IMG/VR virus record: IMGVR_UViG_3300038393_003162 | Location: 84,407 to 148,406 of that record | DNA from: a virus | Lineage: Duplodnaviria; Heunggongvirae; Uroviricota; Caudoviricetes | Strand: one strand, 5' to 3' | Length of the DNA stretch: 64,000 bases | Shown here: one piece after another, positions 1 to 64,000 of the stretch | How positions within the stretch are numbered: the first letter of the stretch is position 1 | How the letters are laid out: each line of letters opens with the position of its first letter | Position numbers and translations under genes: made by a program | The notes under the pieces: model-generated | What the model saw: the letters and a program-made list of their open reading frames with translations, nothing else | Database searches by the model: none | Told to the model about the DNA's origin: nothing

Positions 1-603
1 GAACGCTCCTTGTTCGCCGTTGTCTAGCCAACCCCTGGTGATGTCGTCGGCATAAGCCACTTCCACGATCTTCTTCCAGACTTCCAGAAATCGGTAGTCC
101 CGTTCGAGATCGAATCCGATCACACCATCGCTGACGGTGGGACATCTGGCGCTCACGGGACGGATTCGATACAGTTGCTCGTCATTGGAGATGCGACGGT
201 AGTAGTCGTTGACCAAGAATGGTTGGTCGTTAATTTGCGTAAAGATGTCATTCAGGTCCCCCGTGACCACGGCATCCGGGGCGATCCAGAGTGTCTTGGA
301 GAATGGGCTCTGACCGATGAAGACCGGCTTGTCCCACGTTCCCTCTGGAAAGATCCGGCTGGAATGAGGAGGGACATGAACCTTGATCCCACGATGATGA
401 CACCAATCTCTCTGGTCGCCTGCCATCCCGCAATCAACCACGATTGGTGAAGTATCATGCGACAGAGTCAAGGACCAATAGAGTAGCTGCATGCCTCGGA
501 ACGATTTTTGATCGGTTCCGGTCATGATACCGCAACCATCGGGCAGGGCAATTCTGGGATTCTTCTCGAATTTGGATCTCAATAATTTCGTCGTGCTGGA
601 CAT
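1..603 (-). CDS. Glycosyltransferase-like protein (GT-A/GT8-like), 3' end outside window
   Basis: Manual translation from ATG at 603, open to base 1: MSSTTKLL...SKTLWIAPDAVVTGDLNDIF...LDNGEQGAF; resembles the DxD strand and Q-G motif of nucleotide-diphospho-sugar transferases. Missing from the ORF track because there is no stop in the window. Confidence 0.6.
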   Translation of the reverse strand, partial: MSSTTKLLRSKFEKNPRIALPDGCGIMTGTDQKSFRGMQLLYWSLTLSHDTSPIVVDCGMAGDQRDWCHHRGIKVHVPPHSSRIFPEGTWDKPVFIGQSPFSKTLWIAPDAVVTGDLNDIFTQINDQPFLVNDYYRRISNDEQLYRIRPVSARCPTVSDGVIGFDLERDYRFLEVWKKIVEVAYADDITRGWLDNGEQGAF

Positions 604-610
604 GATCTTA

Positions 611-1426
611 TTAGAGTAAGGTCTTGATCTCTGCGGGAATTTCCGTCAAGTTTGCCAGCGAGGAATTCTGATCGATATCGATGGTCCACCATTGCCTCAG
701 GCGGTTTTCGCTGATCAATCGATTCTGGAAACCAAAAACACCATCCTTCCACCGCCGCTCAGCATTCGCTTGATTCCGCTTCAGGCAAAGGTCCCAATCT
801 AGCTTATGGAGGTGGAGCAAGAGGAAGTTCTCGTCCCTGCGATGGTAAGGGACGGGGATCTCGGTGGCAGCATGGAAGCCCCAGCACCATTCCAGAGGCA
901 CCTTGGAAAGCAGTGGTTTGCTGTATAACTTAGACCAGTACCACCAGCGACGTTGGGGCAGGAGCGGCAAGTTGAAGTCGACCGGGGACTCTTCTCCAAG
1001 CTTCTGGACGATTTCGTAACCATCACAAACACAGATGTTGTTTTCTTTAAAATGATTATTTGCGTAATTTTTAATGTCTAAGTTGGTCCGAGGATGGGGA
1101 GCGATGATTTCATCGACTTCGGTGAATAGAACCCACGGATATGACTGGAGTAAATTCCTTTGGAATTGGCAGACGATTTGCCTCATCCACTCGTGGTCGA
1201 AACTTTGGTCGTGAGTGATGTCCACGAGATGATAACCGTGTGCGGCTTGATGGGATTGGATAAAGGAGGTCCAGTCGGCTTTACGCTGTGCCTGGACTTC
1301 GGTCTTGGGATCGGGGAGGACGTGATGGAGGACGTAGATTTCTTTGGGGTCGAAATGCTTTTGGTAGTGGCTATACCAGATCGGGAAGAAATCGGGTTCG
1401 TATTGGATGATCGTGAAAATGCACAT
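611..1426 (-). CDS. Glycosyltransferase family 2-like protein
   Basis: N-terminal FTIIQYEPDFFPIWYSHY and WVLFTEVDE (DxD-like); SD AGGAG upstream. Confidence 0.65.
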   Translation of the reverse strand: MCIFTIIQYEPDFFPIWYSHYQKHFDPKEIYVLHHVLPDPKTEVQAQRKADWTSFIQSHQAAHGYHLVDITHDQSFDHEWMRQIVCQFQRNLLQSYPWVLFTEVDEIIAPHPRTNLDIKNYANNHFKENNICVCDGYEIVQKLGEESPVDFNLPLLPQRRWWYWSKLYSKPLLSKVPLEWCWGFHAATEIPVPYHRRDENFLLLHLHKLDWDLCLKRNQANAERRWKDGVFGFQNRLISENRLRQWWTIDIDQNSSLANLTEIPAEIKTLL

Positions 1427-1475
1427 GGCTACTCCTGGATTCTTGATTTAAGAGAGTCCAGGAGTAGCCATTTCC

Positions 1476-1736
1476 CTAAGCCGCTAGGGCATTTTGCATC
1501 AACCGAATGATCTCAGGGATGGACCGATTCGGAACGGACATTGCGACCGTTCCTTCGTGGATGTCGCTCCGAAAGAGCAGATCCACGCGATCACCCGGTT
1601 CAAGAGGAAGGGGGGTTTGGAGAACAGTATCCAGCGAGTCTTGGAATCCTTTTCTCGTCATTTCCAGGAGCGTGTTATTGGCGTTCAATTTGAACAGGTC
1701 GCCGCACTTCTCCACGGAAAATAGCAATTGTCGCAT
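1476..1736 (-). CDS. Hypothetical protein
   Basis: 86-aa ORF co-oriented with neighbours; ends in TAG. Confidence 0.5.
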   Translation of the reverse strand: MRQLLFSVEKCGDLFKLNANNTLLEMTRKGFQDSLDTVLQTPLPLEPGDRVDLLFRSDIHEGTVAMSVPNRSIPEIIRLMQNALAA

Positions 1737-1838
1737 CTATGAGTTTCCCTGTGTTTTATAGGTCGCCCACCGGGGCGAAGATGTCACTCAGTGCTAGTTT
1801 TATTTTATACCCCAGATTCGCCAAATTGTCAACTTCGG

Positions 1839-2195
1839 TTATGCTGACAACGAATTTTTTAGAGGCACCTGTTGTCGCTGGATGATCCAGCTACCGTCGC
1901 TGAGATTGAGGTTGTAAAACAATCCATCGGGTCGGAAGAACCGATAGTGACCTTTGCCATCGGATTCCTCGGCAACAACTTCGACGTTCGCCATCAAAAC
2001 ATCGCCGGTCGCTTTGTCGAAGATGCTGACCATCCATTTGGTTTTGGGAGCCGCCAACATCTTGGGCGCGGGAGGCGAAGATGGCAAGACATTCTGTTGC
2101 GGACGCCGACGATCGAAGAAGCCGTTCATACCCAGGCTCACCATAGCCCCAACCGCCACGCCACCAACCACATACAAGAAATTCATTGCTTTCAT
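1839..2195 (-). CDS. Hypothetical protein with N-terminal transmembrane helix
   Basis: FLYVVGGVAVGAMVSLGM hydrophobic stretch then Pro-rich linker; GGAG SD before ATG 2195. Confidence 0.65.
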   Translation of the reverse strand: MKAMNFLYVVGGVAVGAMVSLGMNGFFDRRRPQQNVLPSSPPAPKMLAAPKTKWMVSIFDKATGDVLMANVEVVAEESDGKGHYRFFRPDGLFYNLNLSDGSWIIQRQQVPLKNSLSA

Positions 2196-2253
2196 AAGAA
2201 ACTCCTGCATAATGCGTCGGTTCTGCCGTCGTTCGGCATTTTAGCACCTGAGG

Positions 2254-2346
2254 GCTTGCCTTGGAAATCAGGCATGACCTGAAATCCAATTTTTGGCAAC
2301 TGAAATTGAGTCGCAAGAATAATTGCGCTCAGCCCTAGATCAGTAA
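2254..2346. repeat. 93-bp dispersed intergenic repeat, copy 1
   Basis: Aligns without gaps to 38647-38739; last 57 nt differ at one position. Confidence 0.95.
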
Positions 2347-2439
2347 AAGCATCTTACCAGAATTCTCTCCCCGTTTTCAGATCAAAAAATTGGAAAAGAG
2401 GTCGTTTTTCCTTAAATAGAATAGAAGGGATATAATGAT

Positions 2440-3360
2440 ATGAAATTTAATACATTCTCCGAATACGCAGCCAACCGCGACCAACAAGTCCAGGAAGGCT
2501 GGTGGGATAGTCTCCGAGGCGGCATCGCCGGACTCGGGAACGCCGGATCACAACTGGTGCGTGGTGGGGTCAATGCTGCAGGCGGCGCACTCCAAGGCGG
2601 CTACGGTGCCGCCCAGACTGCAGCCGGGCTCGGAAAGGGGATGACCGGGGGAGGATGGGACACCGCCGCCCGAGGAATCGGAAACCTCACGAGGGGCGTC
2701 GGTCGTGGCGTGGGTGGTGCTGTCCAGGCAGCCGCCGCTCCAGTATCCGGAGCCGTCAGAGCCTATCAGGCGGGGCAGAATCCCCAGACAGGCAAACCAG
2801 TGGGCGGCTCGGTCGGACAATTCTTCGGACTGCGCAGGGGTGAGAATCCGAACATGGCAACAGATGGTGCAAATGAAAATCCCGCAACTCAGCCCGCCCA
2901 GCCCCCGGCTTTCGACCAGAAGCAATGGCAGTCATCAGTTGCGGGATTGATCAAGCAACTCGACCAACAAGGACCGGCAGGATTGGGCGGATGGTTGGGA
3001 CTGAAGAAGGCGGCAGATGCCAGGATTCAGCAGTTGAACGCACAAAGCCGTATGAATCAGACGATGAATCAACCCGTGGTGAAGGGACAGATGCCGCCCC
3101 CGGCTCCAGCATACGTGACTTCAGCCCAATATGCCAAGAATCCCCAGGCATATCCTCAGGGATCGTGGCCAACGCCATCGCAAGCGACCAATAGCGTTGG
3201 CACCGCTCAATCGCTCCCGAATGCCAACAACACGACCGTCAGCACTCCAGCGGTTCCGACCTCAGCTTCATCCACGCTTGACCTGTCACCTGCGAGGGGC
3301 AACCGTTCCGTTATGCAAGATGATGAAGACCCGATGCTCGTTCCATCGTGGCGTAGGTAA
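2440..3360 (+). CDS. Gly/Gln/Pro-rich protein, putative virion internal protein
   Basis: N-terminus MKFNTFSEY...QEGWWDSL resembles T4-type capsid-targeting leaders; TAAATA element ~25 nt upstream. Confidence 0.6.
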   Translation: MKFNTFSEYAANRDQQVQEGWWDSLRGGIAGLGNAGSQLVRGGVNAAGGALQGGYGAAQTAAGLGKGMTGGGWDTAARGIGNLTRGVGRGVGGAVQAAAAPVSGAVRAYQAGQNPQTGKPVGGSVGQFFGLRRGENPNMATDGANENPATQPAQPPAFDQKQWQSSVAGLIKQLDQQGPAGLGGWLGLKKAADARIQQLNAQSRMNQTMNQPVVKGQMPPPAPAYVTSAQYAKNPQAYPQGSWPTPSQATNSVGTAQSLPNANNTTVSTPAVPTSASSTLDLSPARGNRSVMQDDEDPMLVPSWRR

Positions 3361-3362
3361 CT

Positions 3363-3584
3363 CTAACAATGTCTGTGGCTGAATGTGAATAAGGTACCTT
3401 GCTGCTTGGACGACTCGCCGAAGACATCGACCCAAGCAGCTTTCTCGGCACTCTCTCGGTCTTGATTGCCGCAGAACTCCCGGATCGCGGCACGCTCTTC
3501 CCAGACGAATTGGTCGTTGGCTGACAGAGGACTCCCAAAGTTCTTTGCAGAGACCTTGGGAGTCGTTTTCCGAGGACGTGCCAT
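3363..3584 (-). CDS. Small hypothetical protein
   Basis: WEERAAIREFCGNQDRESAEKAAW motif recurrent in phage proteins; start set at MARPRK. Confidence 0.6.
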   Translation of the reverse strand: MARPRKTTPKVSAKNFGSPLSANDQFVWEERAAIREFCGNQDRESAEKAAWVDVFGESSKQQGTLFTFSHRHC

Positions 3585-3612
3585 AGGAATGGTCCTTGTT
3601 TTGGGAATCAGA

Positions 3613-4341
3613 TCACCTGCGCCCAAGGTTGTCGAGCGTTGTGCTGTTGGGCATGGTTCTCATATGCCCTCGCACAAAAGTGCCGTCGCTCCTAGTGTAA
3701 GAACCAACATATATTTGGTTAGGGTTGACACCCCCGTAGGTTGGCATACTCATCATTGAGTTCATCATCATGTCAAACTGAGACCAATCCTGGCGGGCGT
3801 ATCGCCTCCGACGATAAATGGCATTGCCTCCAGGAACGCCCGTGAATGTCATTTGAGGGCGTCTGGTTGTGACGGATTCTTCCGGTTTTTTGATGGACGG
3901 TTCCGGCAATGAAGCCCAGACGCCTAACCGTGCCGCTCGCGCCGCCGATTCTTGGTCGGCGTAATTGACCTTGTCGGTCGTGGTGAAGAACGCTCCTCCC
4001 GACCGTATCAGCCATTCGTTCCAACATAACCCGTCCGACAACCGGAACAGTAACACTAGCGGTCTGCCGGTCCTCGTAGTTCCCATCCGTTCCATCCGCG
4101 CCTGGCTACCTTCTTTGAGGTAGACCCTGGTCCAGCCAAGATCTTCCTTTGCCAGGGCGAAAAGATGCTTTGGTTTACGGGGGTCGATCGTGTCGGGTGT
4201 GCCGACGCCCAGCAACGAGACCCAGAGATTGGGTTCGGCAGCGGTCTGGACTACGACCGTGTTGCTGTTCAACACGTCCTTGATCGTCACGGTCTCCGAT
4301 AAGCCAACTGCCATCAGTCCAATCACAACAAGCGATGTCAT
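3613..4341 (-). CDS. Thermonuclease (SNase-like) family protein with signal peptide
   Basis: SLLGVGTPD, GRPLVLL, NEWLIRSGGA, ESAARAARLGVW match the SNase fold; C-terminal YVGSYTRSDGTFVRGHMRT tail. Confidence 0.75.
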   Translation of the reverse strand: MTSLVVIGLMAVGLSETVTIKDVLNSNTVVVQTAAEPNLWVSLLGVGTPDTIDPRKPKHLFALAKEDLGWTRVYLKEGSQARMERMGTTRTGRPLVLLFRLSDGLCWNEWLIRSGGAFFTTTDKVNYADQESAARAARLGVWASLPEPSIKKPEESVTTRRPQMTFTGVPGGNAIYRRRRYARQDWSQFDMMMNSMMSMPTYGGVNPNQIYVGSYTRSDGTFVRGHMRTMPNSTTLDNLGRR

Positions 4342-4442
4342 CTATCTACGCTCCTAAGAAGAATCGCGGCTCTTTTGCCGATGTTGAAGTATCAGCGGAG
4401 CCGCGATACAGTGATGCCTGGTCTGGAGTCGTTATCGCCGGA

Positions 4443-4709
4443 TTAACATTCGACGATGTTGATCTGTTCGATGGGAACTTTTAGCCGCTCGGCAATGGCT
4501 TTAATTGCGAGGGCTTTGGTGATCTCGGGAGCATCTACCACGACGTCATGCCAGTTGATGTCCTCGTCGAACCCTTCCTTGTCGACCTGGTCGTCGAACT
4601 CGCTCCGGGTCATAATCGTGAACGAGGGAAGGTCGCTGTTCGTATCTTGGGGAATGATATCTTCCCACTGGAATGGGAAGGCATGCCCCGTGGTCCTATA
4701 CTTCTTCAT
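4443..4709 (-). CDS. Hypothetical protein
   Basis: SD GGAG before MKKYRTTG; acidic 88-aa ORF. Confidence 0.6.
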   Translation of the reverse strand: MKKYRTTGHAFPFQWEDIIPQDTNSDLPSFTIMTRSEFDDQVDKEGFDEDINWHDVVVDAPEITKALAIKAIAERLKVPIEQINIVEC

Positions 4710-4723
4710 TGTCTCTCCGTAGG

Positions 4724-5278
4724 TCATGTGATGTTTGCGGTGAAGTCGCAGCCGTGGTCGGGTCCATCGACGCGGTAGCCGATACAAGACCAGAACTTCT
4801 TCTTGTCCCGCTTCCGTTCGCGCTCAATTGTCGGTTTGCCGCACTTAGGACAGGTGGGACCTTGGAGTTCCTCCCATTGGCAGATCCGCGACTTGAGGTT
4901 GGTCGCCCACGTCTTGATGCGATGGACCCGCTTGGTCGTGCCGACGATCTTAACGATGGGCTTCTCGGACTCGCCCGACTCGTACGGCTCGATGTCGAGC
5001 CAGACCATCAGGACCCGGATGGCATCCTCGCCCACACCACGGGAATGCCCGGCGAGCCAGATCCCGGAGTAGACGCGGACGCAGAACCTCGTGGAGTGCG
5101 GAGCCACCCGACAGCCGTAGACCAATTCCGTGACGTTGGCGTTGCGGAGATCGTCGGGCCAGGATAACCGCGACGAATCGTTCGGGTTGTTGAGCAGCTT
5201 GAACTTCATTGGCAGAAGGACCGCTTCGATCTCCTTCCGCGTTATCGCGTGATACCTGCCAGCGGGTTTGGTAGCCAT
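4724..5278 (-). CDS. Protein with C-terminal topoisomerase-type C4 zinc ribbon
   Basis: CPKCGKPTIERERKRDKKKFWSCIGY...GCDF. Confidence 0.7.
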   Translation of the reverse strand: MATKPAGRYHAITRKEIEAVLLPMKFKLLNNPNDSSRLSWPDDLRNANVTELVYGCRVAPHSTRFCVRVYSGIWLAGHSRGVGEDAIRVLMVWLDIEPYESGESEKPIVKIVGTTKRVHRIKTWATNLKSRICQWEELQGPTCPKCGKPTIERERKRDKKKFWSCIGYRVDGPDHGCDFTANIT

Positions 5279-5330
5279 CTGAGGCGTCTCCGAATAGTCG
5301 AGTTACCCGCCACTAAGGATGCGTCCGGTT

Positions 5331-5359
5331 ATTATCGCAATTCGGAAATTAAATTTCAA
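5331..5359 (-). promoter_or_regulatory. Sigma70-type promoter TTGAAA-17-GATAAT
   Basis: Hexamers with exact 17-nt spacer upstream of ATG 5278. Confidence 0.6.
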
Positions 5360-6281
5360 GAGTCTCCTTCCGACGGGTGACATGTGCCTGGATTGCGGCT
5401 CGAACACCCTTCTCCGAATAGCCTTGGGCAACACGCTCTTGTGTGTACTTGTTGAGCAACCTAGTAGCGCGCGCTCGTTGAGCCGGGGTTTTAGCGTTCA
5501 GGATCGTCTCAATGACGTTGCTCGCCACGGTTGGTTGATTGGTCATGACTGTAATCGTCTCCCATCGTGAATCGTTGTAAATGTCCGGTTTGGGATTCGC
5601 CAGAATCTCTGTGAGATCGTAATCTGTTGCCGAAGAATCGGGTCTGATATTCCGGCAAACCATAAGTGTCATAGGCTGAACTTTATCGATATATGGCTTT
5701 CCGATTTCCAAATCGTACTGGAGTCCTTGCAGAAGCCATTTTAGTAAAAATGCGTATCTGGCAGTCCAAATATCACAACATCCAATTTGATGGGCATATT
5801 CACAACATTGGGCATACATTATAGAATTTTGATTGATTTTGGATTGAAGTTGCTTTGGAAACTGACTATTTCTAATTCCCGTATTAAAAGTAAAAGCTAG
5901 TTCGGCATTTGGTTCTAAATTATGCCTAAGTTGATCCTTGATCCAATTCGCGATCTTTCGATCAGGCATTCCCATAAGATCTATGTAGGCATAATCCAAG
6001 CTACACGGAATATGTAGTTGGTCGAGAGAACCTTGAAAAAGAAAATATTGATGAATTCCAAGATGTTTTAATTTTTCTTGTATCCTTGGCATGACCGCTT
6101 TATCTCTTTCGACGATGATGAAATTGGTCTCCTTACTGAAGAATCCTTGTCTTTGGAATTCTTCGACACAACAGCAATTAATTGCTGGCAGCATCAGAAC
6201 ATTTTTTTTCCTTGCCGTAGGTGACGCCTTTTTTCTGATATCTGCTTTAATTTTGCCTCCCCCGTCATATGGGATACTCAT
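5349..6281 (-). CDS. Hypothetical protein, possible SAM-dependent methyltransferase fold
   Basis: VLMLPA...FIIVERD...LDYAYIDLMG pattern resembles Rossmann MTase strands; AT-rich island. Confidence 0.45.
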   Translation of the reverse strand: MSIPYDGGGKIKADIRKKASPTARKKNVLMLPAINCCCVEEFQRQGFFSKETNFIIVERDKAVMPRIQEKLKHLGIHQYFLFQGSLDQLHIPCSLDYAYIDLMGMPDRKIANWIKDQLRHNLEPNAELAFTFNTGIRNSQFPKQLQSKINQNSIMYAQCCEYAHQIGCCDIWTARYAFLLKWLLQGLQYDLEIGKPYIDKVQPMTLMVCRNIRPDSSATDYDLTEILANPKPDIYNDSRWETITVMTNQPTVASNVIETILNAKTPAQRARATRLLNKYTQERVAQGYSEKGVRAAIQAHVTRRKETLEI

Positions 6282-6282
6282 C

Positions 6283-8634
6283 TCATGCCCTCCTCATCTT
6301 TTGGTCAAAACTATCAGGAACACAGCCAGACTTAAGAGTCATGACTCTGGGCGTATCATACTCAGTCATTTCAGTAAGTCGAAATATAATACATTCTATA
6401 CTGATCTTGCCATTTACCAATTTGTAATGGAAATGAAGTTGGTAACCGTTTTCGACCTGGTATTCTTCTTTTTTGCGAGTACCCGTACGGTTAGCTGTAT
6501 CTGAGGAAGTTTCTGTGAGTCTTCTTAGGGCATACTTAGTGTAGCCATTGGTTCTATATGTTCCATATGGTCGTCCAAGATGCGAATCTTCCTCTCCCGG
6601 AAGAAGCAGACAAACTTTCGTACCTGGGTTGAAAGTCGAATCAAATCTAAACGGTTCTTCTTCGATCATTCGCCAAAGATCAACCGGCAAAATCTTTAAA
6701 AGATCAACCGGAATATTGGAAGAAGCGCAAATGCGAGTGTTTTTCGATTGCGACCAAGTCTCATTGACGTATTTTTCGAGGTTCTTGTGGTATTCTCTAT
6801 AGAGAGGAATGCTTTTGGCATCCTGGCAATTCAGTTCCAAAATAGGTCGACAAGAACGTCTCTTTTCGGTAATCGTATTTACATCTGCTTCGGTATTAGA
6901 TGGATCATCTTTGGTTGGAAAGAATTGTGTATGATACCACTCGGCAACTCCATCCGGAACCACGAGGAAAGGTTTTTTGTTGTATCCCGAAATACGACCA
7001 GGAATCCCTTGAATGAACGTGGATCGGCGGTACACTTCAGGACTAAAATCAATCCCGTAAGCGCAATCAGCAGGGTACGATTCTTGGTAACGTCCATGTC
7101 CCGTAACTACCACCACATACGGACGATTTCTATTGCCGATCAAAGCAACAGGTGTCTGAGCAATATTCCCATGGTAGTCGATAAAATCCAATTCGCCTTC
7201 GAATTCTGGTCGCAAAAAGTTATCAACCAAGAATTTCATTTTTTCATTGTTGTTTTCCCACCGAAGAATCAATCCCTTGTTCTCGGGCTGAGGTCTTCCT
7301 GTAATAAGAATCCAGCGGATCAACCTAGCAAGGGCTTTCACCATATCTTCTTGATACGCTTTGTGCGCATTAATGACCGAGCGTCGTCCGATGTACTTTT
7401 TTGCCAGTCGCCGTCGCGCGATCAAAGTCGGTTTACTTGCGATTTCAATTGCCGCACTGCGACCAATATGCGATTTGAGTTGTTCAAAGTTGATCTTAGA
7501 AAGCCAACTCGCCACTTCATTGTAGGATCGCCTATCAATATCCATCAATGATGCATCACCGGACATGTCGGCGATTTCTGAAACAGACCTAACTTTAGGC
7601 TGGGTGATATATCCTTTTTTTACAGCGTCAGGATCGATGTCTCTGCCACGTAAAAATCCATTCCCACCATAGTTTTTGCCAATTTTCATGTAGACCTGCT
7701 TAAACCCACTGCACTTTCCAAAAGTGTAATTGGTAGCGCTGACGGCGATCCAAGGAAATTGTTTTTTCACATCATCAGACGAGACCAAATCGTAAACCGT
7801 ATTGACCATATTGGACAATTCTTTATCTTCTTTGTCTTCCATGATGGGACTCGAACAAAGATTATCGGTGGAACTTCCATTTTTCATAGCAATATGCGAT
7901 TCATCAACGAAAAATGGCATGCTCCAACCATTTCGCACACATACAGTGAGAATGGCACGAACATAGTTCTGCATCGCCTGCCCGTGAGTCCGCCGAAGCA
8001 TCATCGCAGGAGACGTATGGACCATCACATTTGTATTGAGTTGTCCAACGTCCTGTTGATGGATTTTTTGAAAAGCAGCATTGAATTCCCTTCTGGATTC
8101 CTGCATGTATTGGTTGACTTCGATGTATCCATTACCATTTCCAATGGTAATGTAACGATGAAGTTCGGAAAATAATTTGTACTTCTGTTGACTTTGCTTT
8201 TCCATGCCTAGATTATTCGGCAACCAAATCATGGAAAAAGAACGCCGAGTCTTTTTGCTTGTAAGATACAAAATGGGAGAGAGAAAATCATAGCAAGCAG
8301 AAATCACCGTGGATTTTCCACTTTGAACTGCGCCAATCAATGCCACACTGTTCCCTTGGATAATGGATTTAATCACTTCGAGAACGGTCTGACATGTTTC
8401 CTCATACAGCCGTTCACCTTTCCCTTGTAGAAACAAATTTCCCCCATCACTATCGGACACCTTTTTTGCAATAAAATCTGGGTCTTCGACTCCAAATCCG
8501 CAATCAAGACCAATTCTATCAGTAACAGCATTGAGCGTCTGGCACACCCAAGCTAGGTATTCCTTGATTGTTTCCACATTTTTGTCAACCGATTTTTCGT
8601 TCTGAAATTGAAACCTCGATGAGCAAATGTTCAT
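6283..8634 (-). CDS. SF2 helicase/ATPase-like protein resembling Z1-domain restriction-modification subunits
   Basis: Walker A GAVQSGKS, Walker B FFVDESH, motif III SAT, motif VI-like STFIQGIPGRISGY. Confidence 0.65.
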   Translation of the reverse strand: MNICSSRFQFQNEKSVDKNVETIKEYLAWVCQTLNAVTDRIGLDCGFGVEDPDFIAKKVSDSDGGNLFLQGKGERLYEETCQTVLEVIKSIIQGNSVALIGAVQSGKSTVISACYDFLSPILYLTSKKTRRSFSMIWLPNNLGMEKQSQQKYKLFSELHRYITIGNGNGYIEVNQYMQESRREFNAAFQKIHQQDVGQLNTNVMVHTSPAMMLRRTHGQAMQNYVRAILTVCVRNGWSMPFFVDESHIAMKNGSSTDNLCSSPIMEDKEDKELSNMVNTVYDLVSSDDVKKQFPWIAVSATNYTFGKCSGFKQVYMKIGKNYGGNGFLRGRDIDPDAVKKGYITQPKVRSVSEIADMSGDASLMDIDRRSYNEVASWLSKINFEQLKSHIGRSAAIEIASKPTLIARRRLAKKYIGRRSVINAHKAYQEDMVKALARLIRWILITGRPQPENKGLILRWENNNEKMKFLVDNFLRPEFEGELDFIDYHGNIAQTPVALIGNRNRPYVVVVTGHGRYQESYPADCAYGIDFSPEVYRRSTFIQGIPGRISGYNKKPFLVVPDGVAEWYHTQFFPTKDDPSNTEADVNTITEKRRSCRPILELNCQDAKSIPLYREYHKNLEKYVNETWSQSKNTRICASSNIPVDLLKILPVDLWRMIEEEPFRFDSTFNPGTKVCLLLPGEEDSHLGRPYGTYRTNGYTKYALRRLTETSSDTANRTGTRKKEEYQVENGYQLHFHYKLVNGKISIECIIFRLTEMTEYDTPRVMTLKSGCVPDSFDQKMRRA

Positions 8635-8750
8635 TTGTCACATTCCTGGAAACCTAAAGTCAATCTTGGATTGTAAAATGTGAAAGAATTTTTATAAACC
8701 AATCCTTCGATTAGCAGCAAAGGATTGGTCTGAAATTACTCTTTTACATT

Positions 8751-9548
8751 ATGGAAAATTGTGTCCTGTGTACAGATTGCGAAACCGGCATCAACTCACT
8801 ACTTGATGCTTCGGTAAGATTGGCTGTCTTCTCCCCTCCCTATGCCCAACAAAGGTCAGGGTTGTATGACGGTGTTTCCGAATCAGAATACCCATCATGG
8901 ATGGCATCAGTCTTCTCTGCTTTGCGTCCTAAGATGAAACCAGACGGATCAATTTTCATGAATATTCGACCTCATCTCCGACGAGGAGAGTTGTCTGATT
9001 ACGTGCTAAAAACACGTTTAGCCATTCGAGAACTAGGTTACATCGAGTGTGAAGAATTGATCTGGCACAAGCCGGATGCACCTCCCTTGGGCAGCATCAA
9101 ACGTCCTCGTCGAGTTTGGGAAAGCATATTGTGGTATTCTCTATCGCGACAACCATATTGTGATCTAAAGGCTGGAGGTTCTTCATCTTCGCGTATCGGA
9201 TTTGCCGGTTCGCCTAGATTTGGCTTGGATGTACTACACAGTGGTCAGGTTTGGTCGGTGGAGTCTGGCGTATCGCGAGTTACCGACCTTCTCATAGCTC
9301 ATATAGGGACCTTACCCCGAGGTGTAATGCATCCGGCAATGTACCCTACAAGTCTACCATCTCAATTAATTAATGTCTATAGCGAAGCCAATGACTTAGT
9401 GCTCGACCCTTTTTGCGGATCAGGACAAACGCTAATCGCTGCCCAAAATTTGAAACGAAAATATATAGGCATAGATTTAAATCAAGAATACGTAGATTTA
9501 AGCCTGGAAAGACTGAGAAAAAACGCTGAAGAGTTGCCGCCTAACTGA
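8751..9548 (+). CDS. Site-specific DNA methyltransferase (N4-C/N6-A, beta class)
   Basis: Catalytic FSPPY precedes HPAMYP and SAM-binding VLDPFCGSGQT. Confidence 0.9.
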   Translation: MENCVLCTDCETGINSLLDASVRLAVFSPPYAQQRSGLYDGVSESEYPSWMASVFSALRPKMKPDGSIFMNIRPHLRRGELSDYVLKTRLAIRELGYIECEELIWHKPDAPPLGSIKRPRRVWESILWYSLSRQPYCDLKAGGSSSSRIGFAGSPRFGLDVLHSGQVWSVESGVSRVTDLLIAHIGTLPRGVMHPAMYPTSLPSQLINVYSEANDLVLDPFCGSGQTLIAAQNLKRKYIGIDLNQEYVDLSLERLRKNAEELPPN

Positions 9549-9693
9549 GCAGCAACTCTTGATTAGTCAAAGTTTTTGCAACGCATTGAGCGGGAAGTTG
9601 CTTTGTCCACCCCCAATCAAGCTTAACCAAAGCCTCAACCCGCCCTTTACCCTTGTTCTTGCGATTGAAACCGATGATTTCCCCCTGCGATTT

Positions 9694-9921
9694 TTATGAC
9701 TTCACATCCTTGGTTTTAGTCGTGTTGTCAGGGAGAGACTCGAACGGAACAACGGGATCAATGGCTGCCCAACACCGCTCACTGATCCACATGTCCGCAT
9801 CGAGTTTCGCAATACACTCCGCGCATACTTTGACTTTCTTCCAGGGAACGTCGGTCGCGATAGGTTCACAATCGATGGGGTATAGTTTCACCCCAGAAGT
9901 ACCACAACCCTGGCAGTTCAT
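9694..9921 (-). CDS. Small CxxC zinc-finger protein
   Basis: MNCQGCG...VCAEC. Confidence 0.55.
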   Translation of the reverse strand: MNCQGCGTSGVKLYPIDCEPIATDVPWKKVKVCAECIAKLDADMWISERCWAAIDPVVPFESLPDNTTKTKDVKS

Positions 9922-10559
9922 GAGAGAGGCTCCTTGGATTTGGTCGCGTCTTCGTCCAGCCCCAACTGCCACGGCTCGAAGTCAACCATCTTGGTCTGAT
10001 CCCAGATGGTGACGCGAACTGCGACCACCTTCACGGGCTGACGACTCTTGATGCGAGTCACCATCCCCTTCAGTCCCCGGTATGGACCAGTCAGTATCTT
10101 GACCTTCTGGTGTGGTCGCAATTGCTCCGGGTGTGACGAGAGGGACGTAGCATCCTCCAGGTCGTTCAGATTCGTGTTAACCAGCATCACGCTATCGGGA
10201 GTCGGTCCCATCCCGTGCGACTTGTAGTCGAGCATGAAGCTCAAGGTTTTGGCGATGTATGCCTTGACCTGCTCCGGAGTCGTATCACCGAACACCTGGA
10301 ACTTCAGGGGCAGGACGAATTCCTTGACCGGAGCATCCTTGTACTCATGCGCAATCACGTCCCTGATCGCATCATCCGCCGATCCGAAGTCAGCGAACTT
10401 CATCGCGAGATGCTGCGCCGAAGTCCAGGGGCATTCCGAGTCACCCCGCCAGAACCGGGTCTCGCAATAGTCCTGCCGCTTGTCCATGATCGCGTAGCGA
10501 GAGAACTTGGGATTGCCGATCATCACCACCGCGAACTGGCTCTTGTCAATCTCGCTCAT
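9918..10559 (-). CDS. Protein with C-terminal NusG-like KOW domain
   Basis: LRPHQKVKILTGPYRGLKGMVTRI...VRVTIWDQTKMVDFEPWQL; SD GAGGT before MSEIDK. Confidence 0.7.
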   Translation of the reverse strand: MSEIDKSQFAVVMIGNPKFSRYAIMDKRQDYCETRFWRGDSECPWTSAQHLAMKFADFGSADDAIRDVIAHEYKDAPVKEFVLPLKFQVFGDTTPEQVKAYIAKTLSFMLDYKSHGMGPTPDSVMLVNTNLNDLEDATSLSSHPEQLRPHQKVKILTGPYRGLKGMVTRIKSRQPVKVVAVRVTIWDQTKMVDFEPWQLGLDEDATKSKEPLS

Positions 10560-10614
10560 AAGCAACACCTCATGCGTTGAGTTGAATGGGGCGGAATGAT
10601 GATTCGCTACGCTC

Positions 10615-11379
10615 TCACACCTTGGACAGCAGATAGTTCGCCGCTTGGTGCGACACCGAACACGCATCGATGAAATAGGTCTCATCGGCATCGATGCCAG
10701 CAATCCAATTCGGCAGATGGTCTTGATCTACGACATTCGTGTCGATCGGCAAATCGCAATAATCCATCAATATTGCGGCTCCTAAGTCCGCGATGAGTTC
10801 CCACTGCGACCGATCCGTCCCCTCCCACCCCACGCGATCGGGATGCAGGGACGCCCAATGGATCATCTCATGAAAATAAGTAAACCAGTAAGCATTGACA
10901 CCGTCCAGGAAATGCTCCTGTCGCGGCATCGCGATCCAGTCTACCCGATTCTTCGCCAGAAGATAGCGGGGATTCGGCGATTCCTTCACCCATGCCCCAG
11001 AAGCCTCTACAAGCCTCTGTGCCGTGTCGTAGGCGGCAGACGACTCAGGCTCCGGGTAAGCGACGTCGACCGCGTCACGGTTGAACCAGGCGACTTCACG
11101 CCCGCCTTGGACGATGAGGACGCCCGACGCCCGATCAACCTTGCCTTCCAGGCATTCCCACTCGGTTTTCTTACCCCAGCACCGGCTTTGGTAGCCTCGT
11201 TCAATCGCTACGGTTTCGAGAATCCACGGCATTATACCCGTGAAGACTTCCCCGGTGATACAGTTCATCGGCAAGCCGCAGAATTGCCCGAGGCGGAACG
11301 ACCGCGACCAGGGGACGATGCCCTTTCTGAGAGCATCATTAATCGTATTTACAGAAAAGTGTGTCTTAGTCTTCGTCAT
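10615..11379 (-). CDS. ardC: ArdC-family antirestriction/ssDNA-binding protein
   Basis: GIVPWSR, PMNCITGEVFTGI, HEMIHW zincin motif, ELIADLGAA. Confidence 0.8.
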   Translation of the reverse strand: MTKTKTHFSVNTINDALRKGIVPWSRSFRLGQFCGLPMNCITGEVFTGIMPWILETVAIERGYQSRCWGKKTEWECLEGKVDRASGVLIVQGGREVAWFNRDAVDVAYPEPESSAAYDTAQRLVEASGAWVKESPNPRYLLAKNRVDWIAMPRQEHFLDGVNAYWFTYFHEMIHWASLHPDRVGWEGTDRSQWELIADLGAAILMDYCDLPIDTNVVDQDHLPNWIAGIDADETYFIDACSVSHQAANYLLSKV

Positions 11380-12491
11380 TACGACACCACCGCGAATTTG
11401 GGGAGAGCGGACCGTCCGGCTGTGGGGATGCCTCGCCGATCCAATTCGCGAAGTCCCGCCGCTGTAATATATCGACCGCCCGCACCGGTTTCGACGAGCG
11501 GCTCGAAATCATTACTGAAGGTCATCATTGGCGGCAGGATGAACTTCTCCATCTCTTCCACCTTGACGCCCGCCGCACTCGCCAGACTGGCGATGCTCTT
11601 CTTGCCGTGACCAAGCGCCTTCAAAACCCTCAGCCGCTTCTCGGACAAGCCGAACTGGTCGATGCCATCGCGGATTCGGACCGCCTCGACCGCATCGGTC
11701 CAGGAGACGCCCCGCATATCCCGTTCCCACTTCACGCGGGTTGCCGCCTGAAGGGCTTCACGAGTCACGAGGTAGTAATAGCTCGCGATCCGCTCACACG
11801 CATCCATGGGAAGGTCGTCGTTGTGTATCTGGACGATCTGGGCGATTTCCTTCTTGGTGTATGGCTTCAGTTCGATCTTCATGAACCGGGTGTCGAAGGC
11901 GTCGAAGAGCAGCCCGCGATCGGTGGTGGCGAACTGCCACTGGATCGCTTGGGTGTTGAGCTTCATCGTCCTGCCTTCCAGGACGTGAGTCTTCACATCG
12001 GTCGCGCGCAAGAGCGCCTGGACCAACTTGCTGGAGAGTTGGTGAACCTCGTCGATGAAGACCACGCAACTCGGGGCGAACCAACTGTCATCCTCCTGTT
12101 GCCGCATGGCGAGGCTGATCGGCGGCTTGTCGTCGATGATCGTCTCTTCGAGCACGGCTTGAATCTTGCTGAAGATATCTTCGGGGCGAGTCACGCTCTG
12201 CGGGTCGATCTCGACGAACGGGAGTTCCAGAGCTTTGGCGATGGCGCGGGCAAACATGGTCTTGCCGACGCCAGCCGGACCCGTCCAGGCAATGTTGATG
12301 TCGCTGATCCGGTGGTTCGGGCGTCCACTCGCCTGGTAAACAACCAACTCAGCTTGCTCGACGGCAGCTTGGTTGCCGACGATCGAGTAGAACGGGCTGT
12401 TGGGGTTCTTCCGACTCGCGAGCCATTGTCGCTGCTCGCGAGTGAGTTTCAACGCCTCAGGGAAGAAACGCTCTGGTTGCGATATGATCAT
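11379..12491 (-). CDS. ruvB: RuvB-like AAA+ ATPase (Holliday junction branch migration)
   Basis: GPAGVGKT, FIDEVH, ATTDRGLLFDAFDTRF, DQFGL, C-terminal winged helix ending GRYIT. Confidence 0.8.
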   Translation of the reverse strand: MIISQPERFFPEALKLTREQRQWLASRKNPNSPFYSIVGNQAAVEQAELVVYQASGRPNHRISDINIAWTGPAGVGKTMFARAIAKALELPFVEIDPQSVTRPEDIFSKIQAVLEETIIDDKPPISLAMRQQEDDSWFAPSCVVFIDEVHQLSSKLVQALLRATDVKTHVLEGRTMKLNTQAIQWQFATTDRGLLFDAFDTRFMKIELKPYTKKEIAQIVQIHNDDLPMDACERIASYYYLVTREALQAATRVKWERDMRGVSWTDAVEAVRIRDGIDQFGLSEKRLRVLKALGHGKKSIASLASAAGVKVEEMEKFILPPMMTFSNDFEPLVETGAGGRYITAAGLRELDRRGIPTAGRSALPKFAVVS

Positions 12492-12553
12492 TAATTAAAT
12501 CCCTCCGACGCTAGAAAATGGAATGTCCGTGCCGTTGAGGGTACGTCCGGCTA

Positions 12554-12781
12554 TTATGGATTCTTGGTATGGAGCGGATCGCCGATGCTCCACTCCCACT
12601 TACAATCCCGACACATGAAGTTATCGGGATTGGTGGTGTTGCCGCACACTTTTTCGGACCCGCACTTGGGGCATTGCCGCGACCGAATCTCCCGCAAGAG
12701 TTCCCTGGCTCGCTTCTCGACCGCCTTACGTTCCCCTTGTGGCAAGGTGGCGAGATAATCCTCCAGCTTTGTCGGTGGCAT
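12554..12781 (-). CDS. Small zinc-ribbon protein
   Basis: CPKCGS...FMCRDCKWEW. Confidence 0.6.
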   Translation of the reverse strand: MPPTKLEDYLATLPQGERKAVEKRARELLREIRSRQCPKCGSEKVCGNTTNPDNFMCRDCKWEWSIGDPLHTKNP

Positions 12782-12792
12782 AAACTCCCTTT

Positions 12793-13122
12793 CTACTTAC
12801 CAGTCAGCAACTCGTATGCCGCCACGACCTTCTTGAACTCGGCAGTCGTGTCCTTCCCCGGATTCTTGTCGGGGTGGAGCAGCAATGACTTCTGACGGTA
12901 TGCTTTCTTGATCTCATCGAAAGTTGCTGTCTTCCCCACTCCCAAGATCGAATGGGGGCTTTGATCGCCCACGAGCTCGACGGCTTGGTCGTGAGTCATG
13001 GCTTCCCATTGCTGCGACCATTCCGATACGTTGCCCCTCCCCTGCGAGTCGTCGTAGGTGGGATATTTGGCGAAGAGATCGTTGAACTTCCTCTTCGCCT
13101 TCTCGCTTTTACTTTTTGCCAC
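12793..13122 (-). CDS. J-domain (DnaJ-like) co-chaperone
   Basis: ILGV...EIKKAYRQKSLLLHPDKNPG...FKKVVAAYELL; GTG start overlapping upstream stop. Confidence 0.8.
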   Translation of the reverse strand: MAKSKSEKAKRKFNDLFAKYPTYDDSQGRGNVSEWSQQWEAMTHDQAVELVGDQSPHSILGVGKTATFDEIKKAYRQKSLLLHPDKNPGKDTTAEFKKVVAAYELLTGK

Positions 13123-13408
13123 GTCCGATTTGCCTCTTGGGATTGGTCTTGGGGGTTTCGTCCTCAATGGTGTGTCCTCCGTGGATTTGGGCGGAAGTAA
13201 GACGGCACCCCTGCAAAAGGTGCTTGCAGTATCGCCGGGTGATATAGGCCGGGCAGGAGCACCCCCATTTGCCCGATTTCTTGTTGCGGGCGATGGTATA
13301 AAGGCGGTTACTCGTTTCGGACCGAATTTGGAACCTGTGGTCCCACTGAGCGTTGTCCTCAAGGGCAACACTGCCAGGGGGTTTGTGGATCACGATCTCG
13401 GTGGACAT
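13109..13408 (-). CDS. SWIM zinc-finger protein
   Basis: WGCSCPAYITRRYCKHL (CxC...CxH); SD AAGGA. Confidence 0.75.
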   Translation of the reverse strand: MSTEIVIHKPPGSVALEDNAQWDHRFQIRSETSNRLYTIARNKKSGKWGCSCPAYITRRYCKHLLQGCRLTSAQIHGGHTIEDETPKTNPKRQIGRGKK

Positions 13409-13514
13409 ATGTTTAGTCCTTAGGTTCGCTAACCGTCTTACCTCAACCACGTCTTGGATTGTACCATACCAAGCGAGGGCGTGCTAGTCCTTAGCGACGA
13501 GTTTGGGGATCATC

Positions 13515-14636
13515 TCAAAGAGCCGCTTTCTGGAGAATGCGATGTTGATTGACCCGAGCCTTCTCAATCTTGGACCACGCCTTCCGGAGCATCTTGCCCG
13601 CCCATGTGCGCGAGCAATTATGCTTCTCAGCCCACCGGGTTTGGAACCCATGGCTGCCTTCCTGCGCCATCTCGATCAACTCTCGTTCTTTCGCGTCCAA
13701 TCCGGAGCGGTCGAGAAGCTCATTGAAGGAGGTCACATCGACCTTGACAGGAGCGGGACAGGAGTTGATGCCGCCGATGAACTTGCCGTCACCCTCGTCG
13801 ATCTGCATCTCGGTATCGCGGATGGTCGACTTGCTTTCAGGACCAAACGCCGCTCTAAGCTGCTTGATTTCCTTGTCGGTAGGACGCCGAAACCCGCCAT
13901 TCTTGAGCGTGATCTTGACCCGAGACACGATCGATTCGAACCTCCTGTCTTCGATGTTCTCAATCGAGGCGGCATAATATGCCGACACCAACTTGTAGTT
14001 CTGGGAGAGCAACTTGTTCTGAGGATTGGTCTGAGCCAGTTCCCGCACCATGTGACGGAAGATGCTGTTGCTGACGTAGGTGCTGAATAAGACGTTGTCG
14101 CGGCGATACCCCCAGACAGCCGCGACAACTCCCATCAAGCCCACCTGGATCAAAACCTCAGCATCCACTAGGACTTGATCGTGCGACCGTCTCGCCAGCG
14201 TTTGTGCGAGATCGCAGACCATCCGGACGTAGCCCTCGATGATCCGATTCTGAACGGATGCGACCGCTTTAACCTTGGCGAGGTCCGACTCCGACAGCCC
14301 CAGCGTGTTGACATTCCTTCGCAACTCTTGAATCGAACCTCTGGCGAACCACTTGTCCGGCTTGGCGTTGCCGAGGATCTTGACCTGCTCGTATTCCTCG
14401 GTCGTCATCACGCCTCGGTAAGAAATGCGTCGAGGATGATTTTCCGGCAAGAACAAACGTTCCCGGAATTCTTCGGGAGCGTAGCGGAAGGACTTGGCGA
14501 TTCGGTTGAGAAGCTTGACCGAATCGCTGTATTTCTTGAGGACCACGTTTCCTTTTCGAAGAACATCGAAAAGGACTTCCTCCTCTTCTTTGCAAAGGTC
14601 GGAATGGATGATCGGGGAAACCGCTGTGTGAAACAT
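13515..14636 (-). CDS. Sigma70-family RNA polymerase sigma factor (phage-encoded)
   Basis: Region 2-like LIQVGLMGVVAAVWGY...FSTYVSNSIFRHM and C-terminal HTH; SD GGAGG. Confidence 0.75.
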   Translation of the reverse strand: MFHTAVSPIIHSDLCKEEEEVLFDVLRKGNVVLKKYSDSVKLLNRIAKSFRYAPEEFRERLFLPENHPRRISYRGVMTTEEYEQVKILGNAKPDKWFARGSIQELRRNVNTLGLSESDLAKVKAVASVQNRIIEGYVRMVCDLAQTLARRSHDQVLVDAEVLIQVGLMGVVAAVWGYRRDNVLFSTYVSNSIFRHMVRELAQTNPQNKLLSQNYKLVSAYYAASIENIEDRRFESIVSRVKITLKNGGFRRPTDKEIKQLRAAFGPESKSTIRDTEMQIDEGDGKFIGGINSCPAPVKVDVTSFNELLDRSGLDAKERELIEMAQEGSHGFQTRWAEKHNCSRTWAGKMLRKAWSKIEKARVNQHRILQKAAL

Positions 14637-14741
14637 GAACCAACACCCTCCGATGGCAGGGAATTTGAATGATTCAAATGAAGCGACTTCGTCGTCGCCG
14701 TTGCTGCACAGGGCGTATCCGGTTTTAACCGAATGAACCGA

Positions 14742-15035
14742 CTAGTTATCGTCGTCGGTCAATGTCTTCCCGCACTGGACGCACTCGTAGCCGAGATCTC
14801 CGTAATCCGGGTGATCGTCGTTGAGCAAGCCCTGCTCGTCTGCCAGCCCGTTGACCTGTTCTTCAGCGAAATCGACGCTGATCTTTTCGCGTTTGGCGAG
14901 GGCATCGACGTCGATGCGACCAAAGCATGTCTGGCAGAAATCCTCGGGACTCCGGAAGGCTCCGGGGTCAGCCTGATATCGAGGTTGGTTGTTCTTATAA
15001 ATCTTCTCGGCGTTGATTACGGTGAGACGCGGCAT
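14742..15035 (-). CDS. Hypothetical Cys-containing protein
   Basis: FCQTC...YECVQC; ends in TAG in frame with the sigma gene. Confidence 0.65.
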   Translation of the reverse strand: MPRLTVINAEKIYKNNQPRYQADPGAFRSPEDFCQTCFGRIDVDALAKREKISVDFAEEQVNGLADEQGLLNDDHPDYGDLGYECVQCGKTLTDDDN

Positions 15036-15046
15036 GAGCGATTCCC

Positions 15047-15418
15047 CTAATGTTTAATACGCCAATGGACCTTGGGCTTCTTCTTGACCGAATCGTCTTC
15101 ATACACCTCGATGTCGAGCAACCCGATCGCGGTCTCGATCGTCGGATGCTCTTTGAGATTCTTCAACCGGATCGCGTCCAGAAGATCGAGCAGGATCGCA
15201 GCGTCCAACTCATCCACCAGAGCAATCATGTGATTTGGATATTTTATGCCTAGAAATTGGTTCATAACTGCGGCGAACAGGGTGGTCGTCACCCGGATCT
15301 GGTCATTGTAGTTCCGTGCGATCATCGGATATTTTTGATTCTGTTGCTTCTCCTTGTTCAAGATCGAATACAGCTTGACGAACCTGATGACCGAATCTGA
15401 ATTCTCGGTGTAAAGCAC
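15047..15418 (-). CDS. Hypothetical protein
   Basis: GTG start with AGGA SD; 123 aa. Confidence 0.55.
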   Translation of the reverse strand: MLYTENSDSVIRFVKLYSILNKEKQQNQKYPMIARNYNDQIRVTTTLFAAVMNQFLGIKYPNHMIALVDELDAAILLDLLDAIRLKNLKEHPTIETAIGLLDIEVYEDDSVKKKPKVHWRIKH

Positions 15419-15477
15419 GAAACGATCCTGTATTGGACGTCTCTAGGGCGTGGGGTAAAGGGACGAACGATCGGGCA

Positions 15478-16092
15478 TCAGAGGAATGCATCTGGAAGGA
15501 CGTTGAAGTATTTGGCGAATGCCTTAATGTGTCGAATATTCATTTCCTGCTCGCCAGCAAGAATACGCCTGATCGTGCGAGCAGAGGTCTTGGTCTGTCG
15601 TGCCACTTCGGCAATCGAGACCTGCTTGGCATCCTCGATGAGATATCGCAGCGATTCGTGGGGCAGGATGGGAGGGAGGGGGTCGTGAGTCTCTTCGTAG
15701 GTGTGGATCAAATCGCCCAAGATATCGAAATAATCATATTCATCGCCGTTCAAATTATCAATGCCACGGTCGAGGAAGCCGTTGAGTATCTTGATCGCAT
15801 TGTCAAGTTCGGCGTCAGACTGGAGCGGTCGGAGGGGGAAATCCTTCATGATCTCGACATAGCGAGCGAAGTAACGATCCCCTTCCGACTTCTCGGGTTC
15901 CTTGTTGATTTCCTTGCAGTGGGCAAGGTAGTCATCGACCGAGTCGCGGAACGCCTGGACGGCTTGGGGGACGGTATCGCCCTGGAACGTGATGGTGTCG
16001 CGAATCCCGACGACTTGACCGCGAAGGACCTGATCGTCAAGGCTGATTTCCATACATCCGTGATATCCCTTGTGCTCGATCATGGCAAGCAT
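15478..16092 (-). CDS. HicB-like antitoxin fused to HigA-like HTH antitoxin
   Basis: N-half HKGYHG...GQVVGIRDTITFQGDTVPQAVQAFRDSVDDYLAHC (HicB); C-half FPLRPLQSDAELD...LIHTYE...LRYLIE...HTH...HIKAFAKYFNV (HigA); SD AAGGA. Confidence 0.8.
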   Translation of the reverse strand: MLAMIEHKGYHGCMEISLDDQVLRGQVVGIRDTITFQGDTVPQAVQAFRDSVDDYLAHCKEINKEPEKSEGDRYFARYVEIMKDFPLRPLQSDAELDNAIKILNGFLDRGIDNLNGDEYDYFDILGDLIHTYEETHDPLPPILPHESLRYLIEDAKQVSIAEVARQTKTSARTIRRILAGEQEMNIRHIKAFAKYFNVLPDAFL

Positions 16093-16180
16093 TCCGAAAT
16101 CCTTATCGGTAATAGAAGCGATATCACCAATCATCGAGGCTGGTTATTTTGTAACACAGCCTCGATGATTGGTGATTCTC

Positions 16181-18619
16181 TCAGAACGGTTCGCCGTTGT
16201 CAACCCATTTCCGATGCATTTTTGGTTTTACAACCTCAGGCGAAGGTCGGGTCGGCGTCGGGAGGGGAGTCACCGGACGCTTGGGAGCCGTTACAGCGGG
16301 CGTCACAGGCTGGATTTCAGCCTGTTTCGGCTCTTGAACGACGGGGGGAGTGGGCATCGGCGGGAGAGCCATTCCCGCCTTCTCTTCGCGGTTTTCATCC
16401 CAGAAGTTGGAGATATCGTTATCTTCATCTTCGGTCATGATATCATGAGTCACGTAAGACTGAACATCCATGACCCCGCCCATCCGCTCCTTCTCGATCC
16501 AGTCCATGACCGTGTAGTGGTTGAGGACGCCCCGCGTGTCGCGAACATACATGATGTTCATTTCCTCTTCCCACTCTTCCGTGACCTCGCCGTTCTCGTC
16601 GAACTGCTTAACGGTCGGGAAGGGCGAAAGGTCGGGACGGATGACGTACACCGTTTCCCACTCCAGCCCCTTGGCGGCATGGACGGTCGCGAAGAGGACG
16701 CTGTTCGGCTCGGGCTTGTCCGTGACGAGGTCCAGAATCAACTCGATAACCGAATCGACCTTGTCATCCTTGACCATCGAGCAGACAACCTGGATACACT
16801 CGATGTTGCTCCGGAGTCGCGCCAGTTCGGTCGCGAACTTCTCTTCCTTGCCCCACAGCACGATCTGCTTGGCGAGATGATCCTCCAGGCGACGGACCAA
16901 GCCGACTTCCTTGATCTCCCCTTCCTTGTCCAGCAGGTTGGACAGGCGAGAAACCCGCGTCTTGCCGTCGGGGTCTTCCATGACCGTACGAATCAGGTTG
17001 ATGAGCGGTCCACCCACCCCCTTCTTGCCAAGGATGCAGACCTTGCGATCCTTGACCTTGCGGAAGATGAATTCCTTGATGACTTCCAACGCGCCCCGGA
17101 AGAGCGGGTCGTTGGTGCGGCACAGGATGCAGACTTCCTTGGTGGGGTTCTCGACCAGCCAGTCGAGCATGCCCGCGAAGCTCACGTCGTGCCGGACCTC
17201 GCCCTCGATGTCCTTGAACCCCTGGAGTTCGGGGACGTACTGCTGAGCGTTCCGGATGATCGCCCGGCTGCTCCGATAGTTGATCGGCAAGAAGCCCTGG
17301 TCGACGCCCCGCTCGGTCTTGGACAGGATTGATTCGAGCATCTCGAACGACTTGCCGGTTGCACCACGGAACCGATAGATTGCCTGTCTCGGATCACCGA
17401 CGGTGATCAGGCGAGCGCCCGCCTCGGCGAGCTTCCCCATCAGGAGATTCTGGCACTTGTTGAAGTCCTGGATCTCGTCGGTCAGGACCATGTCGAGCTT
17501 GGGGACCGGAAGGTTGAGGACAAGCGGCAGGTACAGCATGTCCTCAAACGTGATCCGGCTCGGCTTGACGCCCGGCTCGGGGAGACCAGACGCGATGGTC
17601 GAGCAAGCCAGCCCAATCACCAACTCCCGGTCTCGGTCGTCGACCAACATCTTGTACTTGTCGATCAGCCCGTTCATTTCTTGTCGGGCGGCACCACCGA
17701 ACACCCAGCCGGAATCGGTCCAGTCGGGGAGGATCGCCCAATGCTTGGTGAATTCGACCAATTCCAGGACAACATTCCGGAACTGATAGAGGTTGTTCTC
17801 CTTCTCAGCCTTGATTGCCTTGATCGACGCGGCATTGAAAGGAAGCCCCCGACGGTTGCACAGAACCGCGAGGAACCAGTGGTTGTCCAGCCCCTCTTCG
17901 ATATTGTCCGGAGTGAGACCCAAGACGCCAAGGAAGAAGGCATGCGTGGTCTGGCACTTCACGCCGGTCCCGAACATCTTCGGGTCGACTTCGATCTTCA
18001 GCCGCTTGTTGTAGGCGAGATAGTGGACCTTCCGCCCATCCATGAGCGAAACCATCTTGATTTTGCCGTTCTTGTCAAGGACGCAGTTGCCGTTCTTGTC
18101 CTTGAGCTTGATCCGCGTCTGCTTGAGCGTCCAGGCGACCCGCTGGAGGGTGTTGGTCTTGCCGCACCCCGCGAGTGCCTTGATGACGATGTGCTTCTTC
18201 CCATTCTGCATCCGGTCGAGGATGTAGACCTGGTGGTCGCTCGGCGGCTCCTTGGGCATGCCGAGCGGCTTCCGTCGCTTGAGGACTTCCTCGCTGGCAC
18301 GGGCGGGAGAAGCCGAGGCAGAAACCGGAACCCTCGCCTCGTTAACCGGAATGCCGATCACTTCCTTGTGCAGAACGACGAGCGGACCGTGGTAGCCATC
18401 GGGGAAGTGTTTGGGCGGGAAGAGGTCGCGGTACTCTTGATCGGTTAATTTGTCGTTCGGCTTGTAGATGATGACGTCGCCGACGCGAATCTTCTTGTTG
18501 GAATACATGCACCGACCGTCACGATTCGACCGCATCACGTAGACATTGCGAATCGGGACGCCGCAAACCATGACGACTTCAGGAGTGGGCGGAAGTCCTG
18601 CCTTAACCATAGCGATCAT
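16181..18619 (-). CDS. UvrD/Rep-family SF1 helicase
   Basis: ALAGCGKT, YLAYNK, TDEIQD, VGDPRQAIYRFRGA, NYRS, TVHAAKGLEW; Pro-rich tail. Confidence 0.9.
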   Translation of the reverse strand: MIAMVKAGLPPTPEVVMVCGVPIRNVYVMRSNRDGRCMYSNKKIRVGDVIIYKPNDKLTDQEYRDLFPPKHFPDGYHGPLVVLHKEVIGIPVNEARVPVSASASPARASEEVLKRRKPLGMPKEPPSDHQVYILDRMQNGKKHIVIKALAGCGKTNTLQRVAWTLKQTRIKLKDKNGNCVLDKNGKIKMVSLMDGRKVHYLAYNKRLKIEVDPKMFGTGVKCQTTHAFFLGVLGLTPDNIEEGLDNHWFLAVLCNRRGLPFNAASIKAIKAEKENNLYQFRNVVLELVEFTKHWAILPDWTDSGWVFGGAARQEMNGLIDKYKMLVDDRDRELVIGLACSTIASGLPEPGVKPSRITFEDMLYLPLVLNLPVPKLDMVLTDEIQDFNKCQNLLMGKLAEAGARLITVGDPRQAIYRFRGATGKSFEMLESILSKTERGVDQGFLPINYRSSRAIIRNAQQYVPELQGFKDIEGEVRHDVSFAGMLDWLVENPTKEVCILCRTNDPLFRGALEVIKEFIFRKVKDRKVCILGKKGVGGPLINLIRTVMEDPDGKTRVSRLSNLLDKEGEIKEVGLVRRLEDHLAKQIVLWGKEEKFATELARLRSNIECIQVVCSMVKDDKVDSVIELILDLVTDKPEPNSVLFATVHAAKGLEWETVYVIRPDLSPFPTVKQFDENGEVTEEWEEEMNIMYVRDTRGVLNHYTVMDWIEKERMGGVMDVQSYVTHDIMTEDEDNDISNFWDENREEKAGMALPPMPTPPVVQEPKQAEIQPVTPAVTAPKRPVTPLPTPTRPSPEVVKPKMHRKWVDNGEPF

Positions 18620-18649
18620 CCTTAACGGGGTTGAAGGTTGCTCCGTCGC

Positions 18650-19297
18650 TTAGGGTGAATCCGGTTTTACCGCATTTTCGATCATCTGGCAAGCATAATC
18701 TCGCCGATTTTCTTGAATTGTAAAATACAAACTCGTTCCAACCCAATCCGTACGAATTTGTTTCTTGCATTTCTCGACAATTTTGTCTTTAACCATCTCG
18801 TCCAATGCCCGTCGAACCAACTGCTCGGAATACTCCCGGATGCCGAGTGAGATGACGGAATGCCCGCGTTCGAGCAACTTAACCAGGATGGCAACCTTGA
18901 CCAAAGTCAGATCCACTTTACGACTCGGCAAGCCCGTGGCATTCTTCGGAACGGCTGCCCGTTTCTTCTTCATCTTGTTGGCATAGATCTTTGCGACCAA
19001 GTCCGATTTTGCTTGGCTTTCTTTGCAGTAATACATCGAGACCGCACGGTTGTTGACGAACTGAGTGGGGATCTTCGCGATACACTTCCACTCGGCCAGC
19101 CTCTTCAGTGAGCCTTCGATGGAGCGGTATTCGCAATCGATGTGGATGACATGCCTGACGATGCTGGACACACTCATGTAATAAGGAGAATTGGATGAGA
19201 GGAATTCATAGATCGCGAAGTCCAGTTCCCTGGCACATTTGGCGCGGTGATTGCCAACAGGGGAACAATCGAGGTCCAGCTTCTTGGTCTTAGGCAT
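18650..19297 (-). CDS. Hypothetical protein, possibly tandem winged-helix
   Basis: Basic 215-aa ORF with two helix-strand repeats. Confidence 0.55.
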   Translation of the reverse strand: MPKTKKLDLDCSPVGNHRAKCARELDFAIYEFLSSNSPYYMSVSSIVRHVIHIDCEYRSIEGSLKRLAEWKCIAKIPTQFVNNRAVSMYYCKESQAKSDLVAKIYANKMKKKRAAVPKNATGLPSRKVDLTLVKVAILVKLLERGHSVISLGIREYSEQLVRRALDEMVKDKIVEKCKKQIRTDWVGTSLYFTIQENRRDYACQMIENAVKPDSP

Positions 19298-19712
19298 CGT
19301 CGGTATTCCTTTCTTTCGTCGAATTCAACAAGGTCCAGAACAAATGTCCCGGATTGGGCAACTTCATGGACTTCCTGCGATTTACCCGTTTCAGGTACGA
19401 GACCAAGCTGCGATGGATCAGGCGGGTGACGGCGGGCGTCGGCTTGACCAAGGCATTGGCGATTGCCCAATTCCAGGCGTGAGCTTCCTGCTCCAGTCGC
19501 AACCCCTTGCCGATGGCTGCCTCAGGATGAATAACGTGGGCGATTTCATGGAGAGCGACGTAATACGTCACAACACCTTTGACCGGAGCAATCTTGATCC
19601 TCTTGGACTTTCTCCAAGCTTTGCCGCCGCGACTCACTGATAGGACCTCTATCGAATGTTGGCGACAAAGCCCGAGGACGTGCTGCTCCATCTTTGCCTT
19701 GGTTATCGGCAT
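19290..19712 (-). CDS. HExxH zinc-metalloprotease-like protein
   Basis: YYVALHEIAHV...EQEAHAW. Confidence 0.65.
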   Translation of the reverse strand: MPITKAKMEQHVLGLCRQHSIEVLSVSRGGKAWRKSKRIKIAPVKGVVTYYVALHEIAHVIHPEAAIGKGLRLEQEAHAWNWAIANALVKPTPAVTRLIHRSLVSYLKRVNRRKSMKLPNPGHLFWTLLNSTKERNTDDA

Positions 19713-19714
19713 GA

Positions 19715-20242
19715 TTATCCTGCTGCCGGAAGGCGCTGCTCCATTGCCTCGAAGAACTGGTCTTCGGTGACATTGTGTAATTCGAGCGTCTGAAGCCACT
19801 TGGCGTGACGCGCCCGACGTTCGTACGGGGTGACGGAAAAATCGTTGAAGATGGAGTCGAATGCCCACGCCAACCGATTATACAGCAGATCGGACATTCC
19901 GTTGTCCAGTTGGTCGTAAGTGATTCTCGCCAAGATGCCTTTGATGAAGCTCAAAGAATCCTCCAAAGATGGGTAAGGAATTTCACTAAGGTTCCACTTC
20001 CTCTGGTCGCACCAGGGAAACTCACCGGCTTCCGCGCGACAGATCAATTCAGCTTTGGCGTTGTTGCTCTTGATCCTCCTGGCAAAGATATCAGATGAAG
20101 TCAAACGCCACCGATCCCCGCTGGATGAGGTGACCCTGATCTGAATCGGATTAGCGTAGTCTACCAGAAGATAGACCATGTCGCCACCGCCCAGGCACCA
20201 GAGGTCACCGGCACGAGGATTACATACCGCACATCGACTCAT
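19715..20242 (-). CDS. Hypothetical protein
   Basis: 175-aa ORF in operon context; start uncertain. Confidence 0.55.
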   Translation of the reverse strand: MSRCAVCNPRAGDLWCLGGGDMVYLLVDYANPIQIRVTSSSGDRWRLTSSDIFARRIKSNNAKAELICRAEAGEFPWCDQRKWNLSEIPYPSLEDSLSFIKGILARITYDQLDNGMSDLLYNRLAWAFDSIFNDFSVTPYERRARHAKWLQTLELHNVTEDQFFEAMEQRLPAAG

Positions 20243-20254
20243 CGCCCGCCCTTC

Positions 20255-20812
20255 CTATAGGCTCTCAAAATACGCCATTTCCTTCATTCGTCGCCGCTTG
20301 ACATTCGGGGAATCGCTGACCAGTCCTTGCCCCGAAAGATACGTCCAGATCGATCGGTAGAGGCTCTGGGGATCAGCCCATGCTTGGTCGACTGCCCGAA
20401 GCCCTTGAAGACTGAGATGTTCGCCGGTGGATCGACAGTCGAAGAATGCGCAGGCGAATGGCGAAGTCTCGTGAATCCCGCACTTTCCGTCATCGCCAAG
20501 ATGGATGCACGAATGGTCCGGCTTCTCGGCAAGGACCAACGTGGGAATCCGCCGTTGCCCCTCCGCTTTCCCGGTCTGCTGGTTCAAGACCGCCACAGTG
20601 GCACCGGGAGACGCCAGCAGGTTCTTGCTCGCCCATTCCAAGGGGTCGGCACCTGCTGGGATCATCCTCGCGAGGTCGGACGGGATGAGGTAGCCCGGCA
20701 TATACCGGCAATTCATCAAGCAGTCTTTACAGCCGCACTTGGTCCTCGCGTGACCGAATTCGATCCTTTTGTGGTCGGGAACCGGAGAGTCGTTTAAGAC
20801 CGGAAGGCTCAT
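20255..20812 (-). CDS. YkgJ-family cysteine-cluster (Zn/Fe-chelating) protein
   Basis: CGCKDCLMNC...CIHLGDDGKCGIHETSPFACAFFDC; ends in TAG. Confidence 0.75.
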   Translation of the reverse strand: MSLPVLNDSPVPDHKRIEFGHARTKCGCKDCLMNCRYMPGYLIPSDLARMIPAGADPLEWASKNLLASPGATVAVLNQQTGKAEGQRRIPTLVLAEKPDHSCIHLGDDGKCGIHETSPFACAFFDCRSTGEHLSLQGLRAVDQAWADPQSLYRSIWTYLSGQGLVSDSPNVKRRRMKEMAYFESL

Positions 20813-21309
20813 GATTGGTTGATCTCGTTGGGGGCTTCGACGAATACGGTATCGGGCTGGACCTTTTCCGCCCACATCACGATGGAATGCGCCGGTTCGT
20901 TGAGGTCGAATGGTTCCCTCAAATCATCGTGGAGTATCCAGCCTCCGTTGTGAGTCTTGTAGGCAACCCACTTGCCGTCATAGGTCTGGAGATCGCTGCC
21001 TGAGAGTCGCAGGTGGTGGCGGAAGGGACCGATGGTTCGCCTGATTTCATCCTGCGATTCCATACGGAAGAAGTATCCCATTGTAGCATCCCGGATATTC
21101 AGATGCCAATGGGTATCGGAATATCGCTCGCCCTTGCTCCGGGTTTCGAGCAATCCGGCTTCCTCCATCTCCTGGAGGGTCGATAGGCGGATGTTACGAC
21201 ATTGGTTCACGCCATCGGCGACCATGTAACCGATGTTGGAGGTGGAGGGCGACCAAATTCGCCCTCCTCGTCGCAAATGGTCGATGATCAATCGATGCGA
21301 CTTTTTCAA
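20809..21309 (-). CDS. Hypothetical protein
   Basis: Coupled to both neighbours; TTG start chosen, uncertain. Confidence 0.5.
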   Translation of the reverse strand: MKKSHRLIIDHLRRGGRIWSPSTSNIGYMVADGVNQCRNIRLSTLQEMEEAGLLETRSKGERYSDTHWHLNIRDATMGYFFRMESQDEIRRTIGPFRHHLRLSGSDLQTYDGKWVAYKTHNGGWILHDDLREPFDLNEPAHSIVMWAEKVQPDTVFVEAPNEINQS

Positions 21310-21842
21310 GACTTGCCCCCCCGGTTGAGCGGCTTGACCTGCGGCATGGACTTGTGCGGGATTGCCCACTCCCCGATCCGGAGCCGGACGATGGTGTAGC
21401 TGATCGCCTTGAGATCGAGGCTCTTGCGGGAGTTATAAAGATTCGCAACCGACTTGAGCATGGTGGTCTGGTTCTCGCAAGGACCTTTATGCTCGACGTC
21501 CTTGACGCACGTTTCCAGCAACTCGCGATCAACACCGGTTGCGACCTTGGATTGTCCGACGGGAGCCGATGCCTTCGCCTCGATCGCCGCCTTTACTTGG
21601 TCATGAAGATGCTCGATTGCCGGGGCGATCTTCTCCAAGTTATCACGATAGGAGGACATCAGTGCGCGATCGGCAGGAGACTTGAACTGCTTTGCCGCAA
21701 GTTCTAGAGCCTCAGTCGTTGTCCCGAGGAGTTTCCGCATCTGGCACTCGACCAAAGAATCAGCGTACTCGCCGCTGATCTCGATCGTAATCCGCACGGG
21801 CTTTTTTGTCACTTCCTGGGTTGCTACCGCATCAGCTTTCAT
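21306..21842 (-). CDS. Hypothetical protein
   Basis: 178 aa, phage-typical composition. Confidence 0.65.
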   Translation of the reverse strand: MKADAVATQEVTKKPVRITIEISGEYADSLVECQMRKLLGTTTEALELAAKQFKSPADRALMSSYRDNLEKIAPAIEHLHDQVKAAIEAKASAPVGQSKVATGVDRELLETCVKDVEHKGPCENQTTMLKSVANLYNSRKSLDLKAISYTIVRLRIGEWAIPHKSMPQVKPLNRGGKS

Positions 21843-21898
21843 GTTACGAGTCCTGTGAGTGTGAGAAGTCTTGCGTGATGCTAAGGATGTATCCGGTT

Positions 21899-22585
21899 TT
21901 AACCGACCACCTTGGTTGCTCGATAGTGGTCGAGGTCGAGTTCAACACCTTTGACCCGAACCCGGAACGTCTTGGGTCCGATCGAAACGATTTCCCCCAA
22001 AACGTAGTAGTTCGCGCTAACCGTCTCGCGCCGCTTCGTATGTTCCGAGTCGAAGGAGAAATGCCGTTTCCCCAACTCCACGTAACATTTGGCTCCCGGC
22101 TGGACTCGCTTGCGGAAATTGCTCCGATTGATCAAGACGCCTTCCGAGGGGTAACTGCCCAAGGAATCCCACAACGCTTCAAGGATCAATTCCTTGATCG
22201 CCCGCCGTCGCCCTTCCTCCCACATGGAAGCTTGTCGTTGGTCGTATTCTCGGGATCGGGCGACCGCTTCCAGATACGCATCTACGTAGTCCAACCATTG
22301 GTCGTACTGAACGCCCTTCTTGAGTTCCTGTCCGTCGAACTGAATTGCTCCGACATAGACCAGGTTCGCGATTGCCTCGTAATAGAATGTCCGGATGAAC
22401 CAGCCTTCCTTGAACGTCTGGTCTATCGCCTGCTCGACCGTACAAGGCAGTAGGTCTCGTTCCCGGAACTCGTTCAGCATGTATCGGGCGATGTGATAGA
22501 CCGATGCCTTGGGGTTGTTGATACTCACCGCGCCGGGATAATCGCCAAACCGTTCCAGCATCTCGGCAATTGTTTCTATCGCCAT
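21899..22585 (-). CDS. Hypothetical protein
   Basis: 228 aa with SD GGGGAG. Confidence 0.65.
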   Translation of the reverse strand: MAIETIAEMLERFGDYPGAVSINNPKASVYHIARYMLNEFRERDLLPCTVEQAIDQTFKEGWFIRTFYYEAIANLVYVGAIQFDGQELKKGVQYDQWLDYVDAYLEAVARSREYDQRQASMWEEGRRRAIKELILEALWDSLGSYPSEGVLINRSNFRKRVQPGAKCYVELGKRHFSFDSEHTKRRETVSANYYVLGEIVSIGPKTFRVRVKGVELDLDHYRATKVVG

Positions 22586-22627
22586 CGTCGTCTCCCCTGG
22601 TTTGATATGTTGAATTCGTATTGTGGA

Positions 22628-22870
22628 TCAGTCTTCCTCGACCAAGATGTTTAAGTCATAGACCGATTTGACGAGGTCGATGAGCGATTGGTTTGACAAT
22701 CCAGTGTTGTTGCGCATGACCAGACTGCGGGTAAATTCCAGTTTACCCGCAACGATCATGACGCTCACAGAGGCGGTATCTTCTTCGCTGTTATTGTGTT
22801 CTACAACCACGATGAATCGACGCTCGTTATACGCCTGTCGCTTTCTTGTCTTGACCTTGATTGATCTCAT
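22628..22870 (-). CDS. Hypothetical protein
   Basis: 80 aa. Confidence 0.55.
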   Translation of the reverse strand: MRSIKVKTRKRQAYNERRFIVVVEHNNSEEDTASVSVMIVAGKLEFTRSLVMRNNTGLSNQSLIDLVKSVYDLNILVEED

Positions 22871-23157
22871 AAAGATTGATCCTAATCAGGGGTGAAAGAA
22901 GGTCGGAATTTTGTCAATCTTCGCCACGGCTCAGCGGCTTCCGGAGTTCGCTCAGAATGTGTTAAACGCCTCTAGGGCGTGGAATGAATAAGGTTCGTCG
23001 ATCCTAAGGGAGAATCCGGGATTAACCGCTTCCCTTGCTACGAACCAGACAGCGGGAACTCTGCAAAAAACCGACATCGAAATTTTGGTCTTACCTCGGC
23101 TGAATCATCCATTTTATGACTCGAAAACGAATACACAAAATATCTTCGCCGCACCCC

Positions 23158-23187
23158 ATTATAGACGGAGGAAGATGGGATTGTAAA
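23158..23187 (-). promoter_or_regulatory. Sigma70-type promoter TTTACA-18-TATAAT
   Basis: Near-consensus hexamers in the largest intergenic gap. Confidence 0.6.
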
Positions 23188-23284
23188 CCAAAAAACCGAT
23201 CGTCAACCTTATTTTTTGTCAAAGTCATAAGTCATTAGGGATCAACGAGATAGGATCAGACCGAAATCACGACCAACACACCGG

Positions 23285-23521
23285 TTAAACCCCTGAAGAA
23301 GGTGGAAGCTGAGAAAGACCCGCAGGTAGTTGTCCATAAACATTATCACTTCTTCGGGTTCCAATGCGAACACTGTAGCCTTCAGTGAGCAAGATCGCCC
23401 TCGCCTCGAAAATGGCGTTTAGTAGCGAAATCCGTTCTTGGGGAGTCAGATCGCTCAGATCCAATTGTTCGACATGATTTTTCTTCTCGGGTTTCGCCTG
23501 CATCCAGCCTCGCAATATCAT
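23285..23521 (-). CDS. Hypothetical protein
   Basis: 78 aa. Confidence 0.5.
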   Translation of the reverse strand: MILRGWMQAKPEKKNHVEQLDLSDLTPQERISLLNAIFEARAILLTEGYSVRIGTRRSDNVYGQLPAGLSQLPPSSGV

Positions 23522-23574
23522 TATTAGTGGTCCTACTATTAATTCTTTTTAAGGGCAAAATTCAGAGAAAACTA

Positions 23575-23603
23575 TTGCCATAGGTCTAAATTATCGGTAT
23601 AGT
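23575..23603 (+). promoter_or_regulatory. Sigma70-type promoter TTGCCA-17-TATAGT
   Basis: Exact 17-nt spacer upstream of ATG 23656. Confidence 0.6.
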
Positions 23604-23655
23604 ATAACTCGATCATGGAGGTCGGGTCCGGAACGACGCTTAAAAGGAGACGGCA

Positions 23656-24354
23656 ATGGCAGAACGAGTTAGTGTGGTCCACGGGAAGAATCCTGTCATT
23701 CTCATTGCCCCTCACGGCTTTGACGACACGAACACAGACATCATGACCGAGTATGCTGCGTTGGAGTGCGGCGGCAACGCCGTCATCAATCGCGGCTGGG
23801 AACGAGACGCGACGGTCGATGTCCTAAATGACAAGGCGAATTGTAATAACATCAAGCATGCCAAGCATAATGTGGTCAAGGACGAGTTCTACGACCCCAT
23901 CATCGGTATGGTCAACCGGTTGACGACCAAGAATCCCAAGATATATGTCTTTCATGTTCATGGTTGCGGAAACGACATTCGGAAGAAGACCGGCGAGAAC
24001 CTGAGTGTCGTCATGGGCTGCGGGGACGGCAAGCCTCAGCGAATCACTTGTAAGAAATCGACCCGAGAACTCTTCACCTGGCTCATCGAGAAGGACATGC
24101 TTTGGCTGCCCGCGATAGCGAATGCCGGGAGCCGATTCGCCGGTTGGGACATGAACAACCTGCTCCAGATGTGGCGACCTTTCTATCCTCGCGTCTCTGC
24201 CCTCCAACTGGAATTCGTGACCGCTGTGCGCAACTCCAAGGCAGATGCCGAAGTTAGCGGTCGATACCTCGGTGACCAAATCAATAACCTGCTCGCTTCC
24301 GATGGAATTCTTGCCCCACCCCCCACCTACTCCTACTTCAAAGTGAATATTTGA
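23656..24354 (+). CDS. Zn-dependent amidohydrolase (N-formylglutamate amidohydrolase-like fold)
   Basis: VILIAPHG, VFHVHG, ALQLEF; SD AAGGAG. Confidence 0.6.
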   Translation: MAERVSVVHGKNPVILIAPHGFDDTNTDIMTEYAALECGGNAVINRGWERDATVDVLNDKANCNNIKHAKHNVVKDEFYDPIIGMVNRLTTKNPKIYVFHVHGCGNDIRKKTGENLSVVMGCGDGKPQRITCKKSTRELFTWLIEKDMLWLPAIANAGSRFAGWDMNNLLQMWRPFYPRVSALQLEFVTAVRNSKADAEVSGRYLGDQINNLLASDGILAPPPTYSYFKVNI

Positions 24355-24638
24355 GGACCGAGATGCCAATCAAGATCGGAAACAAAGTCATACCCAAGTG
24401 TCCTGCAGGATTGTGGTTAGCTGACGTTCCCTGGAATGGCGACTGGAAGCAAGAACAACAAAAGACATGTGTATTCCAAGGAACGGGAACAGTAATCGAC
24501 GTTCGCGAATTAGATGTCGATTACAGCAAACTAGACGATATCTACAAAGATTTGGGCATTATCAGAGTCCGTCATTGTTTAATTGAATTCGATGGAGGTC
24601 TCGGGTGGGCAGGCGAGGGAACATTGATCAAGCAGTGA
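24351..24638 (+). CDS. Hypothetical protein
   Basis: 95 aa, coupled to upstream gene. Confidence 0.55.
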   Translation: MRTEMPIKIGNKVIPKCPAGLWLADVPWNGDWKQEQQKTCVFQGTGTVIDVRELDVDYSKLDDIYKDLGIIRVRHCLIEFDGGLGWAGEGTLIKQ

Positions 24639-24668
24639 AAAAAGCCCGGTTAAAACCGGGCTTTTTTT
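24639..24668. terminator. Bidirectional intrinsic terminator
   Basis: AAAAAGCCCGGT-TAAA-ACCGGGCTTTTTTT between convergent genes. Confidence 0.85.
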
Positions 24669-24692
24669 GTTTAACTATTCACGTCTCAGATA

Positions 24693-25619
24693 TCAGTTGA
24701 ACTCTTCAACTTCAACTTCGGTCATTCCTGCCCAACCGCCCACGGTCCAGTTCGACGGCAAGTTATTGCCGGGGTATCCGTCGAAGGTCGAATAAGCCCA
24801 AGAGTCCCGCATCGCAAGCATGTTCTCCACGACATTTCTCCTGGCTCCGAAGCAGAACGGCGGCATGTCGTTCGGGGTAGGACCCTGGCAGGCGTCGTCA
24901 CCCCAGCTATTGGCGATGACCGCACACTCATCACGGCTTCCCGTGTACATAATACCGACGATCAGCATGCAGTGACTCCAAGACCCTTGAGCCTCGGCAA
25001 TCCCGACATTGTTGCGGCGAAGCTGGAAGCCCTGGTTGCTGCAGACGACTACGGGATAGCCGTTAGAGAGAGCGGCAACCAATTCGGTCCAGGTCGAGAC
25101 CAAAGAGGCAGTCTTGACGAGGTGTTCCCTCATCTTCTGCTTGACGTCGCTCGGAGTCCCCTGGTAGCCCCAGGTCTTGGCACGCTGCCCGCTATAGGCA
25201 CCGACCACCTCGCGGGGGATTACGCCGGTCGTCGTGACGGCTTTGGCGAGAGCGCCACCGTAGCAACCGTCGCCGTTGCTGCCCAACATCCCGGCGATCT
25301 CTCGACCCACGCCGTAGAGAGCCTCGGTAGAGGTCTCTTTCCAGGTCTCATTCTGCTTGCCGATCACCATCTGTACAGCCTGGAGAAGGTCAACTCCGTG
25401 ACCGCTACCCATTGAAGTACAGTCTCCAATCTGCTGAGCGACATAATGAGGGTAGCTGCCCAAGGCATCCTTCCATGCCTTGTAGAGATAAACATCCTTC
25501 TGCTGGACGTTCATTAAGTTAGGAGCAGCCTGACCGAAAAGAGGGTAAGGCATGCTTGCGAGGATTTGCGCGTTGCCGAGAGGATTCGGCACATATCCAC
25601 AAAGAGAATTGATGTCCAT
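24693..25619 (-). CDS. Papain-like (C1) cysteine peptidase
   Basis: QQIGDCTS (Gln oxyanion, catalytic Cys), SHCMLIVG (His), IANSWG (Asn). Confidence 0.85.
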   Translation of the reverse strand: MDINSLCGYVPNPLGNAQILASMPYPLFGQAAPNLMNVQQKDVYLYKAWKDALGSYPHYVAQQIGDCTSMGSGHGVDLLQAVQMVIGKQNETWKETSTEALYGVGREIAGMLGSNGDGCYGGALAKAVTTTGVIPREVVGAYSGQRAKTWGYQGTPSDVKQKMREHLVKTASLVSTWTELVAALSNGYPVVVCSNQGFQLRRNNVGIAEAQGSWSHCMLIVGIMYTGSRDECAVIANSWGDDACQGPTPNDMPPFCFGARRNVVENMLAMRDSWAYSTFDGYPGNNLPSNWTVGGWAGMTEVEVEEFN

Positions 25620-26077
25620 TACTTAGCCCCCATTTTATTGCTAATATCACCTACCTTCCTGCTCAGTTCACCCATGAAGCCAGCCATCCAATCCACCTGC
25701 TCTTGGGTCGGATTGGTCGTGCCAGCCGGAATTTTTGCCGTAATCTTACCATTGAATAGACCGGTGAACGCTTCCTGGCGTCGAGACTTGAAGTTCTCTT
25801 CCAGGTGCTTCTGAACGTCGCCGAAACCGACCTTGGCTTTCAATTCGGTTTCCGAGGTGAGACCGCTGTCGGAGTAGGACTTGAGCAATGCCTTTGCCCA
25901 AGCATGCGCCTCTTCGTCGGAAACAATCGTTGCGACCGGGATTACCGGATCAGGATGTGGCTGTGGCGGAGTGGGACCGAATGGATTGGGATGAGTGGCA
26001 AACCACCCATGACCAAGAATTGCCCCACAAATCATTAATGTAATTAAGTAAGGACGAACAGATGTCCAAAAACCCAT
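25619..26077 (-). CDS. Membrane-anchored protein with Pro-rich linker
   Basis: N-terminal TM helix then PFGPTPPQPHPDPVIP; stop overlaps the peptidase ATG. Confidence 0.7.
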   Translation of the reverse strand: MGFWTSVRPYLITLMICGAILGHGWFATHPNPFGPTPPQPHPDPVIPVATIVSDEEAHAWAKALLKSYSDSGLTSETELKAKVGFGDVQKHLEENFKSRRQEAFTGLFNGKITAKIPAGTTNPTQEQVDWMAGFMGELSRKVGDISNKMGAK

Positions 26078-26139
26078 ATGTGCCTCCTAAAATACTCCTT
26101 CTAGGAGGTATATACACAGCTATGAGTTATATAGAGGCA

Positions 26140-26550
26140 TTAATCCCCAGGAACCACACCAATCGTAAGATGCAATGGAAATAGCGGGTCTCGTTTCAGT
26201 CCGAGACTTCCTCTCAGACCAAGCAAAGCATCGCACCAAACCGGCAGCCAGACGTGCTTGCCGTCGGTTTCCATTTCTGTGCTGTATTCAAAGGTGATAA
26301 TTTCAGAGGTGATTAGGTCCCACATGAGTTTATTGGGAGGTTCCTCATTGCGGACAACTGTGATATGTTCAGACCAGGCGGGACGAATCAGTTGGGCATG
26401 GGCACGGAAATGCCAATTGTACATGTGTCTATAGTATTTCCCGAGATCGTCTTGGAGATCGACGACCAACCACCATCGTGCCTGCGGGGTTGGCGTCTTC
26501 GACTGCGATACCGGACTCTTTCTCAAAGTCCCTTTTGAGAAATATCTCAT
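26140..26550 (-). CDS. 2H phosphoesterase-fold protein (copy A)
   Basis: Two HxT motifs: EHITVVRNE and LHLTIG. Confidence 0.7.
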   Translation of the reverse strand: MRYFSKGTLRKSPVSQSKTPTPQARWWLVVDLQDDLGKYYRHMYNWHFRAHAQLIRPAWSEHITVVRNEEPPNKLMWDLITSEIITFEYSTEMETDGKHVWLPVWCDALLGLRGSLGLKRDPLFPLHLTIGVVPGD

Positions 26551-26574
26551 CGTTCCAATCCATTTGAAAAAATA

Positions 26575-27345
26575 TTATTGACCTGTAAGGCTATCCAGAA
26601 GCAACAATCGGGTCTGATTGATCTTCTTCCTCAACTCTTTGGTTCCGAGACATTCCTTGTTCTTCAGTATCTCCCGTAGTTTTCTCACAGAATCATTGCT
26701 CAAGGGAAAACTTGCCTTAATGGCATTGCAATGTTGACACATCGTTTGGTAATTATCGAGCGAATCGGCACCACCATAAGACTTTGCCTTGATATGATCC
26801 TTGGTCATGAGGACATTTCGACCATCTTCTTCGGCGTAGAAGTTGAAATGCGCGGTGAATTCGCCGGGAGGATTTTCGAGGATAAATTTGTTGCCTGTCA
26901 AACCACAAGATACGCAGGTCGGATTCTGCTGAAAGAGGCGGTAGCGATCCGAGTTCATTTTAACCTCATAAACATTTTCCGCAATCCTAATCAAGGTCTT
27001 TTCTTGGCTGTCGGTGATCCATGAGAAAACCTGTTCGGGTGTAAATGTTTTTAGTTGATTGACCGAAGATGACTTGTCCTTGAGGGGCACCAACTCCATT
27101 TGAATGCCAAAGTTCCTGTAATCCTCGCCTTGGGGACTTGGGGCGATTACATTGTTTACCAATTTACGCGCTTGCTCCGTAATCGATTCGAGCGATCCGA
27201 TGGCTTCGAATTCCCAAGAGGAAGTCGCGATTATCTTGTAGTGTGGCATACCATATTTATGGCGGGAAACTTTGCTTTCAAAAGGGTGGTGGTCACGTAC
27301 TGGAGGATTTCTGATGAGCTTCAACAGCGATGCATTGTCGGTCAA
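26575..27345 (-). CDS. HNH endonuclease
   Basis: CVSCG...TKDHIKAKSYGGADSLDNYQTMCQHCNAIK; true start probably downstream of 27345. Confidence 0.8.
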   Translation of the reverse strand: MTDNASLLKLIRNPPVRDHHPFESKVSRHKYGMPHYKIIATSSWEFEAIGSLESITEQARKLVNNVIAPSPQGEDYRNFGIQMELVPLKDKSSSVNQLKTFTPEQVFSWITDSQEKTLIRIAENVYEVKMNSDRYRLFQQNPTCVSCGLTGNKFILENPPGEFTAHFNFYAEEDGRNVLMTKDHIKAKSYGGADSLDNYQTMCQHCNAIKASFPLSNDSVRKLREILKNKECLGTKELRKKINQTRLLLLDSLTGQ

Positions 27346-27559
27346 GGTCGAGGGGGCGATTCGCGAGGCATTACTCGCTCACAAAGACCAGATTATCGAG
27401 AGTTCTGGCGGCATATTCGCTCGCCAGGGGATGAAGATTGCCTTCCCGATCCTGCTGGACCAGAGCGGCAACCTCGCCGAGGTGGCGATCGAGGTGATCC
27501 GGAAGGAGTTCGGCGAACTGAATGTCAACGACCTGTTGAACTGGCTCGCCACTAAGTGA
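27314..27559 (+). CDS. Hypothetical protein
   Basis: GGAGG SD before MSFNSDAL. Confidence 0.65.
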   Translation: MSFNSDALSVKVEGAIREALLAHKDQIIESSGGIFARQGMKIAFPILLDQSGNLAEVAIEVIRKEFGELNVNDLLNWLATK

Positions 27560-27606
27560 ACAAAATATCCCTAGGTAGACTCGTGGTCTACCTAGGGATA
27601 TTTTGT
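27560..27606. terminator. Perfect 21-bp inverted repeat, likely bidirectional terminator
   Basis: ACAAAATATCCCTAGGTAGAC-TCGTG-GTCTACCTAGGGATATTTTGT between convergent genes. Confidence 0.8.
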
Positions 27607-27649
27607 GTTTGAAAGATACTAGTGTAATACTTAGCAGACCAAAAGACAA

Positions 27650-27985
27650 TTAGTCAATTGTTTGTGGAACGATGCAGTAAATGAGTTCGCCCAGAGGCGA
27701 GATCACCATGACGGTTCCATCATCTTCTGTTTCGAAAGTATAATCTTCGTTTTCATCGTCGTCATCCGAGTCATCACCATCGAAGTCATAGTCGGAATCA
27801 TCGCCGTCGAAGGTGTCGTCATCCGAGTCATCATCGTCGTCATCCTTGAGCAATTCGACTACCTTAGCTTTGGCGCTGTCGAGGGTTCGGAAAACCCCAT
27901 TAATTGCTGAGTCTACCGAAAGACCCTCGGCGAACATCAATGTGTCATTCCAGAGAACAACCCATACTTGATTTTCATCATTCAT
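27650..27985 (-). CDS. Small highly acidic (Asp-rich) protein
   Basis: DDDDDDSDDDTFDGDDSDYDFDGDDSDDDDENED tract. Confidence 0.7.
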   Translation of the reverse strand: MNDENQVWVVLWNDTLMFAEGLSVDSAINGVFRTLDSAKAKVVELLKDDDDDDSDDDTFDGDDSDYDFDGDDSDDDDENEDYTFETEDDGTVMVISPLGELIYCIVPQTID

Positions 27986-27989
27986 TTAA

Positions 27990-28439
27990 TTAGCCCACCA
28001 CAACCTTAGACGAGCAACAATGCGATGCGGCTTCGACGGTCTCAGCCCTCTTACCCTGGCAGCAAGGCTTCGCCTCGTCGAGGATCGCCTTGATCATCGA
28101 GAACTCGACCAGCATTCGCTCCTTGTTGCTCCCGTCGAAATCAGGGAGAGGACCAACGCCACGACCCTGGACGATGACTCGCTGCCCGACCTTGATCCCG
28201 CTGGACTCGGGGAGGCTCGGTCCGACTTCCAGGACGTAGCCCTGAGGCGGTCCTTCGATCTCGGTGTCGTTGCCGAGGAGGATCGACCCACCCTGGATCT
28301 CCTGTGCCGTCAAGAACTCAACCATAATCAAAGAGCCGGTGGGATGGATGCCCGTCACCTTGGGGGCTGCCTTGACCACCGGAGCGGGAACCATGCTCAA
28401 ATCCAACTTACTCGAACCATTAAAGATAATTTCCGACAT
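27990..28439 (-). CDS. groES: GroES/Cpn10-like co-chaperonin
   Basis: IHPTGSLIMVE, GGSILL mobile loop, GYVLEVGP, IKVGQRVIV, SMIKAIL; Cys-rich tail. Confidence 0.8.
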   Translation of the reverse strand: MSEIIFNGSSKLDLSMVPAPVVKAAPKVTGIHPTGSLIMVEFLTAQEIQGGSILLGNDTEIEGPPQGYVLEVGPSLPESSGIKVGQRVIVQGRGVGPLPDFDGSNKERMLVEFSMIKAILDEAKPCCQGKRAETVEAASHCCSSKVVVG

Positions 28440-28578
28440 TCTCCAAACTCCTACTAGAGATTATTTTATTTAAATTGGTGTTAGTGCGAAGGTGTTATAT
28501 CATAATTTTAAAATAGTGTCAATAAAATAATCCTAATGTGAAACCTAAAATATTTTAGGTTTCACATTAAGATAAAAA

Positions 28579-28923
28579 TTAAGCGACGTGTGAGAGCCTC
28601 AGCAGTTGGTATTTTCGAAAATGACGACGTTGCTCGCCGTAGACTGGCTCTGTAGCCAGGGCGGTGGCGATGTGACCGATATCGGGTTCGCGGAAGAGTT
28701 TGGTGCGGATGCCGAGCGATTCGAGGCGTTCCTGCTCGCGGAGCAGTTGGGCTTCGTTCTTGACGCCGCAGGCAATCAGGAAAGGATGGGAGAGGTCGGG
28801 CGGGACGAAATGACGTGCAGCCTCGATGGCGGCATGCCCAGCCTGGACAACGATTTGTCCATAACTCTGGTCTTTACGGACCAAGACGTAAACGTACGGA
28901 TCATGATTCTCAATCTACAACAT
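28579..28923 (-). CDS. Pth2-family peptidyl-tRNA hydrolase with in-frame TAG at codon 3
   Basis: CAGGAG-ttgaaa-ATG TTG TAG ATT GAG AAT CAT GAT CCG TAC GTT TAC GTC TTG GTC CGT AAA GAC; then YVYVLVRKD, QAGHAA, FREPD, TALATEP. Confidence 0.8.
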
Positions 28924-28981
28924 TTTCAACTCCTGAAAAGAAAAACATGAGAGGGATGAATCAATCCCTCTCATAGACTGA

Positions 28982-30058
28982 TCAATTTCCCAACTTTCGC
29001 AACGCAGCGAGACCGTAAAACTTTGACCCCTCACCGAGTAACCGATCTCCCCATCGCATGACGAACCGGTCGTTTTGCCTTGTTACCGGAATATAGGGCG
29101 ACGAAACATACCCATTATAACCGGGGTGTTCTCCGCGAAATCCCATAAGGACCCCATTCACCTTGAAACTTGGTCGGTTGTAGTATCGCTCCCAATCTTC
29201 AAAGTTATAGAGTTTCTCGAATTCACGCCGCTGGACATGGATTCCCATATTCTGCAACTGTGGGACCAATTTATCGCGGTCGAAATCGTCATCGGGATGA
29301 GTTTCGGGAACAAGAGCCCAGAAGAACCCCTTCTCTGATTTATTTATAAGGACCTTCTCGGCAATGGCTTCACGAAGCATTATACAGGCTTCGAGTGGGG
29401 ATGCATTGCGAGATCGGTCGACATACGTGTCAACATTGCTTGCGATATTGAGTGCTGCCCGACTCAGTACGGATTCAGCCAGGTCTTTGGCAAGATCGGC
29501 AGCATAATCCGGTCCTCCAGCAATTACGTTTTCGTACGTTTCTCCATATTTGGTGAAACTTGTCACGATCGATTCTGATTCTTTGGCCCAAATGCTTTTG
29601 CCATCTTCATTGGTCCTATGCCGCCAGTAGTAGATTAACGACAGAGGACTCGTGGATGGATAGACCGGAAGCCATTTCTCAGCAAAAATCATAGCCATGG
29701 CTCGACGTACAACTGCGATTGATATACGTCGCATTCCGGGGTCCATTGCTGTTTGCGTCTCAACCTCGTTGAAAATTCTCTGGTTCTCCAAGACCATCGC
29801 CATGGTCCGACCATCTTCCCTGTCCAATCCATGAAGCATGCCTGTATCTTGCCAACGATCATAGCAACGAATTCGGGCTATCTCATGGAGTCGCTCATCG
29901 AATGTGGACGTAGCGTCCCATACTGATGTGTCGGGACCGGGCAGAAGTGGCAAAACAGAGTCGGTCGTCGAAATTTTTGTTGGGCTAACGCCACCTATTC
30001 CCACTGATCCTATCCATGCTCTTGGATTTAAGAAATTATTACTGTCCATGAAATTCAA
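28982..30058 (-). CDS. Diverged T4 gp23/gp24-like capsid protein paralog
   Basis: LENQ..., ISIAVVRRAM...PVYPSTSPLSLIYYWR and YVSSPYIPV...FVMRWG echo gp23 signature blocks. Confidence 0.6.
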   Translation of the reverse strand: MNFMDSNNFLNPRAWIGSVGIGGVSPTKISTTDSVLPLLPGPDTSVWDATSTFDERLHEIARIRCYDRWQDTGMLHGLDREDGRTMAMVLENQRIFNEVETQTAMDPGMRRISIAVVRRAMAMIFAEKWLPVYPSTSPLSLIYYWRHRTNEDGKSIWAKESESIVTSFTKYGETYENVIAGGPDYAADLAKDLAESVLSRAALNIASNVDTYVDRSRNASPLEACIMLREAIAEKVLINKSEKGFFWALVPETHPDDDFDRDKLVPQLQNMGIHVQRREFEKLYNFEDWERYYNRPSFKVNGVLMGFRGEHPGYNGYVSSPYIPVTRQNDRFVMRWGDRLLGEGSKFYGLAALRKLGN

Positions 30059-30074
30059 TCCTTAAAAATTATAA

Positions 30075-30350
30075 TCATATCAACACTTCCCAACTATCGG
30101 GCTTGATATTGAATTCAAGCTCTGCTTGGGCAAGAGCCTGTTCCAGAGAATCATGATGCGTATCCGTGATCTCATCGCCCGACTCATCATAGTGAACCAA
30201 ATAATACTCGCGATCATCCCAGCTATACCGTTCGATTCTCAATTCATATGGTCTTGGAGCTTCTTCCCCGCCGACAATATGCCGAACCGCACCAGTTGGC
30301 TGATGCTCTGGTCCTAGAACAATACGACGAAAGACCAATCCTTTATCCAT
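30075..30350 (-). CDS. Hypothetical protein
   Basis: DTHHDSLEQALAQAELEF motif; SD GGGGA. Confidence 0.65.
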   Translation of the reverse strand: MDKGLVFRRIVLGPEHQPTGAVRHIVGGEEAPRPYELRIERYSWDDREYYLVHYDESGDEITDTHHDSLEQALAQAELEFNIKPDSWEVLI

Positions 30351-30534
30351 GATATCCCCATTCCTTTTCTACCTTGGCTGTTACATGCCTTACAGAATCA
30401 ACTTCAGTTGTACTGCCGCATTGGAGACAACGTTCTACGACTCCATATTGGGCGTAGAACGTCTCCTTGCAGCAAGCACAATGATATTCCGTGAGATCAA
30501 GCACTTCTAGCTTCTTGCTTTTGTTCTTGCTCAC
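30343..30534 (-). CDS. Small zinc-ribbon protein
   Basis: HCACC...CLQCGS; GTG start with AAGGA SD. Confidence 0.55.
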   Translation of the reverse strand: MSKNKSKKLEVLDLTEYHCACCKETFYAQYGVVERCLQCGSTTEVDSVRHVTAKVEKEWGYHG

Positions 30535-33289
30535 CAATAATTTCCTTTGGTCGAGAACCGTTCCTGCCTGCCATGACGAGGGAGCATCGTGTACAGAGGC
30601 GTTCGGGGTTCTTCTCCACCTCGTACCGATATCGCCAGCACCGCTCGCACTTGGCATACTTAGTTTTCTGGACCTCCACCGAGAACCCATCGGAGACGAC
30701 CGGGTCGGGAATCCAGAAAACATCGGCAACCTTACACAGGTCCCGAATGATCTCCAGATTTTCGACCGCCGTCAAAATATTTTCCTGCTTCGTCCCCAAA
30801 ATGACCCAGACTTCTTCATTGGTCCGGATCACCTTCTCCGATCGTAGCTTTTCGATCTCGGCGAAAATCCGCTCCCTCAACTTAAAGATAGTATCCCATG
30901 GCAATTCCCGGCGCTCGTCGGTGGCAATTGGCTGAGGGAAGGTCTCCAGGAAGATACTCTTGTGGTCCACTCCCAATCCTTTGGACCTGTAAGACCACAA
31001 CTCCTCAGCAGTATGCGGAAGGATTGGTGAGATGAGCCGAGCCAGGGTCTCGTAGATCGTCCTCAATACCCAGCGAACCGAATTTCCCGAGGGCGAATCC
31101 AAGTCGTCCGCGTACAGACGGTCCTTGACCACATCGAAGTAGACACTGCTCAGGTCTACCACGCAAAAATTGTAAACCAGATGATAAACGTGATAGAAAC
31201 GATAGGAATCGTACGCTTTCTTGACCTCACCAATCAAGTCGTTGAGCCGAGTCAACATGTGGAAATCGATCTGGCTGGTGATCTCCGGACGGGAATCGGT
31301 ATTCTTCCACGCCCTATCCATGTTCCCGAGGATGAAGCGGAAGGTATTGCGGATCTTCCGATAGACATCCTGAGCGGTCGTCAGCAACTTGTCGTCGACC
31401 CGCAAGTCATCGGTGTAATCCTGGGATGCGATAAACAGCCGAATGACATCGGCACCGAATTTGCCCAAGGTCTCGATGACCGGAGGAGCTCCCTTGGACT
31501 TGCTGAACTTCTTGCCCGACTCGTCCACGACCCAGCCATGCGTGATGACCGTATCGAATGGTGCCCTGTTGTTCAGAGCCGTTCCCAAGAGCAGGGACGA
31601 CTGGAACCAGCCTCGATGCTGGTCGCTCCCCTCGATGTAAATGACCTTCTCAGCCCCCGAAGGGACCACAGAGGCGAAGCTTGAGCCGGACTCGAACCAG
31701 ACATCCAAGATGTCGGCATCGGCGCTGATGTCATCCTTTTCGCAATTCGGACACCAGCAGTGATTCTTGGTCTCGATGTCACGCCACCAGTCGTCGCCTT
31801 CCTCGATGGCAACCCGGATCACCTCTTTGGTCAAGAAGGATTGATTGCAGTTGTGGCAGTGGAACGCAGGGATCTTGATGCCCCAATGCCGCTGGCGGCT
31901 GATGCACCAGTTGGGTCGAGACTCGACCATACCCTCGATGCGGTTCTGGAGGTTCTCCGGAATCCACGTAGTCTCGGAGATCGCCTTGAGGGCTTTTGTC
32001 CTCAAGGCGTTCTTGTCCAGATCTACGAACCATTGGGGCGTAGCACGGGTGATTGTGGGATAGTGACATCGCCAGCAGTGAGGATAGGAATGAGTGATTC
32101 GTTCCTGATGCCAGAGACATCGACCCAGCATGGACGACAATGCCTTCAGGGTCTCCTTCTTCTTGACATGTTGTCCGTGGATCTCGGGACAACAGCGGAT
32201 GTTGTACTTACCGGCTTCATCGACCTTGTCCAGGATCGTCAGTCCGAGTTCGATCGCGAGCTTGTAGTCGTCGAGTCCGTGTGCCGGGGCGATGTGGACC
32301 ACGCCAGTACCGACTCCCTGCGTCACGAAATCGGCACCGACCACTTTTCGGGAATCAACCAGGAACCGGAACGGCATCGGAGCTAAGTAGGACTTCCCGA
32401 CCAACTCAGACCCAAGGCATTCACCGAGAATCTCGTGGTCGGCAACATCCATCAGTTCCAGCAGGTTGGCAACGGCAGATTCCTCAACTACAAATACGTC
32501 CCGGTGCGTTGGTCGCTGGCACTTGAGCATCTTGACGCAGACGTATTTGAGATCGGGATTAACTGCAAGCGCCACATTCCCCGGCAACGTCCATGGTGTC
32601 GTGGTCCATGCAACGAAAGAGAAAGGAGAAGAGACGCCCGAAAGATACCCGATAGCAGGGAATTCAACATAGAACGCATCGCTCTCAACGTCCTTATATT
32701 CGAGTTCTGCCTCTGCCAACGCCGTCTCATCATGAGGACACCAAGCGATGGGGCGTAGCTCCCGTTTGATCTGGTCCTTATCGACCAAGCGAGAGAGTAT
32801 CTCAAGCACCTTCCGCTTGTAACTCTCGTCCATCGTCAGATAGGGATGGGACCAATCCGCCAAGAGACCAAGCCGCTGAAATTGCTTAGCTTGAGATTTC
32901 TGACACTGCCCAGCCGTCACCCGGCAAGCTTTTCTGACAGTCAGTAGATTTTCTTGAGTGCCAAAATATTCCATGACACGGTGTTCGATCGGCAATCCGT
33001 GGCAGTCCCAGCCGGGCACAAAAGGGGCATCGCATCCCGAGAGCGTGAGATAACGGACAAGGATATCCTTCAACACCTTGTTGAACATGTGACCGAAGTG
33101 GATGTCGCCGTTGGCGTAGGGAGGACCGTCGTGGACGACTACGAGCGGCTTGTCCTTGCGGATTTCCCGGAGAGTCTCATAAAGCCCGTGCCATTTCGCC
33201 TGAATTTCAGGTTCGATGGCATCAAGATCAGGCTTCATGGGGTAGTCGGTCTTGGGAAGAAGCAACGTCTCCTTGTAGTTGACAGTCAT
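30497..33289 (-). CDS. ileS: Isoleucine--tRNA ligase (bacterial type 1)
   Basis: HDGPPYANGDIHFGH, GWDCHGLPIE, WTTTPWTLPGN, WCISRQR, EGSDQHRGWFQSS, KFSKS, C-terminal KCERCW...LCTRC. Confidence 0.97.
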   Translation of the reverse strand: MTVNYKETLLLPKTDYPMKPDLDAIEPEIQAKWHGLYETLREIRKDKPLVVVHDGPPYANGDIHFGHMFNKVLKDILVRYLTLSGCDAPFVPGWDCHGLPIEHRVMEYFGTQENLLTVRKACRVTAGQCQKSQAKQFQRLGLLADWSHPYLTMDESYKRKVLEILSRLVDKDQIKRELRPIAWCPHDETALAEAELEYKDVESDAFYVEFPAIGYLSGVSSPFSFVAWTTTPWTLPGNVALAVNPDLKYVCVKMLKCQRPTHRDVFVVEESAVANLLELMDVADHEILGECLGSELVGKSYLAPMPFRFLVDSRKVVGADFVTQGVGTGVVHIAPAHGLDDYKLAIELGLTILDKVDEAGKYNIRCCPEIHGQHVKKKETLKALSSMLGRCLWHQERITHSYPHCWRCHYPTITRATPQWFVDLDKNALRTKALKAISETTWIPENLQNRIEGMVESRPNWCISRQRHWGIKIPAFHCHNCNQSFLTKEVIRVAIEEGDDWWRDIETKNHCWCPNCEKDDISADADILDVWFESGSSFASVVPSGAEKVIYIEGSDQHRGWFQSSLLLGTALNNRAPFDTVITHGWVVDESGKKFSKSKGAPPVIETLGKFGADVIRLFIASQDYTDDLRVDDKLLTTAQDVYRKIRNTFRFILGNMDRAWKNTDSRPEITSQIDFHMLTRLNDLIGEVKKAYDSYRFYHVYHLVYNFCVVDLSSVYFDVVKDRLYADDLDSPSGNSVRWVLRTIYETLARLISPILPHTAEELWSYRSKGLGVDHKSIFLETFPQPIATDERRELPWDTIFKLRERIFAEIEKLRSEKVIRTNEEVWVILGTKQENILTAVENLEIIRDLCKVADVFWIPDPVVSDGFSVEVQKTKYAKCERCWRYRYEVEKNPERLCTRCSLVMAGRNGSRPKEIIGEQEQKQEARSA

Positions 33290-33690
33290 GTTTTCCTTAC
33301 TTCAAAAAAATTGTGGATAAGAGGGAGGAGTCGTTCCTCCGCAATATCGGTCTGGTACTGCTCGGCAATGGCGTCTTTAACGGCAACGAGCAGTTGCGTA
33401 AAAAGAACCTGTCGTCTTGACTCCACTCTCTGTTTCAAATGGTCAAGAGTAGATCGCAGACAGGGATGTTCGTTAGACAATGCTTCTGTTGAAAGCGGAA
33501 ATAATGATTTGTAGATATCGTTAAGTTCTGATTCACCATGGGAAATATCCCGCTCAAGATCTCGCAGAGATCGCACGCTAGCTTGGTAGCGATCAACCTT
33601 CCTGAGTAACGGCGTAATGTGCTTAACAACAATGGTGGACTTAAATCCCCTGATTAAATTCAGGGTTTCTTGGTCGATAGGTTGTATCAC
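33286..33690 (-). CDS. Hypothetical protein
   Basis: 134 aa, coupled to ileS. Confidence 0.6.
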   Translation of the reverse strand: MIQPIDQETLNLIRGFKSTIVVKHITPLLRKVDRYQASVRSLRDLERDISHGESELNDIYKSLFPLSTEALSNEHPCLRSTLDHLKQRVESRRQVLFTQLLVAVKDAIAEQYQTDIAEERLLPLIHNFFEVRKT

Positions 33691-33743
33691 GATTCATCCT
33701 TACTGCGTAGAACATCGAGACTGGAAGACCTATGATGAATGAG

Positions 33744-33816
33744 TACGGACAGTGGGATTCGAACCCACAACAGCAGGTACTAGAAGCCTGCGCTCTTCCA
33801 TTTGAGCTATGTCCGC
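33744..33816 (-). tRNA. tRNA with anticodon CUA (amber suppressor-type); CCA not encoded
   Basis: GCGGACA-TA-GCTC-AAATGGAA-GAGC-G-CAGGC-TTCTAGT-ACCTG-CTGTT-GTGGG-TTCGAAT-CCCAC-TGTCCGT-A; standard numbering from both arms puts CTA at 34-36 with U33 and purine 37. Confidence 0.88.
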
Positions 33817-33852
33817 ATCTGTTTCTTACCCGGCTCAGACTTTGCCTAATAA

Positions 33853-34134
33853 TTACTGAGGCGGGTCCATTTCAGCATTCCTGGAGTGGTAGAAAACGGT
33901 CAAGTACGTCATCAAAGAGAAAAGAGTGATCAATACCGACAGATACATGATGAATACCACGAGGATCTTGCTTTGTCCTGGAAATCGCTCAACAAGTCCG
34001 ATCAAGGACAAATGACGCCCGATGCCAGCATCAGAAACAACCCCGACGTAAGCAGCAAGAGCGTTGAAGACATAAAACCCTATCCACATCGTCCACTTGG
34101 TCTCACGGAGAAATTTTCGCGTCTTATCATTCAT
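33853..34134 (-). CDS. Small membrane protein (2 TM)
   Basis: Two hydrophobic stretches; SD AAGGAG. Confidence 0.7.
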   Translation of the reverse strand: MNDKTRKFLRETKWTMWIGFYVFNALAAYVGVVSDAGIGRHLSLIGLVERFPGQSKILVVFIMYLSVLITLFSLMTYLTVFYHSRNAEMDPPQ

Positions 34135-34140
34135 GGTCAG

Positions 34141-34335
34141 TCTCCTTCAGATTCGGCGATTAAGATTTACCTGACCGCCCTACCATCAGCCAGTCTTGAC
34201 GCTCGCACAATGTAGGGCGGTCAGGTTCCCCGCCGCTAGCGACGACGGGTGAGGGGGAGTGTAAAAGCCCTCAGCCGACCTACGATCCCAGAGTGTCCCA
34301 GATACTCCGGAAGAGATCGACTGAGGAAAACCCGC
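34141..34335 (-). ncRNA. Candidate structured intergenic RNA or long 5' leader
   Basis: Perfect 15-bp stem 34169-34183/34212-34226, 11-bp stem 34269-34279/34316-34326, small hairpin 34231-34244; mismatches read as G-U only on the minus strand. Confidence 0.6.
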
Positions 34336-34339
34336 CATG

Positions 34340-35284
34340 TTACGACGGGCTTTGTGCCGGCATTGGCTCCTTCATACCAAGGATTTCCTTGGCGGCATCG
34401 AGCCGGGGATTGTCGGACGGCAACGCATTCTGAGCGAAGACGAAGCCAGACCAGGACAGGTCGGGACTGAAGACGTCGAAGAGGTGCCGCAACTGTCCCT
34501 TGTTCTTGGCGTAAGTCCGGAACCGCTTCAGGAAACCCTTGGCGTCCTTGACCTTGATGTTCTCCGTATCCTCTTCCAGCAGGATCGCCCGCTCTTCAGG
34601 AGTGAAGGGACCGAACGTCGTCATCTTCGTGACGCTGGAAGCCAGGATCACAGACAGCAGCTTGGTCGCCGCCGCCCGCTGTTCCTCTGTGGCAGGAGTC
34701 CAGACATTGTCAATGTAGGAACCGTTGAAGAGGGAATTCAGTTGCCGGATCGATACCCCCTTCTCGATCTGGACTTCGGTGTCGAGGATGGCATTGGCGA
34801 CATCTTCACCAATCGCGTTCTTGCCCGTGGTCAACGCCTCAACGAGGTACTCTCGGATGCCCTTGCCGGGTTCGCGATCTTTGACGGGCGGCAGGCTCTT
34901 GGTGGGACGAAAAATCGCCTTCACCGTGAAAATCGCCCGGTTGTTGACCACCGTCTGGTCAGCATCCAGGTAGGTGACTACCTCGGGGTTCTCAGGCAAT
35001 TGCTTGGACGACCAATAGAGATCGACATATTTCTGGAGGAGGATATCCTTCAGAAAAACATCTTCCGTGTCCTCTGCCGTCTCGCTGATCTTCCGGATTT
35101 CCCTCGCCTGGACGAGATGGTTGAAGTGATCAACTTCGGTCTCACTCAATGCGAGAATCACGCGGGGGGCTTTCGCGGCGGCTTCCTTGGCGGAAGGAGT
35201 CGCTGAAGCCGCTGCCGCTGCCAGCAAGTCGCTGGGGGACAAAGCCACCGGTTCCGCCTTCACTTTCGCCGCTTGTTTTGCCAT
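34340..35284 (-). CDS. Hypothetical protein (likely early gene)
   Basis: 314 aa with strong codon bias and a near-consensus promoter. Confidence 0.75.
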   Translation of the reverse strand: MAKQAAKVKAEPVALSPSDLLAAAAASATPSAKEAAAKAPRVILALSETEVDHFNHLVQAREIRKISETAEDTEDVFLKDILLQKYVDLYWSSKQLPENPEVVTYLDADQTVVNNRAIFTVKAIFRPTKSLPPVKDREPGKGIREYLVEALTTGKNAIGEDVANAILDTEVQIEKGVSIRQLNSLFNGSYIDNVWTPATEEQRAAATKLLSVILASSVTKMTTFGPFTPEERAILLEEDTENIKVKDAKGFLKRFRTYAKNKGQLRHLFDVFSPDLSWSGFVFAQNALPSDNPRLDAAKEILGMKEPMPAQSPS

Positions 35285-35343
35285 GAGCCACCCCTCTTAA
35301 CTGATGTACGCTACGATGTTCGGAGCCACACTTGACAGGAATC

Positions 35344-35372
35344 ATTGTACCGTGAACGATTTAGATTGTAAA
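35344..35372 (-). promoter_or_regulatory. Sigma70-type promoter TTTACA-17-TACAAT
   Basis: Exact spacing upstream of ATG 35284. Confidence 0.7.
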
Positions 35373-35426
35373 CTAAATTTTACTTAGTGTACTGAAGTAC
35401 ACTTAATCCTGTGGCTTTGAATTCCA

Positions 35427-35645
35427 TTAGAGCTTCTCGAAATAGTGGCTGAACCCATCGGCATCGATGGTGAAAGTCGATCGGGGCAGCTTGACTTCAA
35501 CTCGCGGAATCAGCATTGCCGGGGGATATCCATATTTGGTGAGATCGACGCAAAGAGTGTGATAGCGATTTTCTGGGTATTGTTCGAAGTAGATTCTCGT
35601 CACTTGCCCCAATTCGCCAGTGAACTTATGCCGCACCGTGGTCAC
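35427..35645 (-). CDS. Hypothetical protein
   Basis: 72 aa. Confidence 0.55.
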   Translation of the reverse strand: MTTVRHKFTGELGQVTRIYFEQYPENRYHTLCVDLTKYGYPPAMLIPRVEVKLPRSTFTIDADGFSHYFEKL

Positions 35646-35717
35646 AGATGAAACTCCATTAGGTATTGGAGCAGAAAAGCGTCAAACGCCACTAGGGCAT
35701 GGAGTAAGAGGTAGATA

Positions 35718-36416
35718 TCAGTCTTGGATCGTGAAGCGTTCTTTGCCGGGAATGCCTCGGTCCTCCCAAGTCACCTTCTTCAGTCGGTCTCGTTCGTCGC
35801 CTGGAGGCACAAGATAGACCTTGCCCATCATCCACCAGCCCCACATGATACCCCATGCCTTGCCGCTGATGACGAGAGATCGGTTGAATATCAGGTCGCT
35901 GATCTGCTCGACATCCATCAGTTCGGCATGAATGGACTCCGACGGCTCGCAGAGATCGTGTGAAATCTCACCCTCTGCTTCTGCGAAGACCATCTCGACG
36001 CACTCGTCAGATAGCCCAGCCGACGAAACCAAAGGAGGGGTGGTCGCCTCTGTATAGACGCCGGTCGCGTACAGCCCGCTCTCTTCGCGGAGTTCCCGGA
36101 CCGCAGCCGCAACCCGACTCTCGCCTGGTTCGCACAGCCCAGCCGGAAAGCCGTATTCGCGACGTGCGAGAGGAACGCGGAACTCATCAGTGACCAGGAC
36201 TTGCTCGTCCACCTTCGCCACGATCACGACTGCATTGACGACGAGATCACCCGGCGACTCGTTGCGACTGGCGTAGGTCCAGACGCCGTGATGGTCCTTG
36301 TGGGTGAATTCACGGGCGATCATGTGCAAGCCATGCTTCAGCGGCTTGCCATCTGGACCGAGAAGGTCTCGGAAGTCGAAGACCTTCTCGGTCTTGACGA
36401 TTGTCGGCTCACTCAT
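35718..36416 (-). CDS. Nudix hydrolase, ADP-ribose pyrophosphatase-like
   Basis: Nudix box GLCEPGESRVAAAVRELREESG; EFRVPL and SSAGLSDE resemble ADPRases. Confidence 0.85.
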   Translation of the reverse strand: MSEPTIVKTEKVFDFRDLLGPDGKPLKHGLHMIAREFTHKDHHGVWTYASRNESPGDLVVNAVVIVAKVDEQVLVTDEFRVPLARREYGFPAGLCEPGESRVAAAVRELREESGLYATGVYTEATTPPLVSSAGLSDECVEMVFAEAEGEISHDLCEPSESIHAELMDVEQISDLIFNRSLVISGKAWGIMWGWWMMGKVYLVPPGDERDRLKKVTWEDRGIPGKERFTIQD

Positions 36417-36417
36417 T

Positions 36418-36777
36418 TCAAGACCCCATCACAAGTTCGATCACCGTAACGCCGCCCGCCTTGGAAATCGCTTTGTATCCTTCGAAGAAAATATGGTGCT
36501 TGTCGCCCGTTCGCTTGATCAACTCGTTGGCGATCACGCACAGGTCGAGCCAGGTCGGACTCTCGATCACCTGGCTCTTCCATTCGGTCTCGGACCAAGC
36601 ATCAATTGAACGATACACCTGGACCGGACCCTGGATCGGGACTTCATCCAGATTATCAATCGGGATGTCATTCTTATCGTTCTTGTAAGCCGAATACTCG
36701 ACCAGGCAGGGTTCCTTGCCTACTTTCCGAGCAATCCTATCCTGAATCGCATTCAGCGCAATGATGTACTTTTTCAT
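36418..36777 (-). CDS. Hypothetical protein
   Basis: 119 aa. Confidence 0.65.
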   Translation of the reverse strand: MKKYIIALNAIQDRIARKVGKEPCLVEYSAYKNDKNDIPIDNLDEVPIQGPVQVYRSIDAWSETEWKSQVIESPTWLDLCVIANELIKRTGDKHHIFFEGYKAISKAGGVTVIELVMGS

Positions 36778-36855
36778 GATGGTTCGTCCAAATGAACCTC
36801 GAATCGCCTCTTGATACTATACATCATCTAATCCTTCCTTGTAAACTAGAAATTA

Positions 36856-37950
36856 TCAGCCGTACAGGATTTTAACTATCGCCTCGTCGCTCTGCCGCCA
36901 CGCGAATTTCAGCGACTCCTCGGTTTGCTGATCCTTTTGATCCTTGCGAAGATTGAACAAAATACCAGTGAACTTGGTCCTGGACAGGATGCTGAGGGCA
37001 AATTCCTTCTGGTTTTCGATCTGCCAGCAATCTTTCCAGACTGCCAGTAGATTCTCGAATTCGACATCGAGCCGGTCACGGACTGTCTCGATTGCCTCCT
37101 TGACTTCGGGAAAGATTGCCACCACCTCATCAACCTCACCAGCCAAGACCAAGGGAACCAGCCTCTTGGGATTGAAAATGTTCCCATTGTCATGTAAATG
37201 ATGCATCGCGATATAGCTGCGTGATTTCACCTTGACTCTTAAATTATTGCTATCTCGAAGAACAACGCCTTCGTAGGTTGGGTCGGTCTCTTCCTTCTCG
37301 CACAAGAATTTTGTGATCTCTTCTCGCGACTGGAATTCAAAGATCTCCGGACGAGGGACTCCGAGGTTAGCAGCGACCCCATCCACGAACTCGGGAGAGA
37401 ACTCGTCCACTCCATGGAAGACCGACAGCAGGAACACCTTGGATTCGGGATATTGCCGAACCACCTTGTTGAAAGGGGTGCATAACTCGAAGATGTAAGA
37501 ATACGACTCGAACAAAAGGTCTTGGTCGATATTCGCGGTTCCCCAGAACAACTCACGCCAGGTCTTGTCGGAAAACTGGACTTCCCCTAGACCAAAGCTG
37601 CCCGACGTGTTGACGTGCCACTCGCCATCATAGTGGTACACAATGATTAAGCTTCCGTCTTCCTTCGAAGTGCAAGAGAAGTCGGTCCAGTCAAATGCTT
37701 GGGTCTCTTCGAGATTCTCGCCGAGGTTGAAAAATCTCAAAAAGGGCTTCGAAATTAATTTCCAGCTATCCTTCTCCAGGACGATGCCACGGCACTCTTT
37801 CACGATCGGGTCATTTTTTGGGCTATCAATTTGATTGTATTTGAAGCCGACCAGGGGAAGAGACGGGTGGTGATAGACGTTGATTCCGAATTGTTTTTTC
37901 AGAGATTCTAAGCTATTTCCGGCGCGTAACCATTCCTGTAAGTGGAGCAT
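36856..37950 (-). CDS. T4 Rnl1-like RNA ligase
   Basis: FKYNQIDS...ECRGIVLE, motif I KEDGSL, EGVV, KVKS. Confidence 0.85.
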   Translation of the reverse strand: MLHLQEWLRAGNSLESLKKQFGINVYHHPSLPLVGFKYNQIDSPKNDPIVKECRGIVLEKDSWKLISKPFLRFFNLGENLEETQAFDWTDFSCTSKEDGSLIIVYHYDGEWHVNTSGSFGLGEVQFSDKTWRELFWGTANIDQDLLFESYSYIFELCTPFNKVVRQYPESKVFLLSVFHGVDEFSPEFVDGVAANLGVPRPEIFEFQSREEITKFLCEKEETDPTYEGVVLRDSNNLRVKVKSRSYIAMHHLHDNGNIFNPKRLVPLVLAGEVDEVVAIFPEVKEAIETVRDRLDVEFENLLAVWKDCWQIENQKEFALSILSRTKFTGILFNLRKDQKDQQTEESLKFAWRQSDEAIVKILYG

Positions 37951-37997
37951 CCTGCTCCCTCCTTTATCGCATCCTGCGATAGATATTTAATTATCTG

Positions 37998-38303
37998 TCA
38001 ACCACAAGGATTCGTGGCGTGAGCGGATATGAAGACGGCGTTGGGGTTGCCGTCGATCTGCGTGACGTTAAAGATATGACCAGTTTCGGTGTTGACTATC
38101 TGAACAAAACCTCTCTCCAACATCCTGCGACGTTGGAGAGAGGCTTCTCGGATCGCTGCTTGCCGAGACGTTCGGACGTGGTCGCCGAACGATGGGAGGA
38201 ATCCGAACTCGTATTCCTCGTCTCCCGAGATCACGACGTAACTTGCTGTTCCTTCGGACGTGCCATGGTGGGCACAAGTAATTACTTCTGACTCGTCGAG
38301 CAA
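37998..38303 (-). CDS. Hypothetical protein
   Basis: TTG start with AAGGAG SD. Confidence 0.5.
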   Translation of the reverse strand: MLDESEVITCAHHGTSEGTASYVVISGDEEYEFGFLPSFGDHVRTSRQAAIREASLQRRRMLERGFVQIVNTETGHIFNVTQIDGNPNAVFISAHATNPCG

Positions 38304-38545
38304 AGTTTCTCCTTGACGCAATTGATGATGTCGCCCACCGTGTTCAACGAATGGGCTTCTTCGTCGTTGATGTCGATATCGAATTCGTCTTCCAGGTCCA
38401 TAGCGATGTCGAGCATGTCCAAGGAATCGGCACCCAAGTTATCCTTGAGGTGCGACTCATCGCTGACCTCCGACGGCTTGATGACCAATACGTCGGCGAC
38501 AATCAGGTGGACATCTTCTTTGATCTGCTCTTCGGTCATTGACAT
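38282..38545 (-). CDS. acpP: Acyl carrier protein
   Basis: LGADSLDMLDIAMDLEDEFDIDI with phosphopantetheine Ser. Confidence 0.92.
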   Translation of the reverse strand: MSMTEEQIKEDVHLIVADVLVIKPSEVSDESHLKDNLGADSLDMLDIAMDLEDEFDIDINDEEAHSLNTVGDIINCVKEKLCSTSQK

Positions 38546-38596
38546 CGTCCCCGTCTCCTTATTTAGGGGCTGAAAAACAATTCATCCGATGACGAC

Positions 38597-38625
38597 ATTC
38601 TATCACAAATTATGTAATCTGTAAA
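38597..38625 (-). promoter_or_regulatory. Sigma70-type promoter TTTACA-17-TAGAAT with extended TG
   Basis: Exact spacing upstream of acpP. Confidence 0.65.
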
Positions 38626-38646
38626 CCAAATTATTTCTCATACCGA

Positions 38647-38739
38647 GCTTGCCTTAGAAATCAGGATTGCCCCAAAATCTAGTTTTTGGCAACTGAAATT
38701 GAGTCACAAGAATAATTGCGCTCAGCCCTAGATCAGTAA
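38647..38739. repeat. 93-bp dispersed intergenic repeat, copy 2
   Basis: Gapless match to 2254-2346. Confidence 0.95.
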
Positions 38740-38808
38740 TAACTAGTATAACAAGTTTTTTGTCTTTCAGACAAGATCAATATTTGCCTGAAAGACCATG
38801 CCCAGAAA

Positions 38809-39750
38809 TCAATTCTTGGGCAGATACCAATGGGGGCAATATTTTTTGGAAGATTTCAAGGCGAAAGACTGGATTCCGAATCCGCTGTGGGTGATGTCTT
38901 CGCGAAGGTCGGGAGGATAGTTCTTCTTGAGATCATTCCCGAAAACGTTCTCGTACCCCTCAGCGATCATCCGCTCGATCGCCGGTATCGAGTCCCGGCA
39001 GATGCAGGGATCGTAATAATTCATGCCGGTAGGTCGTGATCCAGTGTCGTTGGTAAATTTCGCGAATGCTTTCATGCTCTTCATGAAAGACTTCTTAGAC
39101 GAATGGTGCTTACCCATCCTGAGCAAGAGAGTGTAGAGGGACAACATGACCGGCGAAGACATCCACGCGGCATCGCCCACGAACAGGAACATCCCCGTTG
39201 CCTTGTGAGTCGGCTTGGGATTGCGGACCCGGAAGACCTGAGTCCAAGGAATATTCAGTTCCTTTTCTGCCTTGTGAATCAGGTCGATAATCGAGCCGAT
39301 GGACTTCGAAAATCCGGCATCTTGCCGGTTACAGAGGACCAGCCGCAACTCATCCACACAGATGCGAGGGCAATTTTTGGTGCTGTATTTGAAGTTGCCA
39401 TTGGTCTGTGTGACTTCCCAATCATTGATGGTGCCGAAGACCATGTCGCCAAGGTAATCCTTGCACGTCACGAGCGGGTGACATTGCTTTCGGTCCTTGC
39501 TGACGAAACAAAAGGAGGTCGATGAGGTGTAGAGAGCTTCTGTCCCGGTAGTCCACTCGATATCCCAATCAAGCTCGGGAAGATCTTTATGATCTTTGAT
39601 CCTCTCGGGTTGCGGCGTCAACACTATTGGTCCCGTAAACGATTCGGCAGGACTGGCAGGGATGTCCAATGGGAACTCTAAATTATTTACCATAGGTAGC
39701 TCCTTCTTTCGAAATCTGCCGAGAAGTCCTTTAAGAATGGAAAAATTCAT
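38809..39750 (-). CDS. Hypothetical protein
   Basis: 313 aa; CHPLVTCKDYLGD motif, no confident family. Confidence 0.65.
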   Translation of the reverse strand: MNFSILKGLLGRFRKKELPMVNNLEFPLDIPASPAESFTGPIVLTPQPERIKDHKDLPELDWDIEWTTGTEALYTSSTSFCFVSKDRKQCHPLVTCKDYLGDMVFGTINDWEVTQTNGNFKYSTKNCPRICVDELRLVLCNRQDAGFSKSIGSIIDLIHKAEKELNIPWTQVFRVRNPKPTHKATGMFLFVGDAAWMSSPVMLSLYTLLLRMGKHHSSKKSFMKSMKAFAKFTNDTGSRPTGMNYYDPCICRDSIPAIERMIAEGYENVFGNDLKKNYPPDLREDITHSGFGIQSFALKSSKKYCPHWYLPKN

Positions 39751-39813
39751 AGTACATTCTATCCAATGACGTTAAGTTCGCAAAAAAATACCAACAGACA
39801 CTAGTATAATATC

Positions 39814-40449
39814 ATGGGAAAATTTAAAGATTTGACTGGGCAACGGATCGGACTACTTACTGTTTTGCATCTCACAGATAAAACAAAATACAAACATAAG
39901 TCTTTGGTTTGGATGTGTCAATGCGATTGTGGTAACACGAAAGAAATATCAGGGGCACAGCTTACTCAAGCTAAGAGTTGTGGCTGTGTTGCTCTGCATC
40001 GTAAAGAAACTTTTGGACAAAGAAATATCGGCGTTACTCCACTTCATGCTTTACCTCTTCAAGAATCCACCAAAAGGACTCATTTTGCTGAATACAAACG
40101 AAGTGCCGCAAGAAGAAGTTATCCATTCGAATTGCTTGAAGATGAATTTAGGTCACTGATTTTCCAAAATTGTTATTATTGTGATTCTCCACCTTCCAAG
40201 TTAAGAGTAGATCGACGTAGACCTGAAGGAAGTTACTTGTCAAATGGGATTGATCGGATTGATAATTCTATTGGGTACAAAATGAATAACTGCGTACCAT
40301 GCTGTTTCGTTTGTAATAGGGCAAAAGATACATTAACAATCGAAGAATTCAAGATATGGGTAAAAAGACTTGTTAGCCATCTTGCCTTAGATTCAAAATG
40401 CGACCAATACAAAGCAAATCATACTACTTTTAAGGAAAATCATGAGTAA
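39814..40449 (+). CDS. HNH homing endonuclease (copy 1)
   Basis: DLTGQRIGLLTV...CQCDCG...SCGC; CYYC...NGIDRIDNSIGYKMNNCVPCCFVCNRAK; AT-rich. Confidence 0.85.
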   Translation: MGKFKDLTGQRIGLLTVLHLTDKTKYKHKSLVWMCQCDCGNTKEISGAQLTQAKSCGCVALHRKETFGQRNIGVTPLHALPLQESTKRTHFAEYKRSAARRSYPFELLEDEFRSLIFQNCYYCDSPPSKLRVDRRRPEGSYLSNGIDRIDNSIGYKMNNCVPCCFVCNRAKDTLTIEEFKIWVKRLVSHLALDSKCDQYKANHTTFKENHE

Positions 40450-41047
40450 AAGCTTAGATTTAACTAATCAACGTCGAGGCATGCTTACAATTTTGCATTT
40501 CACTGGAGAAACAAAATATGCTCGTCCTTCTAAGGTCTGGTTATGCCAATGTGATTGTGGGACTTTGAAAAAGTTATCGGTAGCTGAGCTTCGACAAGCA
40601 ACAAATTGCGGGTGCGTTTATCGAAACTATCTTTCTACTTTTGGTCACAAAAATAAAGGCAAACTACCATCTTGCACACTACCTGTTCAAGAATCGAATA
40701 AAAGATCACATTTTAGAAGTTATAAAAACAACGCCATCAAACGTAATTATTCATTTGAATTACATGAAGAAGAATTTAGATCACTAATCATTCAGAATTG
40801 TCATTATTGCGGCTCCCCGCCCTCTAGCCTGAAGAAGGACTACCACAGACCAGAGGGTAGTTATTTATCTAATGGCATTGATCGGGTCGATAACTCTATT
40901 GGTTATGAAAAAACAAATTGCGTACCCTGTTGCGTTATTTGTAATAGAGCAAAGGACATCATGACTGTAGAGGAATTTAAAACATGGATAAAGAAAGTTG
41001 CTAAGAATCTTCATCTTGAATACGATTCGGCAAAAGCGGCAATTTAG
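40442..41047 (+). CDS. HNH homing endonuclease (copy 2)
   Basis: Close paralog of copy 1: NGIDRVDNSIGYEKTNCVPCCVICNRAK. Confidence 0.85.
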   Translation: MSKSLDLTNQRRGMLTILHFTGETKYARPSKVWLCQCDCGTLKKLSVAELRQATNCGCVYRNYLSTFGHKNKGKLPSCTLPVQESNKRSHFRSYKNNAIKRNYSFELHEEEFRSLIIQNCHYCGSPPSSLKKDYHRPEGSYLSNGIDRVDNSIGYEKTNCVPCCVICNRAKDIMTVEEFKTWIKKVAKNLHLEYDSAKAAI

Positions 41048-41711
41048 ACCAATGGGATGTAGTTTTCACATGCCCTTCACGTACCATCTTCGCATAATGT
41101 TGATGGAATAGATGGTACGGGAATGACTCGATCGTCCGGATCACGTACCCTTCCTCCGTCGTCGGGACCGGGTTCGGGGTGAATACGTGGTCTTCGGGCG
41201 TTTCGAAACAGTCGAAGATCTTTAATCCAGCCCAAGCTGAGCGAATAGCCTTTTCGTCGTACACGCCTCGGTAGATTTCCGGTACCGTCTTCAGCCCCAG
41301 CAACGTCGTGATCGACTTCGTGTCGTCCCAATTCAAGCATTGGTTATTCTCGTCAAAAATAGCGAAGACATAAAAATAGGTTTCTAGATCCCAATACCAA
41401 ATCGAATGAGCAGCGTACAGATTTTCCCCTGTGATTCTCCATTGTTCAGGGATATCGTGCTTGATGTTTCCGTGGAGTTGCTTGACCCAACTTCGTCCGA
41501 CACCTTCGCCCGCATAGACTGAGCGGGCATGGATATGGTCACGGTACATAGAAGTGCATTCGCCGTCGCATTTTAAAGTAACGACAACTTCCTTATCCTT
41601 GAAGTGGTCGCAATTGGTCAACCAATTATCATCGCTGGAGATGCTTTCACTCCAAGGAAGATGTGGTGTCTTCGGATGCTTGAAAGCGTGTTGACAAAAT
41701 TGAGTGGTCAT
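41001..41711 (-). CDS. ATP-dependent RNA ligase-family protein (Rnl2-like)
   Basis: HPKTPHLPWS, motif I TLKCDGE, EEGYVIR, AKMVREGHV. Confidence 0.8.
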   Translation of the reverse strand: MTTQFCQHAFKHPKTPHLPWSESISSDDNWLTNCDHFKDKEVVVTLKCDGECTSMYRDHIHARSVYAGEGVGRSWVKQLHGNIKHDIPEQWRITGENLYAAHSIWYWDLETYFYVFAIFDENNQCLNWDDTKSITTLLGLKTVPEIYRGVYDEKAIRSAWAGLKIFDCFETPEDHVFTPNPVPTTEEGYVIRTIESFPYHLFHQHYAKMVREGHVKTTSHWSKLPLLPNRIQDEDS

Positions 41712-41992
41712 GCTTCATCCTTTCGAACAACGATAGCAAACCGCCATTCAGGATGACGTTTCAAGCAGTCTGGTCCCACCGGCAGGGTAAATCGCCCGAA
41801 CGTCCCTTCATCTGCCTGAACCGGCTCTGAAGGATCACAGAGCCACCATTCACCATCATCAGTCCGAGAAAGATAGAGAAATATGGCGTTAGGTTTAACC
41901 TTTTTCGAGCAATAACAGCAATGGTCTTCGGAGTATGGTGTTTGACGATCCTTATTCCAAGATTCACTCTGAATAAAGGCTATGCGTTTCAT
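41708..41992 (-). CDS. Hypothetical Cys-containing protein
   Basis: CCYCSK...VGPDC. Confidence 0.6.
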   Translation of the reverse strand: MKRIAFIQSESWNKDRQTPYSEDHCCYCSKKVKPNAIFLYLSRTDDGEWWLCDPSEPVQADEGTFGRFTLPVGPDCLKRHPEWRFAIVVRKDEA

Positions 41993-42043
41993 GACTTACT
42001 CCTTATTCGCAATCGTCATGTGGTGCCATAGTGGGCACGTGTG

Positions 42044-42430
42044 TTACTTTTTGTTGGCGATTGTCATGTGGAAGCATTGCTTGAAACTGTCCGGCGGTCT
42101 CGTGATCTCGCTGGAAACCGACAACCCGAGTTCGGCTCGGATATCCTCAAGATCACGACAATAAACGTCGAGCCAGAAGTATACCACGCCTTCGCGAACC
42201 ACACCAGAATAATCGAACGAGATTTCTTGGTTTTCATACTTCCCCCAAACGTCCATGCTTAGGGGAAGTTCGTTGCGAACTACAGAAATATGGGCAGCAT
42301 AACGTGGCTGATTGTACCTCTTCCATTTTGGAATCAACGCCCGATAGAATGCCGCAATCTCTGGATCTGCTTCCACCACTAACTTCAGTGGATCAGTCGA
42401 ATACTTAAGAATTCCCTTGGACTGGTACAT
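42044..42430 (-). CDS. 2H phosphoesterase-fold protein (copy B)
   Basis: AHISVVRNE and FHMTIAN; paralog of 26140-26550. Confidence 0.7.
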   Translation of the reverse strand: MYQSKGILKYSTDPLKLVVEADPEIAAFYRALIPKWKRYNQPRYAAHISVVRNELPLSMDVWGKYENQEISFDYSGVVREGVVYFWLDVYCRDLEDIRAELGLSVSSEITRPPDSFKQCFHMTIANKK

Positions 42431-43934
42431 CTGCCAACTCGTTATATTTCGGGTTTGACTTAAATGCCTCGTCGGTCATCCGGAGTCGCCGGATCACCTC
42501 GTCCTTGCCCATGATGACGAAGCTGTCGTAGAGTCCCGGTCCCACCGAAACGCCAGTGACCGCCACCCTGAGGGCGTTAACGATCAGCCCCATGGGCAAT
42601 TTCATTTCATTGCCATAGTTGTGAATAAGGGCATCAAGGCTCCCGACGCTCCATTCCTCTTTGTCCATGGCTTCGAATTTATCAGTCAAATAGAGAATTG
42701 CCTTCCTGGCATTCGGTTTGAAGAGCCGATTCTCGACTGCTTTCATGTCGTGCTGGAGATCGGTAAAGAAGAACGCACCGTATTTGATGATGTCGGAGAA
42801 CTTCTTGAGTCGGTCCCCGAGAGCGTCGATCACCGCATAGATGCGGTCGATATCCTCGTCAGTTGGCATGGTCAAGGGAAGCACGTCCTGGCGTGGCTCG
42901 ATCAGCTTGTGATGGAGCAATTGCCCGACTACGCCGACGAACTTGGGCGAAGCCGTGGTCCGTTTCATCCACTCACCCTGGAACCAGTAGAGCTTGTCGA
43001 TGTCGTGGCTTGCCGGTGCCTTGACCACTCGCTCTAGGCTGAAGTTTGCGACCAATTCGTCCCGAGAGAACATCTCGGTATGGTCGTCCAGGCTCCAGCC
43101 GAGGCGAGCCAGGTAGTTCATCATCGCCGCAGGCAGGTAATCATGGATATATTCTTCCATGCCAGCGCCGCCGTCACGCTTCGACATCTTCTTCTTGGAA
43201 TTGGGCGCGGCGACATACGGCAAGTGGGCGAATTGCGGTGGAGAGAATCCCATCGCCTCGTAAATCAACATCTGCGGGAACGTATTCGCCAGATGTTCCT
43301 CTGACCGGATCACGTGACTGATGCTCATCAGGGCATCGTCGATTACGGTCGCGAAAGAGTAAAGGGGCGACCCATCACCCCGCATGATGACGAAATCGGC
43401 GATGTCGTCGGTGTTGTATACTACCTCGCCCCGCACCAGGTCGTTGAGAACGATCTCGCGGTCAAGCGGGACCTTGAATCTAAGACAGTAAGGCATTCCC
43501 TGGTTCTGGAAATTGGCGATCTGTGCCGAGTTATAGGGCTTCTGCCGGAATCGATAGGGGACCTTCGCCTTGTCGGCTGCTGCCTTGTCGGTAGCACGTT
43601 CTTCGGCTGTGCTGTAGTCCTTGTAGACCGATCCTGTGGAGAGGAGTCGTTCCGCCCAATCCTGGTAGAGCATCTTACGGGCGGATTGGAAGTAGGGAAC
43701 GTGAGGACCATCGACTTCCGGTCCTTCGTCCCAATCGATCCCGAGCCACTGGAAGCTTTCTAGGATCGGCGCTATGGCTTCCTCCACGTGTCGGTCGCGG
43801 TCGGTGTCGTCGATACGGAGGATGAACTGACCACCATGCCGTCTCGCGAACAGCCAATTGAAGAGTGCTGTTCTCGCGCCACCGATATGAAGAAAACCAG
43901 TTGGCGAAGGTGCGAAACGTGTGCGAACCGTCAT
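42405..43934 (-). CDS. gltX: Glutamate--tRNA ligase
   Basis: RTRFAPSPTGFLHIGGARTALFNW, ISHVIRSEEH, KMSKR, LRVAVTG...GPGL. Confidence 0.95.
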   Translation of the reverse strand: MTVRTRFAPSPTGFLHIGGARTALFNWLFARRHGGQFILRIDDTDRDRHVEEAIAPILESFQWLGIDWDEGPEVDGPHVPYFQSARKMLYQDWAERLLSTGSVYKDYSTAEERATDKAAADKAKVPYRFRQKPYNSAQIANFQNQGMPYCLRFKVPLDREIVLNDLVRGEVVYNTDDIADFVIMRGDGSPLYSFATVIDDALMSISHVIRSEEHLANTFPQMLIYEAMGFSPPQFAHLPYVAAPNSKKKMSKRDGGAGMEEYIHDYLPAAMMNYLARLGWSLDDHTEMFSRDELVANFSLERVVKAPASHDIDKLYWFQGEWMKRTTASPKFVGVVGQLLHHKLIEPRQDVLPLTMPTDEDIDRIYAVIDALGDRLKKFSDIIKYGAFFFTDLQHDMKAVENRLFKPNARKAILYLTDKFEAMDKEEWSVGSLDALIHNYGNEMKLPMGLIVNALRVAVTGVSVGPGLYDSFVIMGKDEVIRRLRMTDEAFKSNPKYNELADVPVQGNS

Positions 43935-43946
43935 GGCTGAAATTCC

Positions 43947-44405
43947 TCACTTCTTGTGGAGTTCCGTCTGAGCAACCGCTAACTCGTCGCACCGATTGTT
44001 CCACTTGTTATCGGCGTGACCTTTGACCTTGACGAAGGTGACCTTGTGCTTCTCAAGAAGTGACAGGAGAGTGGTCCAAAGGTCCTGGTTTTCGACCGGC
44101 TTCTTGCCGGAAGTCTGCCAACCGTTGGTTTGCCACTTCTTGTACCAACCTTGATTGATACAGTTACACAGGTAAGCACTGTCTGTGTAAAGTCGGACTT
44201 CTTGCGGGGTGTCTAAGTATTGTAATCCCCGAATCGCTCCTGTCAACTCCATTCGGTTATTTGTTGTGTGATGAACGCCGCCTGCCAATTCTTCCACTTC
44301 AACCTGGGAACTTGAATCATCCAAGAGAATGGCAGCCCAGCCGCCTGGTCCTCGTCCACTATTATTTAATTGGCTGCAAGAACCATCTGAATAAATCTCA
44401 ATCAT
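43947..44405 (-). CDS. rnhA: Ribonuclease HI
   Basis: YSDGSC, GPGGW, TTNNRMEL, YTDSAY, NQDLW, KVKGHAD, NNRCDELA. Confidence 0.95.
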   Translation of the reverse strand: MIEIYSDGSCSQLNNSGRGPGGWAAILLDDSSSQVEVEELAGGVHHTTNNRMELTGAIRGLQYLDTPQEVRLYTDSAYLCNCINQGWYKKWQTNGWQTSGKKPVENQDLWTTLLSLLEKHKVTFVKVKGHADNKWNNRCDELAVAQTELHKK

Positions 44406-44407
44406 AT

Positions 44408-45175
44408 TTAAGTCCTTATATTTACATTATGTTCAACATCCCAGCCCGTGGGAAGAAATTGGGGTTTCATGACTTCGACAAAGTGTTTCCGCCATCTCTG
44501 GATGAAATCTCGGATACCCGTATCACTTTTCATCAATTCCGCAACGACCTTCTCGCCGTAGCTTTCCCCGGTCTTGAGGGTCGTACTCAACCCGGAAAGC
44601 GTAATCAATTCCTCGCGGCTCGGAACATGTCCGAGGTACGAGATCACCGTGTCGAGAAGCATCCGCCGTCTAATCTCCGGGATCACGTCTTCGTGCTGAA
44701 CCAAGGCATGCGATGCCTTGGCGACCCGGAGTTTGTCGTGATCGATGGAGTGACCCTCGTGGAGGACGCACCGCATCTCTTCACCGATCGTTCTCTTCAA
44801 TTCGTCGGCATATCTTTCGTATTTCACGTGACAATTGACGCAGGTTGCCAAGACATCGTGGCTCGCGTGATTTTTGTACTCGTCCGGGAAATATCGCCGA
44901 TAACACCTCGGGACCACATGATGCATGCTGAGGTTTTCAGATGCTCCGCAGATCACGCACTGATTGGTCTTGTCGGCGAGGTAATACTCGATCCCGGCAT
45001 TCTTTCTTCCTTCCGGTTCGAAATTCAGCCGGATCACAACCGCCTCGGCTAATCCTCGTTCCAAGTACCAGTTGAGTTTCTTGTGATTGGTCCGACAGAG
45101 GACTTGCCCATCAGGCGCTAAGATCGTGCAGTTGTCGTACACAGGCTTGGTCTTTGCGCTGAGATCGGTCGGCAT
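44408..45175 (-). CDS. HNH-like protein resembling the C-terminal domain of eukaryotic EXD2
   Basis: VYDNCTILAPDG...WYLERG...FEPEG...CVICG...SHDVLATCVNCH...RWRKHF...FLPTGWDVEH; similarity recalled from memory. Confidence 0.7.
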   Translation of the reverse strand: MPTDLSAKTKPVYDNCTILAPDGQVLCRTNHKKLNWYLERGLAEAVVIRLNFEPEGRKNAGIEYYLADKTNQCVICGASENLSMHHVVPRCYRRYFPDEYKNHASHDVLATCVNCHVKYERYADELKRTIGEEMRCVLHEGHSIDHDKLRVAKASHALVQHEDVIPEIRRRMLLDTVISYLGHVPSREELITLSGLSTTLKTGESYGEKVVAELMKSDTGIRDFIQRWRKHFVEVMKPQFLPTGWDVEHNVNIRT

Positions 45176-45710
45176 GGCTAACTCTCGGATACAGCCTAGG
45201 AAGGACCCGCTCCACAAGTTCTTCGACCGTGAAGAGGTCGCGAGGGATACAATACTCTTCTCGATTCTTCGTCACCCAATCTTCGAATTCTCCAGGGCGG
45301 CTCTCGTACATCCGCCTCGCTTGGGACTTGTAGTCGCCGAACTCGGCTCGTCTCAATTCGGTCTTCGGATCGAATGGGGTAAACCAGTTGTTGTGCGGCT
45401 CAAGGACCGTGTAGTGTTCGTAATCGTATTTTTTAATGAAATACTCGCTCTTATCGAGATGATCGCGACCTCCGAGGAAGATCGCGATTGCCCGATTATG
45501 ACCGTCATGGAGCAATCGGGTATCATCGGGAAAGAGCGTGATCCCGACAAGCGGCGGATTGGGTCTGCCGCCGTGGTGTTTGGTCCATTCCCCGATTGCT
45601 TCCTGGGTGAAGAGGCCGCCAGTTTTGACGAAATCGACCATCTGTTGGAGATGGTCGGCGTCGTGACGGACTTCATTCTGCGAGACAATCAAATCACTTA
45701 ATAACATCAC
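45111..45710 (-). CDS. ParB/Srx-like protein
   Basis: LLHDGHNRAIA motif. Confidence 0.6.
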   Translation of the reverse strand: MMLLSDLIVSQNEVRHDADHLQQMVDFVKTGGLFTQEAIGEWTKHHGGRPNPPLVGITLFPDDTRLLHDGHNRAIAIFLGGRDHLDKSEYFIKKYDYEHYTVLEPHNNWFTPFDPKTELRRAEFGDYKSQARRMYESRPGEFEDWVTKNREEYCIPRDLFTVEELVERVLPRLYPRVSHADRSQRKDQACVRQLHDLSA

Positions 45711-45991
45711 TGTGCTTTCTTGCCAAAAGGAAGCTTGGTTTGCTGAAGGATCGCTGGCTTCCCTTTGGTCCGGTTTTCCCGCACCTTTCTTTCGGTCTTG
45801 CGGGGAAGCTCGCCCTTCTTACGCATACGGATCAGGGCTTCGTAGATATCGTGTTGCGAGAAACCGGCAGTCTGGAAGGAATTGAACTTGTTGCAAAAGA
45901 CGTTGAACTCCATCGTGTGATGAAGTCGGTCCAACACGATGGGCTGAGCGTCGTACATTGCCGCCAAGAGCCGCTTCTGTTCGCTGTTCAT
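45707..45991 (-). CDS. Hypothetical protein
   Basis: SD GAGGA before MNSEQK. Confidence 0.6.
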   Translation of the reverse strand: MNSEQKRLLAAMYDAQPIVLDRLHHTMEFNVFCNKFNSFQTAGFSQHDIYEALIRMRKKGELPRKTERKVRENRTKGKPAILQQTKLPFGKKAQ

Positions 45992-45998
45992 ATCATCC

Positions 45999-46676
45999 TC
46001 ACTCGATGGGGTCAGGGATATTCCTGAAATCGTCACGGATGTCAGCGTAAGCCTTGTCGATCACAGCCTGGTAGGTCTTCCCGAGCCGCCAGACGACGAC
46101 CCGAGCAACATTCGCCAGCATGTCAGCAAACAAGAACCAAAGGAGGTTTCCGGGCCAGCCGACGAAAGTCCTGGTGATCCGGGTCGTGTAGTCGATATAA
46201 TTCGGGGTTTGGGACAGCCTTTTCAATCGAGGATTCGCCTCGACATGTTTCTTCCATTTGGACAAAAGCTCATCAGGAATACGATCCCGGAGAACATTGT
46301 ATCCTTGGAGCCACTTGATCTTGGCGAGGCGATACTCTTCCCCCCGCATTTTCGCCGCAAACCACATCTGGAAGATACTCCAGGGAACGCCAATGGCGAT
46401 GTATATCCCTCCCCCCCAGATGAAGTAGGAGATATTGGACCAAAGCCAAGCCTTGGTCTCGCTGAGGCTCCAATCTCCGAAGGTGAAGAGTAACAAGAAG
46501 TAAACGCCCAGAGATATCGATACGCCAACACCGCTTTCTGTTTGAACTCCCGTCTCGTCACAACTTGCCTTGCCATACATATCTGAGATGAAAAAACCTA
46601 GGAAGCACACTTCCACCAAGGTGATTAGCCAAAAAAGGATACTCCCGGTCAGTAACCAACCATGAGCCCAGTTCAT
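45999..46676 (-). CDS. Membrane protein
   Basis: Three to four hydrophobic segments. Confidence 0.7.
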   Translation of the reverse strand: MNWAHGWLLTGSILFWLITLVEVCFLGFFISDMYGKASCDETGVQTESGVGVSISLGVYFLLLFTFGDWSLSETKAWLWSNISYFIWGGGIYIAIGVPWSIFQMWFAAKMRGEEYRLAKIKWLQGYNVLRDRIPDELLSKWKKHVEANPRLKRLSQTPNYIDYTTRITRTFVGWPGNLLWFLFADMLANVARVVVWRLGKTYQAVIDKAYADIRDDFRNIPDPIE

Positions 46677-46757
46677 TCCAAGCTTCCTTACTTATTGGGG
46701 TTTAAAAGAGCAAACCAGACAGGGATAGTATACGCCTATCTCCTAAAGGTGTCTAGT

Positions 46758-47426
46758 CTATTTCGGGAAAAACATTGAATCCATCGAAGCCACCGAATCC
46801 TGAATTCTTGCATATACAGTCGTAGCGTGAGCATAGGAGTCATTTCCTTGACTCTCCATCTCCTGGCAGACACGCTTGATGATCTCGACCTTCCTGCTTT
46901 CCATCGCTTCGAAGATCGGCATTCCTTTGGCGAAATACTTCCTCGCATATCGTTGCTTTTCGGCAACATCGCGGTCGGTAATCAGGAAATTGCGGACGTT
47001 ACAAATCCGATCGGCTATCTTGACGATCAGAGACTCGATATCGGTCTTATTGGAGTCTAAAAACGTTGACAAATAAGCATTTTTAGACTCCGACTGAAAT
47101 GTCATCTGGCAGACGCGATTAGCCAAGACTGCACCGAGATCGGGATCGGTCGAAATTTGGTCATAGGTAATCCCTTCATCTTCGACTGAATCGTGCAGCC
47201 ACGCCAGGGCGAGGATGTCGGGATAGCGATCAGCATCGAATCCCCATTCCCAGAGTTGGGCGACGACTTCCGCACAGTGGACGATATAATTCGGTCCACT
47301 GTGCGACTTGCCATCCCTGCCCTTCCTGAATTGCATGGTGTGGGCTTCAACCGCAAGCCACATCGCCTTGTTCAAAATGATCTTGCTTCGGTCTGGGACT
47401 ACTTCAGACATTGGTTGCGAATCCAT
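46758..47426 (-). CDS. HD-domain hydrolase, Mesh1/SpoT-type alarmone hydrolase-like
   Basis: AVEAHTMQFRK, YIVHCAEV, AWLHDSVED, VKIADRICN. Confidence 0.8.
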   Translation of the reverse strand: MDSQPMSEVVPDRSKIILNKAMWLAVEAHTMQFRKGRDGKSHSGPNYIVHCAEVVAQLWEWGFDADRYPDILALAWLHDSVEDEGITYDQISTDPDLGAVLANRVCQMTFQSESKNAYLSTFLDSNKTDIESLIVKIADRICNVRNFLITDRDVAEKQRYARKYFAKGMPIFEAMESRKVEIIKRVCQEMESQGNDSYAHATTVYARIQDSVASMDSMFFPK

Positions 47427-48162
47427 TCTCGGGACCGATTAAGTTAAGATTCTCGTCAAAATCTACGTAACAATTTTCATACTCTCCCCAGAACATATTA
47501 CTTCTGAACATGTCTAGGTAAATGAATTTGGTTCCTTTAACCGTATCGGTCCAGGGAAAATGGTAATGACCACAAATCCAATGCCTAGGCTGATGAATAT
47601 CAAACATCGCCTGAAGAGCTTTATTGGTTCTGGTCTCGATAGGACCGTCAGAAGAATAACCGAAATTCTCGGCGAATGAAGGGTCGGTTACGTAGGGGAC
47701 GAGTTCTAAGATACCTTCGTGAGTGATCACGAATTCAGGCTTGGTCTGAGCGTAGAGTTCGGTCGCTACCTCAAATTGATCCGCAGACAACTCTTCTTCT
47801 ACCCACCATATCGGCGGATTTTTCTTGTTATATGGGTATCCCTGATGCTTCTTTCGCCACATATGGTCTATTGACCACGCGCCACGAACATAGAAGATCG
47901 GCGGGAATCCGGGGATCTCGTGAAGACCAAAGTCTTCAAGGAATATCGGATGTTTCTTAAAATAATTCGGCGAATCATGCTCGTAAACGTCGTGATTGCC
48001 GCCTATGGCTCGATGCCGAGTGGTATCTATACCTGCTTGATTCAGGTCGGTGTAATCCATTCCTAGATCACCGACCTGAATCGAGTAATCGACATTTTCT
48101 AAGCAAGGCAAATACAATTCATACCGTTGATGCACGTCGCCTAAGACTCTTAACTTAGGCAT
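47404..48162 (-). CDS. Calcineurin-like metallophosphoesterase
   Basis: GDVH, GDLG, GNHD, THE, GHYH. Confidence 0.85.
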   Translation of the reverse strand: MPKLRVLGDVHQRYELYLPCLENVDYSIQVGDLGMDYTDLNQAGIDTTRHRAIGGNHDVYEHDSPNYFKKHPIFLEDFGLHEIPGFPPIFYVRGAWSIDHMWRKKHQGYPYNKKNPPIWWVEEELSADQFEVATELYAQTKPEFVITHEGILELVPYVTDPSFAENFGYSSDGPIETRTNKALQAMFDIHQPRHWICGHYHFPWTDTVKGTKFIYLDMFRSNMFWGEYENCYVDFDENLNLIGPENGFATNV

Positions 48163-48186
48163 ATTTACTCACTAATTTCTTTTCTA

Positions 48187-48609
48187 TTATCGATTCTTAT
48201 GCCAATTCACGTCCCACGTAGTTCCGATGTGGGAGAGATTGTTGACGGACTGCTGGTAGACATAGGTCAAAGCCTCAGTGATCTGAGGCTCATTGGCGTC
48301 TTCGGGCGTGACCGACTCGATGGCGACGACGCCTCGGTCGTAGAGCCAGGGGACGCCTTCGATGCCGTCGAGCGTGTGGTCGAGCAGGCTCTTGTCAGCT
48401 TCGTACAACTCGCCGAGGACGCCAGTTTGCTCCTCCTCGGAACGCGCCTTGACCAGTGCCGGAAACGAACCGCAACTGAACAGGGTCCAATCCTTGGTGG
48501 TCTTCACCGTGCCGATGAACCTGGCACCTTCGAGGGCGTGATGGCGAATATCGCCCCGCTTGAGTGTGCCATAGACCATAATCACAACCTTGTCGTTCTT
48601 TTCATCCAT
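48187..48609 (-). CDS. Gamma-glutamylcyclotransferase (AIG2-like)
   Basis: VYGTLKRG, GELYE, LDGIEG. Confidence 0.85.
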   Translation of the reverse strand: MDEKNDKVVIMVYGTLKRGDIRHHALEGARFIGTVKTTKDWTLFSCGSFPALVKARSEEEQTGVLGELYEADKSLLDHTLDGIEGVPWLYDRGVVAIESVTPEDANEPQITEALTYVYQQSVNNLSHIGTTWDVNWHKNR

Positions 48610-48697
48610 GGTACTTGTCCTGCGATCCCTGAAGAAATTTGATATTGCCGTCAAGAAGGTCAATCATACCAAGATAAGGGTCGATAGTCAAGACGAA

Positions 48698-49963
48698 TTA
48701 GGCTGCCGAATCGACGATCATGTCGGGACGAATATCTTCCTTCCCGATGAGATATTCCGCGCCAGGGTTGTCGGAAAGATTGTACATCATTTCGACCATG
48801 ATGCCTTCGATGATCTGCCTCAACGCCCTTGCCCCTGTTCCACGTTCCTTGGCGAGCTTGGCGATTTCCAGTACCGCCTCATCGGTAAACTCCAACTTTG
48901 CCTGATCGTAATGAAAGAGCTTCTTGTACTGCTTGATAAGTGCATCTTGAGGTTCGGTGAGGATTTTGACGAGGTCGGCTTCGGAGAGTTGCTGGAGGGA
49001 GGCGACGACGGGGAGCCTGCCCACGAGTTCTGGGATCAAGCCGAAACGTTCCAGGTCATCGGGAGTGACTTGTGCGAGCAATTCATTCCGTTCCTCTTCT
49101 TCCGACGACCTAACAGGCTTGATATCGAAGCCCATGGTCCCTCGCCCCAAACGTTTTCTGATAATCTCTTCCAGTCCCACGAAGGTCCCACCACAGATAA
49201 ATAAAATATTAGTTGTATCCATCTTGATGAATTGCTGCTCGGGATGCTTACGCCCACCTTGAGGTGGCACATTCGCCACGGTCCCTTCCAGCATCTTCAG
49301 GAGTGCCTGCTGAACTCCTTCGCCGGATACGTCGCGGGTGATCGACACATTCTGTGAGGTCTTGCCGATCTTATCAATTTCATCAATATACAAAATACCA
49401 TGTTCGGCAGCTTCGAGGTCAAAATCAGCGGCATGGAGCAACTTCAGCAGCAGGTTTTCCACGTCTTCTCCGACATAGCCTGCCTCGGTCAGCGTGGTAG
49501 CATCGCCGATGGCGAAGGGGACATTGAGTTTCTTCGCCAGGGTTCTTGCAAGGTAAGTCTTGCCTGATCCGGTCGGTCCGATCATCAGGACATTGCTCTT
49601 GTCGATCTGAACGTTAGCGAATTCCTCGCTACAGTCGAAGTTTTCAGGAGCTAAAATCCGCTTGTAGTGGTTGACGACGGCAACCGCCAGTATCTTCTTT
49701 GCTTTTTTCTGTCCGATGATGTGCTTGTCCAGTCCTGCGACCAACTCCTTGGGCGTCGGCACCTTGCCGACATTGTGCTTAATGATATGAAGACTTTTGA
49801 CAAGTTCGAAAGCAAAACCAATACAATTGGCGCAAATATAAGCATCCTGCGACCTGAAACCTTTTGCCCTGAGGGCTTTCCCTTCCACAAGCGGACCGGC
49901 TACCTTATCGCTCTCACCGCAAAAGTCGCAAAAAGTTTCCTTCTTCTGTTTCTTCGAGGGCAT
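48698..49963 (-). CDS. clpX: ATP-dependent Clp protease ATP-binding subunit ClpX
   Basis: Zn finger CDFC...[49 protein letters not shown]. Confidence 0.97.
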
Positions 49964-50731
49964 TTAATTCCTTTTCTCTAAATACGTAGACCACCTGCGA
50001 CGAATATACTCATGGTTGCGTTCAAAGGTCCCTTTAACATAGTTTCCTAGCTCTCGATGTACTTCCAGAATTGTTTTATTTCCGTGGTGGACCACCAAAT
50101 CCGCGTGGAGAGAATAGATTTTCTCGCCTGCTTCTTTCAGCCTTAGCGAGAAATCGCTGTCCTCGCCATAGGCGAAATCTAGATTGGTCTCATCGAACAG
50201 CCCGTGCTTCCAGTAGGTCTTTCGAGGAATGCAGAAACACCAACCGCAGATGAAATCCGGGTCGTAGCCGAATGCAGCCTCGGTGCCTTGTCCTTCCTTG
50301 TTTAACATCGACCCGCAGTAACCCACCTGGGCAACCTCAGGATTGAGTTCCAGGAAGTTGACCATTGCGAGGTCCCAGCCCGGCTTTACTTCGGTATCCG
50401 AATTCAAGCAAATGATGTAGGGCGATTGGGCTTGCTTGGCGAGGTAATTATTAGGTTCGATGAATCCATTGTTGGTGCCGACATATTCGTGGACCAACTT
50501 ACCCTGGTCGTCCAAGTCGGCGAGATAATCCCTGGTCGGAGGGGCTGAGCCATTGTCGTAGACCCGGAGAATGTAATTCTCCGTATTCTCAAATATAGAC
50601 TCTATACACTTTTGAACATAATATAATTGGTCATGGACGACAATCAATATGTCCTTGTAAGTGTTGTTGGGTATTGCGGCAATCGACAGTTCTTCGATGA
50701 TTTGGTCTCTATACTTCTGGATTTTTGTCAT
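49964..50731 (-). CDS. Glycosyltransferase family 2
   Basis: ILIVVHDQ, YDNGS, LNSDT, YGEDSDFSLR. Confidence 0.85.
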   Translation of the reverse strand: MTKIQKYRDQIIEELSIAAIPNNTYKDILIVVHDQLYYVQKCIESIFENTENYILRVYDNGSAPPTRDYLADLDDQGKLVHEYVGTNNGFIEPNNYLAKQAQSPYIICLNSDTEVKPGWDLAMVNFLELNPEVAQVGYCGSMLNKEGQGTEAAFGYDPDFICGWCFCIPRKTYWKHGLFDETNLDFAYGEDSDFSLRLKEAGEKIYSLHADLVVHHGNKTILEVHRELGNYVKGTFERNHEYIRRRWSTYLEKRN

Positions 50732-51095
50732 TCCTCTTGCTTGGCTTAACCAGCCAACTTTCCTGTCCCATGGTTAAATAGATGCATTCCTCATCGATAA
50801 AATAGCATACTTCCGAAAGAAAGTCGATGAATTCGCAGACTCGGTCTTTGCCGTCGAACGACACCACGTACTTCACGTTTCGGTCGTCGAAGATGGGACT
50901 GTTGAAATCCCGTCTCCAGAACCCCTGAATCTCGCTGTTCTCGAATGTATAGGCGTTGTAATTCGAAATGAAAAAGTCGTGGAGCATCTGTTTGATGCTC
51001 CCGACCTTCTTCTCAGGCACGTAAAAAGTCGCAATCCGTCCCGCATATTCCAAATTCGGATGGGTCCGAATGGAATTTTTAACAATTTTGACCAT
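50709..51095 (-). CDS. Hypothetical protein
   Basis: 128 aa. Confidence 0.6.
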   Translation of the reverse strand: MVKIVKNSIRTHPNLEYAGRIATFYVPEKKVGSIKQMLHDFFISNYNAYTFENSEIQGFWRRDFNSPIFDDRNVKYVVSFDGKDRVCEFIDFLSEVCYFIDEECIYLTMGQESWLVKPSKRNDKNPEV

Positions 51096-51136
51096 ATGCT
51101 AATACACTCATTGTTTTACAAAGAATAGAATTGATT

Positions 51137-51859
51137 TCAGATTTTGTTGCGGAGTATTTTGTGAACCCTGGCAGCGGCGAGATGGATGAATTCGTTAAAA
51201 TCCTTGTCCAGCATCAGCGGCAGGTCGCTGAACATGATCTGGATTTGCGCGATCTCATCGCAGTTATTCAGCCTGGTCCTGGAAGACACGAAGGCTTCGG
51301 ACCGGTCATCATCGAGCCGAACGGTCCTATAAGCGATCTGAGTCTTTCTGAACTGGAGACCGGCTTGGATACCTTTGTGGAAGGGTGGGCGCACGTTAGG
51401 CGGCATCACGATATCTCTGGGACCAAAGGGAGAAATCGCAATATCTTCGGACTTTGCCTCTTCGAGCTTGCGATTAAGCATGACTCCTTTGTAGATTTGA
51501 GACTTGGTGATGATGACCTCGGAAAGCGTGTGTTCCACGGTGCGTGACCGATGCGTCTCCATCGACTCTTCTTCGAGAATAATGCCTACCACATTATTGA
51601 TGGTCGCAATCTCGACCGAGTAGACGTGCTTGGCGGCACGAATTGGGGTTGGGGACATGTTGCGGGTGCTCATGCCCATGAGCATGAGATGCCTGATGTG
51701 CCTCACGTACTCGAAGGCTTCCTTCTTGTCCACCAGGTCTTGGGAGACCCAGAATATCCACCCCAATGTCTTGTGGAAATCGGTACAGAGTGAACCTTTC
51801 TGATAAGACTCCGGGTCGAATCCCAAGGGATTATAAGGATTAATGGGAAGGTCACTCAT
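51137..51859 (-). CDS. Hypothetical protein
   Basis: 240 aa. Confidence 0.65.
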   Translation of the reverse strand: MSDLPINPYNPLGFDPESYQKGSLCTDFHKTLGWIFWVSQDLVDKKEAFEYVRHIRHLMLMGMSTRNMSPTPIRAAKHVYSVEIATINNVVGIILEEESMETHRSRTVEHTLSEVIITKSQIYKGVMLNRKLEEAKSEDIAISPFGPRDIVMPPNVRPPFHKGIQAGLQFRKTQIAYRTVRLDDDRSEAFVSSRTRLNNCDEIAQIQIMFSDLPLMLDKDFNEFIHLAAARVHKILRNKI

Positions 51860-51928
51860 GGCACGCCTCAGAGATATGTGGGTTGTATCAACTGGTCCGG
51901 TTATCCGGACCAGTTGATTTTTTGCGGC

Positions 51929-52282
51929 TTAGCTATTGAGAGTTTTTTTGTTGAGAGCTTTTTGAATGATGTCTTGGAGTCGGTAGGGGAACGCGGGAGG
52001 CACGGTGCCGATGGGGTAGTTCTCATCGGCTTCGATGACCACTGGCTTCCCGTGGGCTTGCGCGAGTCCTTCGGGGACGAGACGAGCGTTCATGACATCG
52101 CCGACAAACGCATGAGATGGCTGGAATTCGTGTGCCAAGACCATATGATCCAGATTATCCGGAATGATATAAACTCGACCACTGTCGAAGCTCAGTTGGA
52201 CTTTGTACTTGGGACCATTACCCACGGCTGGTCCTTGGGGGTAGTGGGCTTTTCCACAGAATGCACACTGCGTATCTGGCAT
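51929..52282 (-). CDS. Hypothetical protein
   Basis: CAFCG zinc motif; SD AGGAG. Confidence 0.6.
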   Translation of the reverse strand: MPDTQCAFCGKAHYPQGPAVGNGPKYKVQLSFDSGRVYIIPDNLDHMVLAHEFQPSHAFVGDVMNARLVPEGLAQAHGKPVVIEADENYPIGTVPPAFPYRLQDIIQKALNKKTLNS

Positions 52283-52434
52283 GACTGTCGCTCCTGGTTA
52301 TGGACGTGTTATCAAGAATATACTATATCAAAAACCACGGGACATTGGAAGTCAGAACTGATAATTTTTGTAGACTAAAAAACAAAATCCTTACTCTCTT
52401 AACATCGTAACCAAATCATCAGAAAGGACATGTG

Positions 52435-52620
52435 ATGTTGGTATTAAGTCGTAAGATGAATGAGAAGATTAAGTTGGATGTCGAAGGATTGGAAGCTCCT
52501 ATTGAGGTGACCGTCGTCAAGATCGACAAGAACAAGGTACGAATCGGGATTGAGGCTGACCGCAAGGTCATTGTAGTCCGATCGGAACTCACAGATAACG
52601 TCAATCGCGTTGCTGGCTAA
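52435..52620 (+). CDS. csrA: Carbon storage regulator CsrA/RsmA homolog (copy 1)
   Basis: MLVLSRKMNEKI...VTVVKIDKNKVRIGIEADRKVIVVRSEL. Confidence 0.9.
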   Translation: MLVLSRKMNEKIKLDVEGLEAPIEVTVVKIDKNKVRIGIEADRKVIVVRSELTDNVNRVAG

Positions 52621-52623
52621 TAG

Positions 52624-52655
52624 AAAAGCCCCTGGTAAATAACCAGGGGCTTTTT
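52624..52655. terminator. Bidirectional intrinsic terminator
   Basis: AAAAGCCCCTGGT-AAATA-ACCAGGGGCTTTTT. Confidence 0.85.
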
Positions 52656-52658
52656 GTT

Positions 52659-53930
52659 TCACGGCTTGACATTCTGAAGCAGGTCGTTGATGCTCCCGTT
52701 GGTGTGGGTCTCCTTGATGGCTCGACCGAAGATTGGAGCCACATCGACGAAGGTGATCTTTTCGTAGATCGGCGTATTCTCGATCCGCCATGGATCAACG
52801 GTCAGGGTTCCGACGAGACGATTGAGCCCCTTGAGGTTCTCGACGGCATCCCCCGTGAACAATCCGTTGGTGTAGCAAGCAGCATGGAAAATGCCACCCC
52901 GCAATTCGACCGCCTCTGCGACATGCTTGAGGGTTCCTCCGGTCGCCAGGATGTCATCTGGCGAGATCACGTACGCCCCGTCTTCCCTTCCCCGACCTTC
53001 CCGTGGACCGATCGGATAGAGTGGTTCCTCGATCAAGGTCGTGATCTTGCTGTGGGTGTCGCCGGTGCGGACTTTGCGAGCAATCGCGAATCCCACTTCC
53101 CGACCCAACAATCCAGCAACCACCTCCTGAAACTTCGGTGCCGATCGCTTGCTTGACCCGATGTCGGGAGCCGCGACCACGACTCTGGCACCATCTGGGA
53201 TACCTTTGACTGCCTCGTGCGCCAGAAGGCACCTAGCCTCCAGGTGATCGAAGCCGATGCCAGCCCCGGCGCAGGCATTCTGCATGCCGCCCTTGGAATG
53301 GACATCCATCGTGATCACTCGATGAATGCCAGCCGCCTTCATCTGAATTGCGAATGCCGAAGTATCAATGGGAGCGCGGGGTTGGTCCTTCTCGTCCTGT
53401 CGCATATACGGCAACATCGTCCCGACCAAAGTGATCTCGCCGCAAGATGCCGTCTTCAGGCTATGAGCGAACAAGATCGTCCCCCATATCTTCTCGTCGA
53501 CCGTTTCGCCGAGGACATGGAGGCACTGCAGGGATTCATCGACTGGCAATTCGAAGACCTGTTTCGCCTTGTCGAATCGGACACAGAGATTCTCGTCATT
53601 CCACCATGCCGTCCCCACAGCATTCAGTGGGACCGATTCGGGGATGATGGAACCGCGTTGCTTGAGCTTGACGCGAAGGTGACTGGCACAAGTCGGTTCC
53701 AGAGCACCCACGACATTATCGGTCGCGAATGACTGGACGATGTAAACTTTCCGCCCTCGCACGTTCGAAAGGGACAAGGCATACTGCTCTCTGTCATGCC
53801 TTCGCCATTCTTCCTTGGGCGTGAGGTGGAAATCATTGATCCAATTGGTTCGAATCCATTGTTCGATTCCTTGGGCGATTCCCGTGGCACCGTCCATTGC
53901 AAATACGACCGGACGTTGATCTCCGTTCAC
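52659..53930 (-). CDS. prs: Ribose-phosphate pyrophosphokinase-family protein with internal insertion
   Basis: VYIVQS, LPYMRQD, MDVHS, APDIG, DDILATGGTL. Confidence 0.85.
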   Translation of the reverse strand: MNGDQRPVVFAMDGATGIAQGIEQWIRTNWINDFHLTPKEEWRRHDREQYALSLSNVRGRKVYIVQSFATDNVVGALEPTCASHLRVKLKQRGSIIPESVPLNAVGTAWWNDENLCVRFDKAKQVFELPVDESLQCLHVLGETVDEKIWGTILFAHSLKTASCGEITLVGTMLPYMRQDEKDQPRAPIDTSAFAIQMKAAGIHRVITMDVHSKGGMQNACAGAGIGFDHLEARCLLAHEAVKGIPDGARVVVAAPDIGSSKRSAPKFQEVVAGLLGREVGFAIARKVRTGDTHSKITTLIEEPLYPIGPREGRGREDGAYVISPDDILATGGTLKHVAEAVELRGGIFHAACYTNGLFTGDAVENLKGLNRLVGTLTVDPWRIENTPIYEKITFVDVAPIFGRAIKETHTNGSINDLLQNVKP

Positions 53931-54017
53931 GGCATCCCCTCATGAGAAAAAACAGAGAGACTAGACTCAGCATAACTATATCGGGATCGAATTCCGATGT
54001 AAACCAAAATCCCGCCA

Positions 54018-54950
54018 TTAAACTTGAAGGTAGGCAGCTTCAGCTACATTAGACATCAACATGCTCACAGTCATGGGTCCTACGCCCCCGGTACACGGCG
54101 TCACCGCTGCGACGGTCTCACGCACCTCGGGATGAACATCGCCAACAATCTTTCCGTCGACCTTGCTTACCCCTACGTCGATCACCGTTTGTCCGGCACG
54201 AACATAGTTTCGGTCCAGGAAATGAGCCTTCCCGACAGCTACAACAACGATATCAGCATCTCTACAAATGCTCTTGACATCCGTAGAATTACTCCGATGA
54301 TGGCAGATCGAGACGGTCGCACCTTCCATGCTGAGCAATAATGCCAAGGGTTTGCCGACGATGTCGCTGTTGTTGACGACCGCGACTTTCCGTGCCACCA
54401 GAGGCACATTCGATTGCTTGAGTAATTCAATGATCCCTGCCGGTGTGCAAGGGAGGAAGCGAGGACGCCCTTGGGATACAAGCCCAACATTCTCAGGATG
54501 GAAACAGTCCACATCCTTCAAGGGAGGGACTTCGCTGTAGAAATATCTCTGGTCAACGACATCCTTGACCGGCAACTGGACGATGATCCCATCGTAGTAA
54601 GTCTGCCCTTTCTTGCGACTCATGGAACTCATCTCGGACAGTTTCCATCGCACATAGTCAAAAGGATTATAATCCCTGATTGGTCCATGTTCGGGCAACA
54701 CGGCATCGGGATATCGCCGTTCCCAATGTCTCGGATTTCGCCATTGCCAGACACTACATTGGATACCAACAGCCTTACATGCGAGAACTTTGTGACGGAC
54801 ATAAGCTTCGCTGGCAGGGTTATTGTTAGCAAGAATGATGCCCAATGTCGGGATAATTCCATGTTTTTCTTTGAGCTTGACTGCTCGTGCCTTGACTCGT
54901 TCCAAAATCTGGGAAGCAATCGGTTTGCCGTCAATGATCTTGCAAGACAT
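54018..54950 (-). CDS. folD: Bifunctional methylenetetrahydrofolate dehydrogenase/cyclohydrolase
   Basis: IIDGKPIA, AYVRHK, GIIVQLP, KDVDCFHP, PCTPAG, IVGKPL, VIDVG, GGVGPMT. Confidence 0.93.
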   Translation of the reverse strand: MSCKIIDGKPIASQILERVKARAVKLKEKHGIIPTLGIILANNNPASEAYVRHKVLACKAVGIQCSVWQWRNPRHWERRYPDAVLPEHGPIRDYNPFDYVRWKLSEMSSMSRKKGQTYYDGIIVQLPVKDVVDQRYFYSEVPPLKDVDCFHPENVGLVSQGRPRFLPCTPAGIIELLKQSNVPLVARKVAVVNNSDIVGKPLALLLSMEGATVSICHHRSNSTDVKSICRDADIVVVAVGKAHFLDRNYVRAGQTVIDVGVSKVDGKIVGDVHPEVRETVAAVTPCTGGVGPMTVSMLMSNVAEAAYLQV

Positions 54951-54960
54951 GACAATATCC

Positions 54961-55494
54961 TTACTTAATCTTGGACACGACTAATTCCTTGATCGCGACG
55001 AAGTCCTTGGTAGGCATGACGTGGACCCGCTCGTAAGGGATACAGCATTTGACCATGTCCCGGATCAAGCCGTCAATCTCTATCGCTGTTTCCAGGGTTT
55101 GATATCGTCCCTTATCGACGTATTTGATTCCGGTTCGGTCAAGGATGATGTTCAACGAGGGGAATTCTGATTCGAAGTCTTCAATAAAGCCGAGGAGTCG
55201 TTCCCATCCTTTGAAGCCATACTGCTTGGCGTAAACGGCAGGGAGGAGGATAGGACTATCGGTGATGATATGCTTGACGTGCTGAAGTTTAACATCTTCT
55301 TGGTGAAGTTGCTGGGCGAAGATGTAGAGTTGGTCGAACGAGATGGGGTGCCGTCCTTGGTACGCCCATTTCTTAATGTATTCTCCTACGTGTTCTACTT
55401 CATGACCTTCAGCAGCAAGTTCCCCGAATAATTTCGCTGCTAAAGCTGTTTTGCCCGAACCGGGACCGCCGAGTAAATTGATGCGACGAATCAT
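54961..55494 (-). CDS. P-loop nucleoside/nucleotide kinase, NadR-kinase-like
   Basis: INLLGGPGSGKT, EYIK, IITDSP. Confidence 0.7.
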   Translation of the reverse strand: MIRRINLLGGPGSGKTALAAKLFGELAAEGHEVEHVGEYIKKWAYQGRHPISFDQLYIFAQQLHQEDVKLQHVKHIITDSPILLPAVYAKQYGFKGWERLLGFIEDFESEFPSLNIILDRTGIKYVDKGRYQTLETAIEIDGLIRDMVKCCIPYERVHVMPTKDFVAIKELVVSKIK

Positions 55495-55560
55495 GCCATA
55501 AACCTTCGATTCACCTTAATAATCTGATCCAAACGAAGGTCTATTCTAGCATAAATCAGG

Positions 55561-55884
55561 TCATTTGAGAATGCCAAGTTCCTTGATCGCTTTGCGGAAC
55601 TCGTCGATGGAGTATTCGTTGTTCATCATGAAGGCTTCGACTAGCACGGCTTCTGATTCTTTGAGTTTGATGGCTTTCGCAATACGATCCAGGTTGTCGG
55701 GTTTTTGCCGAAGAACCATCCACGCGGCACTCATAACTCGATTATATTGCGAGGTATCGAGGTCGCTATTACACACGCTGCAGAATGCGATGCCATCGCT
55801 CAGTCCGGATGGCAAATTATGACCACATGTCGGACATAAAAAAATCATATAAACTTTTTCTTTCTCTAAAATAGGTTTAACCAA
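55561..55884 (-). CDS. Zinc-ribbon hypothetical protein
   Basis: CPTCG...FCSVC. Confidence 0.6.
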   Translation of the reverse strand: MVKPILEKEKVYMIFLCPTCGHNLPSGLSDGIAFCSVCNSDLDTSQYNRVMSAAWMVLRQKPDNLDRIAKAIKLKESEAVLVEAFMMNNEYSIDEFRKAIKELGILK

Positions 55885-56000
55885 TGTCGCCTATATGAGT
55901 TAGTTAATTCTTTTTCAATCTAACAAAAAACTCCTGCTGGAAATGCTTGCCAGCAGGAGTTCGGACCAGAGTTTAATTGTCACGATGATCGACGGTCGTC

Positions 56001-57389
56001 TTATTCGTCGTCGATGTCGAGTGCCGAAAGGTCCAAGCCTCCGACCTTCGCCATCGACATGTCGTCATCGCCGTCGAGGTCTTCGAAGAAATCGAAGTCA
56101 TCGTCGTCGTCATCTTCATCATCGTCATCATCGAGGTCGCGATCCTGAACCGGGACAGTCCTCGGCTTGGTCGCTTCCACGCCCCAGACGCCGGATTCCT
56201 GGCAGAAATCACGAAGAACGCTGGCAAGATCTCGCTTGCCGGTGGCGATGCCCTGTGCGATGGCAACCGCGCACTCGACCAATTGTCGCGGGATCATGTT
56301 GCCGGTCTCTTCATCGAGAGGGTCATCCCCGTCACTCAGGGCGAGGATGACATTGCCTCCTTCGACGTAGTGTTCCCGGATCTGTGCGGCATTGAGGGTC
56401 TTGTTGCCATGTGGGTCAATCCCCACGCGGAATGCACCCTCAGCAATATCGCTCTGCGACGGTACCGGCTTGGACTCGGACACCTGCTGCTTCCGCTGCA
56501 GGGCTTTTTTGACCGTCTTCTGCGCTCGTTCGACCTTCTGTTTTGCCTTCTCGACCCTCTTGGGGTCAGCATTTTGCCTCCGAAGCCGGACCTGCTCGCT
56601 GAATGCTTCCTCCAGGCTGGTGTTCGCTTCCTGGAGTTCGGTCTCGACCTTTTCCTTGGTGGCTTCGTGTCGTTCGGTCGCGATCGTGTTCGCTGCCTCG
56701 ATGATCGGAGCCTGGACTTCTGGCTCATAATCCATGAGCTTCTGAGCCACCGACCGATTGATCTCACCCGACCGAAGTCGTTCGTAATTCTCGGGGGTGA
56801 GCCGTTGCGCGAAGCCATGGGTATGTGAGAGCCACGCCTGGCTCTTGCCCAAGAGTTCCGCTTGATCCTTGCGAGACATTCCCTGGGTTTCCAGGGTGGC
56901 ACACAGGTCGATCACGTCAGCATCAGAAAGAGGGATCTGCTTATCATTCTCGATGAAGGCGAGCCGAACGGCGCGGCGATCATCGCACTTACCTTGGACC
57001 AGGCAACGAACAACCTTGTAGACCTCGGAAGCCGGGGCGTGTTCGCCAGTTTCCTGGTTGAACACCACTCGATCCTCTTCGACGAGAGTAAGGAGGGCGC
57101 GGGTCCGACGTTCTCCGGCGACGAGTTCAAAAAGTTTCTTGGTAGGATTGTCGGGGTCGGGGATCTGCCGAAGTAAGAGATTTTTCAGAAGACCATCTTG
57201 GGCAATGCTGTCGGCCAATTCTCGCATGCTCTCGGGATCGAATCCCTTTCGTTTGCGAGGATTGCTTGGTCCGATGTGGATCTCGACAAGCGGGATCTCG
57301 ATGTTGGCTGCCCCACCAGCCTCCAAGACCTGGCGAACTTTGTCGGTCAGAAGAATGGTGCTATTGTCCTTTTGGGCGTTCTTCGCCAT
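56001..57389 (-). CDS. ParB/Spo0J-family protein with coiled coil and acidic tail
   Basis: NPRK, LADSIAQDGLL, LVAGERRTRA, AFIEN, HTH GKSQAWLS; SD AAGGA. Confidence 0.85.
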   Translation of the reverse strand: MAKNAQKDNSTILLTDKVRQVLEAGGAANIEIPLVEIHIGPSNPRKRKGFDPESMRELADSIAQDGLLKNLLLRQIPDPDNPTKKLFELVAGERRTRALLTLVEEDRVVFNQETGEHAPASEVYKVVRCLVQGKCDDRRAVRLAFIENDKQIPLSDADVIDLCATLETQGMSRKDQAELLGKSQAWLSHTHGFAQRLTPENYERLRSGEINRSVAQKLMDYEPEVQAPIIEAANTIATERHEATKEKVETELQEANTSLEEAFSEQVRLRRQNADPKRVEKAKQKVERAQKTVKKALQRKQQVSESKPVPSQSDIAEGAFRVGIDPHGNKTLNAAQIREHYVEGGNVILALSDGDDPLDEETGNMIPRQLVECAVAIAQGIATGKRDLASVLRDFCQESGVWGVEATKPRTVPVQDRDLDDDDDEDDDDDDFDFFEDLDGDDDMSMAKVGGLDLSALDIDDE

Positions 57390-57527
57390 GAGAATCCTTC
57401 CTTTTTTCCGCGACGTCTTCGTCACGATGATGGGGAGGGCATGAGGGATCGACATGATCTCTCCATGCCAAAGGCAGAAAGATTCTCGCATCACTCCTTG
57501 CGTGAATGCCGTCTGCCACTGACACCC

Positions 57528-57556
57528 ATCATGGCGTGATTCGCCCAAAATGTCAA
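57528..57556 (-). promoter_or_regulatory. Sigma70-type promoter TTGACA-17-CATGAT
   Basis: Consensus -35 with 17-nt spacer, ~135-nt leader to the ParB gene. Confidence 0.6.
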
Positions 57557-57604
57557 TCACTTTGACCCTAAAATTTTCACCAGTGCCCTTTTAGCACCAA
57601 AAAT

Positions 57605-58291
57605 TCACGCATTATCGTCCTCATCTGCCAGTTTAAAATGATGTCCACATTTGTCACATCTGATGCATAGTGGATACTTGCCATTGGGGTGTCGCCCCGA
57701 GCGAATGGTGTTGTGGGGAGGTGGGCAAGCACACTGATATTTCAACTGGCATTGCTTGCGTGTGAAGAGGTGGCTATTCTCGCGCATCTCCTGTTTCGCC
57801 AACTGGAACAATTCATGATCAAAATCGAATTTATCGATGAGACGAGACAGGTAATCCCGATCCTCATCATTGGGCGGCAAATAATCGGTGCCCGAGGTTG
57901 GCGCTGACAGTTGGATCAGTCCCCATCCCCGAGTCGGGTGTTTTAGTACATAAAACCCCAAACAAGTCGCCGTCCGAAAGAACGCTTGGTTGTGGTACTG
58001 GCTCGGAGTACAGTCAGATTTGCCCCGAGAATCATTGTACCAATGAATCATCTCGTGAACGAATTCGCAAATCAATTCTTCATAACTGAGCTTCTTCACG
58101 CCGAGACCAACCACGAAATACTTGGTCTCTTTTGAGTACCTAAAACTGAACTTCTTCCAGAAGTCGCACCGGAAGACCGGTCGATTCCTCGGCGTGCCGT
58201 GACACGACACAGAAAACAGTTTCCCCTTGAAGTGATCAAAAAGACGCTCAAGCTCGGCAATCAGTGCGGTCTGTGTCGTGTCGGTTGTCAT
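57605..58291 (-). CDS. SprT-like zinc metalloprotease
   Basis: FVHEMIHW, HNQAF, C-terminal CAC...CDKC. Confidence 0.75.
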   Translation of the reverse strand: MTTDTTQTALIAELERLFDHFKGKLFSVSCHGTPRNRPVFRCDFWKKFSFRYSKETKYFVVGLGVKKLSYEELICEFVHEMIHWYNDSRGKSDCTPSQYHNQAFFRTATCLGFYVLKHPTRGWGLIQLSAPTSGTDYLPPNDEDRDYLSRLIDKFDFDHELFQLAKQEMRENSHLFTRKQCQLKYQCACPPPHNTIRSGRHPNGKYPLCIRCDKCGHHFKLADEDDNA

Positions 58292-58309
58292 AAAAATCCC
58301 TCACATGCC

Positions 58310-58687
58310 TTACGGCAAATCCTGATGCGGAGAAAGCGAATGATTGTACGGTCCATAAGGTGTATACGGATTCGATTTATGGACCGCATTCCCGGTGTCG
58401 GGAGGATACCTCTTGATCTCCTTGGATGGTTGGGTTCCAGCGAATTGGTTATGAGTGTACGTCGTCGCAGTCGAGGTTGGAGTAGTATAAGTCGTTACAT
58501 TCGTCGGAAGGACATACAAGTTTTTCCGAGGACGAGTGACATCGGTAATTTTGTATTCCAACGAACATTCGGTCGCAAAGATGGGTTTCCGGCACTCTGA
58601 ACACATCATGGAAAGACGTTCGAAGTAAAAGCCGCTGTCAAGACCGACGTTCTTCAAACAGTGCGGGCATTTTCGTGGACGAGACAT
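58310..58687 (-). CDS. Zinc-finger hypothetical protein
   Basis: CPHC...CSEC; SD AAGGA. Confidence 0.55.
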   Translation of the reverse strand: MSRPRKCPHCLKNVGLDSGFYFERLSMMCSECRKPIFATECSLEYKITDVTRPRKNLYVLPTNVTTYTTPTSTATTYTHNQFAGTQPSKEIKRYPPDTGNAVHKSNPYTPYGPYNHSLSPHQDLP

Positions 58688-58791
58688 TATGCGAATTCCT
58701 TTTCTTGTGTTGGAAATTACTGAAAAAGGACGGACCCACCATGAACGGGTCCGTCCTTTTCGGTTCGAATTGCGGTCGCGTTCGCGGAAAC

Positions 58792-58995
58792 TCACACCCT
58801 CCCGACGGTGTTGAGATGTTTGGTTCGCCCATTCTTGGGGGCGGAATCATTCAGCAATTCATGGCGGAAGACAGACACATCTTTTGGTGCCGTGATCCCC
58901 AGCCGGATCTGCCCCTTATCGATTTTGACCACCGTGATAACGATGTCGTCCCCGATCATCACCTTCTCTGCGAGTTTGCGACTGAGAACAAGCAT
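58792..58995 (-). CDS. csrA: Carbon storage regulator CsrA/RsmA homolog (copy 2)
   Basis: MLVLSRKLAEKVMIGDDIVITVVKID...IRLGITAPKDVSVFRHEL; SD GGAGG. Confidence 0.93.
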   Translation of the reverse strand: MLVLSRKLAEKVMIGDDIVITVVKIDKGQIRLGITAPKDVSVFRHELLNDSAPKNGRTKHLNTVGRV

Positions 58996-59231
58996 TGATG
59001 CTCCTCCGTGAAAACGAGGAAGTTCCCTGAACGGAACCGCGATGACTCAAATCGAACGATAGCATCTTACCGTGATTTCGAAACCGAGTAAAGAGCGATT
59101 TGCTGTAATTTCCAAAAGCCGGTTTACAGATCATCACAACCACAGTTACAGTGAACAGGAACGTCTTATAAATCTAATTTCACGCCCTAGAGGCATTCAG
59201 TACAAATTCTCTTCTGGCAAGGACTAAACAG

Positions 59232-60482
59232 ATGGTCAGTTCCGACGCCCTCGTCGACCGGATTCACGAAACACCCCACAGAGGCGTCATTCTCACAGCC
59301 GGTGGCGGCAGCGGTATTTTCCCGCTCTTGATGCGTCGGGGCGGCGCATCAGCCACCATCCTCGACGGCGGAATTCCGCATGGTCTCAAGGCAGTGCCGC
59401 GTTGGCTCAAACTGGACGAGGCAAATCCTTCCCGCTGGCCCAAAGCCGTGTCCAAAGAAGTTGCTCGCGGTCTTGCCATGGCTGCCTATTATCACGCACG
59501 TTCCCTCAACGACAACTCCCCCAGCTTCGGCGTCGGCTGCACCGTGTCCCTCGCCAAGAATAATGCCGAACGAGCCGGTAGGGAACACCGCGTCTATGCC
59601 GCCGTCCAAACAGACTCAATGACGCACGAGCGATGGCTCATCTTCCCGCCCAATGGAAATCGCCTCCAGGAAGAGGAAATAGTCGAGAAGATACTCCTTG
59701 ATTTGGTCGCAGTCGCGTGCAACATCGAGGATCGTTGCTGGCAATTCGACAGCGACGACGGACAATATGGATCATGCTATGCTACCGCGACTTCCTGCCA
59801 CCATGCCGACTTGCCCAGCTTGCTCAACAACCCATCATCGCATGCTTACATTGTTTTTAAGTTGAAGGGATCGAAAAAATTCCCCGAAGGAATTCCGAAA
59901 AAGGAATTCGAAGATCCGGCGAACCAAAAGAGGGCAATCCTCTCGGCGAGCTTCAATCCGATCCATGATGGTCACCGCCGAATGCGTGCGATCACCAGCC
60001 AACGAACCGGATTGCCATGCCACCTGGAATTGACGCTGAGGAATGCCGCCAAGTTGCCGCTCGATTACCTTTCCCTGCAAGAGCGGCTCCATTCCTTGCG
60101 GGATGAGACCGGCTTCCTGATCATCTCTAATGCCTCAACCTTCGTTGACAAGGCGTGGTTGTTCCCCAACACCACGTTTGCCGTGGGTCACGACACGGCA
60201 ATGCGGATCATGGACTCCAAGTATTACGGATCGAGTTCCCAGAGCCTTGAGTTCATGTATCAGAACCTCATCGATCTCGATGCGTCATTCCTGGTCTTTG
60301 GTCGGACAACCGCCGACAACACATTCCAAACCATTGACCCGACAGAGCCTTCGTGCTTCCCCGAATCCATGAGTTACAAATACTGGAGCAAGCACTGCCA
60401 CGTGGTCCCCGAATCCGAGTTCCGCCAAGATGTCTCTTCCACCTCAATCAGAGAGGCGATGACCAATGGGCGACGTTGCTGA
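59232..60482 (+). CDS. CinA-like domain fused to nicotinate/nicotinamide-nucleotide adenylyltransferase-like domain
   Basis: N-terminal GGGS...GASATIL; C-terminal SFNPIHDGH (HxGH), VGHDT, VSSTSIR. Confidence 0.75.
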   Translation: MVSSDALVDRIHETPHRGVILTAGGGSGIFPLLMRRGGASATILDGGIPHGLKAVPRWLKLDEANPSRWPKAVSKEVARGLAMAAYYHARSLNDNSPSFGVGCTVSLAKNNAERAGREHRVYAAVQTDSMTHERWLIFPPNGNRLQEEEIVEKILLDLVAVACNIEDRCWQFDSDDGQYGSCYATATSCHHADLPSLLNNPSSHAYIVFKLKGSKKFPEGIPKKEFEDPANQKRAILSASFNPIHDGHRRMRAITSQRTGLPCHLELTLRNAAKLPLDYLSLQERLHSLRDETGFLIISNASTFVDKAWLFPNTTFAVGHDTAMRIMDSKYYGSSSQSLEFMYQNLIDLDASFLVFGRTTADNTFQTIDPTEPSCFPESMSYKYWSKHCHVVPESEFRQDVSSTSIREAMTNGRRC

Positions 60483-60620
60483 TTCCGCTCGCGATGGTTC
60501 CTGTTGCTCTCTCTGCGGTTCGTTCATCACGGACCAGCCACCCGGTCATCCGCAATACTGTAGCAAGGAATGCTGGGAGCGATCCCAGCCGAAGCCTCCC
60601 GGCAAGAAGGAAAAACCAAG

Positions 60621-61388
60621 ATGAAGCCAACTGCTCTTTCGCACTTCGCCAACCATCCTTGGAGTGAAAACGAAAGGATCACTTTAATCAGGATCGGAAC
60701 CGCCTTCGTCTCTAGGCACGAGACCAAGAACAAGAGAGAAGGGGACAAGATACACTTTGACCTCTGGGAACCACAGGCGATCACCAGTTTCGATGCCGAT
60801 GATTGCCTCATCGACAAGAAAGGATCGGTCTACGCCCGCGTAACCGCTGGACCAAACTACTTTCCGCGCGGAGCCAAGCTGAAATCTCGCTACAAGTTCC
60901 TCTCCGCGAAGATGGAATTTTCACATCATTGGCACAGCCTCAATCGCGAACGCATCGAGATCATCTGCCATACCGTCTTCCCGGAATCCCGCAACGGTTA
61001 TTCGCGACGACATGGCGGTGTCACCATTCTCCAGCCCCCAAGGCTCACGACCGACGACCTGAACGATCTCAACGCATCTGGAGTTCCTCTGAAGCCTTAT
61101 GAGGGCAGGAAAGTCTTCAATCCAATTCTCGGAACGGGGGAATTGGTCGATCTCAACCTCAAGACTTCCTACGGTGAACGGATCAAGCCGCCTTTTATGG
61201 CTGTGAAGTGGCGTCAACAATGCAAAAAATGTTCCCGCCGAACAACAGTCTATACGGCGACATATCAGTTCCTATGCAATGGAAAATGCAGAGCAATCGA
61301 TCCCAAAACGGGCTATCGCCCGACGGCTGATCGCTCTGCAAAGGATAAGAGACTAAATATTCTCTGCCATGTCCATGCAAAAAAATGA
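60621..61388 (+). CDS. Hypothetical protein
   Basis: SD AAGGA before MKPTAL; C-terminal Cys/His motifs. Confidence 0.6.
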   Translation: MKPTALSHFANHPWSENERITLIRIGTAFVSRHETKNKREGDKIHFDLWEPQAITSFDADDCLIDKKGSVYARVTAGPNYFPRGAKLKSRYKFLSAKMEFSHHWHSLNRERIEIICHTVFPESRNGYSRRHGGVTILQPPRLTTDDLNDLNASGVPLKPYEGRKVFNPILGTGELVDLNLKTSYGERIKPPFMAVKWRQQCKKCSRRTTVYTATYQFLCNGKCRAIDPKTGYRPTADRSAKDKRLNILCHVHAKK

Positions 61389-61423
61389 ACTACACTCTTC
61401 CCGAGTGATTACTCTAATAGTTC

Positions 61424-62317
61424 ATGGAACTCAAAGTATGGAAGCTGCATCCGGACGGCATGCGTGTTGAAGCCGCCGACAAGACCGTCAAGGGGACCGC
61501 CAATACAGCCGCGACCAAATGGTGTCGCCCCTATTCCCAAGCCAACAGCCTAGGTTGGTATTTGTACCCACCCACGGACCTTGATGTCCTGTGGAAGGGA
61601 TCTAATAAATTTGAATACCGCCACATCTCGGAATACAATGACTACGACTATCATTTTGTCCGTAACCTAATCCGTGCTGAGGACGAGGTCGACCCCAACA
61701 AATGGTCACCACCGGGAGGACGAACCAAGTTCACTTGGGGCGATGCCGACGAAGGCGTGGTGCAGATATGGTCGGGGCTAATACTCAAGACCCCGCCCGA
61801 CTGGTGCCTTCAAATTCGAAGCCCGATCAATTGCGAGCTACCCCACCGGCTCTACAACATCGGTCCCATCTGCTCGATCCAAGAAGGCGTCCTTGAGACC
61901 GACTGGATGCAATACGACATCTGGGTCAATATCCAATTCCACGTCCGCAATAAATGGGTCTACTTCCGAAGGAATCAGAAACTTCCCCTGGCGCAGTTAA
62001 TCCCCATCCATCGGGATTCGCTTTCGCCTGGTGTCGTTCACGAAAGTGCTGTCAATCGCAATACCCCCGAAGGCGAAGAGGTCTTCAAGTATTGGCTGAA
62101 CTACAACCACCAGAAATATGGCAAGCAAGGCAAGCAGCCGCTCTCCAAGCATGACCCCAGCCTGACCAAGGATTCGACCACCTACTACCGGGAACGAAAG
62201 AAAGCCTTAGGCTGTCCCTTTGCTCATGGCAGTGAGCCGAGGCTTGATGAGGCTGTGCCGGTCCTGGAAAAGGACTGTCCCTCTGGGTACGATGTTACCA
62301 CTCGGACCGAAGATTAA
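61424..62317 (+). CDS. DUF6065-like protein
   Basis: WCRPYSQANSLGWYLYPP, LIPIHR pattern. Confidence 0.6.
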   Translation: MELKVWKLHPDGMRVEAADKTVKGTANTAATKWCRPYSQANSLGWYLYPPTDLDVLWKGSNKFEYRHISEYNDYDYHFVRNLIRAEDEVDPNKWSPPGGRTKFTWGDADEGVVQIWSGLILKTPPDWCLQIRSPINCELPHRLYNIGPICSIQEGVLETDWMQYDIWVNIQFHVRNKWVYFRRNQKLPLAQLIPIHRDSLSPGVVHESAVNRNTPEGEEVFKYWLNYNHQKYGKQGKQPLSKHDPSLTKDSTTYYRERKKALGCPFAHGSEPRLDEAVPVLEKDCPSGYDVTTRTED

Positions 62318-63139
62318 TCGGATGTTTTTGTCGCCCAATACTTTCTGAATCATTTCATAATATTCTTTGATGACCAAGGTCGCCAACCCCCGATGGTCGC
62401 CAAAAGCACCACCCGTAAAGTGAAAAAACTTTAAGTCCTCATGAGGGTATTCCGACTCAGTACAATGCTCACCAGAAGACAAGAAACGGACCGCCCGGCT
62501 CAAATCGGCTGTATTACTCAGATAAACAAAAACAGCTTCCTGATTGATGAAATTAGGAATCCTATAGTGTTTGGTCACGTTATGGCGAAATTCATGATCC
62601 TGTAAAGACAGAATCATACAATTTCGCCATAACTCTAAGAATCGTCTGACCGGAGCAGAAGTCTTATCGTAGTAATAGAACCCGACAAGCCCTCTGCGAC
62701 AATTGAACTTGGAAAAATCTGAATCGGATGGGAAAATGGGCTTCAGGTAAAAAATATCCGAATCAGAAAAAACAATGTTAGTTTCCTTAATTCGGTCGGC
62801 GTTTCCGGTGACATCAAAAATACTAGAACAGAAACGATAGGTATTCTGGTTAATCTTAAATTTTTTACTTATTCCGAGATCAGTCCAGTTCTGCCGCTCG
62901 AATTCTATGGGCAAATATGTTGATATTTCAGGTTTTTGTCGGATTACAGTGAAATTCAACTTAGCTGGATAATGCCCCCAATCGGTCTCCGCATCAGAAA
63001 TGTCAACCACATAAACGGGAACTTCGGGATGGTGATACCTGAATGTGGCTATGGAAGGGACAACGGGATATGCTATATCCTTATAGCAAGGTATTTTCGG
63101 ATTCCTGGTCCAGTAATGATAGATGACAGCATAAGACAT
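62207..63139 (-). CDS. Glycosyltransferase-like protein (GT-A)
   Basis: IVFSDSDIFYL (DxD), NQEAVF, FFHFTGG. Confidence 0.6.
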   Translation of the reverse strand: MSYAVIYHYWTRNPKIPCYKDIAYPVVPSIATFRYHHPEVPVYVVDISDAETDWGHYPAKLNFTVIRQKPEISTYLPIEFERQNWTDLGISKKFKINQNTYRFCSSIFDVTGNADRIKETNIVFSDSDIFYLKPIFPSDSDFSKFNCRRGLVGFYYYDKTSAPVRRFLELWRNCMILSLQDHEFRHNVTKHYRIPNFINQEAVFVYLSNTADLSRAVRFLSSGEHCTESEYPHEDLKFFHFTGGAFGDHRGLATLVIKEYYEMIQKVLGDKNIRLIFGPSGNIVPRGTVLFQDRHSLIKPRLTAMSKGTA

Positions 63140-63143
63140 ACAG

Positions 63144-63437
63144 TTATATATTAAATTTTTCCTTAATCATCTCAACCATATCGGCGATCTTTTCTTTCGG
63201 GCTGATCTGAACGTAGACGTTTGTAACGCCTTCTCCGCCGTAGGCATTTATGTTGATACCGCCGAGTACCACCGACCGGGTCCGAAGCGTGCCGGGCGAA
63301 TATCGGTGACGGCACGCTTCGGATCGCCCAATGATCACCCGTTTGACCTCGAAGAAGTTCTCCAGCCAGGAAATCGACTGCCTGACCTCCTTCGAGACCG
63401 AAACGTGCTTTCCTTTCTTGCTATTGGTCGACATCAC
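63144..63437 (-). CDS. Small basic hypothetical protein
   Basis: 97 aa. Confidence 0.55.
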   Translation of the reverse strand: MMSTNSKKGKHVSVSKEVRQSISWLENFFEVKRVIIGRSEACRHRYSPGTLRTRSVVLGGININAYGGEGVTNVYVQISPKEKIADMVEMIKEKFNI

Positions 63438-63841
63438 ATCTCCTTAACAATGCCGGACACCTGAGCTTCAAAAATCAGAGGTATCCAGTTGGTCAAGTCG
63501 TTGCTATGCTTGGGAGATCCGCCTTTGTCGGGGTTGACATAGAGAGTAATATGCGGCGTCTCGTTGTCACAATGGACCACGGGGTCCTTCACGCGGACCG
63601 CCATCGCTCGCTCATCAATCGCCCACGCATCCAGAACGAGCTTGACTTCGGTCCCGAGCAAAGACCGATCGCGGCACTGTCCCAGATTTATCGTCATGTG
63701 ATGAGCGAGCGGATTCCCCTGGACTGTTTCCCTGCGGAAACCTATCGGCATCAGATGGTCCAGGAAAAAATGATTAAACAACATGCACAACCAGTTTTGG
63801 CTAACTTTATCCAAGATAACGCCTGTATACGAAATGCCCAT
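63434..63841 (-). CDS. 2H phosphoesterase (copy C), tRNA-ligase cyclic phosphodiesterase-like
   Basis: HHMTINLG and TPHITLYVN...GSPKHSNDL. Confidence 0.75.
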   Translation of the reverse strand: MGISYTGVILDKVSQNWLCMLFNHFFLDHLMPIGFRRETVQGNPLAHHMTINLGQCRDRSLLGTEVKLVLDAWAIDERAMAVRVKDPVVHCDNETPHITLYVNPDKGGSPKHSNDLTNWIPLIFEAQVSGIVKEM

Positions 63842-63865
63842 TACTTGCCTTTCAAGAACGGTCGG

Positions 63866-63975
63866 GACGACTGAGAGATGTGTAAGAGCCTACTGCCCTG
63901 ATATAAGACCTACTCTAACGAGTGGCATTTGGTTGGGTAGGAAGCCCCGACCTTTTAGGGTCGAGGGTAGTTCAC
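63866..63975 (+). mobile_element. IS200/IS605 (TnpB-type) right-end remnant without transposase or tnpB ORF
   Basis: GAAGCCCCGACC-TTTTAG-GGTCGAGGGTAGTTCAC: subterminal imperfect hairpin 63945-63966 followed by TTCAC; left boundary approximate. Confidence 0.65.
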
Positions 63976-64000
63976 ATCTTGTGCATTGTAGCACAGTTCT

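What the first reader, a model, noticed from the sequence alone, without database searches (positions are those of the whole stretch)
28579..28935. Amber-gated peptidyl-tRNA hydrolase: SD-ATG-TTG-TAG minigene opens a Pth2 gene
Seen: a strong SD (CAGGAG, 6-nt spacer) precedes ATG TTG TAG, and the frame continues IENHDPYVYVLVRKD into a complete Pth2 fold. The ORF-track TTG start (28884) has no SD and cuts the first beta strand. Established: two-codon minigenes cause peptidyl-tRNA drop-off, which Pth recycles, and prfB uses an internal stop as a release-factor sensor. Inference: full-length Pth2 is made only when UAG is read through, by the phage CUA tRNA or when RF1 is limiting or inhibited. That would couple a tRNA-rescue enzyme to termination status or to infection timing. 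With the tRNA at 33744 this is the best candidate for an undescribed system here.
Basis: partly seen in the sequence, partly recalled or inferred. Interest (0 to 1): 0.9.

Follow-up and report, generated by a model that had tools for sequence, protein, structure and literature searches.

The report
Stop-codon-gated phage Pth2-like gene
A large soil phage has a peptidyl-tRNA-hydrolase-like gene whose third codon is the stop codon UAG, plus its own UAG-reading tRNA, and because this pairing recurs in dozens of distant phages with stop codon and anticodon changing together, the protein is very probably made only when that tRNA overrides the stop.

Summary
On the minus strand, SD CAGGAG is followed after 6 nt by ATG-TTG-TAG (28923-28915). 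The frame then runs 111 codons into a confident Pth2 fold. The TTG start at 28884 would cut strand beta-1 and remove an invariant Tyr. Contigs from two other metagenome studies carry the same letters.

The early stop is programmed. Of 67 dereplicated homologs, 48 have SD-ATG-(1-6 codons)-TAG in frame, 5-6 have TGA and 1 has TAA. These include phages ME3, GAP32, CBB, Yen9-04, Arash, RsoM2USA and XacN1. Wherever a suppressor tRNA lies within 10 kb, its anticodon matches the stop (CUA, UCA or UUA; 41-42 of 41-42). The TGA switches arose at least four times. The genome is not recoded: TAG ends about 35 ORFs, and this is its only such leader.

Things I added:
- An ungated canonical Pth2 lies elsewhere in this genome.
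- A conserved HD-fold partner gene sits beside the Pth2-like gene in many relatives, often amber-interrupted too, but is absent here.
- One sub-clade carries a second conserved amber.
- The base after TAG is a purine in 43 of 44 leaders.

The enzyme's function and the purpose of the gate remain inferred. I found no published description. This scan has already found the same cassette on at least seven other genomes.

The parts
28930..28935 (-). Shine-Dalgarno CAGGAG, 6 nt before the ATG
   Evidence: Read directly. An SD-like motif 5-9 nt before the leader ATG is present in most homologs.
28915..28923 (-). Leader ATG-TTG-TAG: start codon, one sense codon, in-frame amber at codon 3, followed by A (+4)
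   Evidence: RsoM2USA has the same four codons, ATG TTG TAG ATT. The stop is codon 3 in 31 of 51 dereplicated ATG leaders, and the +4 base after TAG is a purine in 43 of 44. Independent contigs carry identical letters.
28579..28923 (-). Pth2-like gene, 114 codons including the amber, stop TAA 28581-28579
   Evidence: Pfam PTH2 at 28.4 bits. AF2 pLDDT 93.1. Foldseek to Pth2 structures 2zv3, 3erj, 1xty and 1q7s at TM 0.71-0.74. PTRHD1 and archaeal Pth2 in AFDB.
33743..33816 (-). tRNA with anticodon CUA (amber suppressor), same strand, 4.8 kb upstream of the leader. It is the only tRNA in the window and lies apart from the genome's 33-tRNA cluster.
   Evidence: ARAGORN. Rfam tRNA at 60.3 bits, with one C-A mismatch in the anticodon stem and G at position 37.
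28946..28975 (-). Terminator-like hairpin (12 pairs plus T-tract) between the upstream capsid-like gene and the SD
   Evidence: Consensus match only.
28530..28573 (-). 20-pair hairpin with T-rich tail directly after the gene's TAA
   Evidence: Consensus match only.

Best explanation
This is a two-part translational gate. Ribosomes start at the SD-led ATG, add one residue (Leu) and meet UAG at codon 3. If release factor 1 wins, or the dipeptidyl-tRNA drops off, nothing useful is made. The complete fold cannot be started downstream of the stop. If the phage's own tRNA(CUA) decodes the UAG, the ribosome continues in the same frame and makes the full 114-residue Pth2-fold protein.

The protein's level therefore follows the amount of working (processed and charged) suppressor tRNA relative to termination activity. 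The residue inserted at the stop falls in the unconserved N-terminal tail, so its identity does not matter.

Shown by comparison: the stop is programmed and is matched to the tRNA. Inferred: the gated protein is a specialised tRNA 3'-end hydrolase, distinct from the phage's ordinary Pth2. In most relatives it probably works with an adjacent HD-fold phosphohydrolase. Its output is probably tied to suppressor activity either to deal with by-products of read-through or to act back on the suppressor tRNA itself.
For: 1. Conservation. SD-ATG-(1-6 codons)-stop lies in frame with the Pth2-like ORF in 54-55 of 67 homologs dereplicated at 90%. These include the cultured phages ME3, GAP32, CBB, Yen9-04, Arash and RsoM2USA, and the huge phage LR756511. 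In XacN1, Xoo-sp13 and CM1 the leader sits at the 5' end of a fused two-domain ORF, 540 nt upstream of the Pth2 domain.

2. Covariation.
- Of the TAG leaders, 35 have a tRNA-CUA within 10 kb and none has a mismatched suppressor.
- All 5-6 TGA leaders have a tRNA-UCA 14-252 nt upstream.
- The one TAA leader has a tRNA-UUA.
- On the protein tree the TGA rows are scattered: 6 changes, at least 4 of them forced by well-supported branches.

3. TAG-leader genomes with no suppressor in the flank still carry a tRNA-CUA elsewhere: CM1, Xoo-sp13, LR756511 and the L012 contig, and XacN1 and RsoM2USA according to their papers (PMC5852040, PMC8504454).

4. Controls. RaK2 has no leader and no suppressor among 8 of its 9 tRNAs. 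L079 and L086 have no leader and no suppressor among 26 and about 18-21 tRNAs.

5. No alternative start. Most relatives have no ATG, GTG or TTG between the stop and beta-1. Here the first one cuts beta-1.

6. Context. The base after TAG is A in 23 leaders, G in 20, C in 1 and T in 0 (binomial p about 2e-11).

7. A sub-clade has a second in-frame TAG at a conserved loop position.

8. The genome is not recoded. About 35 of 265 crude ORFs end in TAG. This is the only SD-ATG-N(1-6)-TAG leader followed by an ORF of 80 or more codons in 195 kb. Reading TAG as sense gives no selective gain in ORF coverage.

9. Geometry. The tRNA lies on the same strand in 39 of 40 cases and upstream in 35.
Against: - No expression, proteomic or ribosome-profiling data exist for this phage, and no RNA run holding the stretch was listed.
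- The tRNA here is 4.8 kb away. It has a C31-A39 mismatch and G37, which is unusual for a reader of U-starting codons, so its efficiency is unknown.
- Its amino-acid identity could not be determined.
- Thirteen TAG-leader loci had no tRNA-CUA within 10 kb. One complete-looking genome (the L017 contig) showed none among the 32 of 41 tRNAs examined.
- Two loci carry a suppressor tRNA close upstream of a Pth2-like gene that has an ordinary start (L026, L034). L052 has one 9.6 kb away on the opposite strand. The L063 genome has two tRNA-UCA but no leader.
- The function of the protein is not established. The Gly-Lys loop of canonical Pth2 is missing.
Confidence: 0.85

Rival explanations
1. Release-factor sensor. 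The main variable input is RF1 availability, as RF2 is for prfB. The tRNA is a constant helper that turns a slow stop into read-through, so the enzyme rises when termination is impaired.
For: The stop sits at codons 2-7, where very short peptidyl-tRNAs are poor termination substrates (established minigene literature, recalled from memory). T is never the base after TAG. In many relatives the tRNA is probably co-transcribed with the gene (14-620 nt upstream), so it may not vary independently of the mRNA.
Against: All three stop codons are used in different lineages, so nothing specific to RF1 is sensed. The product is not a release factor, so there is no obvious feedback loop. The genome encodes no RF-domain protein. 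This rival is compatible with the main mechanism rather than exclusive of it.
Confidence: 0.15
2. Leader minigene with termination-reinitiation. The ribosome terminates at TAG and restarts at a nearby codon (ATT 28914 or TTG 28884), independently of any suppressor.
For: ATT follows the TAG here and in 7 of 51 leaders. Short upstream ORFs with coupled restarts are common in phages (general knowledge).
Against: The codon after the stop is not a conserved start. It is AAC, GTA, GTT, ACC and others. CM1 and many other loci have no start codon before beta-1. Reinitiation does not predict that the Pth2 ORF is always in the frame of the ATG. It also does not predict that the stop type matches the neighbouring tRNA's anticodon in 41-42 of 41-42 cases with independent switches. 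The SD is spaced for the ATG, not the ATT.
Confidence: 0.04
3. Genome-wide recoding. The phage reads TAG as an amino acid everywhere (code 15), and this is just one of many such codons.
For: A tRNA(CUA) is present. Recoded phages with suppressor tRNAs are well known (bioRxiv 10.1101/2021.08.26.457843; PMC13037316).
Against: About 35 of 265 crude ORFs end in TAG, with downstream extensions no longer than after TAA. Reading TAG as sense gains no more ORF coverage than reading TGA or TAA as sense. Only one amber leader exists in 195 kb. The position of the stop is conserved across lineages.
Confidence: 0.03
4. Broken gene or sequencing error.
For: Annotators treated relatives this way. Their CDSs are truncated or missing (GAP32_397, Arash gp84c, no call in Yen9-04 and BF), and PHROG 34073 is a 77-residue stub.
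Against: Contigs from other studies carry identical letters. The same feature occurs in 54-55 of 67 diverged homologs, with invariant residues and a pLDDT-93 fold.
Confidence: 0.01

Closest known systems
Suppressor tRNAs of stop-codon-recoded phages (code 15 or code 4; crAss-like, Lak, jumbo phages; Borges et al., bioRxiv 10.1101/2021.08.26.457843; PMC13037316)
   Same: A phage-encoded tRNA with a CUA, UCA or UUA anticodon decodes a stop codon inside phage genes.
   Different: In those phages dozens to hundreds of mostly late genes carry the codon and it stops being used as a stop. Here the genome keeps TAG as a stop. One small gene (in relatives, one or two adjacent genes) carries the codon, at a fixed position right after the start, next to the tRNA.
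prfB (release factor 2) autoregulation through an early in-frame UGA
   Same: An early in-frame stop makes the gene's output depend on how efficiently that stop is terminated.
   Different: prfB needs a +1 frameshift and senses its own product. Here the frame continues unchanged, a dedicated tRNA reads the stop, and the product is not a release factor.
Peptidyl-tRNA hydrolase 2 (Pfam PF01981; PDB 2zv3, 3erj, 1xty, 1q7s) and PTRHD1
   Same: Same alpha/beta fold (TM 0.71-0.76) and the shared VQxxHA helix motif.
   Different: Only 15-25% identity. The Gly-Lys loop after beta-1 is deleted. The same genome has a canonical ungated Pth2 that keeps this loop. Activity is untested.
Phage lambda bar minigenes (SD-AUG-one codon-stop; recalled from memory)
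   Same: An SD-led two-to-three-codon ORF that should release very short peptidyl-tRNAs, the substrates of Pth.
   Different: bar minigenes stand alone. Here a conserved ORF continues in frame and a matched suppressor tRNA is encoded nearby.
Orphan suppressor tRNAs of standard-code jumbo phages (XacN1, PMC5852040; RsoM2USA, PMC8504454)
   Same: These are the same tRNAs, and both phages carry the amber-led gene.
   Different: Those papers looked only at 3' extensions of TAG-ending ORFs, or simply counted TAGs, and named no target. The target proposed here is a 5'-proximal amber.

Membership tests
Pth2 (PF01981) | Sequence match above Pfam's gathering score | tested here: met
   28.4 bits against 23, E 2e-6, profile positions 4-102 of 115. 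The own-genome scan gives 26.3 bits.
Pth2 (PF01981) | Pth2 alpha/beta fold | tested here: met
   AF2 pLDDT 93.1. Foldseek E 1e-6, TM 0.71-0.74 to 2zv3, 3erj, 1xty and 1q7s. AFDB Pth2 and PTRHD1 at TM up to 0.76.
Pth2 (PF01981) | Gly-Lys loop after beta-1 carrying the catalytic Lys (role recalled from the literature on Sulfolobus Pth2) | tested here: not met
   Profile alignments to 24bt and 2zv3 place a 2-residue gap there. The family reads DLxxx-QQxVQ, whereas the canonical paralog in this genome keeps the Lys-Gly-Lys stretch.
Pth2 (PF01981) | Catalytic Asp in the strand-loop before the last strands | tested here: inconclusive
   The nearly invariant Glu79-Pro-Asp81 aligns within one or two columns of the Asp of canonical Pth2. 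The register is uncertain.
Pth2 (PF01981) | Hydrolysis of peptidyl-tRNA | not testable with these tools
   Needs an enzyme assay.
Stop-codon-recoded phage (code 15) | In-frame TAG in many genes, and TAG not used as a terminator | tested here: not met
   About 35 of 265 ORFs end in TAG. There is one amber leader in 195 kb and no selective ORF gain.
Stop-codon-recoded phage (code 15) | Phage-encoded suppressor tRNA | tested here: met
   tRNA-CUA at 33743-33816.
prfB-type autoregulatory stop | Early in-frame stop in the coding sequence | tested here: met
   TAG at codon 3.
prfB-type autoregulatory stop | Programmed +1 frameshift past the stop | tested here: not met
   The ORF continues in the zero frame.
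prfB-type autoregulatory stop | The product is the factor that reads the stop (feedback) | tested here: not met
   The product has a Pth2 fold, not a release-factor fold. There is no RF-domain gene in the genome.
Suppressor-tRNA / early-stop Pth2-like cassette (the recurring unit defined in this scan) | SD-ATG-(1-6 codons)-stop in frame with a Pth2-like ORF | tested here: met
Suppressor-tRNA / early-stop Pth2-like cassette (the recurring unit defined in this scan) | Cognate suppressor tRNA in the same genome, same strand | tested here: met
   tRNA-CUA 4.8 kb upstream on the same strand.
Suppressor-tRNA / early-stop Pth2-like cassette (the recurring unit defined in this scan) | Adjacent HD-fold partner gene (PHROG 14850) | tested here: not met
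   tblastn finds no hit better than E 0.5 in the 195-kb contig. CheckV puts the contig at about 66% complete, so absence from the phage is not proven.

The most novel reading that the evidence does not exclude
The suppressor tRNA, the Pth2-like protein and (in most relatives) the HD-fold protein form a closed, self-regulating module. The two enzymes act on the 3' end of the suppressor tRNA itself, or on peptidyl-tRNAs produced by read-through, so the cassette sets its own level of stop-codon read-through. The purpose could be to blunt host systems that act at stop codons in the ribosomal A site, such as RelE-type toxins. This would be a natural orthogonal tRNA/gene switch with feedback.
Probability: 0.2. 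Interest if true: 0.9.

Novelty: new variant of a known kind. Interest (0 to 1): 0.8.

Why it matters
Standard-code jumbo phages often carry 'orphan' suppressor tRNAs with no known purpose. The XacN1 paper explicitly reports finding no target. A conserved 5'-proximal stop in one small gene, matched to the tRNA's anticodon, gives these tRNAs a first concrete target.

It also shows a natural single-gene nonsense-suppression switch of the kind synthetic biologists build by hand.

It exposes a systematic annotation error. The gene is truncated or missing in GenBank records and in PHROGs, and its partner gene is split.

It points to an uncharacterised Pth2-fold and HD-fold enzyme pair likely to act on tRNA 3' ends.

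Several hosts of the cultured relatives are easy to grow, so the idea can be tested directly.

Tried and rejected
- Nucleotide search against GenBank phages found nothing.
- tRNA isotype by nearest non-suppressor neighbour was inconsistent and low-scoring, so the inserted amino acid is unknown.
- An initiator-like role for the tRNA (starting at UAG) was rejected. It has no three G-C pairs in the anticodon stem, position 1-72 is G-U rather than C-A, and the SD is spaced for the conserved ATG.
- A frameshift was rejected because the zero frame stays open.
- Candidate fused ORFs elsewhere in the window (19715-20875, 13515-15035) are most simply adjacent genes in the same frame. For example, the TAG at 20245-20243 is directly followed by the next gene's ATG.
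- Pfam gave only sub-threshold HD hits for the partner protein. A PDB profile search was weak. Only the fold search was informative.
- L085 was first counted as a TGA leader on an upstream ORF. That ORF looks non-coding, so L085 is left as ambiguous.
- L017's genome showed no tRNA-CUA among the 32 of 41 tRNAs fetched.
- No RNA holder was listed for the stretch. Run X7 laid nothing.
- Five literature searches found no description of the cassette. Subscription journals are not covered.

Full report
**What is there.** The gene lies on the minus strand. After a terminator-like hairpin (28975-28946) come CAGGAG (28935-28930), six bases, then ATG TTG TAG ATT (28923-28912). The frame then stays open for 111 codons to TAA at 28581-28579. 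Read through the TAG, the 114-residue product passes Pfam's PTH2 threshold (28.4 bits against 23). With an alignment of 44 relatives, AlphaFold2 gives a confident model (pLDDT 93.1) with beta-1 at residues 10-16. Its best structural matches are archaeal and human Pth2 (TM 0.71-0.74) and PTRHD1 (TM 0.76). The table-11 ORF start, TTG at 28884, is codon 14. It lies inside beta-1, downstream of the conserved Tyr12, and has no SD. A tRNA with anticodon CUA lies 4.8 kb upstream on the same strand (33743-33816; ARAGORN, Rfam 60.3 bits). Contigs from two other metagenome studies cover the leader without a single difference.

**The early stop is conserved.** A tblastn search against GenBank phages found 38 records, nearly all jumbo phages, and many had no CDS or a truncated CDS under the match. 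Their 5' ends show the same device:
- RsoM2USA: ATG TTG TAG ATT
- ME3: ATG ACT TAG ATT
- Arash: ATG CTG TAG AAC
- GAP32 and CBB: ATG GCA CAA TAG
- Yen9-04: ATG TCT CAC TAG
- LR756511: ATG ACT CAC TAG

Each is preceded by an SD. In XacN1, Xoo-sp13 and CM1 the Pth2-like domain is the C-terminal half of a 286-288-codon ORF. There the leader (ATG AAG TAG, or ATG AAG AAG TAG) sits at the head of the fused ORF, 540 nt upstream of the Pth2 domain. RaK2 is the exception, with an ordinary start.

A profile-guided scan of IMG/VR added 75 loci. After dereplication at 90% identity there are 67 sequences. Of these, 48 have a TAG leader, 5-6 a TGA leader, 1 a TAA leader and 12 have none. The stop is codon 3 in 31 of 51 ATG leaders. 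The last sense residue is most often Thr (23) or Leu (9). The base after TAG is A (23) or G (20), C once and T never (p about 2e-11 against base composition).

**The stop matches a neighbouring tRNA.** I ran ARAGORN on every locus.
- 35 TAG-leader clusters have a tRNA-CUA within 10 kb.
- All TGA leaders have a tRNA-UCA 14-252 nt upstream (L048, L065, L071, L074, L081, and the ambiguous L085).
- The TAA leader (L041) has a tRNA-UUA.
- There is not one mismatch. A perfect match by chance has probability about 4e-8 if rows were independent.

The rows are not independent, so I built a tree. The TGA rows are scattered, needing six changes, at least four of them forced by well-supported branches. 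L073 (TAG/CUA) and L074 (TGA/UCA), for example, are sisters. The tRNA is on the gene's strand in 39 of 40 cases and upstream in 35, within 620 nt in 18 of them.

For TAG-leader genomes with no suppressor in the flank, I fetched the tRNA regions of whole records. CM1, Xoo-sp13, LR756511 and the L012 contig each have a tRNA-CUA elsewhere. XacN1 and RsoM2USA have one according to their papers. The L017 contig showed none among the 32 of 41 tRNAs seen.

Among leaderless controls, RaK2, L079 and L086 have no suppressor among the tRNAs examined. The exceptions are L026, L034 and L052, which have a suppressor nearby, and the L063 genome, which has two tRNA-UCA.

**The genome is not recoded.** The window belongs to a 195,476-bp contig with 34 tRNAs. 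Thirty-three lie in a cluster at 35-69 kb. The CUA tRNA stands alone near the Pth2-like gene. In a crude gene set, 35 of 265 ORFs end in TAG, and their in-frame extensions are no longer than those after TAA. A scan for SD-ATG-(1-6 codons)-TAG followed by at least 80 open codons finds only this gene. Reading the leader's stop as sense gives no selective gain in ORF coverage, either here or in the TGA-type loci. No release-factor-domain gene is present.

**What the protein is.** The family keeps the VQxxHA helix, the Arg-x-Asp of beta-1 and a Glu-Pro-Asp...Thr-Ala motif. It lacks the two-residue Gly-Lys insertion that follows beta-1 in canonical Pth2 (profile alignments). The same genome carries a canonical Pth2 outside the window (contig positions 73137-73721, 97 bits). 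That gene has this loop and an ordinary ATG start. CBB likewise has a separately annotated PTH2. The gated gene is therefore a specialised paralog, not the phage's general peptidyl-tRNA recycler. PHROGs lists the family as unknown function, and one of its two families is a 77-residue stub produced by the mis-called start.

**A second partner (not in this window).** A 170-190-residue protein (PHROG 14850, unknown function) lies next to the Pth2-like gene in most lineages.
- It is downstream in ME3, GAP32, CBB, Yen9-04, Arash, RsoM2USA and others.
- It is upstream in L029, L058 and L069.
- It is fused in the XacN1 group.
- It has an invariant His...His-Asp...His...Asp pattern and a confident model (pLDDT 95.8).
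- Its best structural matches are the 3wfo-3wfs 'tRNA processing enzyme' chains (TM 0.56-0.62, E 4e-3), followed by assorted HD phosphohydrolases. From memory, the 3wfo-3wfs entries are class II tRNA nucleotidyltransferases, so treat that identification as a lead.

This gene is also amber-interrupted in many lineages. It has a leader in L017, L029, L058, L069 and the XacN1 group. It has an internal TAG near codon 47 in the GAP32 group and near codon 51-54 in L028, L053 and L070. The window's contig has no homolog, but the contig is only about 66% complete. A sub-clade of the Pth2-like genes has a second TAG at a conserved loop.

**How it most likely works.** Shown: the early stop is selected, sits in frame, is placed just after a normally spaced SD-ATG, and tracks the anticodon of a phage suppressor tRNA. 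Inferred: the tRNA competes with release factor (and with drop-off of a di- or tri-peptidyl-tRNA) at the stop, and only read-through yields protein. Placing the stop in the disordered N-terminal tail makes the inserted residue irrelevant and wastes almost nothing on failed attempts. A purine after the stop is the context known to favour nonsense suppression in E. coli (recalled from memory). Because the tRNA is usually directly upstream, the gate most plausibly reports whether the suppressor is processed, charged and winning against termination. Why two tRNA-3'-end-type enzymes should depend on that is open. Handling by-products of read-through and feedback on the suppressor are the leading ideas.

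**Novelty.** Full-text searches found no description. The XacN1 and RsoM2USA papers name no target for their suppressor tRNAs. Within this scan the same cassette has already been reported on at least seven other genomes. I reached my conclusions before reading those notes, and they agree.

Noticed in passing
Related loci: L047:10324-10884, L059:10324-10887, L017:10320-10913, L029:8492-9070, L015:9452-9973 (fused): A conserved HD-fold partner gene (PHROG 14850) lies adjacent to, or fused with, the Pth2-like gene. It often has its own amber leader or an internal TAG, and GAP32's annotation splits it into stubs. Its best structural matches are the 3wfo-3wfs tRNA-processing-enzyme chains. It is absent from this window's contig.
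   Followed up: partly
Own genome, outside the window: G000:C1:73137-73721: A canonical Pth2 (97 bits to PF01981) with the Lys-Gly-Lys loop and an ordinary ATG start. The phage therefore has one ungated and one amber-gated Pth2-fold gene.
   Followed up: partly
L013, L014, L018, L021, L023-L025, L027, L030, L031, L044, L051, L066, L067: A sub-clade of the Pth2-like genes carries a second in-frame TAG at a conserved loop between helix 1 and strand 2, so two suppression events are needed.
   Followed up: partly
L036:9622-9990 (also L037, L038); homologs in L079 and L080: A further 120-residue gene of no known family directly upstream of the Pth2-like gene also opens ATG-x-TAG in L036-L038. It may be a third kind of amber-gated gene.
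   Followed up: no
window 33743-33816: The tRNA-CUA has G1-U72, a C31-A39 mismatch and G at position 37. Most suppressors in relatives have A37, and L030 shares the TTCTAGT loop. It may be a weak or specially modified suppressor.
   Followed up: partly
window 28494-28522 (minus strand): By eye, TTGACA, 17 nt, then TATAAC follows directly after the 20-pair hairpin downstream of the Pth2-like gene. It is a likely promoter for the GroES-like gene 27990-28439. The scanner missed it because the last base of the -10 is C.
   Followed up: no
CM1 (OP883945) 172710 and 176611; L012 contig 167265-167425: Some TAG-leader genomes carry a tRNA-UUA (ochre) beside the tRNA-CUA. In the L012 contig the two are adjacent. 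The target of the ochre tRNA is unknown.
   Followed up: no
L063 genome (G003) 66-75 kb: Two tRNA-UCA genes occur in a provirus-classed record whose Pth2-like gene has an ordinary start. This is an exception to the pairing.
   Followed up: no
window 30497-33289 and 33286-33690: A phage isoleucyl-tRNA synthetase and a 134-residue ORF of no known family lie between the tRNA-CUA and the Pth2-like gene, on the same strand. I did not examine whether the synthetase has anything to do with charging the suppressor.
   Followed up: no

What the first reader, a model, noticed from the sequence alone, without database searches (positions are those of the whole stretch)
33744..33816. Amber-reading tRNA(CUA) in a genome that still uses TAG as a stop
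Seen: a full cloverleaf with canonical D and T loops and CTA centred in a 7-nt loop; the only oddities are G1-U72 and C31-A39. By my manual check about 8 of ~85 confident genes end in TAG, and no conserved enzyme is broken by an internal TAG except Pth2. Established: suppressor tRNAs occur in large phages, often with code-15 recoding. Inference: here it acts as a selective readthrough switch rather than a global recoding device. The charged amino acid is unclear (A73 and U35 are compatible with LysRS or GlnRS charging).
Basis: partly seen in the sequence, partly recalled or inferred. Interest (0 to 1): 0.85.

Follow-up and report, generated by a model that had tools for sequence, protein, structure and literature searches.

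The report
Amber suppressor tRNA keyed to one gene
A large soil phage that otherwise uses the normal genetic code carries a genuine tRNA that reads the UAG stop codon, and its one clear target is a UAG at the third codon of a nearby peptidyl-tRNA-hydrolase-like gene. I found this tRNA-gene pairing in about thirty other phages, including lab-grown jumbo phages whose suppressor tRNAs had no known purpose.

Summary
Window 33744-33816 (minus strand) is a full cloverleaf tRNA with anticodon CUA (ARAGORN; Rfam tRNA 60.3 bits). The 195-kb contig reads well under the standard code: TAG ends 25 of 259 called genes (9 of 84 in the window), and reading TAG as sense gains no more than reading TGA or TAA as sense.

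Only one gene needs UAG read-through. The Pth2-like gene at 28579-28923 (-) opens AGGAG-N6-ATG TTG TAG ATT, 4.8 kb from the tRNA.

I tested 30 further homologues of this gene: 18 IMG/VR loci, 5 metagenome contigs, a 595-kb uncultured phage, and cultured phages XacN1, Xoo-sp13, ME3, GAP32, Arash and RsoM2USA. All have start, 1-4 codons, then TAG, never TAA or TGA, and a purine follows in every case where I read the next base. With the window that makes 31 gated loci, and 26 also carry a tRNA(CUA). The other five are short or 8-31% complete contigs.

The selective read-through reading is therefore supported. The inserted amino acid stays unresolved. This copy has an atypical loop (G37, U38, C31.A39) that predicts weak suppression.

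I found no paper describing the pairing. The XacN1 authors reported no target for their suppressors. This scan has flagged the same pairing on other phage DNA before.

The parts
33744..33816 (-). tRNA with anticodon CUA. It is class I shaped, with a 5-nt variable loop, G1.U72, A73, no encoded CCA, anticodon loop UUCUAGU and a C31.A39 mismatch.
   Evidence: ARAGORN; Rfam RF00005 at 60.3 bits; fold z -3.56; structure drawing; identical in independent metagenome contigs.
28930..28934 (-). Shine-Dalgarno AGGAG, 6 nt upstream of the ATG of the Pth2-like gene.
   Evidence: Read from the sequence. It is the strongest SD-plus-ATG hit in the genome-wide scan for an early stop.
28915..28917 (-). In-frame TAG at codon 3 (ATG TTG TAG ATT). 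This is the proposed target of the suppressor tRNA.
   Evidence: A TAG at codon 3-6 is conserved in 30 homologues. The codon is unchanged in independent contigs.
28579..28923 (-). Pth2-like gene of 114 codons when the TAG is read through. The code-11 ORF would begin at TTG 28884, which has no SD and lies inside the first beta strand.
   Evidence: Pfam PF01981 at 28.6 bits against a cut-off of 23. AlphaFold2 model with pLDDT 92.9 and strand 1 at residues 7-13. Foldseek top hits are archaeal Pth2 structures at TM 0.73.
28946..28975 (-). Terminator-like hairpin with a T run, directly upstream of the Pth2-like gene's ribosome-binding site.
   Evidence: Consensus scan. This is a pattern match only.
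28530..28573 (-). Terminator-like hairpin of 20 pairs with a T run, directly downstream of the Pth2-like stop codon.
   Evidence: Consensus scan. This is a pattern match only.

Best explanation
The tRNA(CUA) and the Pth2-like gene form a dedicated key-and-lock pair in a phage that otherwise uses the standard code.

Proposed sequence of events:
1. The tRNA is probably transcribed with the minus-strand genes around it (a 93-aa ORF, the tRNA, a 134-aa ORF, then IleRS).
2. It is probably matured by host enzymes. CCA is not encoded, and no CCA-adding enzyme lies on the contig.
3. An unidentified synthetase charges it.
4. On the Pth2-like mRNA, ribosomes start at the ATG behind AGGAG, read UUG, and meet UAG followed by A.
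5. Without the suppressor, RF1 releases a dipeptide and no enzyme is made. The next in-frame start has no ribosome-binding site and would cut the first beta strand.
6. With charged suppressor tRNA, the 114-residue Pth2-fold protein is made.

The UAG lies in a short, variable leader ahead of the fold, so the identity of the inserted residue is probably not constrained. Genuine TAG stops elsewhere would be read through only at a low level. The G37/U38 loop of this copy predicts a weak suppressor.

Shown here: the tRNA gene, the TAG, its conservation, its co-occurrence with tRNA(CUA), and the standard code elsewhere. Inferred: expression, charging, actual suppression, and the purpose of the gate (timing, dosage, or feedback on translation state).
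For: 1. The tRNA is a high-scoring canonical tRNA with CUA centred in the loop.

2. There is no global recoding:
- Coding density is 0.893 under code 11 and 0.911 with TAG as sense. The controls are 0.918 with TGA as sense and 0.897 with TAA as sense.
- The same holds in each quarter of the contig.
- No RF1/RF2-type gene was found.

3. In 195 kb the only gene with an SD, a start, 1-6 codons, TAG and then an open coding frame is the Pth2-like gene. Its code-11 start lacks an SD and truncates strand 1 of the modelled fold.

4. The early TAG is conserved at 35-61% protein identity in:
- 18 IMG/VR loci;
- 3 database proteins whose 'Q' at that position is a TAG translated under code 15;
- contigs L175 and L177;
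- LR756511.1 and XacN1;
- Xoo-sp13, ME3, GAP32, Arash and RsoM2USA.
The stop is always TAG, never TAA or TGA. A purine follows in all 27 loci where I read the next base (the window included); I did not read it in the three short contigs or in near-duplicate L079.

5. A tRNA(CUA) is present in the same contig or genome in 26 of 31 gated cases, the window included (XacN1 per PMC5852040).

6. The XacN1 paper reports standard code use, two CUA suppressors, and no target found by reading through terminal amber stops.

7. A syntenic 595-kb relative, LR756511.1, has the same pairing and standard code in four 50-kb samples.
Against: - No expression, charging or suppression data exist. No RNA run holds this sequence.
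- The anticodon loop (G37, U38, C31.A39) departs from the A37/A38 context seen in the other partner suppressors. From my own knowledge of Yarus's 'extended anticodon' work, such a loop is expected to suppress poorly.
- In five gated loci no tRNA(CUA) was found. All five are very short contigs or contigs 8-31% complete.
- An ungated subfamily of the same protein still sits beside a tRNA(CUA) in L011/L044 and L176. Gating therefore cannot be the whole link between the enzyme and the tRNA.
- In L175 an ATG lies two codons after the TAG, so a bypass start is possible there.
- The contig is about 66% complete and shows no recognised structural genes.
Confidence: 0.7

Rival explanations
1. Late genes are recoded off the contig. 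On this reading the tRNA serves code-15-type recoding of structural or lysis genes that lie in the missing third of the genome, and the Pth2-like TAG is just one more recoded codon.
For: CheckV puts the record at about 66% complete, and it is linear with no terminal repeats. None of the ten largest proteins matched a structural PHROG. Recoding confined to late genes is known in other phages (papers listed).
Against: No block of the 195 kb shows a TAG-specific gain in coding density. Four 50-kb samples of the syntenic 595-kb relative show none either. XacN1, a complete genome with the same pairing, is described as standard code with 18 amber stops. No RF2 gene was found.
Confidence: 0.07
2. The suppressor has no dedicated target. 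On this reading it causes low-level read-through of host or phage TAG stops, as host sabotage or to make C-terminal extensions, and the Pth2-like TAG is incidental.
For: Twenty-five phage genes end in TAG. Two of them are followed in frame, with no other stop, by the next gene (window 20255-20812 then 19715-20242; 14742-15035 then 13515-14636).
Against: Downstream extensions of 23 of 25 TAG genes have negative coding scores. Both in-frame neighbours have their own SD and ATG, and the fused products match no single Pfam family. The XacN1 authors found no added homology beyond amber stops. This reading does not explain why one gene family keeps an early TAG in 31 lineages.
Confidence: 0.1
3. ATG-TTG-TAG is a two-codon upstream minigene. 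On this reading translation terminates there and re-initiates or couples downstream, or the minigene provokes peptidyl-tRNA drop-off, independently of the tRNA(CUA).
For: Two-codon minigenes are known to cause drop-off that Pth resolves (lambda bar minigenes; my own knowledge). ATT follows the TAG directly. In L175 an ATG follows two codons after the TAG.
Against: The stop is TAG in 31 of 31 lineages, although TAG is the rarest stop (about 10% here). A tRNA(CUA) is present in 26 of 31. In most loci, including this one, no canonical start with an SD follows the TAG.
Confidence: 0.06
4. The tRNA does not decode. On this reading it is a decaying copy, a decoy for host anticodon nucleases, or has some other non-translational role.
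For: The loop context is unusual (G37, U38) and there is a C31.A39 mismatch. The gene lies alone, 70 kb from the 33-tRNA array.
Against: It scores 60 bits against the tRNA model with all tertiary-contact positions intact. The same loop recurs in an unrelated phage suppressor, L011/L044, which sits next to a Pth2-like gene. It shares the acceptor-end style of the phage's working tRNA set. The TAG-gated gene in the same genome needs a reader.
Confidence: 0.07

Closest known systems
Phage-encoded suppressor tRNAs of stop-codon-recoded phages (genetic code 15, TAG read as Gln; crAss-like, Lak and other gut or jumbo phages; e.g. PMC9523058, PMC7886860, PMC13037316)
   Same: A phage-borne tRNA with anticodon CUA reads a codon that the host treats as a stop, and this controls which phage proteins can be made.
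   Different: Here the genome is not recoded. TAG still ends about 10% of genes, and only one gene, at its third codon, needs read-through. No RF2 gene was found and coding density does not rise under code 15.
Suppressor tRNAs of Xanthomonas jumbo phage XacN1 (PMC5852040)
   Same: XacN1 is a standard-code jumbo phage with CUA suppressor tRNAs. It carries a homologue of the gated gene (46% identity), preceded by GAGGA..ATG AAG TAG.
   Different: The paper looked only beyond terminal amber stops and reported no target. The start-proximal TAG of ORF364 lies four codons upstream of the annotated start. In XacN1 the Pth2-like domain is the C-terminal part of a 280-residue protein. Its suppressors lie in the terminal repeats.
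Peptidyl-tRNA hydrolase 2 (Pth2, Pfam PF01981; archaeal structures 2zv3, 3erj, 1wn2, 1xty; human Bit1 1q7s)
   Same: The gated protein passes the Pfam cut-off and its model superposes on Pth2 structures at TM about 0.73. The Asp of the D-x-G motif and the Q..HA helix motif are kept.
   Different: It belongs to a divergent phage clade (PYVYVLVRKDL...VQAxHA...EPDIG..TALATEP). The canonical Gly-Lys before the Q..HA motif is absent from the alignment. The same phage also has a canonical, ungated Pth2 scoring 97 bits. Enzyme activity is untested.
Laboratory amber suppressors (E. coli supE, supF; T4 psu1) and programmed read-through genes
   Same: Suppressor tRNA competes with RF1 at UAG. A purine after UAG favours read-through (my own knowledge of Bossi 1983 and Miller & Albertini 1983).
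   Different: This is a natural, conserved pairing of a suppressor with a single start-proximal UAG, not a mutant tRNA or a C-terminal extension.

Membership tests
tRNA (Rfam RF00005) | Cloverleaf with conserved tertiary positions, scoring above the gathering threshold | tested here: met
   60.3 bits against 29, full-length match. U8, A14, G18 G19, U33, T loop UUCGAAU and A58 are present.
Amber suppressor tRNA (functional class) | CUA at positions 34-36 of a 7-nt loop behind U33 | tested here: met
   Loop U32 U33 C34 U35 A36 G37 U38. CUA is also central if C31.A39 opens to a 9-nt loop.
Amber suppressor tRNA (functional class) | An in-frame UAG in a gene of the same genome that needs reading | tested here: met
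   Codon 3 of the Pth2-like gene, conserved in 30 homologues.
Amber suppressor tRNA (functional class) | The tRNA is aminoacylated and inserts a residue at UAG | not testable with these tools
   No RNA runs were listed. This needs a reporter, mass spectrometry or an acid-gel assay.
Amber suppressor tRNA (functional class) | Loop context typical of efficient suppressors (A37, A38) | tested here: not met
   G37 and U38 here. 14 of the 15 suppressors from other loci aligned, and those of LR756511.1 and Xoo-sp13, have CUCUAAA-type loops.
tRNA-Pyl (ARAGORN's label) | Short D loop without G18 G19, 3-nt variable loop, 6-bp anticodon stem, atypical T loop | tested here: not met
   Canonical 8-nt D loop with GG, 5-nt variable loop, 5-bp anticodon stem with a mismatch, T loop UUCGAAU. 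The label only reflects the anticodon.
Code-15 recoded phage (TAG read as Gln) | Many in-frame TAGs in conserved genes, and a clear gain in coding density or ORF length when TAG is read as sense | tested here: not met
   Density 0.893 rises to 0.911, no more than with TGA or TAA as sense. Per-quarter results agree. There is one gated gene only. This covers 195 kb of a genome about 66% complete.
Code-15 recoded phage (TAG read as Gln) | Phage-encoded release factor 2 (frequent but not universal) | tested here: not met
   No RF-1 or PCRF domain on the contig.
Pth2 (PF01981), for the gated target | Sequence match above the curated cut-off, and the Pth2 fold | tested here: met
   28.6 bits against 23. 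pLDDT 92.9. Foldseek hits 2zv3, 3erj and 1wn2 at E 1e-6, TM 0.73.
Pth2 (PF01981), for the gated target | Catalytic residues of characterised Pth2 (the Lys of the G-K motif and the Asp of D-x-G) | tested here: inconclusive
   The Asp is invariant (D78), but the G-K position aligns to a gap or non-Lys residues in the phage clade. Residue roles are recalled from memory and were not checked in a paper.
TAG-gated Pth2-like gene plus tRNA(CUA) pair of large phages (not found in the literature; flagged earlier by this scan) | SD-ATG, 1-4 sense codons, TAG, then the Pth2-like domain | tested here: met
   AGGAG-N6-ATG TTG TAG ATT. RsoM2USA has the same four codons.
TAG-gated Pth2-like gene plus tRNA(CUA) pair of large phages (not found in the literature; flagged earlier by this scan) | tRNA(CUA) in the same genome, with the standard code elsewhere | tested here: met
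   The tRNA lies 4.8 kb from the gene. Standard code is shown.

The most novel reading that the evidence does not exclude
The enzyme and the tRNA form a feedback loop rather than a simple lock. On this reading the Pth2-like hydrolase acts on the suppressor's own aminoacyl- or peptidyl-tRNA, or on the drop-off products made at the two-codon leader. More active suppressor then makes more hydrolase, which lowers suppressor activity, so read-through is held at a set point that spares the phage's roughly 10% genuine TAG stops.

This would explain why the gated gene is always a tRNA-ester hydrolase. It would also explain why an ungated subfamily of the same protein still sits next to a tRNA(CUA) in L011/L044 and L176.
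Probability: 0.15. Interest if true: 0.85.

Novelty: new variant of a known kind. Interest (0 to 1): 0.72.

Why it matters
Suppressor tRNAs in standard-code jumbo phages have been a loose end. The XacN1 authors searched for targets and reported none (PMC5852040). A conserved UAG at the very start of one gene family, always paired with a CUA tRNA, gives those tRNAs a concrete and testable job.

It also gives a natural example of a one-gene translational lock built from a stop codon, in a genome that still uses that codon as a stop. That is a plausible intermediate on the road to the full TAG recoding seen in other phages.

The finding also corrects annotation. The gene is mis-started, fragmented or missed in the records I checked (XacN1, Xoo-sp13, ME3, GAP32, Arash, RsoM2USA), because gene callers stop at the TAG.

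The pairing occurs in cultured phages of Xanthomonas, Acinetobacter, Cronobacter, Salmonella and Ralstonia, so it can be tested directly at the bench.

Tried and rejected
- **Close DNA or protein relatives.** Megablast of 12 kb around the tRNA against GenBank phages found nothing. A search of IMG/VR for close relatives of the IleRS found none. A tblastn of the IleRS gave mostly bacterial-type sequences in phage records at about 37% identity.
- **tRNA loop pattern in IMG/VR.** The pattern TTCTAGT...GGTTCGAATCC mostly returned tRNA-Arg(UCU) genes in a different register. Only L011/L044 carry a CUA tRNA with the same loop.
- **Amino acid from homologues.** Three database proteins show Q at the TAG position, but the look-up reports 'with_TAG=Q', so this is a code-15 translation and not evidence for Gln.
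- **Amino acid from the tRNA body.**
  - There is no close paralogue among the phage's 33 other tRNAs.
  - The best match is tRNA-Arg(UCG) at 69% identity, sharing the D loop and G1.U72/A73.
  - A20 and A59 are compatible with ArgRS (from memory of McClain & Foss 1988), and U35 and A73 with LysRS or GlnRS. Nothing is decisive.
  - Arg enrichment among the nearest neighbours is an artefact of how those loci were chosen.
- **IleRS as an orthogonal partner.** It has an intact anticodon-binding domain, and the phage has cognate Ile tRNAs. The adjacency is not seen in the syntenic relative. I rejected this as unsupported.
- **A pattern hit in G001 (L062).** This was a chance match and not a tRNA.
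- **Other read-through candidates.**
  - Seven internal-TAG candidates were flagged; five are antisense shadows of real genes.
  - One is the TAG stop of gene 152651-153208, whose in-frame neighbour has its own start. The last (genome 107645, minus strand) lies in an intergenic gap and was not pursued.
  - The two in-frame gene pairs each have their own starts and match no single Pfam family across the TAG.
- **Expression.** No RNA holder was listed. The contigs laid show identity only.
- **Translation factors.** No CCA-adding enzyme and no release-factor gene were found on the contig.
- **Promoters.** The promoter scan was at chance level.
- **A gated neighbour in L011.** The only hit looks like another tRNA and not a gene.
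- **Not attempted.** I did not run complex prediction, because no protein-protein claim is made.

Full report
**The observation.** ARAGORN finds one tRNA in the window, at 33743-33816 on the minus strand, with anticodon CTA. Rfam's tRNA model matches 33744-33816 (-) end to end at 60.3 bits, against a gathering score of 29. The RNA folds as a cloverleaf at -29.7 kcal/mol, better than all 200 shuffles.

From the sequence and ARAGORN's drawing it has:
- G1.U72, A73 and no encoded CCA;
- an 8-nt D loop with G18 G19;
- a 5-nt variable loop, so it is class I;
- T loop UUCGAAU;
- a 5-bp anticodon stem whose last pair is a C31.A39 mismatch;
- loop U32 U33 C34 U35 A36 G37 U38.

ARAGORN's label 'tRNA-Pyl' only reflects the anticodon. 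None of the structural hallmarks of tRNA-Pyl is present.

**The genome.** The window is the reverse complement of 109463-173462 of a 195,476-bp linear IMG/VR virus record. CheckV estimates it at about 66% complete. The record carries 34 tRNA genes: 33 lie in an array at 35-69 kb, and the CUA tRNA lies alone at 139.6 kb.

Next to the CUA tRNA lies a phage-encoded IleRS (TIGR00392, 767 bits). About 9 kb away lies a bacterial-type GluRS. Identical sequence occurs in several soil and rhizosphere metagenomes.

G1.U72 with A73 and C74 turns out to be a house style shared by at least six other tRNAs of this phage. 31 of the 34 tRNAs lack an encoded CCA. The suppressor's genuinely unusual features are therefore G37, U38 and the 31-39 mismatch.

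**The genetic code.**
- Greedy ORF coverage is 0.893 under code 11. It is 0.911 with TAG as sense, 0.918 with TGA as sense and 0.897 with TAA as sense, so TAG shows no specific gain.
- The same holds for each quarter of the contig.
- A hexamer-trained gene caller gives 259 genes with stops TGA 129, TAA 105 and TAG 25.
- For 23 of the 25 TAG-terminated genes the in-frame extension has a negative coding score.
- The other two are followed in frame by the next gene. Each of those has its own SD and ATG, and no Pfam family spans the junction.
- No release-factor domain is encoded on the contig.

**The one gene that needs UAG.** I scanned upstream of every gene and then scanned the whole genome for a motif (SD, start, 1-6 codons, stop, at least 50 open coding codons). 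Both scans single out one TAG case.

At window 28934-28912 (-) the sequence reads AGGAG, six bases, then ATG TTG TAG ATT. The frame runs on into a Pth2 domain. The code-11 ORF would start at TTG 28884, which has no SD.

In an AlphaFold2 model (pLDDT 92.9) that TTG lies inside the first beta strand. The model's best PDB matches are archaeal Pth2 structures at TM 0.73. Pfam PF01981 is passed at 28.6 bits against a cut-off of 23.

Terminator-like hairpins bracket the gene. The phage also has a canonical, ungated Pth2 at genome 73170-73721. Independent metagenome contigs cover the TAG and the tRNA with no differences.

**Is the pairing conserved?** I tested this myself.

IMG/VR loci:
- The single-protein search gave L060, and a 12-sequence profile gave 17 more loci.
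- All 18 have an ATG, usually behind an SD-like purine run, then 1-4 codons, then TAG, immediately ahead of the domain.
- A tRNA(CUA) lies within 10 kb in 13 of them. In L060's contig it lies 20 kb away. In L075 an odd-looped CUCUAA tRNA lies beside the gene.
- The three without one are on contigs 8-31% complete.

Database proteins:
- Three appeared to have Gln at the TAG position. These are TAG codons translated under code 15, so they are three more gated cases and say nothing about the amino acid.
- One of those short contigs (L085) has a tRNA(CUA) just upstream of the gene.
- Two long metagenome contigs, L175 and L177 (the latter from a 633-kb contig), are gated with tRNA(CUA) nearby.

GenBank records:
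- The family occurs in cultured jumbo phages.
- XacN1, Xoo-sp13, ME3, GAP32, Arash and RsoM2USA all have the early TAG. RsoM2USA has the very same ATG TTG TAG ATT.
- All six have a tRNA(CUA) (XacN1 per PMC5852040).
- RaK2 lacks the ATG-x-TAG leader and has no canonical tRNA(CUA).
- The uncultured 595-kb phage LR756511.1 is syntenic with this contig around the gene. It has M-T-H-TAG and a tRNA(CUA) 8 kb away, and four 50-kb samples look standard-coded.

Totals: 31 gated lineages including the window, all with TAG and never TAA or TGA. A purine follows the TAG in all 27 loci where I read the next base; I did not read it in the three short contigs or in near-duplicate L079. 26 have a detected tRNA(CUA). 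Two pairs among the 31 (L078/L079 and L082/L083) are near-identical, so there are fewer independent lineages.

The partner tRNAs are only 43-64% identical to this one, and most have the loop CUCUAAA. The pairing is therefore conserved while the tRNA body is not.

**How it most likely works.** Ribosomes start at the ATG, read one codon and meet UAG-A. RF1 would release a dipeptide. A charged CUA tRNA lets translation continue into the Pth2-fold protein. The UAG sits in a short variable leader ahead of strand 1, so any residue may be acceptable there.

A purine after UAG favours suppression over termination in E. coli. This is my own knowledge (Bossi 1983; Miller & Albertini 1983) and was not checked here.

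This phage's suppressor has G37/U38 rather than A37/A38. By Yarus's extended-anticodon rule (again my own knowledge) that predicts weak suppression, which would also limit damage at the 25 genuine TAG stops.

What the gate is for is inference. It could set timing or dosage, sense tRNA or RF1 status, or act as feedback.

One further observation bears on this. An ungated subfamily of the same protein still lies beside a tRNA(CUA) in L011/L044, whose tRNA shares this window's odd loop, and in L176. That hints that the enzyme and the tRNA are linked functionally, not only by the lock. I record this as the novel case.

**The amino acid.** It is unresolved. The closest paralogue by score is the phage's tRNA-Arg(UCG), with the same D loop and the same G1.U72/A73. 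A20 and A59 are present, and these are Arg identity elements in amber-suppressor contexts as I recall from McClain & Foss 1988. The neighbouring IleRS has a normal anticodon-binding domain and its own cognate tRNAs, and I see no support for it as a dedicated partner.

**Comparison with what is known.** Phage suppressor tRNAs are well known in code-15 phages (papers). This case fails that membership test, because there are no widespread in-frame TAGs, no coding-density gain and no RF2 gene.

The XacN1 paper explicitly reports CUA suppressors with no identifiable target in a standard-code jumbo phage. I searched the paper library with four term sets:
- suppressor tRNA, peptidyl-tRNA hydrolase, phage and amber;
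- Pth2, phage and suppressor;
- jumbo phages, peptidyl-tRNA hydrolase, tRNA repair and biological conflicts;
- suppressor tRNA, phage, standard genetic code and recoding.

None of the papers I opened, and no title or abstract listed by the four searches, describes the pairing. The library is incomplete, so this is not proof that it is unpublished.

Earlier notes of this scan describe the same pairing on other phage DNA. I found the TAG-gated gene before reading them. I took from them the lead to test conservation in unrelated and cultured phages, and I then verified that independently.

**Verdict.** It is a new member of a recurrent suppressor-plus-gated-Pth2-like pairing that I could not find in the literature. 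I class that pairing as a new variant of phage suppressor-tRNA biology. This copy stands out for its atypical anticodon loop.

Main caveats:
- No expression or suppression data exist.
- The contig is incomplete.
- The inserted amino acid and the purpose of the gate are unknown.

Noticed in passing
window 30497-33289 (-) and 42405-43934 (-): The phage encodes a full-length IleRS (TIGR00392, 767 bits; intact anticodon-binding domain) and a bacterial-type GluRS (TIGR00464, 439 bits). The IleRS is only about 37% identical to any sequence in GenBank phage records.
   Followed up: partly
genome 35-69 kb (outside the window) and window 33744-33816: At least seven of the phage's 34 tRNAs share an acceptor end with G1.U72, A73 and C74: Arg-UCG (two copies), Arg-GCG, Lys-CUU, Glu-UUC, Ile-UAU and the suppressor. 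31 of 34 lack an encoded CCA, and no CCA-adding enzyme is on the contig.
   Followed up: partly
L118 (XacN1 243684-245192), L121 (Xoo-sp13), L122 (ME3), L123 (GAP32), L124 (Arash), L125 (RsoM2USA): In GenBank records of cultured jumbo phages the gated Pth2-like gene is mis-started just after the TAG (XacN1 ORF364, Xoo-sp13_327, ME3_195), truncated (GAP32_397; Arash gp84c, a 50-residue 'peptidyl-tRNA hydrolase'), or not annotated at all (RsoM2USA).
   Followed up: yes
L011 9519-10060, L044, L176 10001-10766: An ungated subfamily of the Pth2-like protein (start MNKRLYILV or MKLYVLVRKDM, no early TAG) still lies 170-400 nt from a tRNA(CUA). The L011/L044 tRNA has the same unusual loop, UUCUAGU with a 31-39 mismatch, as this window's tRNA.
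   Followed up: partly
window 20255-20812 / 19715-20242 and 14742-15035 / 13515-14636 (both minus strand): Two gene pairs are separated only by a TAG and a few in-frame codons with no other stop. Any amber suppression would fuse a fraction of each pair. Both downstream genes have their own SD and ATG.
   Followed up: partly
window 39814-41047 (+): A low-GC island (0.42 against about 0.51) holds two plus-strand ORFs of 211 and 201 aa in an otherwise minus-strand region. My hexamer model did not call them, which suggests foreign codon usage.
   Followed up: no
window 26575-27345 (-) and 27990-28439 (-): An HNH endonuclease (PHROG 25184, E 4e-16) and a weak Cpn10/GroES-like match (E 0.002, below the cut-off) lie just downstream of the Pth2-like gene.
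   Followed up: no
genome 62311-62393 and 63360-63436 (outside the window): ARAGORN gives two tRNA genes 8-nt anticodon loops ('anticodons' aaag and gcaa). Both encode CCA, unlike almost all the others.
   Followed up: no
L120 (LR756511.1 159127-183429) against genome 144.5-149.8 kb: The 595-kb uncultured phage LR756511.1 is collinear with this contig over at least three genes around the Pth2-like gene, at 40-53% amino-acid identity. This suggests the window's phage belongs to a huge-phage lineage.
   Followed up: partly
L119 and L174 (RaK2 195541-195616): RaK2 has a weak tRNA-like gene (30 bits) whose anticodon arm appears to carry an 11-nt loop containing CTA. It is not called by ARAGORN.
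   Followed up: no
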